A DNA stretch of 20,000 nt. It comes from an uncultured virus (IMG/VR IMGVR_UViG_3300037504_000366). Lineage: Duplodnaviria > Heunggongvirae > Uroviricota > Caudoviricetes. The stretch lies in IMG/VR virus record IMGVR_UViG_3300037504_000366. One strand, written 5' to 3'. The position numbers were made by a program, and so were the translations under genes. The notes under the pieces are model-generated. The model searched no databases, was not told the origin of the DNA, and saw only the letters and a list, made by a program, of their open reading frames with translations. Every line of letters starts with the position of its first letter. The first letter of the stretch is position 1. Shown in pieces: positions 1-20,000 of the stretch.

Positions 1-548
1 GTGATGTACCCGCGGTTGCTGGTCTTGACATCATACCAGCTCCCTTCCCAGTTGTCCTCGCCTACCTGTAGCGGCCTAATCCCCACACGCACCTCTTGTG
101 CCCAGGGAGTATACCGCTTGCACTGCTCTGCGAATGTAGGGGAGATAACAGCCTCGCCATCCATATCCCAGTCAGTAATTGTCAGTATCACAAGCGGATC
201 TCTAATGCTGAATGGGTCGTTGTAAGGTGCCCAGCCAAAGTGCTCCCTCAACATCAACTCAGTAGCGGCCTTAGACTGTTTGCCCTTTCCGGAAATAAGC
301 ACCGGTGCTCCAATCGACTTGGCAATACGCTCGAAATCCAGGAAAAGACTGTCTTTCTCAACAGCTATCACCACGTTAAAGGTCCGGTACAGCTTTTCCC
401 AGATGCGCTTCATCATCCGGGATGCATCCTTGGCCCACAGATCGTGGTATGTAACGCCCTCTTCGTCCACCAGGCTAGCGAACGTCTGGCTTAGGCGAGC
501 TGCCCATCCTGTCCCGTCAAATCCCTTTTGCTCGTGCTTGTCATCCAT
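1..548 (-). CDS. TopoVIA/Spo11/JetD-type TOPRIM-domain protein (runs off the window; not in ORF track)
   Basis: Manual translation from ATG 548: MDDKHEQKGF...VVIAVEKDSLF...VLISGKGKQSKAAT...ILTITDWDMDG. The VEKD, GKG and DxD motifs are in TopoVIA TOPRIM order. Confidence 0.75.
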   Translation of the reverse strand, partial: MDDKHEQKGFDGTGWAARLSQTFASLVDEEGVTYHDLWAKDASRMMKRIWEKLYRTFNVVIAVEKDSLFLDFERIAKSIGAPVLISGKGKQSKAATELMLREHFGWAPYNDPFSIRDPLVILTITDWDMDGEAVISPTFAEQCKRYTPWAQEVRVGIRPLQVGEDNWEGSWYDVKTSNRGYI

Positions 549-563
549 CTCAGATGCCAGCCA

Positions 564-794
564 TCACTCCTCCACTTCTACATCAAGAATCTCGAAAAAC
601 TCGTGTGGGTGCTTGTCAAAGTACAGCTCTATAGCTTTCTCTGGATCTTCTGGCATCTCCCCAGCGACACTCTCCACCTCGCCCCACCAGAATTCTACCC
701 ACCTCCAGAGCCCTTCCCAGGCCCCATCTTTCGTCTTGTAACCAGTTAGATCACGCCCGTGCTTGTGCGTGATCTCTAAAATGTGTGTTACCAT
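564..794 (-). CDS. hypothetical protein (76 aa, acidic)
   Basis: ORF with AGGAG SD, overlapping the upstream stop. Confidence 0.7.
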   Translation of the reverse strand: MVTHILEITHKHGRDLTGYKTKDGAWEGLWRWVEFWWGEVESVAGEMPEDPEKAIELYFDKHPHEFFEILDVEVEE

Positions 795-1087
795 TCTTTG
801 GACTCCTCTCTGGCCTGCGACTCTGCCTCTTTCTGGCTATCAAGCTTGTCTTGCAGGTCGTCTATCTCCTCGTCGGACAGGTCTTGATCCGATAGCACCC
901 TGGTTCCATCGTGCTCTTGATACTCGTCTGGCATATCTCCCGCCTCTAAATAGTACACATCTTTGTGTACGTACACATCTGTCCACGTTGCACCGCAACG
1001 GGTGCACCAGCACTCCTGGTGGGCTTGGTTATCATCGATCTCGACCGCGCCTCCCTCCTCTAGCCCTCCACAAATGGGACAAGCCAT
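788..1087 (-). CDS. Zn-ribbon protein with acidic tail
   Basis: CPIC...CTRC motif; SD upstream. Confidence 0.7.
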   Translation of the reverse strand: MACPICGGLEEGGAVEIDDNQAHQECWCTRCGATWTDVYVHKDVYYLEAGDMPDEYQEHDGTRVLSDQDLSDEEIDDLQDKLDSQKEAESQAREESKEW

Positions 1088-1539
1088 AGCACTCTCTCTC
1101 CCTTGCTATTAAATAGCGTCGGTTCCGTTTTACCCAACACGCCACTGCCGTAGGCAGCAATAAACGCTGTTCTTGATCGTGGGAGTTGAGCGGAAATTTC
1201 GCCAATGTATCGCGTGCCGATGCCTAGCGTGCCGGCCACCTCGACCAGACCTATGCAGTCCAGATATACTCCATCAAACTTGGCATCGATCAGGAACACC
1301 CGATCGTTCTCTAGAGCAACCACCATAGACGCAGTTCCTGGCAGTGTCAAGATGGTATCCTCGACTATTTCGTTTCTTGGACTGACTCTGACGCCGAATC
1401 CGCCGGCGCTGGCCTGTCCATCGTGGCTAACACTGTACCACTGGTCCATTGGCGGCACACGGTATAGGTGCCACACCCGGACCACGTTAAACTCTGGCGA
1501 TGCAATCTCGCATCCGCCTCCCGTGTACAGGGTTTTCAT
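1060..1539 (-). CDS. hypothetical protein
   Basis: Start reassigned to ATG 1539 (ATGA overlap with the upstream stop). Confidence 0.6.
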   Translation of the reverse strand: MKTLYTGGGCEIASPEFNVVRVWHLYRVPPMDQWYSVSHDGQASAGGFGVRVSPRNEIVEDTILTLPGTASMVVALENDRVFLIDAKFDGVYLDCIGLVEVAGTLGIGTRYIGEISAQLPRSRTAFIAAYGSGVLGKTEPTLFNSKGERVLWLVPFVEG

Positions 1540-2381
1540 CTCCCCCACTCCTCTGGTAACTGCTTGTAATCCATCGATGGCGGCACGGGTGTTTCCTTGT
1601 TGATCTGCTTCACAAACACCGGTATATCGTATAGCTTGCATTCTATCACTAATGGGTGGATCGCATTGATCATCCCGCTGGGCGTCATCGTGGGTTTGCC
1701 TTGTCCACTCTGACCGCCAATCATAATAGCCAGAGAGCTATCGTGCCTGTGCAGAAAGTCCATATACTCCTCCGGCGTCGTGTCCATTGCGTCTTGGAAC
1801 AGGTTCTTTAAGCTGATGTGCTCAAGTATCGGCTCGATCGAGAGCCATAAGTTGATGTCGGGAACGTACATACCCAGCGTCAAGAGCTGTCTTAGCCTGT
1901 AATGTTGGTTCTGCCGCAGAACACTGGTGCCATAGATAAAGCTGCGTGGGGCAGGCTCCTGCTCCAGCACAAATCTTTTCATCCTGCTAGGCCACTTGGT
2001 GAGCAGGAGCCACTTGTGTCCGGAGGCCTCCATTCCACTGATGTAGGGTTTGAGCCACCTGTTAGGGTCTATATCAGGCGCGAACCCATCGCTCAGATCG
2101 TTTACAAAGATGATCCTTGGCATAAACTTGAGCCAGGGCTTGTCGGTCACCTCTTTGGATTTGGGTTCCCGCCATCTGATTGCCTTCTCCAGCCGTTGTG
2201 GATAATACTGCGGGTCTGTAAAGTTGTCCGGCCATCCCTTTCGACCACTATACCTATCCACCAATACCTTGGCATAACAGATGTTTTTATTTGGATCATC
2301 GCTATACAGCTCACAGCCAGTGCATCCCACTACTGGGTTGACCGTGCTATGACAGTATTCTATGTTTGTGTACCTGGCCAT
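1536..2381 (-). CDS. phage Gp37/Gp68 family (DUF5131) protein
   Basis: IEY...TVNPVVGCTGC...NICYA, IFVNDLSDGF, LLLTKWP, WLSIEPIL, MIGGQSG, PVFVKQ motifs. Confidence 0.88.
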   Translation of the reverse strand: MARYTNIEYCHSTVNPVVGCTGCELYSDDPNKNICYAKVLVDRYSGRKGWPDNFTDPQYYPQRLEKAIRWREPKSKEVTDKPWLKFMPRIIFVNDLSDGFAPDIDPNRWLKPYISGMEASGHKWLLLTKWPSRMKRFVLEQEPAPRSFIYGTSVLRQNQHYRLRQLLTLGMYVPDINLWLSIEPILEHISLKNLFQDAMDTTPEEYMDFLHRHDSSLAIMIGGQSGQGKPTMTPSGMINAIHPLVIECKLYDIPVFVKQINKETPVPPSMDYKQLPEEWGR

Positions 2382-2440
2382 CTCTTCTCCTTGATAGATA
2401 TGCTTCTTTCATAGTCGATACTGCTATTACAACTTTGTAG

Positions 2441-2468
2441 GGAGGGCGGGCCTCTCGACCCACCCTCC
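2441..2468 (-). other. 12-bp GAGA-tetraloop hairpin after the 123-aa gene (terminator or processing stem)
   Basis: GGAGGGTGGGTC-GAGA-GGCCCGCCCTCC; no U-tract. Confidence 0.55.
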
Positions 2469-2475
2469 GTCTCGA

Positions 2476-2847
2476 CTATAGCTCTTTCAGCTTGGCCAGC
2501 AGCTCTTCCTCAGACAAATCTCGCAGAGAGTTCATCCTCTTCTCCGCCAAGAGCTGTTGCAACTGGCGACGGAGCTGAGCAGTCTCGGCCAGGTCCTGCG
2601 CTTCCTTGCGCGCCTGCTGCCTGGTTCCGAATACATCCTCAATAATCCCGATCTTTAGATCGAGGACGCCGGTCGCGGACGGTTTGAGAAGAGAGTGCCC
2701 GGACTTTTCTTTCTCACTCATCAACTGTGAGTAGATCTCGGACAACTCCTCGTCGCTTAAGTCCCACAGGTACTCGACAGGTAACTGTCCCTTGGGAGTA
2801 GAGAAACGCAACTTCATCTGTGCTGCTTGCTTGTATGGGTTGGTCAT
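2476..2847 (-). CDS. conserved phage protein (partner of the 667-aa protein)
   Basis: KLRFSTPKGQLPVEYLWDL motif and coiled-coil C-terminus; recalled as a gene pair in large phages. Confidence 0.8.
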   Translation of the reverse strand: MTNPYKQAAQMKLRFSTPKGQLPVEYLWDLSDEELSEIYSQLMSEKEKSGHSLLKPSATGVLDLKIGIIEDVFGTRQQARKEAQDLAETAQLRRQLQQLLAEKRMNSLRDLSEEELLAKLKEL

Positions 2848-2860
2848 TTTTTAAATCCTC

Positions 2861-4864
2861 CTAGAATACGACCTTAACAGGTCTGCCATCTACTTTCAGC
2901 ACAAGAGAGTTCCTCTCAGTTGTGCTAAATCCAATACCGGACAGTTGGTTCTCGTCCGGTGCCACTTTCATTCGGTTCACAAGAGCCTCGAACACGCGCC
3001 TGTGTGGCCTTAGAGACTCTGGTAGATACTCGTTAAAGAACCCAGATGGTTCCTCGTCGGCCTGGGCACCCTGCAAGAAAAAGAATAGGTGGCGATGCCC
3101 GCTCTGAGCAGCGTTTGACCAGTAGTTGGGGGACCAGGTAACCGCACTCACGGGCACGAATGTGCCGCTCTTGAGACCCCACATCTCTCTCTGAGAAACG
3201 GATGACTCCAGGATGCCGTCGATGGAAATTTCATTGCCGACAACGATCTTGGCAACTTGCACATCCTCTTTCGTTCTCATTGCTTTGTTGTACTCGAACT
3301 CGTGGATCTGGCCATCGATCTCCACCTCTGCCCGGAACCCGCTGGTACCGCCCCGATAGGTGTAACATCTGACAAACAGCTTGTATACGCCATCCACCAT
3401 CCTGTGCAGGACTGGGTACGTAATGTTTTCCACCGCCATCTGGCCATCTGGTAGGAGATCCGGGTGAATGATGTCGATATCCAGATTGCCCAATGTAATG
3501 CCAGATCGCATTCTCTGCCAATATATGTGGGTTCCGCCTGGCTCGATAACGTGCGCATCCAGATCGTCATTGTGGTCCCAGGCCAACGAGAACCTAAGGA
3601 CGCCAATCTTTCCGCCCAGCTCCTTGACTCTGTTACGTATACTGGATGTAACGTTCCCGTTGTATGCCCACCCAAACGGATTCTCCCACTTGAACAAGGT
3701 CGGTGCATCCAGGTTGACTGGCGCAGTGAGAGAGACAAGATTGCGCTCGTGTCGGTTTTCGAGCAGGGCCTCGATTGAGGTAGCCCCCGGCAACACTCTG
3801 TCAACAAAGAACTCCACGCTAATACCGGGTAAGTGCTCGAACTTGTCTGTACTCACAGGCGCATCGCTCGCCAACTGCTTAAACGGACTCAGGTCACCAT
3901 CTGCTGTTACAGCATCCGGGTTGGCCCAAATGACATCCTTTATGTGGATGTCGTCGATTCGCGCATATCGTCTCTCAAGCGACCCAAGGATGCCGAGATC
4001 CTCTGCGGCCCTCTCTGCCCTCTTGACCATTGCGCGTGTGTGAACCGGCTTGGGGCGTTTGTAGTTTCTTGGAGCTACTATCGACTCGTAGCGCTTCACT
4101 GCCTCCACCACGTCCCCGCCTTCAATATCAGTGAGCAGAACGCCCATAGAGTGATTTCTCAGACGGCTCGCGGCACCGCTAATCCGATACGACTTTAGCC
4201 ATAGGTAAGCATCCTTGTTCTCAACGGTGCTATACTCTTGTTGGGCCTGCCGGAAAGCAGTCAGCGCCGGTTTCCATTCGTCGCCACGATACAAACTCTT
4301 TTCAGCAATCAGGTCTAAGACTGTGTCAACAGCCTCGGGACTAATCTCATTCAAGGACCGCTCAAACACCTCCTTGTCGGCCCTGGCCTCGTTTGCCGCA
4401 CGGCCAAGGTGGCCGCGAGTTAAGAACCTGCTTGGCACATCAAGTTGGAAGTGGTACCAGGTCAAGGTTCCATCGCCATCGAGCAGTTCCACGTTCTTGT
4501 CTACCCCGAACGCAGACTGCTTGGTAATGAGCTGGTTCTCAATAGCGGCAGTGTGTACCGCTTTGCTCAGCGCATCTACAACTGGTTGGTACTTTGCACC
4601 AGCGTCGAAATCCCAGATACTCACAATCTGGTAATTATCGTTGATAGCCACCACGCCTCCGAACTGGCGGACAAATTGTTTACACCCTTCGCAGTCGTGC
4701 TCTGTGCGTTCGCGGAATTGCGGGTTGTCCCCAGGTGCGAACGAGTTCAGGTAGAGATCCCACAGCTCATCTCCTGGGATTTCTACGATGAACAGACGGT
4801 CTTTTCCCTCTACCATCTTTCTGAAATGCTCCCTCATTTTATCTCTGAAACTCTCAAAGTCCAT
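2861..4864 (-). CDS. conserved large-phage protein with a YfaP/DUF2135-like beta domain
   Basis: 667 aa; HDCEGC, LYRGDEW, LRFSLAW..DDLDAHVIEP, LDIDI...VENITY, SPNYW, LSGIGFS; AGGAG SD. Confidence 0.8.
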   Translation of the reverse strand: MDFESFRDKMREHFRKMVEGKDRLFIVEIPGDELWDLYLNSFAPGDNPQFRERTEHDCEGCKQFVRQFGGVVAINDNYQIVSIWDFDAGAKYQPVVDALSKAVHTAAIENQLITKQSAFGVDKNVELLDGDGTLTWYHFQLDVPSRFLTRGHLGRAANEARADKEVFERSLNEISPEAVDTVLDLIAEKSLYRGDEWKPALTAFRQAQQEYSTVENKDAYLWLKSYRISGAASRLRNHSMGVLLTDIEGGDVVEAVKRYESIVAPRNYKRPKPVHTRAMVKRAERAAEDLGILGSLERRYARIDDIHIKDVIWANPDAVTADGDLSPFKQLASDAPVSTDKFEHLPGISVEFFVDRVLPGATSIEALLENRHERNLVSLTAPVNLDAPTLFKWENPFGWAYNGNVTSSIRNRVKELGGKIGVLRFSLAWDHNDDLDAHVIEPGGTHIYWQRMRSGITLGNLDIDIIHPDLLPDGQMAVENITYPVLHRMVDGVYKLFVRCYTYRGGTSGFRAEVEIDGQIHEFEYNKAMRTKEDVQVAKIVVGNEISIDGILESSVSQREMWGLKSGTFVPVSAVTWSPNYWSNAAQSGHRHLFFFLQGAQADEEPSGFFNEYLPESLRPHRRVFEALVNRMKVAPDENQLSGIGFSTTERNSLVLKVDGRPVKVVF

Positions 4865-4910
4865 TACCCTCTCCTTTCAGTTGTTTAATATCCACTCGCC
4901 AGCGGCGTTT

Positions 4911-5252
4911 TTAACCACTTATCTTTTCTGCCAGGAGGGCTACCTCATCACTGTTTGGAAAGTTCACATGTACACCTGTGGTTAACACAGTGATGTGTGC
5001 CTCAACTCCCTGCGTCTCCAGTGCGGAAAGCAACTCTTCTGCCGCAGAAGCCTTCTCTTCCATCCGAGGGTCAGTAGCAGGATAGTGGAGTCTGTCGGGA
5101 GACACGTTTCTTGTGCTCCCGTCTTGCATCTCGATCTCAACATCTCCGCTCCCGTCCACGTTGGTAATCTCGCACCACCGTGGAACGGGCAGGCGATTGT
5201 TGATGTAGATGACCCTGTCCCCAACGCTTGCTCTAGCATCTTTCTCGTTCAA
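4911..5252 (-). CDS. hypothetical protein, SH3/Tudor-like N-terminus
   Basis: VGDRVIY...EITNVD..GDVEIEMQDG; GGAGG SD before TTG. Confidence 0.6.
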   Translation of the reverse strand: MNEKDARASVGDRVIYINNRLPVPRWCEITNVDGSGDVEIEMQDGSTRNVSPDRLHYPATDPRMEEKASAAEELLSALETQGVEAHITVLTTGVHVNFPNSDEVALLAEKISG

Positions 5253-5330
5253 GAGCTGCCTCCAATCGGTGAACGATGAGTCCGAACACTATCATATCGC
5301 GACCCTCTAGATCTCTCACCACGATGTATT

Positions 5331-5984
5331 TCATTTCAACAGCCCCTCATAGAGTCTGTCCAGAACATCCCACTCTCGGTCGCCCAGGCCGAGATCGAAT
5401 GCGTCCATCTGGTTTTTGAAATCATCGCGGTCGCATACGCCACGATCCACGATATCCGCCAAGATAGTTAGCACGTCGCTAAGATGGCTACTGTCTCCGT
5501 ACACCCCTCTGCCGTGGTACTTGATACACCTTATTAGGGCGCTGATAGGGTACTCGGATCCACAGTACCAAGTGGTGTAGGATTTGGTAGCGGCCCACCA
5601 GTCCGCCGTCCACTCAATATCTATCACGTCCAGGCTGTGCTCTGTTACCCTTATATGAGCGCCCACCTGAACGTGCGCAAAGTCAAATTGCTCGATGAGG
5701 GGTGCCAGGCCCCCAAAGTAAAAGCTACAGAGCTGCACTGGTACCAGCTCTTCCGAGAATCTCAGTGTGGTAGCGTTGGGTGTTGTGGATTCTTTTATAT
5801 CATCTTGGATATTTAGCAACACTTCAGCAAACGATCCATCTGTCGGGTAAACATCCAGATCGTTTAGCGGTGCGTTGTTTAGGCTATTGCCTGCCAAGTA
5901 GAACCCCAGCAGGCCGATACTAACAAAGCATCGCCGATATGGGAGCAGCCTGTCTATAACCCTCTTTTTAATCTCGCCTTTCAT
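5331..5984 (-). CDS. nucleotidyltransferase-superfamily protein
   Basis: YLAGNSL...NDLDVY (hG[GS]x..DxD) and FDFAHVQ; start reassigned to ATG 5984 (ATGA overlap). Confidence 0.65.
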   Translation of the reverse strand: MKGEIKKRVIDRLLPYRRCFVSIGLLGFYLAGNSLNNAPLNDLDVYPTDGSFAEVLLNIQDDIKESTTPNATTLRFSEELVPVQLCSFYFGGLAPLIEQFDFAHVQVGAHIRVTEHSLDVIDIEWTADWWAATKSYTTWYCGSEYPISALIRCIKYHGRGVYGDSSHLSDVLTILADIVDRGVCDRDDFKNQMDAFDLGLGDREWDVLDRLYEGLLK

Positions 5985-6370
5985 AGTGAAACCCTCTCCA
6001 TAATACCCCTGCCGAGTACGTCGATCCACTCACAGACGTTGGCCTCTACGTAGATCGTCTCTACTCCGTCTTTTACCAAGCTGTTTCTGGGAATGGTAAT
6101 CTGTACGCCCTTGGGCAAGACATAGCCAACCACATGATCACTGGACAAGGTCAGCATCTGGAATGTGGCATCCTCCCTAGACATTCCAGTGAGGCCCTCC
6201 CACATCGTCCAGGCATCGCGAATGGACACTGCGATTATTACCGTCTCGTTTTTGTCCCAGTATGCACTCAGGCCCCCCATCGCTATCTCTGAAATAGCAA
6301 TCATCGCGTTGGACGAGTCGATTTTGCATCGTCTCCAGTCACGTAGAATATCGTATATGCTCTTGGTCAC
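5981..6370 (-). CDS. hypothetical protein
   Basis: GGAGG SD; 4-nt overlaps at both ends. Confidence 0.65.
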   Translation of the reverse strand: MTKSIYDILRDWRRCKIDSSNAMIAISEIAMGGLSAYWDKNETVIIAVSIRDAWTMWEGLTGMSREDATFQMLTLSSDHVVGYVLPKGVQITIPRNSLVKDGVETIYVEANVCEWIDVLGRGIMERVSL

Positions 6371-6714
6371 AATAACCTCCCTTGCCTGGCCACCGGTTGT
6401 GGATCGGTCGCCAGCTTAATTAGCTCGCTAGTACCCGCCTCTTGATGCTGTATGATTTCTGCCGCAGAAATTATAAACACTCCCTTGCCTGGCACCTCAA
6501 CCCTTATCTGCCGCAGGCACTCTTTTGTCCAGCCCTCAAGGCACCCCTGGATCAGATCGGCCTCTGTGTTAAAACATAGCTCGATCTGATCCCCGGACTC
6601 GCTCACGTACGCAATCCCGTTTGGACGATCCTTAGACAGGAACGATTGCGCCGCGCCTACAAGCCGAACTCTGCACGGGTAGAACCCGGTGTGATCGATG
6701 AACATCCTTAACAT
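6367..6714 (-). CDS. hypothetical protein
   Basis: Likely start ATG 6714 after AGGAG. Confidence 0.6.
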   Translation of the reverse strand: MLRMFIDHTGFYPCRVRLVGAAQSFLSKDRPNGIAYVSESGDQIELCFNTEADLIQGCLEGWTKECLRQIRVEVPGKGVFIISAAEIIQHQEAGTSELIKLATDPQPVARQGRLL

Positions 6715-6721
6715 TTTTCCG

Positions 6722-6751
6722 CTCCTACGTGGTATACGTAGGAGTATATCA
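6722..6751 (-). promoter_or_regulatory. extended -10 (TGaTATACT) overlapping an RBS-sequestering hairpin
   Basis: CTCCTACGT-ATACC-ACGTAGGAG; the 3' arm contains the SD. Confidence 0.5.
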
Positions 6752-7243
6752 CAAGTGCAGCTTTTTGTACAGCTCACTCCAGCTTTTGGATGTCCTCCCT
6801 TCCGTAATGCGCTGTAGTCGATATAGCACCCGGTCTGCTGGATTGTCGCATATAAGGTAGAGCCTCTCTATGGCGAGCAAGAGATGATACGACCTACTTC
6901 GAGGGTTAATGTATCCATTTATGATCGATTTTATGATCGTGATCACGTTGTCGGTGTTGGGATTGTATGCTCCATAAACAGCGCTGGCACCATCGAGGGT
7001 CTCATCCATTCCCTTGATGCTAAACAACATCATTAGGGTATCACCTACCTCGTCTTGCAGTGTGTCTTTTTCTCTTGCCCTCACATCGTTCTGCCTCAGA
7101 AGGCGCAACAGCGCATCCAACAGCTCAGATGCCTCTGTAATGGCATACAGAATACAGTCTGCCTCTCCAGGCCAGGCGAACTCATCCTTGATCCAAGCTC
7201 GCCAGGTTTGCACCGCTGCATACAGCTCTTTAGGTGTGTTCAT
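6749..7243 (-). CDS. MazG-like NTP pyrophosphohydrolase
   Basis: TEASELLDA...LQDEVGDTL (ExxE...ExxD). Confidence 0.65.
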   Translation of the reverse strand: MNTPKELYAAVQTWRAWIKDEFAWPGEADCILYAITEASELLDALLRLLRQNDVRAREKDTLQDEVGDTLMMLFSIKGMDETLDGASAVYGAYNPNTDNVITIIKSIINGYINPRSRSYHLLLAIERLYLICDNPADRVLYRLQRITEGRTSKSWSELYKKLHL

Positions 7244-7532
7244 TCTTTAACTCCCCTAGCGTCTTGGGCTTGAAATGCAGATCCCGTTCAACTGGTAACC
7301 CAAACGGCCCACGAATGCTCTTTAACTCGGACAGGGTAAAGTACCCCAGTTCGGGATAGTGGCCTACGACCAACCCAAAGAACAAGTCCTCCCCATCAAA
7401 CTCGCTAGCATACCAGGTCCAACCGCTATCCGGCGTAAAGAACTTGACCTGCGCTATGGCCTCTAGTCCCTTTTCCTCTTGCGAGTATAAGGGCGGCAGG
7501 TTTCCCATAATCTTTTTGGTCAGTAGTTTCAT
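7230..7532 (-). CDS. DUF2958 family protein
   Basis: PPLYSQE..VKFFTPDSGWTWYASEFDG..FFGLV..ELGYFTLSEL..GLPVERDLHF. Confidence 0.88.
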   Translation of the reverse strand: MKLLTKKIMGNLPPLYSQEEKGLEAIAQVKFFTPDSGWTWYASEFDGEDLFFGLVVGHYPELGYFTLSELKSIRGPFGLPVERDLHFKPKTLGELKNEHT

Positions 7533-7861
7533 CGTCTGCTCCCAAATAGTGTGGATATAGCATCTAGGGCCATCTCACGCATCCGCTCCCGCCCTGCCTC
7601 GGTGGGCGTGAGTCGTAGCGTCCATTGTTCACCGTCATCCAGAACAGTCATCTTTGTCCAATCCAGGCGGCTGATGCGGATTGCCTCTTCCTCGTCACAA
7701 GATAGGGCATATAAAACCCTGATCTGCCTCTCGCGACGCTGCTGCTCCGGTGTGAGGTTAGACATATCCACACCTCCCCATTCATCTTTCAGCGATCCAT
7801 TCCCCGCTGCCTCTATAAGCTCGTCGAACTCTTCCCGCGTCATAGATACGTACTCGTTCAT
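7529..7861 (-). CDS. hypothetical protein
   Basis: Likely start ATG 7861 (ATGA overlap). Confidence 0.6.
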   Translation of the reverse strand: MNEYVSMTREEFDELIEAAGNGSLKDEWGGVDMSNLTPEQQRRERQIRVLYALSCDEEEAIRISRLDWTKMTVLDDGEQWTLRLTPTEAGRERMREMALDAISTLFGSRR

Positions 7862-8445
7862 TTCCATTCCACCATCTCTGCAATCGAGGCCCAGGCATAG
7901 TATCCACTCTCTCTCAATCTTTCGATATACGTCTGCCAAGAGGCAGACACAAAGTCCTGGTAGTGAGACGCGTTGTACTCTATAGGGTCGGGCAATATCG
8001 GCTGCTCACCAGGCCCAAGCCAAACTATAGCCATCATTGTGCACAGTGTCCATTGTGCGGCGTCCAGTTCTACGTTCGCAAGTGCCAGGGACGCCGCAGA
8101 CTTGACATACTCTGGAAGACGCTCCGGTCTGTCGAAAGATACCCGGCCATCGGGGTACCCTATCGGCCAGTCCACGACTCCAGTGGACAGATCTACCACC
8201 TTGATTTTCCCGGTGGCATTATCTACCATCACGGACCAGCCCCCGAACTCCCATAGGTCCGTCTCAGACTCGGCTCCGATATCCTTGCGGAACTCTGGCC
8301 ACCCAATCATAGGGCACCAGGTTTTGTGCACGCTCTCTGAAAACAGATTTGGCCCCTCCAACTTGCTGCTGCAGAACACACAGTGGGTCCTTTTGGAACC
8401 CTGTGCTGTAAGCAGGTGTGCCTGCAATTCGTTTACATAGTTCAT
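7858..8445 (-). CDS. hypothetical protein
   Basis: GAGGAG SD; ATGA overlaps; CVFC...H..C motif. Confidence 0.65.
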   Translation of the reverse strand: MNYVNELQAHLLTAQGSKRTHCVFCSSKLEGPNLFSESVHKTWCPMIGWPEFRKDIGAESETDLWEFGGWSVMVDNATGKIKVVDLSTGVVDWPIGYPDGRVSFDRPERLPEYVKSAASLALANVELDAAQWTLCTMMAIVWLGPGEQPILPDPIEYNASHYQDFVSASWQTYIERLRESGYYAWASIAEMVEWK

Positions 8446-8768
8446 TCGCTCAACTCCTCGAACTCGCTGTTCGTGTGAACCATTATACCAGCTCTAGTCT
8501 CATCCAGTAACTGCTGGACATCCCCCCAGAACCGATCGGGCACGTCATCGACCAGATACTTGATGATGGGATGCGACCTTGCGGGCAGATGCAGGATAGA
8601 TTTCTCCCACTCTCCAATATTCTTGAGCCCGGAAATAATTCCCGATCTCCATTGGTAATGATCAGAGCCTGCACTCATACCGCTCATCCTTAGCGGCCTA
8701 TTCCCCGGCCTCTTGATTACCGCTGTCCAGCCATCGTGCTGAACATTAACGTATATGTGCTTTATCAT
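8442..8768 (-). CDS. hypothetical protein
   Basis: Strong GGAGG SD; first gene of the leftward unit. Confidence 0.7.
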   Translation of the reverse strand: MIKHIYVNVQHDGWTAVIKRPGNRPLRMSGMSAGSDHYQWRSGIISGLKNIGEWEKSILHLPARSHPIIKYLVDDVPDRFWGDVQQLLDETRAGIMVHTNSEFEELSE

Positions 8769-8807
8769 TTTTTGTCCTCCTCGCCCTACTTACTGCCGTA
8801 GGCATAT

Positions 8808-8838
8808 TTGCCCTTTTATGATTCACGTGGTATACTTG
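8808..8838 (+). promoter_or_regulatory. sigma70-type promoter, probably giving a leaderless mRNA
   Basis: TTGCCC-17 nt-TATACT with TG extension; ATG 6 nt downstream; no SD. Confidence 0.65.
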
Positions 8839-8842
8839 CGGT

Positions 8843-9487
8843 ATGAGTGAACTAGACATAGACACAACTGCCATGCACGACACCGAAAGGGAACTCTTTA
8901 CCAACGCGCTCGCCATCTATTTTGGCGGCGGTATCAGTAAAGAGGATGCGCTCAACTCCGTCGAGGGTATCTCTCATGCCACGTATTACCGTCGACTAAA
9001 GACACATCCAGATGAAATGAGGGCTATCGAGAAAGCAGCGAGAGCCAGGGCTCTTGCTCTCATTGACGAGCAGGACAGTGTATTTCTGGCAGAGCAAACC
9101 GCTCTGTCCAGAGAGATCCGCAATCGAGCTGCCGAGGGCCTGGCAAGATCTCTGGATATGCTAGTATCAATTGCATCCGGGGAGACCCGAGAAATCCAGG
9201 TCACCGACCGCACTGGGCAACTGGTCACCAAGAGAGTGGCACCCTATCCAAGGGATATTGTGAGCGCTGCTAAAGAGCTCGGTGTCCTTGCTCGTGAGGG
9301 CGTGATCGTTGAGTTGGCGACCGATAAAAGACCAGATGCTAACGAGGATGATAGCCCAAGAAAAGACAGCGGTCCCCCGAGCCTTCTGGGTAACCTGGCA
9401 GACTTTAGTGAGGTAACAGCCAAGACGCCCTCTGGCCGTGTATTCAAGGCGTCTCTTGAGCAGGAGGATGTGATCGATGCCGAGTAA
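8843..9487 (+). CDS. HTH protein, terminase small subunit-like
   Basis: N-terminal HTH (GISHATYYRRLK), helical core and acidic tail, as in TerS architecture; no TerL adjacent. Confidence 0.5.
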   Translation: MSELDIDTTAMHDTERELFTNALAIYFGGGISKEDALNSVEGISHATYYRRLKTHPDEMRAIEKAARARALALIDEQDSVFLAEQTALSREIRNRAAEGLARSLDMLVSIASGETREIQVTDRTGQLVTKRVAPYPRDIVSAAKELGVLAREGVIVELATDKRPDANEDDSPRKDSGPPSLLGNLADFSEVTAKTPSGRVFKASLEQEDVIDAE

Positions 9488-9701
9488 CATCACCTGCGCG
9501 TCTTGCGGGGAAAAGGCCCCGCACCACGCATACGGAAAGTGTAGAACTTGCTATGACCGCGAGGATCATCCCGAACGCCCTACTGGTTTCTGTCGGTCTC
9601 CGGAATGCCCTCGCTACGGTCAGCCTGTAACAATCTGGGCACTTGGTAAGTGTCACACATGCTACATGCGTGACTATAGACGTGAGCGATCTGCACCTTA
9701 A
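9477..9701 (+). CDS. small Cys-rich double zinc-finger protein
   Basis: Two CxxC..GKCxTCY modules; AGGAGG SD. Confidence 0.65.
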   Translation: MPSNITCASCGEKAPHHAYGKCRTCYDREDHPERPTGFCRSPECPRYGQPVTIWALGKCHTCYMRDYRRERSAP

Positions 9702-10056
9702 AGCCAACCCCGACTTTGTCGAGCCTCTTGACAGTCTCGTGATCGAACTCGACCAGGATGTTGTTTCTCAGCATCCACGTCTTACCGCCATCTGCTATAC
9801 CGCCGCAGTCAGTAACCAGGCAGAGCATCCAACCTGTCTCCCCTGGCACCCTTGCCCATAGCAAGTCCCCTATTTCGTCACGGTACGGTCTGGCCACAAA
9901 GCAATCCACTCTCGGTAACTTCTGCGGCAGATCGTAAGCAGTTAGCCCAGCTTGCCTGGCCTCAATCGTGGCCTCCATAACACCGGGATTGTACTGAGAG
10001 GCGTGCCCCTCCTCAACCCCACCGATAAGCAACAACAAAATCGCCAGTATTGTCAT
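9580..10056 (-). CDS. secreted DPBB (RlpA/barwin-like) protein
   Basis: Hydrophobic N-terminus, GHASQY, CFVA, IGDLLW, CLVTDCG, LVEFD. Confidence 0.55.
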   Translation of the reverse strand: MTILAILLLLIGGVEEGHASQYNPGVMEATIEARQAGLTAYDLPQKLPRVDCFVARPYRDEIGDLLWARVPGETGWMLCLVTDCGGIADGGKTWMLRNNILVEFDHETVKRLDKVGVGFKVQIAHVYSHACSMCDTYQVPRLLQADRSEGIPETDRNQ

Positions 10057-10379
10057 CGACGGGCCTTTTTGTATTTGTACTTAATTTCCACTGGCGTTTT
10101 AACAACGCCAGCATCTTTCTCCAGGCCCTCGGCGAGTTGGAGCGCCTTCTCGATCGCTGGATCGTCCTCTTTTATCAAACCGAGGTCAATGACGGTAAAC
10201 CCGCTCTCGCGTCCGTGGATAATCGTCGCTGCCATTACCTTTCCACCGGTGTCTAGATGCACCCTGTACGTATTTACTCCATTGTCCCAACCATCGTCTA
10301 TCTTGACATGATCTATGCCCGAGTCGGCCAGAACATCGTCGAATGTCCTGCTAACTTCCTCTGGTATTACGATTGGCAT
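10053..10379 (-). CDS. hypothetical protein
   Basis: AGGAGG SD; overlaps neighbours. Confidence 0.7.
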   Translation of the reverse strand: MPIVIPEEVSRTFDDVLADSGIDHVKIDDGWDNGVNTYRVHLDTGGKVMAATIIHGRESGFTVIDLGLIKEDDPAIEKALQLAEGLEKDAGVVKTPVEIKYKYKKARR

Positions 10380-10714
10380 TCGATCTCCTCCTTTAAGGAC
10401 TCAAGGAACTCAATCTCTTCTTCCGCCGCTCTGATAGCCTCGTCCTGATCGGGCCTTGTTCGCTCCATTTCGAGCTCATATCTTTGATATGGCGTGTTGC
10501 GACAATAGGACTTACCTCTCTTGGTGACAGGGCAATCCTTACATTCGTCATCTATGAACAGCATACACAGCCCGCACGTGCTTGTGCCTCCGCACTGAAC
10601 AGGACCGTTCTCTGCTATGAACTCCCACTTTTCGATAGAGAGCTCGATGGCCTCGATAGCTGTCCTTGGCTCTGGACCAAAGTATTCCAGCGTGCTATCT
10701 ATTATGCGGAACAT
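10367..10714 (-). CDS. Cys-rich phage protein
   Basis: SIEKWEF...CGLC...CKDCP...YC. Confidence 0.7.
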   Translation of the reverse strand: MFRIIDSTLEYFGPEPRTAIEAIELSIEKWEFIAENGPVQCGGTSTCGLCMLFIDDECKDCPVTKRGKSYCRNTPYQRYELEMERTRPDQDEAIRAAEEEIEFLESLKEEIECQS

Positions 10715-10905
10715 TCTATCTCCTCATTTGTGAAGGGGCCATAACGGCCAGTGGTTGGGTCAGGTCCCATATCTTTCCACCAGGATCTGCACTTATCACA
10801 CTTGCACGTGTATGGATGTTCACTCGACTCCAGGAAGTCATCGGAGATACCGACTAGCTCTGCGTACCTCTCTAAGAAGCCCTGTAGCCCTTGCGCTCTT
10901 CTCAT
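10702..10905 (-). CDS. small hypothetical protein
   Basis: GGAGG SD; HPYTCKCDKC. Confidence 0.65.
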   Translation of the reverse strand: MRRAQGLQGFLERYAELVGISDDFLESSEHPYTCKCDKCRSWWKDMGPDPTTGRYGPFTNEEIECSA

Positions 10906-10908
10906 ATG

Positions 10909-11388
10909 TCACCTCCAGTAACTCTCGCCCTCGAGCAACCTGCCAAGAACGTAGTTATCTAGCAGGTACTCTAGCGCTGTGCGATACAGCAATTCGACAT
11001 CTGGACGTACGTTAGAGTGCTTACTCCATACCCTGAGCCACCCGTTGACTGGTGACTCTGGGTCAAATAGAAACCTGATGCTCCGGTCCCCGTATGACAC
11101 CTTCCAGTGGTATGCGAGCAGCACTGTCCAGATGTCATCCCACTCCTCCATCAAGTATCCATCAAGGACATAGTTGCCCTCCAACATCCCGGCCCAGGGC
11201 TCTGCTGAAAAGATTCCCTGCCAGAACACAGCAGGGTTCCACCTCTTGTACCAGTGGCGTTTCAGCCTGCTGAATTCTGATGGGATCGTCAGGTCCAGCA
11301 TTCTTTCCTCTAGCTCCTCTAGGTCCACATCGTCCGGGATCGGAATGCATATATTGGTTAAGCTCATTTTATCCTCGTCGATGTCCAA
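10909..11388 (-). CDS. hypothetical protein
   Basis: ORF in the packed minus-strand run; start uncertain. Confidence 0.6.
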   Translation of the reverse strand: MDIDEDKMSLTNICIPIPDDVDLEELEERMLDLTIPSEFSRLKRHWYKRWNPAVFWQGIFSAEPWAGMLEGNYVLDGYLMEEWDDIWTVLLAYHWKVSYGDRSIRFLFDPESPVNGWLRVWSKHSNVRPDVELLYRTALEYLLDNYVLGRLLEGESYWR

Positions 11389-11732
11389 GGCCCATTCCTA
11401 ATGAACAGATTATATCTGCTTACAAGCGCGTCCTTTATTCTACTCATCTGTCGACGGCAGTGCCTGGCCGCGATGCCGGGGTACGGAGACCTGCTGCTAA
11501 CTCCGCACAGAACCACTTGCGACCACTGGTTGGAGCCAACGCAAACCATAAACAGGTTGTTTTCTGCTACGATCTGTAGGCCGTCTCTTGTGATCGGGCG
11601 GTCGTGCTTGAACACGCTATCAAAGCACGCGCTCACCACGTCATCTACCAGCTTCTCGTAATCCGCCTCGACGTAAATCATACTCCAGTCCGCCCAAAGG
11701 TCATTGTTCGGCAGAAAGTTTCCAGCACCCAT
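11364..11732 (-). CDS. hypothetical protein
   Basis: Likely start ATG 11732 (MGAGNF) after GAGGAGG. Confidence 0.65.
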   Translation of the reverse strand: MGAGNFLPNNDLWADWSMIYVEADYEKLVDDVVSACFDSVFKHDRPITRDGLQIVAENNLFMVCVGSNQWSQVVLCGVSSRSPYPGIAARHCRRQMSRIKDALVSRYNLFIRNGPWTSTRIK

Positions 11733-11750
11733 TTGGTCCTCCTCATATTT

Positions 11751-11792
11751 CAACAGAAACACCCCAGAGGCCGCAAGACCTCTGGGGGTTTT
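11751..11792 (-). terminator. intrinsic terminator after ssb (possibly bidirectional)
   Basis: CCCCAGAGGTC-TTGC-GGCCTCTGGGG followed by TGTTTCTGTT. Confidence 0.6.
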
Positions 11793-11805
11793 GAGCCAAC
11801 ACTCA

Positions 11806-12213
11806 CTAGAATGGGATCTCATCCACTTCTGTATCCACAACCGCTCCGCCAGACGCGACCGAGTCGCCAGGGCTGCCCAGGAACTTGACGGTAAAGGCAG
11901 TCAATTCGTAGGACGCGCCGGGCGATCCGTCATTTCGGTTGAACACCTTCGGGCCGCCTGTCTCGGGGTCGGGATTCATACGACCCTCGACCATTACCTG
12001 GCGTCCCTTGCTCAGGTACTCATTGCAGGTTTCGGCCAGCCGCCGCCACGCCGAGATGCGGAACCAGGTGGTGCGCTCTTGCTGGACGCCGTCTTTGTCT
12101 GTCCAGCGCTCATTGGTAGCAACCGGGAACGATACCACCGGCGTGCCCTCATTGGTGTAGCGCAACTCAGGGTCTTGGCCCAAATTCCCGATAACAATAA
12201 CCTTCTGATACAT
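11806..12213 (-). CDS. ssb: single-stranded DNA-binding protein
   Basis: IGNLGQDPELRYT, VATN, TTWFRISAW, YLSKGRQVMVEGR, C-terminal DEIPF. Confidence 0.97.
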   Translation of the reverse strand: MYQKVIVIGNLGQDPELRYTNEGTPVVSFPVATNERWTDKDGVQQERTTWFRISAWRRLAETCNEYLSKGRQVMVEGRMNPDPETGGPKVFNRNDGSPGASYELTAFTVKFLGSPGDSVASGGAVVDTEVDEIPF

Positions 12214-12272
12214 TTCCACTCCTCTTCTTAAAGTTTTTTTGCTCTTAATCCCTTATCCGCCGAAGGCGGTTT

Positions 12273-12629
12273 TCACCCTATTCCCTTGACAGCAACATCG
12301 TACTTCTCGTAGCCCTCCGTCTCTGGCAACAGGTCTCTGTATATCTCCTCCAATGCAGACTCGTCTCTTCCCTCCGAATTTACCTCCATACGCTCGAGAT
12401 GCTCGTTTCGTCTCGTTACATACCTTGCTCCGGCCAAGGACTTGTCCGTCGTAACCATTTCGATCTCTGCGTCTCCCGCCCATTTGGTAACGTGATATAC
12501 GATATATACCGGAGACCCTCTTTCTAGCCACTCGCGGATCTCCTCCATTAAGTCGTCAACACCTGGCGGTTTGCCTCTAGTAAGAATGCACCACTCGATT
12601 GCCCTGTAGGCCCTGCGCAGCAGTTTCAT
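12273..12629 (-). CDS. hypothetical protein
   Basis: AGGAG SD; ATGA overlap. Confidence 0.65.
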   Translation of the reverse strand: MKLLRRAYRAIEWCILTRGKPPGVDDLMEEIREWLERGSPVYIVYHVTKWAGDAEIEMVTTDKSLAGARYVTRRNEHLERMEVNSEGRDESALEEIYRDLLPETEGYEKYDVAVKGIG

Positions 12630-13006
12630 AAACATCTCCTTGTGATCTTTACCTCATCGGCTACGATTGTCCCGGAAACCGGAACGGTGTCCGCCCCAAC
12701 TGGCATCAGATCCCCTCTCCACAGGGACTCGACACTATCTGTGTCGAGCCATCGGATATCCAGAATCCGCCTGGGCCTTGTTGGGTTCTTCACCTCGCAC
12801 TTCCATATCTCTATGCTGTACCACACCCTATCTGGATGGCCCGACGCGAATCTCTCCGCGTCTGCAAAATTATCGAACACCATCAGGGGTCCGTGGGGAT
12901 TACTCACAAACTCATTCTCGATATATGTTGTACATAGCGGATTGAATATTGCTATTGGCGAGGTCAGTGTCCCGCTCTCGCTGTCTCTTGCAAGCACTTT
13001 ATACAT
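12626..13006 (-). CDS. paralogous family protein, copy 1
   Basis: YK..LTS..Y..GPLMVF..IWKCEV..ILDI..GTIVADEVK. Confidence 0.75.
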   Translation of the reverse strand: MYKVLARDSESGTLTSPIAIFNPLCTTYIENEFVSNPHGPLMVFDNFADAERFASGHPDRVWYSIEIWKCEVKNPTRPRRILDIRWLDTDSVESLWRGDLMPVGADTVPVSGTIVADEVKITRRCL

Positions 13007-13021
13007 TTTTGCCTCCTGTTA

Positions 13022-13094
13022 CTTGGCCTGGTGGACTCGAACCACCCTCTTGTCGGTTTTGGAGACCGACCGGTTTACCCCTACACAAGGCCAA
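13022..13094 (-). tRNA. tRNA-Trp(CCA), weak D stem, no encoded CCA end
   Basis: TTGGCCT/AGGCCAA acceptor; TCGGT-CTCCAAA-ACCGA; GGTGG-TTCGAGT-CCACC. Confidence 0.78.
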
Positions 13095-13107
13095 TCGCGG
13101 TGATAGG

Positions 13108-13180
13108 CGGGGCCAGCGGGATTTGAACCCGCGTTACCAGCTTGACAGGCTGGCGTGCTAGACCGCTGCACTATGACCCC
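13108..13180 (-). tRNA. tRNA-Asp(GTC)
   Basis: GGGGTCA/TGGCCCC, G73; CCAGC-CTGTCAA-GCTGG; normal D and T arms. Confidence 0.95.
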
Positions 13181-13189
13181 AAGCTCTAG

Positions 13190-13262
13190 CACCCTCAGTG
13201 CGACTCGAACGCACAACCTACAGATTAGAAGTCTGTTGCTCTATCCATTGAGCTATGAGGGC
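13190..13262 (-). tRNA. tRNA-Arg(TCT)
   Basis: GCCCTCA/TGAGGGT; ACAGA-CTTCTAA-TCTGT; normal D and T arms. Confidence 0.95.
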
Positions 13263-13453
13263 GTATCTTTTATCACCCACCCAGCGGCCTCTAGCCCTGG
13301 CCGCATCTTCTCCCAGGTGGACTTCTTTGGTGCTAGCCATCCCACTCTATAGTACCCATACGGTGTGTCTGGGTCATCATCGTCTACCCTGACTCGCATC
13401 CAAAGCTCTCCATCGGTGTCTGGGTACGGGCCGGTAACTGTCGCTGTAATCAC
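13253..13453 (-). CDS. small hypothetical protein (stop lies inside tRNA-Arg)
   Basis: Fills the gap between the XRE gene and the tRNAs. Confidence 0.5.
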   Translation of the reverse strand: MITATVTGPYPDTDGELWMRVRVDDDDPDTPYGYYRVGWLAPKKSTWEKMRPGLEAAGWVIKDTPS

Positions 13454-13459
13454 TCGTCA

Positions 13460-13834
13460 TCAGCCTCTCATCAACCTGCTCAGAGCGTAGTATAGCTCTC
13501 TCCAGGCCTCCTCTGTGTGGCATCTGTTTTTGCAATGGCGCTCGACGATAGTGAGGACGTGAACCATATCGGGATTGACCTCGTTGTGTTTCATAAAATC
13601 CACAAAGCTGGGAGCGTAGCCCTGATAGTTCTCAGGTACCTCCACGTCTCTAAGTAGCTCTGAGACTGTGGTCCCGTACACGCTGGCGATGTTGGCCAAC
13701 GTCGCAATACTTGGCCCGACCTTGCCGTTCTCCAGATCGGACAGAAACCCGATCGAGAGTCGTGTTCTACGGCTTAGATCCTCGAGCGTGAGCTTGTTTC
13801 TCTTGCGCAATGCGTGTAACTTTGCTCCTAGCAT
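13460..13834 (-). CDS. XRE/Cro-CI family HTH regulator
   Basis: LRKRNKLTLEDLSRRTRLSIGFLSDLENGKVGPSIATLANIA. Confidence 0.92.
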   Translation of the reverse strand: MLGAKLHALRKRNKLTLEDLSRRTRLSIGFLSDLENGKVGPSIATLANIASVYGTTVSELLRDVEVPENYQGYAPSFVDFMKHNEVNPDMVHVLTIVERHCKNRCHTEEAWRELYYALSRLMRG

Positions 13835-14223
13835 CAGATCCCCTTCTGCGGCAGAACCAGTTTCGTTAACTTGATTCTGTCCACAAGTATCGTGTTATTC
13901 ATAGCTCCCATAGTTTTGTAGTAGAGCGATAGGGCTGGCCATCCTATGTGCTCGTCTGCCCAAAAGCTTTGGAAATCCTCCCTCTTTATGTGCCTATATG
14001 TTATGTCCAGTACGCGTCTCGCGGGTCTTGGATTCTCAACCTCGCACTCCCAAACCTGCTCGTGCGAGGCAAGCAGCGGGATCTGGTCCTCGAATACCAT
14101 TATTGGGCCTGTGTCTGGCGCATCGATCCACACGTACGGCGTGTACTCTATGGCAGCCGACGTGTCCTGCCAGGACATTAGCTTGCGGTTGTGTAATCTA
14201 ACCAGCTTTAGATACGGGAGCAT
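13834..14223 (-). CDS. paralogous family protein, copy 2
   Basis: YLK..LMS..EY..GPIMVF..VWECEV..VLDI..NTILVDRIK. Confidence 0.75.
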   Translation of the reverse strand: MLPYLKLVRLHNRKLMSWQDTSAAIEYTPYVWIDAPDTGPIMVFEDQIPLLASHEQVWECEVENPRPARRVLDITYRHIKREDFQSFWADEHIGWPALSLYYKTMGAMNNTILVDRIKLTKLVLPQKGI

Positions 14224-14614
14224 GAGCGATCCTCCTTATGGGCTTGATGGTATCACACACCACTATGCCTGGCGGCGGCGTTAGGAGAACCAGTGGATCG
14301 AGATGATATCTGTCATTTGGATCCATCTTCCAAAAGTCCTCGACTTCCTTGTTGCACGCCAGTGCCAAATCCAGGACCTGGTAGCACTCTCTTGTGTTGC
14401 CAGCACTGCACTCCCACACCTGGGCAGTGCTGCAACCGAGTGAGTCTCTGTAATCCAGTGCCTCTCTTGCGCTTCTGTACGCGAACATAGGTCCGTATGG
14501 CGAGACGTTAGTCTCATTGATCCTGTATCTCAGCGCCAGGTTGGACGGTGTGGCGGTGGATGTTAGACCGTTCGCCGGTGTCCATAAAAATGCCTTGTAT
14601 ACTAGTGACTGCAT
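14198..14614 (-). CDS. paralogous family protein, copy 3
   Basis: YK..LTS..RY..GPMFAY..VWECS..VLDL..GIVVCDTIK. Confidence 0.75.
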   Translation of the reverse strand: MQSLVYKAFLWTPANGLTSTATPSNLALRYRINETNVSPYGPMFAYRSAREALDYRDSLGCSTAQVWECSAGNTRECYQVLDLALACNKEVEDFWKMDPNDRYHLDPLVLLTPPPGIVVCDTIKPIRRIAHAPVSKAG

Positions 14615-14874
14615 TGCCCACCTGTCCTATGGCAGGACGGGCACCGTTCAGGGGCTGGCCTATCAAGCACCCACTCGATGCTCTCTTTCATACCGGCAGG
14701 GAGCCCGTATATTTCCTCGATCCTGATACGGAAGTAGCGGACTCTGTCTGCGTCGTATCCATCAATCGCCTCGATCTCCGCTGCAAGCTGTGCACCCAAT
14801 CTGGATTCATAGCTCGGCAGGGCATATGGTCGCTTTCTCGCCTCAAGCTCCCACTCTGTGCCATCATTATTCAC
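14602..14874 (-). CDS. hypothetical protein
   Basis: GGAGG SD; C-terminal CPSC. Confidence 0.6.
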   Translation of the reverse strand: MNNDGTEWELEARKRPYALPSYESRLGAQLAAEIEAIDGYDADRVRYFRIRIEEIYGLPAGMKESIEWVLDRPAPERCPSCHRTGGQCSH

Positions 14875-15388
14875 CGAACACCTCCATTACCCAATCGATC
14901 ACTAGCTCATAAATCCTTATCTCACCTCTGCCAACGGCATTTAACTTTCTGTTAAATGCCTCAGACATCAAAACTGCCCAGGTGTTCGAGCGTTGTATGC
15001 TGTCCCATACCTGCTCGATGTGGGGATAAATCTCTTCCTGCTCTGCAGCTTGCCAGTAGGCATCTTGTGCCATCTCACCCTGCGGCTGCGGGTAAGCCAG
15101 GGCGGATGTCTTTCTGGACATCTTGAGAGCCTTGATGTACAGCTTTATTATGTTGATTAAGTACGAGTCAGAGATAGATTCTATCTTGTGAACCCTCCAT
15201 CTCTTGTCGACCCATACTGGCTCTCGTTTCATTAGGTTCTTGCGAGCCTCCATCAAGTCATCGTGGCTGATCTCTACGCCGTGAGCCCTCAGCCACAGCA
15301 ACTTGTCGATGTTGCCAAGTTGTATATCGCTCTGTAGCATCATCTCGTTGATGTTCATTACAACCCTTTCCAAAGTGCGGGTCCCCAC
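14867..15388 (-). CDS. hypothetical phage protein
   Basis: ISDSYLINII...PQPQGEMAQDA; start uncertain. Confidence 0.65.
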   Translation of the reverse strand: MGTRTLERVVMNINEMMLQSDIQLGNIDKLLWLRAHGVEISHDDLMEARKNLMKREPVWVDKRWRVHKIESISDSYLINIIKLYIKALKMSRKTSALAYPQPQGEMAQDAYWQAAEQEEIYPHIEQVWDSIQRSNTWAVLMSEAFNRKLNAVGRGEIRIYELVIDWVMEVFGE

Positions 15389-15398
15389 ACTCTATTGC

Positions 15399-15653
15399 TC
15401 ACGAGCAGGAATCGTCCACCAGGTGATAGGCCGGCCCGTCCCCAACAAAGGAGCACGTCTGGCCGACGTGAATTGCATCGTAGTCCTCACCATCGGCCAG
15501 AATGATGTACATCTCGGTTAGGTCAAATGTTACCCTGACAGAATACCCCTTGCCCTCTACGTAGCCGTGCTTTTCGATCACCTTCATCCTCTGGCCGCCG
15601 CAGGCGGTTGCGAGGATTGCCACCAATAGCAGTAACACCAATACTTTTTTCAT
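15399..15653 (-). CDS. lipoprotein
   Basis: MKK-hydrophobic-ATAC lipobox. Confidence 0.75.
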   Translation of the reverse strand: MKKVLVLLLLVAILATACGGQRMKVIEKHGYVEGKGYSVRVTFDLTEMYIILADGEDYDAIHVGQTCSFVGDGPAYHLVDDSCS

Positions 15654-16165
15654 TCTGTATGCATCTTTAGTGTTATGTCTTCCAGATACCCGTCACCCTC
15701 TAGAACCGACAGGCTCTGCATCTCTACGCTGGTTAGCTGAATGTCGCAGAACACCGGTCCAAAGAATCTACGCTTCCCCTCTTGCAAGACCGGCCTCCAC
15801 CTGACGACGACCTGGTTGACAAAGACACCGCTTTTGAAGATGCCTTCGTCCTCATCCACGAACTCCACACCCTGTTCGGGTATGAAGTGGACATCCGGGC
15901 TTGTGGACATCGGCATCCAATTAAACTTTACCTCCAGCTTGTCTACGCTACCACCCTGAACAACATGAAAGGTGAATTGAGCGCAGTGATCCAGAGGCAT
16001 TGTTTCAATTGGCTCTGCGCTCGGCATCAGCGTAGGTGTTACATATAGTGAGGCCGGTGGCTCTTGCTCTACAATGAAGTGCCTGGGCGCTTCTGGTGTA
16101 GGGCTCTTGTCTGTACCACACCCAATCAGCAGAACGAGGATCAAGAGTAATGCCACTTTACCCAT
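15650..16165 (-). CDS. lipoprotein
   Basis: MGK-hydrophobic-LIGC lipobox; Pro/Thr linker. Confidence 0.72.
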
Positions 16166-16592
16166 CGCGGCTCCTCAATTCATCGATCAGTTCGCCCACT
16201 GTTTTAACCCGGCGATTGTCTAAATGGTCGATATCATCAGGATCAGCCAGATTGTTATTGATCAAAATCATGCGCTCAACTAGCTTGACCACGTCCTCCC
16301 TGGTTATACCCCCGCTGTTGTACACCGGCCCGGTGGCATAATAGATCCGGAACTCACCGGCCACTGGCTCGTCGATCCATTTCAACTCGCCTCTGTCCGC
16401 CAGCCCGGCCACTAGCGCCGATACTACTTCTTGCGTTGCCCAGTATCGCTTCGCTCGGGCAGCGTGCTTTACCTCTAGGGTGGTGGTGACCCTGCTGGTG
16501 TCGAGGATCTCTTCTACGATCCCTCGCACAGCCCCGAGTGTCAGTTCATCCCAGCTTGCCTTTTTTGCTTCGTCACTTACTGTCCAAACCAT
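16158..16592 (-). CDS. wHTH-like phage domain fused to an RpoB-derived segment
   Basis: C-terminal [41 protein letters not shown] matches the RpoB DDIDHLGNRRVRxVGEL region. Confidence 0.75.
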
Positions 16593-16839
16593 TACGTTCT
16601 TCTTATCTCCCGTTACTGCTACAACCCTCTTGTCCCTGTATGCCAGATCAGGTGCCTCTATCTCTGCGTTACCAGCATCTTCTACCTCAATACCAGCCGC
16701 CCCTATAGCTTACGGTGCCCTTCTGCGGCAGAAGGTCTATCCAAGGGTGTCTAATGTCTCTTGCTTGTCTGATAGAATCACCTGGGCCTCCTAATAGGTG
16801 AGCCAGACACCTTGCCTATACCTGACAGTGAATTTGTCC

Positions 16840-17037
16840 TCAGTCATCTAGATCGCTCTCCATACTCTTGCTTCCTTTGTCATACTTGGCACTTAGCGCC
16901 CGGGCGCTGTCCCTCACCTCTTTCATCCCGCTCACATCCCCCTCTTTGGCTGATTCCACAGCCTCGGATACCTGGTCTACAAGATCATCAACGTCATCCT
17001 CAGGCTCTGCCCAATTCCAGAATTGCCACCAGCTCAT
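16840..17037 (-). CDS. small hypothetical protein
   Basis: Likely start MSWWQFW directly after the upstream stop. Confidence 0.5.
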   Translation of the reverse strand: MSWWQFWNWAEPEDDVDDLVDQVSEAVESAKEGDVSGMKEVRDSARALSAKYDKGSKSMESDLDD

Positions 17038-17038
17038 A

Positions 17039-17260
17039 TTAGCCCTTGCGTGGACCTTGACCAGGCAGATCTCCTCTGTCATACGCCCCCTTAATGCGGG
17101 CCGCCCCAGACAGCAACAGATAAAATGCGCCGAACACACCAGAGCCTATAGCGCCATTGAGTAGGGACTCAGCCACTTGCTCGGGCGACATTGCTGAGAA
17201 AAATCCGATAGCAAATAAAACAAAAAACGCAGAACCTACAGGACTACATCCAATCGTCAT
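17039..17260 (-). CDS. small membrane protein (2 TM)
   Basis: AAGGAG SD; two hydrophobic helices. Confidence 0.6.
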   Translation of the reverse strand: MTIGCSPVGSAFFVLFAIGFFSAMSPEQVAESLLNGAIGSGVFGAFYLLLSGAARIKGAYDRGDLPGQGPRKG

Positions 17261-17463
17261 AGCTTTGCTCTCCTTATCTTTGTGGTATACTCTGGCCCGA
17301 ACCCGGCCAGCCATTCTTTCAGGCTCTCTATGCTATTAGACACCTTAACCTCAGTTTTGGTGTCTCTAGTCGCCTTGCCTTGGTTTTTTGATGTCCTTCC
17401 ATCTTGAGCCGAGACATCTGCTGCCGTTCTGTTATGGCGGGCGACTCCTCTATACCATTTCAT
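17257..17463 (-). CDS. small hypothetical protein
   Basis: SD upstream; ATGA overlap. Confidence 0.55.
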   Translation of the reverse strand: MKWYRGVARHNRTAADVSAQDGRTSKNQGKATRDTKTEVKVSNSIESLKEWLAGFGPEYTTKIRRAKL

Positions 17464-17464
17464 T

Positions 17465-17647
17465 TTACCACCCCTCTAGTGTTATCATGAGACACAATGT
17501 CCAAAGTGCGGCAATGCCGATCACCCCTACGACGATACCGACCGCCAGGAGTATCACTTTCAGTGACGCTCCCGATATTAGCATAAACATTCCTAATAGC
17601 ACAATGGGGGTGATGACAGTAACCGCTGCTGCAAGTCCTCTTACCAC
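17465..17647 (-). CDS. small membrane protein (2 TM)
   Basis: Almost entirely hydrophobic; GAGG SD. Confidence 0.6.
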   Translation of the reverse strand: MVRGLAAAVTVITPIVLLGMFMLISGASLKVILLAVGIVVGVIGIAALWTLCLMITLEGW

Positions 17648-17687
17648 CTTTTCCTCCTCTTGTGTACAGGGCCAGGGCTCAGCCGTG

Positions 17688-18011
17688 CTACCCGACAGCT
17701 TTGTTGTACGCCTTCAAGGCGGCCATCGCTTGCTCGTACGAGATATGTATTCCCTTGAGCATCAGGAATTGTCCCGGCTCCATAGCTCTAGCCAAGACTG
17801 TGAACGGCTCTAGTGCCTCCAGGAGCTCTGGCGCTGCGCTCCACAACAGCGCGTTGCTCCTCGAATTCATTGTCACGCCCTCTGCGACGTGGTGGTACGC
17901 CTCCCCTATAATGTACTCTCCATTGTGGACGATGGCATAGTCCCCGCCGTCATCGATCTCCTTGATTTTGCCAGATGACGGCCCTCTTATAGACAAATTC
18001 TTTGCGTGCAT
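17688..18011 (-). CDS. phage protein with NAxLxxAAPELLEAL motif
   Basis: AGGAGG SD; common phage early-gene motif. Confidence 0.75.
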   Translation of the reverse strand: MHAKNLSIRGPSSGKIKEIDDGGDYAIVHNGEYIIGEAYHHVAEGVTMNSRSNALLWSAAPELLEALEPFTVLARAMEPGQFLMLKGIHISYEQAMAALKAYNKAVG

Positions 18012-18093
18012 ATACCCTCCTAAGGTTTGTTCTGGACAGCCGGTCCTCTATACGGGTTGCCTAGACCCACCGGCTGTCCAACGATCCGGCTAT

Positions 18094-18164
18094 GAGGTCA
18101 TAAGCGGACTTGAACCGCTTGTCTCTGATTACGTCAGTGTCTTACCTGCTAGACGAATGACCTC
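18094..18164 (-). ncRNA. tRNA-like RNA with truncated anticodon arm
   Basis: GAGGTCAT/ATGACCTC; GTCT-AGCAGGTA-AGAC; CTGA-CGTAA-TCAG; AAGCGG-TTCAAGT-CCGCTT. Confidence 0.7.
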
Positions 18165-18166
18165 TC

Positions 18167-18263
18167 GAGAGTGCCTGGCCGGTGTTACCAGGAGCTATCT
18201 CGAGAATTACTCCTGGCTACGAGGGAGCGACCCCCGAGCGGGATTCGAACCCGCGACACCCTC
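18167..18263 (-). ncRNA. circularly permuted tRNA-like RNA (T arm, closed acceptor, D-like arm; YrlA-like topology)
   Basis: GAGGGTGTC/GGCACTCTC closing stem; GCGGG-TTCGAAT-CCCGC; CGGGGG-TCGCT-CCCTCG; TAGCCA...TGGTAA...GGC. Confidence 0.6.
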
Positions 18264-18265
18264 AG

Positions 18266-18338
18266 AGCACCGGGTGGGATTCGAACCCACAACCTAGTCT
18301 TTACAAGAGACCAACTCCTCCAATTGAGCTACCGGTGC
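18266..18338 (-). tRNA. tRNA-Thr(TGT)
   Basis: GCACCGG/CCGGTGC, U73; GGTCT-CTTGTAA-AGACT; normal T arm. Confidence 0.93.
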
Positions 18339-18343
18339 TTATT

Positions 18344-18731
18344 GTGGTGTGGTGTGCTGTTACGCCAAAGGCTCCAGCGACAGATTTACGCATTGGAGTC
18401 GGCTATCGCGCCAGCTTGCGGATGTCGTCTCCTTAATTGCACTTTCCTCTCGTACTGGTGCAACGTACGTATCTCTCCTGGCTTGCCCCGCTCCGATGCT
18501 AGCCCGCTCAGACGAAAGTTTCACCAGTACATTTATCCAAGCTGGAAGCCGCACGGGGTGCTCGTTTCGCTAGGGTCTGAGGTGCCTGCTGGTCTCGTAG
18601 GGGTAAGGCTTCCCTCTCCTGCCACCTCTGATATTAACGTTGCCCAGGCTGCCAGTTATCTCCCAGGCAGAGCGATCCCTATTGCCACTCTTTAAAGGAT
18701 GGCTGCCTCTAAGCCAACCTCCCAACACCAC
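18344..18731 (-). ncRNA. structured ncRNA combining a 23S rRNA H42-H44-like GTPase-associated centre and a sarcin-ricin loop
   Basis: GGGAGGTTGGCTTAGAGGCAGCCATCCTTTAAAGAGT ...321 nt... GCGTAACAGCACAC, closed by GTGGTG/CACCAC; internal TTGCAC-C-AGTACGAGAGGA-AA-GTGCAA. Confidence 0.85.
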
Positions 18732-18734
18732 GAG

Positions 18735-18806
18735 TGGACCAGGTAGGATTCGAACCTACACCACCAGCCTCTTTGGTTGCTGGTGCTCTCCAAGAGCTAC
18801 TGGCCC
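18735..18806 (-). ncRNA. tRNA-like RNA with Ala identity (G3.U70, A73) and a 10-nt anticodon loop
   Basis: GGGCCAG/CTGGTCC-A; GCTC-TTGGA-GAGC; CCAGC-AACCAAAGAG-GCTGG; GTAGG-TTCGAAT-CCTAC. Confidence 0.8.
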
Positions 18807-18810
18807 AGAA

Positions 18811-18886
18811 TGGTGGGTGATGTCTCCACCACCCACCAACCCTAGAAAGGAGAAAAATCAGGCGCAAGGACCCCGCCCCCTTGCGC
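18811..18886 (-). other. two hairpins flanking an anti-SD-like CTCCTTTCTA
   Basis: GCGCAAGG/CCTTGCGC, then CTGATTTTTCTCCTTTCTAGGG, then a 12-bp GAGA hairpin. Confidence 0.45.
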
Positions 18887-18906
18887 AGACTTGCCCCCGT
18901 TACACC

Positions 18907-19140
18907 TCAGACAAGCCCCCCTCGTTCGTTGATCTCGTCGATTTGATACAGAGCAGACTCTGTTGATATGTCGCCATCGTGCCATCTTTCAATGACCTCG
19001 ACGGTTGCGTTAACTTGCTCTATTCTGTCAAGGATATCCTCGAGAGCGCTTGCATCTATGATGCAGGTTCCGTCATCTAACAGCTCTGCTTTCTTGCAAT
19101 TAAATCCCAACTGCTTGATCTTGCTCTTAAGGTATCCCAT
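18907..19140 (-). CDS. hypothetical protein
   Basis: 77-aa ORF with a purine-rich leader. Confidence 0.6.
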   Translation of the reverse strand: MGYLKSKIKQLGFNCKKAELLDDGTCIIDASALEDILDRIEQVNATVEVIERWHDGDISTESALYQIDEINERGGLV

Positions 19141-19188
19141 TTCATCTCTCTCTTTCTGCCGAAGGCTATTTTTAAACAGTTGCCGTAG

Positions 19189-19260
19189 CTGCGCCGGTAG
19201 GACTCGAACCTACAATCTTTTGATTAACAGTCAAATGCCTTGCCGTTAGGCTACGGCGCA
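19189..19260 (-). tRNA. tRNA-Asn(GTT)
   Basis: TGCGCCG/CGGCGCA, G73; TTTGA-CTGTTAA-TCAAA. Confidence 0.95.
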
Positions 19261-19276
19261 GGGTATGACCTAGCGA

Positions 19277-19313
19277 CAAGTATACCACGTTTACTCACAG
19301 ACTCCAATAATCT
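19277..19313 (-). promoter_or_regulatory. sigma70-type promoter upstream of tRNA-Asn and the ncRNA array
   Basis: TTGGAG-17 nt-TATACT with TG extension; shares ACGTGGTATACTTG with the 8825-8838 promoter. Confidence 0.6.
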
Positions 19314-20000
19314 CGAGACTCCTCATCCATTCCAGCACCTCGTCGAAATCGACTAGCCTGGACACCGTGAGGGCGTATCTGCCCTCGAAACCATCGATAC
19401 CCCGAACCTGCCCGAAGTGTCGGGGAATTATTGACGGGCACACTGTTTCAAAAAAGATCATCCGCTGGTTGTTGTCAAACGCCGAGCATATCTTGAATGC
19501 ACGCTTGCGCTCTGGGGCAGAGACACCAGTGAGCACATCCACTGCGACACGATTCGCGGCGAGCGCCTCGTTGCTACGCTCTAGGTCTTTCTCGAGCTGA
19601 GCACAGCGCTCAGCCCACTCGTTAGCCTTTTCTTGCGCTTTATCCCGCTGATCGCAGGCGTGCTCGAACCCTGCGGCCTTTTGCTGTAGCTCGTTGTTCT
19701 CCTTAACTAGCCTGCCTACCTCATCACCAAGGGCACTGCACAGATCTCTCTCGCGTTCGTGCTTGGCGAGAGCGCGGTCGCGCTGGAGCTCTGCCTCGGC
19801 TCGCTTGCCCTTTTCTGTGAAGTAGTCCTCGCGCCAGCCTGCGCGGGTCCGTGTGTCTGAGAGTTCTGTTCTTAAGTCCCCGATTGTGCTCGACATCGAA
19901 TCAATCTCATCGTCGCGCATCTTGAGCGCTAGGCTCAGCTCCTCAATCTTGGCAGCCCAGGCAATCAGCTTACTCGCCTGGGCCGCGTTGGCCTTTCTCA
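19291..20000 (-). CDS. coiled-coil protein (5' partial)
   Basis: Frame stays open upstream of ATG 19920 to the window edge; heptad-rich. Confidence 0.7.
   Translation of the reverse strand, partial: RKANAAQASKLIAWAAKIEELSLALKMRDDEIDSMSSTIGDLRTELSDTRTRAGWREDYFTEKGKRAEAELQRDRALAKHERERDLCSALGDEVGRLVKENNELQQKAAGFEHACDQRDKAQEKANEWAERCAQLEKDLERSNEALAANRVAVDVLTGVSAPERKRAFKICSAFDNNQRMIFFETVCPSIIPRHFGQVRGIDGFEGRYALTVSRLVDFDEVLEWMRSLEIIGVCE

Follow-up and report, generated by a model that had tools for sequence, protein, structure and literature searches.

The main finding of this study is that a 388-nt RNA encoded by an uncultured virus (minus strand, 18344..18731 of the 20,000-nt stretch of DNA analysed, hereafter the window) is a long-form member of a phage RNA family that has no entry in Rfam 15. 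Members of this family are self-closed replicas of the GTPase-associated centre of 23S rRNA (GAC; H42-H44), in which an insert leaves the 5' strand of H44. Within a single molecule, the long-form RNA unites the two rRNA elements that make up the factor-binding site of the ribosome, i.e. the GAC and the sarcin-ricin loop (SRL). These elements are separated by about 1,600 nt in 23S rRNA, and the virus copies both halves of this one ribosomal site in one RNA. The region in which it resides is a phage stable-RNA cluster, where two canonical tRNAs (Asn and Thr) are interleaved with non-decoding structured RNAs.

A first-pass annotation of the window had listed a 23S mimic at this place, and the likeness to rRNA does lie far above chance, both against shuffled sequences and in blastn searches; the resemblance to the SRL is genuine and conserved. 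The GAC half (H43/H44), which was missing from that list of elements, outweighs the SRL as a likeness to rRNA. The two strands of its closing stem delimit the RNA, and the pairs of this stem in the window join 18728-18731 with 18344-18347 and 18722-18724 with 18350-18352. The 5' half of the GAC (18687..18731, minus strand) comprises the 5' strand of this stem, an H43 analogue with the 1067-type loop, and the start of H44. The 3' half (18344..18372, minus strand) consists of the 3' side of the insert-base stem, the H44 analogue, whose 1095-type loop reads GCGTAACAGC, and the 3' side of the closing stem; in its 3' block, the H44 hairpin with a GUAANA loop precedes a strand that complements the 5' flank. 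The SRL-like hairpin (18436..18464, minus strand) has a 7-bp covarying stem and the loop AGTACGAGAGGAA at 18444-18456.

The sequence between 18689 and 18715 is an exact match to the 27-nt GAC pattern of the family, which was matched in none of 200 shuffles; the same holds for the shuffles in the case of the 19-nt 3' block (18351-18369). The SRL 13-mer was matched in 6 of 200 shuffles with one mismatch allowed, and the window copy is exact. In a blastn search with a 396-nt query, annotated 23S rRNA was matched in all 5426 of 5426 E. coli genomes. The GAC 5' half shares 91.7% identity over 36 nt with positions 1049-1084 of E. coli 23S rRNA (numbered on the annotated gene in locus L005); with 18 nt from the 3' half also taken into account, the identity to this rRNA is 91-97%. 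The SRL loop of the window RNA (AGTACGAGAGGA) is identical in the same E. coli locus. No rRNA pieces besides the GAC and SRL were found in the inserts by blastn-short and profile searches. The structure of the 388-nt RNA was derived by comparing relatives and not from a single-sequence fold; the unconstrained fold of 396 nt alone is unremarkable (z = -1.20).

Common to the family are a closing stem resembling H42 and two hairpins, H43 and H44, whose loops are of the 1067 and 1095 type, respectively. Among the phage records found with blastn, seven of eight match the same ~40 nt, located in unannotated gaps within tRNA regions; standard annotation overlooks these RNAs. A scan with the GAC pattern detected 54 viral contigs, only one of which (L022) continues onward like true 23S rRNA. 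The 3' block lies 43-340 nt downstream in 49 of 58 copies, with the insert placed at the same point of H44, and a tail complementary to the 5' flank is present in 48 of the 49 copies that have the 3' block (48/58 overall). The 1058:1080 pair covaries among 40 distinct cores (GC in 24, AU in 13 and UA in 3). Carriers of the family include dozens of uncultured phages as well as isolates of Pseudomonas phages such as pf16 and Milchi, Aeromonas phages such as 4_4572 and Xanthomonas phages such as XacN1.

The long form is distinguished by a conserved two-domain insert of ~310 nt, which bears the hairpin with the SRL sequence. An alignment of 10 long-form members (A4) yields 39 consensus pairs; pairing holds in 94.1% of the cells, and in 24 of the pairs both partners have changed. 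None of 500 shuffles reaches any of these measures, and slid controls pair at 31-46%. All 39 consensus pairs are formed by the window copy. In helices 4-6 (the insert base and the GUGG/CCAC and AGGG/CCCU domain stems), pairing reaches 97.5-100%, and 9 of the 11 pairs show changes in both partners. The SRL loop (AGTACGRGAGGAA) occupies a covarying hairpin ~73 nt upstream of the 3' block (the H44 analogue), whose helices 7-9 are 90-100% paired and include six pairs with both sides changed. This loop is invariant across the long forms save for GGGA in place of GAGA in the tetraloop of one lineage (L060, L075), while its stem covaries. An RNAalifold run on three sequences gave too weak a signal within the insert. 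Several other matches to the SRL word were left out of the alignment: L061-L066 and L068-L071, which have no GAC blocks nearby and were taken as chance, and L079 and L083, which likewise have none and were read as coding sequence.

Against the E. coli rrn locus, the A4 profile (nhmmer) finds two places only, the GAC (E = 3.5e-12) and the SRL (E = 0.029). The 388-nt RNA was accordingly rejected as a 23S rRNA gene: just these two short places of rrn match, and the window has no LSU match at E values up to 10. It is also most improbable that the RNA resembles rRNA by chance, forms a group I intron core or is a relic of 23S rDNA captured from a host. The high identity to 23S rRNA would fit such origins, as would the fact that one short-form copy (L038) lies within a group I intron match and another copy (L032) adjoins one. 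However, the RNA is self-closed by a covarying stem, the insertion point in H44 is the same in those 49 of 58 copies, covariation is strong, and the shortest insert measures only ~43 nt (L011). Moreover, the window contains no Intron_gpI match (RF00028; E up to 10), the two units that flank the RNA are complete cloverleaves, and a search of 185,579 species genomes with the long-form pattern gave a single match, in coding sequence, and no such RNA. No Rfam 15 family matches the 388-nt RNA.

All elements of the surrounding array lie on the minus strand, and their order is set by coordinates from 19260 down to 18032. The first-pass annotation had described a co-oriented array of mimics of the translation apparatus; its elements, shared orientation and order were borne out, whereas an anti-Shine-Dalgarno (anti-SD) tract and a promoter that it also contained were not. 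The array begins with canonical tRNA-Asn(GTT) (19188..19260; Rfam tRNA, 73.9 bits), followed by a 77-aa ORF (18907..19140), an intrinsic terminator (18852..18886), a leader hairpin with a 12-bp stem (18807..18842; z = -4.39 for the fold of a 104-nt segment) and, immediately 3' of it, an Ala-type tRNA-like RNA (18734..18806). Downstream of the 388-nt RNA reside canonical tRNA-Thr(TGT) (18265..18338; Rfam, 62.3 bits), a circularly permuted tRNA mimic with YrlA topology (~18166..18264) and a degenerate tRNA-Tyr(GTA)-like RNA (18094..18162). Both canonical tRNAs exceed 29 bits in Rfam, have a 7-nt anticodon loop and are reported by ARAGORN at default settings. The array closes with a stem-loop without a T-tract (18032..18081; fold z = -3.17), not called as a terminator, which sits shortly upstream of the ribosome-binding site and ATG (18011) of the next ORF; its stem, claimed earlier to be of 12 bp, has 13 bp in the fold.

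The tiny spacers noted earlier between the RNAs of the array are confirmed by the sequence (0-6 nt). The constant position of the 388-nt RNA between tRNA genes, a few nucleotides from each, could suggest that it acts solely in cis, with no trans target, and organises how the tRNA precursor folds, is processed or is stabilised. We regard this as improbable, since a spacer needs neither 36 + 18 nt of rRNA sequence nor an exact SRL loop across unrelated phages. Besides, the association with tRNA genes is frequent and not universal: by single-sequence ARAGORN runs, on which all these counts rest, one or more co-oriented tRNAs lie within 700 nt of the rRNA mimic in 39 of 53 viral loci and none of the 53 has an opposite-strand tRNA, but the remaining 14 copies lack any tRNA within this distance. 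Other stable RNAs are found in the vicinity as well, since tmRNA genes adjoin family copies in two loci (L081 and L034) and a mini tmRNA-like RNA is present in a third (L060).

A promoter-like site (19279..19307, minus strand), proposed earlier at ~19280, is visible by eye only (TTGGAG at 19302-19307, a 17-nt spacer and a TG-extended TATACT at 19279-19284); its -35 hexamer matches the consensus at just three of six positions, and a promoter scanner called none in 17600-19600. The hairpin that had been credited with an anti-SD-like tract turned out to be the intrinsic terminator (minus strand), with matches to the 3' end of 16S rRNA at chance level: the scanner reports 18862-18886 as a consensus terminator, with nine pairs (six of them G-C), a 7-nt loop and the T-rich tail CTGATTTTTC. 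The idea of a 16S 3'-end mimic was rejected, the E. coli 16S 3' end giving two separate 6-mers in the wrong order (E = 14 each). Because the terminator is located between the 77-aa ORF and the downstream RNA genes, an uninterrupted single transcript requires read-through. The ORF itself has a weak PHROG match (E = 6e-4) and matches no Pfam family; in the homologue search, which gave one protein from two candidates, its sole database match was itself. A sequencing-run look-up for the stretch returned one run, of DNA from a tidal flat metagenome that may be its source, and no RNA run was listed.

Three members of the array are atypical tRNA-like units. The Ala-type unit (Rfam tRNA, 51.2 bits; fold z = -3.09) has G3:U70, A73, a short D-loop, an intact T-arm and no encoded CCA; G3:U70 and A73 are alanine identity features of the acceptor. 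Its anticodon loop is oversized (10 nt for 7 in the Rfam alignment, 8 nt in ARAGORN), and the unit escapes ARAGORN except at -ps90, where it is listed as tRNA-?(caaa), having a 4-base anticodon and G3+U70. The Tyr-like unit (fold z = -3.33) reaches 32.9 bits in a small-region Rfam search only, being unlisted at the gathering threshold on the whole window, and is seen by ARAGORN solely at -ps90. Its defects include a 3-bp D stem, an A/A mismatch in the anticodon stem, C33 and U:U at 7:66, and its variable loop has 4 nt; a long variable arm is expected in bacterial tRNA-Tyr. The permuted unit (fold z = -3.35) is arranged as an end stem, T-arm, loop-closed acceptor hairpin and GUAGC D-like arm. 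It aligns to positions 13-96 of the 114-position YrlA model (RF02553), leaving 1-12 and 97-114 unmatched, with 17.6 bits against a gathering cut-off of 69. Reading of the sequence between 18240 and 18272 revealed no GNCGAAN0-1G Rsr-binding motif, and no Ro60/Rsr (TROVE) gene is present among the 44 ORFs of the 20-kb window. The 18-nt T-arm of this unit is the sole match to tmRNA (RF00023) in the window (14.1 bits), and a default ARAGORN search found no tmRNA there.

These features leave room for a view of the array as uncoordinated, in which the Tyr-like unit and perhaps the Ala-like one represent tRNA genes in decay, the permuted unit corresponds to an orphan Y-RNA-like gene, and all of them just occupy the tRNA cluster that phages use as a site for stable-RNA genes. 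This is conceivable, though on balance we doubt it. It is consistent with the several defects of the Tyr-like unit, which barely exceeds the Rfam cut-off and does so in the small search alone. It also agrees with the neighbourhoods of the other long-form loci, where ordinary tRNAs are present and all three atypical units are absent. No relatives of the phage were found that could inform on the conservation of the array; tblastn with a 667-aa protein gave only matches below 60% identity, and a scan of viral contigs with the same protein detected no close relative. On the other hand, all three units fold clearly better than shuffled controls (z = -3.1 to -3.35), and their T-arms and acceptor stems are intact.

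The function that we tentatively infer for the 388-nt RNA is that of a decoy for rRNA-directed toxins. Taking into account the co-orientation and tight packing of the array and the tRNA or tRNA-like flanks, release by tRNA-processing enzymes is a reasonable assumption. RNase P and tRNA 3'-end processing of these flanking units would free the 388-nt RNA from the precursor. The freed RNA might then fold alone and compete with ribosomes for proteins that recognise the factor-binding site, and could divert toxins acting on H44 or the SRL, whether deployed by host defence, toxin-antitoxin (TA) systems or as effectors of competitors. In parallel, the neighbouring tRNAs and their look-alikes may replace or shield tRNA targets.

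Such a role is plausible because bacterial toxins are described that attack exactly H44 and the SRL. Tre23 is reported to ADP-ribosylate nucleotides 1095-1098 of H44 and to impair the GTPase of EF-G (PMC8661411), while VapC20 and VapC26 are described as cutting the SRL and 11 paralogues as cutting tRNA anticodon loops (PMC5175351). The toxins cited are a T6SS effector and mycobacterial TA toxins. We know of no anti-phage system that targets H44 or the SRL. Several further points count against the decoy. It would have to compete with tens of thousands of ribosomes. The GGGA tetraloop of the L060/L075 lineage is ill-suited to a toxin requiring the exact loop. An intrinsic terminator lies upstream and no promoter was called. 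The long-form loci have no conserved neighbour protein past the L060/L075 pair, and genes for uL11 or bL12 are absent from five of five carrier contigs. The long form is not consistently accompanied by the atypical tRNA-like units. Finally, the copy in the group I intron match fits a general protein-binding module as well as it fits a decoy. If the decoy role is correct, rRNA itself would be a battleground between phages and bacterial immunity, and the RNA could be used as a probe for GAC- or SRL-directed defence enzymes.

We consider another reading possible but somewhat doubtful: as a free GAC and SRL replica, the RNA might act as a sponge that titrates uL11 (perhaps with the uL10-bL12 stalk) or EF-G, EF-Tu, other GTPases or RelA, the outcome being retuned translation or a blunted stringent response during infection. 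Across all 10 long forms there is no variation in the two loops where the 1067- and 1095-type adenines reside. Positions of the tertiary fold are kept or changed toward stabilising states, e.g. position 1061, which among the 40 cores is U in 27, G in 8 and A in 5; certain changes at this position stabilise the isolated GAC domain. The occurrence of the module inside an intron match and beside tmRNA genes is also in keeping with a generic protein-binding module. EF-G reportedly bound isolated SRL and thiostrepton-domain oligonucleotides in work by Munishkin and Wool in 1997. Domains of the stalk protein bL12 are recorded as phage-encoded (PMC6375957). Yet the stem that closes the RNA is short, nothing resembling a kink-turn for uL10 was noted, sequestration of elongation factors would harm phage translation too, and none of these five carrier contigs encodes its own uL11 or bL12. 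An RNA that binds uL11 or GTPases would represent a new viral way of tuning translation, as well as a natural, self-folding minimal GAC model for structural and mechanistic studies.

A bolder version of this, which we think unlikely, is that the long-form RNA and host uL11 (perhaps with the stalk) form a free 'mini GTPase centre' off the ribosome. If so, this replica of the entire factor-binding site could bind, and possibly trigger, translational GTPases or defence enzymes that depend on the stalk or the SRL; it would constitute a viral RNA organelle-mimic, and nature would thereby offer a minimal system in which to study how the ribosome activates GTPases. Returning to the decoy, which we prefer, both it and these binding roles would involve an RNA of a kind that is neither catalogued in Rfam 15 nor described in the literature searched. 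A full-text search of open-access papers and bioRxiv found no paper on a phage-encoded RNA mimic of the GAC or SRL, and the main text of Weinberg et al. 2017 (PMC5737381) contains none of the terms 'rRNA', 'L11' and 'tmRNA'.

Several known systems can be compared with the array. Non-tRNA stable RNAs located between phage tRNA genes and freed by tRNA processing are represented by rnaC and rnaD of T4 and RNA1 of T5, and the 388-nt RNA resembles them in being embedded in a phage tRNA cluster. To our knowledge, copying of rRNA has not been reported for these RNAs, and blastn with the window RNA matched no T4 or T5 record. The leaders of r-protein operons also copy an rRNA protein-binding site in an off-ribosome RNA; these rRNA-mimicking leaders are short 5' UTRs that regulate in cis the r-protein genes downstream, whereas the phage RNA is a stand-alone gene in a tRNA cluster, copies two distant rRNA sites and matches none of the r-protein leader families in Rfam. 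We know of no described RNA class that is a free-standing, trans-acting gene copying a functional centre of large-subunit rRNA.

The atypical units have counterparts of their own. The tRNA-like bacterial Y RNA YrlA is described as having the order T-arm, acceptor-like stem-loop and D-arm, with a GNCGAAN0-1G Rsr-binding motif near its 5' end (Chen et al. 2014, PMC4201824). The permuted unit shares this arm order and has its ends paired in the 'anticodon' stem, but scores below the cut-off and lacks the Rsr motif. With tRNA-Ala and the tRNA-like domain of tmRNA, the Ala-type unit has in common G3:U70, A73 and the intact T-arm; unlike tmRNA, it has no tag frame, no pseudoknots and no Rfam tmRNA match.

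Known systems close to the 388-nt RNA include the rRNA elements themselves. From the 23S GAC (the top of H42, H43 and H44; the site of uL11 and thiostrepton), the phage RNAs have kept the H43/H44 hairpins and both functional loops, but they reside outside rRNA genes, in tRNA clusters, have their own covarying closing stem and are interrupted within the 5' strand of H44 by 43-340 nt of inserted sequence. The phage loop shares with the SRL (H95 of 23S/28S rRNA) the C-G-closed GAGA tetraloop and the AGUA/GAA flanks, and differs in its unrelated stem, in a 13th base that is A (C in L005) and in being carried on a phage RNA scaffold. Finally, the window RNA and the short forms of the family have the same blocks, closing stem, insertion point and tRNA-cluster context, while the insert of the window RNA is a conserved two-domain scaffold bearing a copy of the SRL.

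The 388-nt RNA of the array (18344-18731, minus strand) mimics two elements of 23S rRNA, the GTPase-associated centre (GAC, helices H42-H44) and the sarcin-ricin loop (SRL), in both sequence and structure, and this mimicry is kept by compensatory change and placed in tRNA arrays. In transcript order, all on the minus strand, the window copy is accompanied by a promoter-like TTGGAG with a 17-nt spacer and a TG-extended TATACT (19279-19307; recognized by eye, the promoter scanner calling none in 17600-19600), tRNA-Asn(GTT) (19188-19260), a 77-aa ORF (18907-19140), a consensus intrinsic terminator (18852-18886), a 12-bp leader hairpin seen on folding (18807-18842), a tRNA-like RNA with a G3:U70 pair (18734-18806), the mimic itself, tRNA-Thr(TGT) (18265-18338), a permuted tRNA-like RNA of 99 nt detected by its fold (18166-18264), a tRNA-Tyr-like RNA (18094-18162) and a 13-bp stem-loop directly ahead of the next ORF (18032-18081). 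ARAGORN at default settings called only the Asn and Thr tRNAs in this region, to which Rfam at gathering thresholds added 18735-18806 (51.2 bits) and an Rfam search of the small region added 18095-18162 (32.9 bits). With these units found, and gaps of 0-6 nt separating the RNAs, the first-pass annotation of a co-oriented array of translation-apparatus mimics proved essentially right in its inventory. On reading the sequence, no encoded CCA is present in any tRNA or tRNA-like gene of the array. Trp-CCA, Asp-GTC and Arg-TCT tRNAs form another compact cluster (13022-13262, minus strand), co-oriented with the array. The window as a whole appears to derive from a large uncultured phage; all ORFs chosen for family scans lie on the minus strand and family matches are few, those above the curated Pfam cut-offs among the 44 ORFs scanned (1536-2381, 7230-7532, 11806-12219 and 13460-13834, minus strand) including DUF5131, DUF2958, SSB and a Cro/C1-type HTH protein.

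One part of that annotation did not hold: the hairpin described as carrying an anti-SD-like tract is the intrinsic terminator. In segment 18800-18915, matches to the E. coli 16S rRNA 3' end are limited to two separate 6-mers whose order is wrong (E=14 each). As this terminator separates the RNA genes from the 77-aa ORF, their expression depends on read-through or an unseen promoter. The unit at 18734-18806 combines G3:U70 and A73, which we take to be the alanine identity set, with a D-loop of 5 nt and an anticodon loop that ARAGORN models at 8 nt (4-base anticodon CAAA) and the Rfam alignment shows at 10 nt; such an RNA probably cannot decode normally. The unit at 18094-18162 has the shape of a damaged tRNA-Tyr(GTA) and could serve as a decoy or represent a gene in decay.

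The ribosomal identity of the mimic emerged from several comparisons. Blastn of the array region against 50,697 phage records matched 8 of them, and seven share the same ~40 nt (window ~18685-18727; identity 90.7-95.3%), found in Pseudomonas phages Milchi, Astolliot and pf16, Aeromonas phage 4_4572 and Xanthomonas phage XacN1. Four of these records were inspected (Milchi, XacN1, pf16 and 4_4572); in them the match lies within or adjoining a stretch devoid of RNA annotation, neighboured by tRNA genes in Milchi, pf16 and 4_4572 and by an RNA ligase gene in XacN1; the XacN1 gene directly upstream of the GAC mimic (834-1484, plus strand) is annotated as 2'-5' RNA ligase. The Milchi stretch received a weak Rfam assignment to bacterial LSU rRNA (model positions 1097-1144), and with 396 nt of the window as query, annotated 23S rRNA was hit in every one of 5426 E. 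coli genomes (median 7 places each). Scanning with a 27-nt pattern yielded 54 viral contigs, of which L022 alone goes on as true 23S would. GCGTARnAGCACA, a further conserved block, lies 43-340 nt downstream in 49 of the 58 copies that come from 53 viral loci, 4 isolates and the window, and in 48 of the 49 it is followed by bases complementary to the 5' flank.

The 5' and 3' blocks correspond to ~1049-1084 and ~1087-1104 of the 23S gene in the E. coli rrn locus used for comparison, whose annotation presumably begins 4 nt later than standard numbering, which places the blocks at standard ~1053-1088 and ~1091-1108. Judged by sequence, they are the top of H42 with H43 and H44, i.e. the GAC, and the insert of the mimic branches off from the 5' strand of H44. 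The 1058:1080 pair covaries, being GC in 24, AU in 13 and UA in 3 of 40 distinct cores.

The window copy is a long form of the mimic, and its ~310-nt insert carries a 7-bp hairpin containing AGTACGAGAGGAA (window 18444-18456), the first 12 nt of which are identical to the SRL of E. coli 23S. Viral contigs were scanned with the SRL word alone, and metagenomes and species genomes with this word followed at 60-85 nt by the 3' block; the latter scan found no long form among 185,579 species genomes. Further copies with the same arrangement were recovered at loci L060 (same contig as L017), L075, L067 (= L072 = L082), L074, L076, L073, L077 (about the same as L080), L078 and L081. Their SRL loop is invariant, except for GGGA in place of GAGA in L060 and L075, while the sequence of the hairpin stem varies with pairing kept. 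SRL-word matches lacking the GAC blocks were excluded, L061-L066 and L068-L071 being read as chance words and L079 and L083 as coding sequence.

From an alignment of ten long forms, RNAalifold predicted 39 pairs in 11 helices, among them a closing stem, H43, an insert-base stem, the SRL hairpin, H44 and two domain stems of the GUGG/CCAC and AGGG/CCCU types. Standard pairs occupy 94.1% of cells, and both sides change at 24 of the 39 pairs, in a test somewhat favourable to the structure, which was predicted from the same alignment. None of 500 shuffles reached any of five pairing measures, and sliding the partners by 1-3 columns lowered pairing to 31-46%; the window copy forms all 39 pairs. The profile of this alignment matched exactly two places in the rrn locus (last 707 nt of 16S, spacer tRNAs, 23S and 5S), the GAC (E 3.5e-12) and the SRL (E 0.029). 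Taking into account that these together are described as the binding site for translational GTPases (PMC8661411), a single RNA bears both rRNA elements of that site.

At least one tRNA lies within 700 nt of the mimic in 39 of 53 viral loci (42 distinct), every such tRNA being co-oriented with it, and the tRNA end is often ~18-26 nt ahead of the GGCTTAGA word. Ordinary tRNAs directly adjoin the other long forms, namely Thr-TGT (L060, L075, L074), Pro and Leu (L067) and Gln (L076); no conserved protein adjoins the long form among these loci, and uL11 or bL12 domains were found in 0 of 5 carrier contigs. Rfam at gathering thresholds gave 72 matches in 40 distinct loci: 68 tRNAs, one tmRNA (L034), two group I introns (L038, L032) and one HEARO RNA (L029 1079-1303, minus strand, 133.2 bits; about 350 nt upstream of the GAC mimic). 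Complete tmRNAs lie directly downstream of a short-form mimic, i.e. one with a smaller insert (L034 223-548, minus strand, 88.3 bits), and of a long form (L081 692-1045, plus strand, 81.7 bits). The intron match of L038 (554-982, plus strand, 64.8 bits) spans a short-form mimic at about 701-880, and that of L032 (1067-1261, minus strand, 55.2 bits) is just upstream of the mimic at that locus. Upstream of tRNA-Thr and the long form, L060 carries an 89-nt mini tmRNA-like RNA with a G3:U70 acceptor (1861-1949, minus strand; 41.2 bits, under the Rfam tmRNA cut-off of 47), and in its close relative L075 the equivalent place holds a DUF3800-VII RNA (119-205, plus strand; 49.5 bits, above cut-off). 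Downstream of the long-form-bearing tRNA array of L067, just behind a TTGACA-type promoter-like site, is a hairpin resembling domain IV of bacterial SRP RNA (588-631, minus strand; 40.7 bits vs a cut-off of 40, model positions 24-66 of 97); a tRNA-like gene at about 800-935 (minus strand) seems, by eye, to hold a ~60-nt insert in its anticodon region. The module inside a group I intron match, the tmRNA genes nearby and the invariance of the mimic loops would suit an RNA that soaks up uL11, the stalk or GTPases, a reading we consider somewhat less likely than the decoy role proposed below.

By analogy with established tRNA processing, RNase P cleavage at the 5' end of tRNA-Thr, together with maturation of the 3' end of the tRNA-like unit upstream, would free the 388-nt RNA. 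The RNA could then compete with ribosomes for something recognizing the factor-binding site. We tentatively prefer to regard it as a possible decoy for rRNA-directed toxins, because toxins strike exactly H44 and the SRL: H44 positions 1095-1098 are described as a bacterial toxin target (PMC8661411). An SRL-cutting toxin family is also described as cutting tRNA anticodon loops (PMC5175351), which fits the tRNA neighbours of the mimic.

Folding of the permuted RNA at 18166-18264 gives an end stem, then a T-arm, an acceptor-like hairpin of 6 bp closed by a loop, and a D-like arm led by GUAGC. Its arm order matches that described for YrlA (T-arm, acceptor-like hairpin, D-like arm; PMC4201824) and its core can be aligned to the Rfam model, but the score is 17.6 bits vs a cut-off of 69, the GNCGAA motif is lacking, and no TROVE protein was found among the 44 window ORFs scanned. 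It is therefore YrlA-like in design, but not a YrlA member. For the GAC-mimic RNA, Rfam 15 contains no family matching the window or the 53 scanned loci (4 + 9 + 20 + 20), and no description of a phage-encoded GAC or SRL mimic was found in Rfam, open-access papers or bioRxiv. The rest of the array (tRNAs, terminator, YrlA-like mimic) consists of elements that are ordinary or belong to known kinds.

Follow-up and report, generated by a model that had tools for sequence, protein, structure and literature searches.

The window analysed here, a stretch of 20,000 nt from an uncultured virus of the Caudoviricetes (IMG/VR record IMGVR_UViG_3300037504_000366), contains on its minus strand an element of about 388 nt. 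Our analysis supports its identification as a selected, structured RNA that mimics the GTPase-associated centre (GAC; helices 42-44 of 23S rRNA) and, in the window, also the sarcin-ricin loop (SRL). We gathered at least 190 distinct elements of this architecture, which come from cultured large phages and from contigs of viruses and bacterial genomes. The architecture is that of a true family, with a constant GAC core and differing arms; the family-defining constant part is the GAC mimic alone, and the fusion of GAC and SRL seen in the window is a rare elaboration of it.

The element in the window

The window is phage-like: it encodes a phrog_1735 protein (E 1e-220), an SSB, helix-turn-helix regulators and many small ORFs on the same strand, as well as a protein of 667 aa with about 45% identity to large-myovirus proteins. 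It comes from a tidal-flat metagenome, and we found no close relative of it among the GenBank phages. The parts of the element and the two genes that bound it are as follows.

18344-18731, minus strand: the complete ncRNA (about 388 nt), bounded by the two strands of the closing helix
18722-18731, minus strand: closing helix, 5' strand (helix 42-like), pairing with 18344-18354
18696-18720, minus strand: helix 43 mimic including the A1067 loop, corresponding to rRNA 1057-1081 and matched by the LSU model
18687-18695, minus strand: 1082-1086 turn and G1087-U1090, the 5' part of a split helix 44
18370-18686, minus strand: variable arm insert of 317 nt, closed at its base by GGC/GCC
18522-18531, minus strand: UGUACUGGUG, the anti-SRL segment, able to pair with AGUACG and the 5' strand of the SRL stem
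18436-18464, minus strand: SRL-like hairpin with a 7-bp stem, 1 nt, the dodecamer and 2 nt
18445-18456, minus strand: SRL dodecamer AGUACGAGAGGA, identical to that of the E. coli 23S SRL (L218)
18366-18369, minus strand: UUUG linker ahead of G1091, which hardly varies among relatives retrieved with only the 5' motif
18352-18365, minus strand: helix 44 hairpin mimic GCGUAACAGCACAC (G1091-C1104) with the A1095 loop GUAACA
18344-18351, minus strand: closing helix, 3' strand, with CACCAC at 18349-18344
18735-18806, minus strand: upstream tRNA-like gene (Rfam tRNA, 51.2 bits), setting the 5' boundary
18265-18338, minus strand: downstream tRNA-Thr(UGU) gene, setting the 3' boundary

The element fills the space between these two genes almost completely, with gaps of 3 nt to the upstream tRNA-like gene, for which ARAGORN made no call, and 5 nt to tRNA-Thr. 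An earlier note on this DNA had read the minus strand as GUGGUG...CACCAC enclosing an insert of 321 nt, and our own reading of the sequence agrees. GUGGUG (18731-18726) and CACCAC form the outer closure of the element, and the insertion site lies between U1090 and G1091, where the 317-nt arm and the UUUG linker together make up the 321 nt.

The note had further assigned the flanks to helices 42-44 of 23S rRNA. Positions 18722-18672 indeed align to positions 1096-1145 of the LSU_rRNA_bacteria model with 23.1 bits (E 4.5e-5), and in BLAST the 5' flank is 93% identical to E. coli 23S rRNA (L218) over 30 nt. The 18-nt helix 43 motif was found in 0 of 200 shuffles. A genuine bacterial LSU rRNA gene (RF02541) could be ruled out, the score lying below the gathering threshold of 50 and the match being confined to model positions 1096-1145. 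The 5' end of the element (18731-18687) and its 3' end (18365-18344) jointly build helices 42-44. In the window, A1067 and A1095 are both kept, as the note had stated, and position 1070 is a G; the compensatory changes it had named relative to E. coli (1053-1106 U-A, 1054-1105 G-C, 1058-1080 G-C and 1090-1101 U-A) are correct against L218. The minimum-free-energy fold in the window is unremarkable, with a z-score of -1.06 and 17 of 100 shuffles folding equally well. E. coli numbering is used throughout in what we take to be the usual convention, with A1067 and A1095 as anchors; relative to it, the annotation of the L218 rRNA is shifted by 3 nt in the GAC and by 1 nt in the SRL.

With the GAC of 23S rRNA (helices 42-44, the 58-nt domain that binds L11 and thiostrepton), the phage element shares the three-way junction and the loop sequences, as well as the tertiary contacts U1060/A1088, U1082-A1086 and those of G1071/C1072 with helix 44 pairs. 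Unlike the 23S GAC, which is part of the rRNA, it is a free-standing gene, in which helix 44 is split at 1090/1091 by an arm of 60-380 nt, the A at position 1101 makes a Watson-Crick pair with U1090, G1091 follows a UUUG linker, and the closing helix has no conserved sequence.

A family of GAC mimics in phage tRNA islands

BLAST of the element against GenBank phages gave matches in unannotated gaps of large virulent phages. The carriers identified in this way include Cronobacter phage GAP32, Xanthomonas phages XacN1, XbC2 and XaC1, Pseudomonas phages pf16, Milchi, Astolliot and UNO-G1W1, Aeromonas phage 4_4572, Serratia phage BF, several Erwinia phages, Ralstonia phage RSP15 and a Vibrio phage, and the copies in GAP32, pf16, XacN1 and 4_4572 have the GAC without an SRL; matches to rRNA contaminants in short records (for example L005) were discarded. 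In the GenBank records of the cultured carriers, the family is either unannotated or labelled as a hypothetical protein. At the four phage loci that we inspected, the GAC 5' half is followed 95-250 nt downstream by UUUGGCGUARYAGCACAC, which served as the 3' motif in the searches that follow.

Scanning IMG/VR with the 3' motif returned at least 120 loci. Among 125 3'-motif sites (the matches listed, the window and L001-L004), 103 have the 5' motif upstream, giving 92 distinct sequences. In a bacterial genome collection the 3' motif occurs at 69 loci, 37 of which carry both motifs, including loci in Flintibacter muris and Clostridiaceae isolates. We treated the 32 genome-contig matches lacking the 5' motif as chance, since by our own estimate about that many are expected for an 18-mer in 596 Gb. 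The reverse scan of viral contigs with the 5' motif yielded 112 loci with 84 distinct sequences, none of which (0/84) runs on as rRNA; 79 have the 3' motif with at most 4 substitutions, three have none within 300 nt, and two are short of downstream DNA. The family is spread over phages of many bacterial phyla.

The distance spanned by the outer motifs, in the 172 elements found without the SRL pattern, has a median of 183 nt and ranges from 88 to 412 nt. The arm is extremely variable, recurrent arm modules as we define them being absent from 108 of these 172 elements, and some members carry an additional hairpin on the 3' side of helix 43.

The core behaves very differently from the arm. We counted base pairs in 116 distinct members of standard length; where a position lies within the search patterns or is set by the length filter, its conservation is a product of the sampling. 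Pair 1054-1105 forms in 116/116 (GC 90, AU 22, UA 4), 1053-1106 in 106/116 (UA 61, AU 19, CG 14, GC 9), 1057-1081 in 115/116 (AU 100, CG 15), 1058-1080 in 115/116 (UA 46, GC 34, AU 25, CG 7) and 1082-1086 in 111/116 (UA 59, CG 38, AU 14). These five core pairs are thus 91-100% paired with 2-4 pair types each, that is, the three-way junction covaries. The outer closing helix adds 6-7 further paired steps whose sequence is not conserved. In the SRL-subfamily alignment described below, the 3-bp helix GGC/GCC at the arm base is 100% paired, with compensatory changes at 3/3 pairs, and in the 5'-motif sample helix 44 shows the compensatory variants G-C to U-A at 1091-1100 and C-G to U-A at 1092-1099.

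Several nucleotides are near-invariant although fixed by no search pattern, namely G1055, G1059, U1060, C1079, G1089 and U1090. U1060 is a U in 116/116, and the counts for G1071 and for C1072 are 115/116 or higher; the conservation of A1088 is not independent evidence, this position being fixed by the length filter. A1067 is an A in 101 of the 116 sequences and a G in 12, and A1095 is kept in 77 of 79 relatives in a sample drawn through the 5' motif, where the A1095 motif is not fixed.

No conserved ORF was found among 18 relatives: the longest stop-free frame has 43-130 codons, and its strand and frame shift between relatives. The covariation at the RNA level also speaks against a protein-coding gene.

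The genomic surroundings were sampled at 63 distinct viral loci, 700 nt to either side. Genes for tRNAs or tmRNA are present at 34 of them, and all 104 such genes (104/104) lie on the strand of the element; at 28/63 loci such a gene lies within 60 nt of the element, often abutting it. The XacN1 copy has a terminator-like hairpin downstream. We found no recurrent neighbouring protein family, the best reaching 5/190 loci; the top neighbour clusters, which we named from reading the sequences, presumably are a CCA-adding enzyme (5/190 loci) and PTH2 (4/190). An L11 gene was likewise not found in the five carrier records examined. With neither a conserved nearby partner gene nor, in these records, a phage L11 gene found, we expect the element to act through host factors.

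The SRL hairpin and a competing helix

A combined pattern, GUACGNRAGGA followed 60-90 nt further on by the 3' motif, retrieved 14 metagenome and 5 viral loci, and the SRL subfamily comprises 18 distinct sequences including the window. Among the roughly 174 listed elements found without requiring an SRL, about two have one (L041, which is L144, and L057, which is L145). A simple SRL pattern run on viral contigs hit two true loci, its other two matches being chance occurrences inside coding sequence, and SRL matches with one mismatch in L167 and L182 were rejected for want of a hairpin. The earlier note's proposal of a selected miniature factor-binding centre is sustained as regards a selected GAC fold, in the window together with an SRL fold, but the fusion itself is rare, with 18 sequences.

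In the window, the hairpin at 18464-18436 has the dodecamer in the 1+12+2 nt geometry that the note had described, on a stem of 7 bp. The 12-mer alone is weak evidence, a match with at most one mismatch occurring in 24/200 shuffles; its significance comes from its conservation in relatives and not from its chance level in the window. The exact dodecamer is present in 13/18 subfamily members. At positions left free by the pattern, the tetraloop, closed by C-G, is GAGA in 16/18 and GGGA in 2/18, and the nucleotide 3' of GGA is an A in 17/18; the first SRL nucleotide is A in 15 members, G in two and U in one. Compared with the SRL of 23S rRNA (helix 95), the subfamily thus shares the dodecamer in most members, the GAGA loop with its C-G closure and the 1-nt and 2-nt flanks. 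It differs in the unrelated arm that bears the hairpin, in an A in place of C2666, and in a 5' half that may pair instead with an upstream segment (14/18).

RNAalifold applied to 14 of the 18 sequences (alignment A1, with the divergent L131, L136, L141 and L143 left out) gave a consensus of 56 pairs. In this alignment, from which the consensus structure itself was derived, 92.8% of cells are paired compared with 29-43% when partners are slid, 0/500 shuffles reach the observed values, and 40 of the 56 pairs show compensatory changes. The SRL stem is 99% paired, with a compensatory change in 6 of its 7 pairs, and of the 54 consensus pairs that can be mapped to the window, 52 form there. Of the five pairings that the note had listed in the insert, only UAGG/CCUA is a helix supported by covariation; UCGUCU/AGACGA is at chance level across relatives, and CCAGCUUG/CAAGCUGG and CUCCA/UGGAG lie outside the consensus. 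The pairing GAGGUG/CACCUC falls in a variable hairpin. As relatives conserve both the GAC and the SRL while their helices covary, the element is not a stray rRNA fragment.

The remainder of the insert does not look rRNA-like, as the note had judged. A subfamily profile matches E. coli 23S rRNA only at the GAC 5' half (E 4.5e-12) and at a 15-mer of the SRL (E 0.032), and no similarity of the arm beyond GAC and SRL was detectable, the additional hits from short-word BLAST being at chance level except in L136. In that member the rRNA-like 5' flank is longer, and an 11-mer is collinear with the 23S region after the SRL. Conserved arm blocks are common to the SRL subfamily and to SRL-less members such as XacN1, which makes the SRL hairpin look like an elaboration of one class of arm. 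The 18 SRL-type loci also sit among tRNAs, with tmRNA matches in four (that in L145 below the gathering score), and have as further neighbours an SRP-like RNA (L143/L148), a DUF3800-VII RNA (L138) and a sub-threshold raiA-like match (L140).

The anti-SRL segment, which the note does not mention, lies 59-66 nt upstream of the dodecamer. Its 10-bp helix with the SRL is 97.1% paired over 140 cells in alignment A1, compared with 10.7-47.1% for slid partners, and compensatory changes affect 5 of the 10 pairs, among them the pair made by the first SRL nucleotide, which changes from A-U to G-C in L137 and L144. The segment is found in 14 of the 18 members, 12 with at least 9 contiguous bp and two (L135, L142) interrupted, and is missing in L131, L141, L143 and L136. 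The anti-SRL helix and the top of the SRL stem with its S-turn are mutually exclusive, and the unconstrained minimum-free-energy fold of the window contains the anti-SRL pairing and not the SRL hairpin.

Since both pairings covary, selection appears to act on two alternative folds, and the RNA may switch in and out of the SRL fold. An intramolecular partner, the anti-SRL segment, also restricts part of the "universal" SRL sequence. The loop's 3' half (AGAGGAA) lies outside this pairing and is nevertheless conserved, for which the SRL fold is the best explanation. The hairpin may form the bulged-G S-turn and be a target of SRL-specific proteins, though the anti-SRL helix competes with it.

Possible roles and relation to known RNAs

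The explanation that we favour as a whole, though tentatively and at somewhat less than an even call, is that the phage ncRNA would be an off-ribosome, L11-binding decoy of the factor-docking site. A stand-alone RNA, it would be co-transcribed with the phage tRNAs and probably excised by tRNA-processing enzymes. The invariant core is a copy of the GAC in which every nucleotide known to secure the tertiary fold is kept, as are A1067 and A1095, and the variable arm exits at the base of helix 44, which leaves the factor-facing head free; in the window's subfamily, the tip of the arm presents a faithful SRL hairpin. Such an RNA would bind host ribosomal protein L11 and, being off the ribosome, would titrate a host protein that recognises the docking site. 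Most plausibly this protein would be a toxin directed at translation or an effector of host defence, with modification or cleavage of the GAC or the SRL as its activity; a translational GTPase or RelA is less plausible. EF-G binds oligonucleotides of the SRL and the GAC. We know of no anti-phage system that targets the GAC. Toxins directed at exactly these sites do exist, in favour of the decoy proposal: according to PMC8661411, helix 44 is ADP-ribosylated by Tre23 at bases 1095-1098, and VapC-mt20/26 and ricin are cited there for their action on the SRL. That Tre23 is an interbacterial toxin tells against the proposal.

More elaborate, and in our view doubtful, is a "ribosome in pieces", a particle of the RNA and host L11 that would reconstitute, away from the ribosome, the 50S face that activates GTPases. 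In the subfamily the anti-SRL segment would mask and unmask the SRL, and toxins, RelA or GTPases would be trapped or triggered by the particle; no functional centre of the ribosome is otherwise known to have a viral mimic, and this would be the first. About 98% of the listed family is without an SRL, and models that need both elements fail to explain the family.

The RNA might instead serve purely as a sponge for L11, or for the L10-L7/L12 stalk, which we think rather unlikely. By sequestering free L11 it would lead to L11-poor ribosomes or would titrate L11-dependent processes such as RelA activation, blunting the stringent response during infection, and the arms would tune stability or add protein sites. 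L11 has a high affinity for the isolated domain and a role in RelA activation; the isolated 58-nt GAC RNA binds L11 tightly and is the classic target of L11 and thiostrepton. What stays invariant in the family coincides exactly with the L11-binding domain, none of the nucleotides that determine its fold being lost, its spread over so many phyla would suit a universal host target, and the lack of an L11 gene in the five carrier records fits as well. L11 that is already incorporated into ribosomes, however, is not quickly removed, and the SRL arm is left without a reason. Moreover, A1067 and A1095 are conserved although they are dispensable for binding of the L11 C-terminal domain; the conservation of these exposed nucleotides suggests that a reader of the GAC head matters, beyond that domain.

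A scaffold without any ribosomal target seems to us about as unlikely. Here the GAC fold would be a very stable three-way junction or handle, perhaps conferring nuclease resistance or a self-assembly like that of ROOL and GOLLD, and the "SRL" would be a generic module of S-turn and GNRA loop or would serve just to pair with the anti-SRL segment. Sarcin-ricin motifs recur as modules in RNAs. The extreme variability of the arm around a constant core means that a GAC serving as a mere scaffold fits too, as does the anti-SRL covariation that extends to the first SRL nucleotide, and ROOL and GOLLD are phage tRNA-island RNAs described as forming RNA-only cages (PMC12286853). Against this, the near-identity to rRNA reaches exposed loop nucleotides that a scaffold could spare, the four SRL members without an anti-SRL segment keep the hairpin, and L136 has more rRNA-like stretches past its SRL.

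A factor mimic aimed at translational GTPases or RelA is improbable. In this scheme, an RNA of the SRL subfamily bound to L11 would be a mini GTPase-activating centre that captures or mis-activates EF-G, EF-Tu, IF2, RF3 or RelA off the ribosome, with the anti-SRL segment as an on/off switch. Both factor-contacting rRNA elements are present in native geometry, GAGA predominates at free pattern positions (16/18), conservation extends to the loop's 3' half, with which the anti-SRL segment does not pair, and the neighbours (tRNAs, tmRNA in four loci, an SRP-like RNA) are translation RNAs. The scheme nevertheless covers the rare SRL subfamily only, sponging of elongation factors would harm translation of the phage too, and the GGGA loop of two of the 18 members alters the equivalent of A2660.

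That the element is an artefact, either a chimeric assembly with rRNA reads, as the note had cautioned, or a decaying captured rRNA fragment, has a negligible probability and is already refuted by the family evidence: although the window is metagenomic and shows depth spikes at 18665-18766 from rRNA-like contigs of other organisms, one even-depth contig of 12.8 kb, possibly the window's own source data, spans 17900-19400 with 0 differences, complete genomes of cultured phages have the same architecture, the 190 distinct elements carry compensatory changes, and none of the 84 distinct viral 5'-motif sequences continues as rRNA.

The family is apparently undescribed, and the known systems that we compared with it include no free-standing viral copy of a ribosomal functional centre. 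At the gathering and E-value thresholds of Rfam 15, no family was found for the window, the 18 subfamily loci or 17 other members; in particular, neither LSU, as noted above, nor GOLLD, ROOL or raiA gives a match covering the element at Rfam thresholds. Our searches of the full-text literature outside subscription-only papers turned up no phage mimic of the GAC or SRL.

The closest analogies are partial. Ribosomal-protein operon leaders that mimic rRNA, such as the L10 leader, are cis-acting mRNA leaders in bacterial operons with a loose resemblance to rRNA. L10-type leader RNAs copy a protein-binding site of the rRNA in the same stalk region. The phage element, unlike these leaders, is a trans RNA in phage tRNA islands and near-identical to rRNA; it has no ribosomal-protein gene downstream and no match to an Rfam leader. 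GOLLD and ROOL, large structured RNAs of phages and prophages (PMC12286853), are likewise often encoded in tRNA islands but lack an rRNA-like module. Species 1 and 2 RNAs of T4 (rnaC and rnaD) are, according to their annotation, stable RNAs processed with the tRNAs of the cluster, and like the phage element they are small RNAs inside a phage tRNA cluster; we rejected them as relatives because their sequences contain no GAC-like or SRL-like motif. Among phage RNA decoys against host toxins, pseudo-ToxI is described as neutralising a protein of the host by RNA mimicry (PMC3475682), but it mimics an antitoxin RNA, whereas the phage element is modelled on the ribosome.

Several of the carriers' hosts are easily cultured, which makes the idea directly testable. 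If it is true, the family would offer a compact natural handle on the recognition of RNA by L11 and on the reading of the GAC and the SRL by toxins and factors, and it would bear on why phage tRNA islands hold many unexplained RNAs. Viral molecular mimicry would then gain a new class, directed at the translation apparatus itself, with gene-sized copies of the ribosomal factor-docking site in many large phages across bacterial phyla.

Variation in the arm, helix 43 and the Milchi tandem copy

The arm, the variable insert at position 1090/1091 of the GAC mimic, contains a recurrent module in 38 of the 190 distinct family elements, for example in L002 (Pseudomonas phage Milchi), L004, L021 and L074. 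The module, which adjoins the 3' junction, reads CACCCC-(tetraloop hairpin)-GGUAAGG and contains a UAA bulge; its GGUAAGG motif is absent from E. coli 23S rRNA. Some family members carry an additional hairpin on the 3' side of helix 43, inserted at about position 1077-1081 in E. coli numbering, namely L044, L011, L117, L068, L089, L095, L096, L069, L035 and L136. Milchi possesses a second, diverged family member (L002, about 1170-1480), arranged in tandem with the canonical copy and located upstream of it. The loop sequences of both helix 43 and helix 44 are changed in this copy, and its arm resembles that of the element in phage XacN1 (L003).

Open reading frames and neighboring protein genes

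An open frame of 174 codons (window 18171-18695, plus strand) spans, in antisense orientation, tRNA-Thr and the greater part of the window element. Because similar antisense frames are found only in GC-rich relatives, this frame is probably an effect of base composition. The GenBank entries for Milchi, Kaldavass and UNO-G1W1 place hypothetical-protein CDSs across the element, in Milchi on the strand opposite to it; these CDSs are probably mis-annotations. Directly upstream of the XacN1 element lies a 2'-5' RNA ligase gene (L003, 834-1484), a neighbor that was not seen beyond XacN1 when the surroundings of the 190 loci were compared.

RNA genes flanking the elements

In the window, the element is preceded by the following feature:

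Window 18735-18806, minus strand: tRNA-like gene upstream of the element, Rfam score 51.2 bits

ARAGORN made no call for this gene, the anticodon loop of which comprises 10 nt versus the usual 7. Directly past tRNA-Thr, at window positions of about 18225-18262 on the minus strand, the piece GCGGGUUCGAAUCCCGC resembles a T-arm and has no complete cloverleaf; it could be either a fragment of a tRNA or a tRNA-like element.

In the GAC-SRL RNA subfamily, tmRNA genes directly adjoin the RNA in three loci (L134, L141 and L142), and a fourth, L145, has a weaker tmRNA-like match alongside the RNA. The phage contig L143/L148 displays a match to the bacterial small SRP RNA at 675-718 on the minus strand, with 40.7 bits at a gathering score of 40; the GAC-SRL RNA and the tRNAs share this strand.

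Likeness of L136 to rRNA

The SRL-type element L136 (486-869) is nearer to rRNA than the other family members. Its 5' GAC flank of 32 nt shares 90.6% identity with 23S rRNA, and it contains an 11-mer that is collinear with the 23S region past the SRL. L136 may hint at an origin via rRNA capture.
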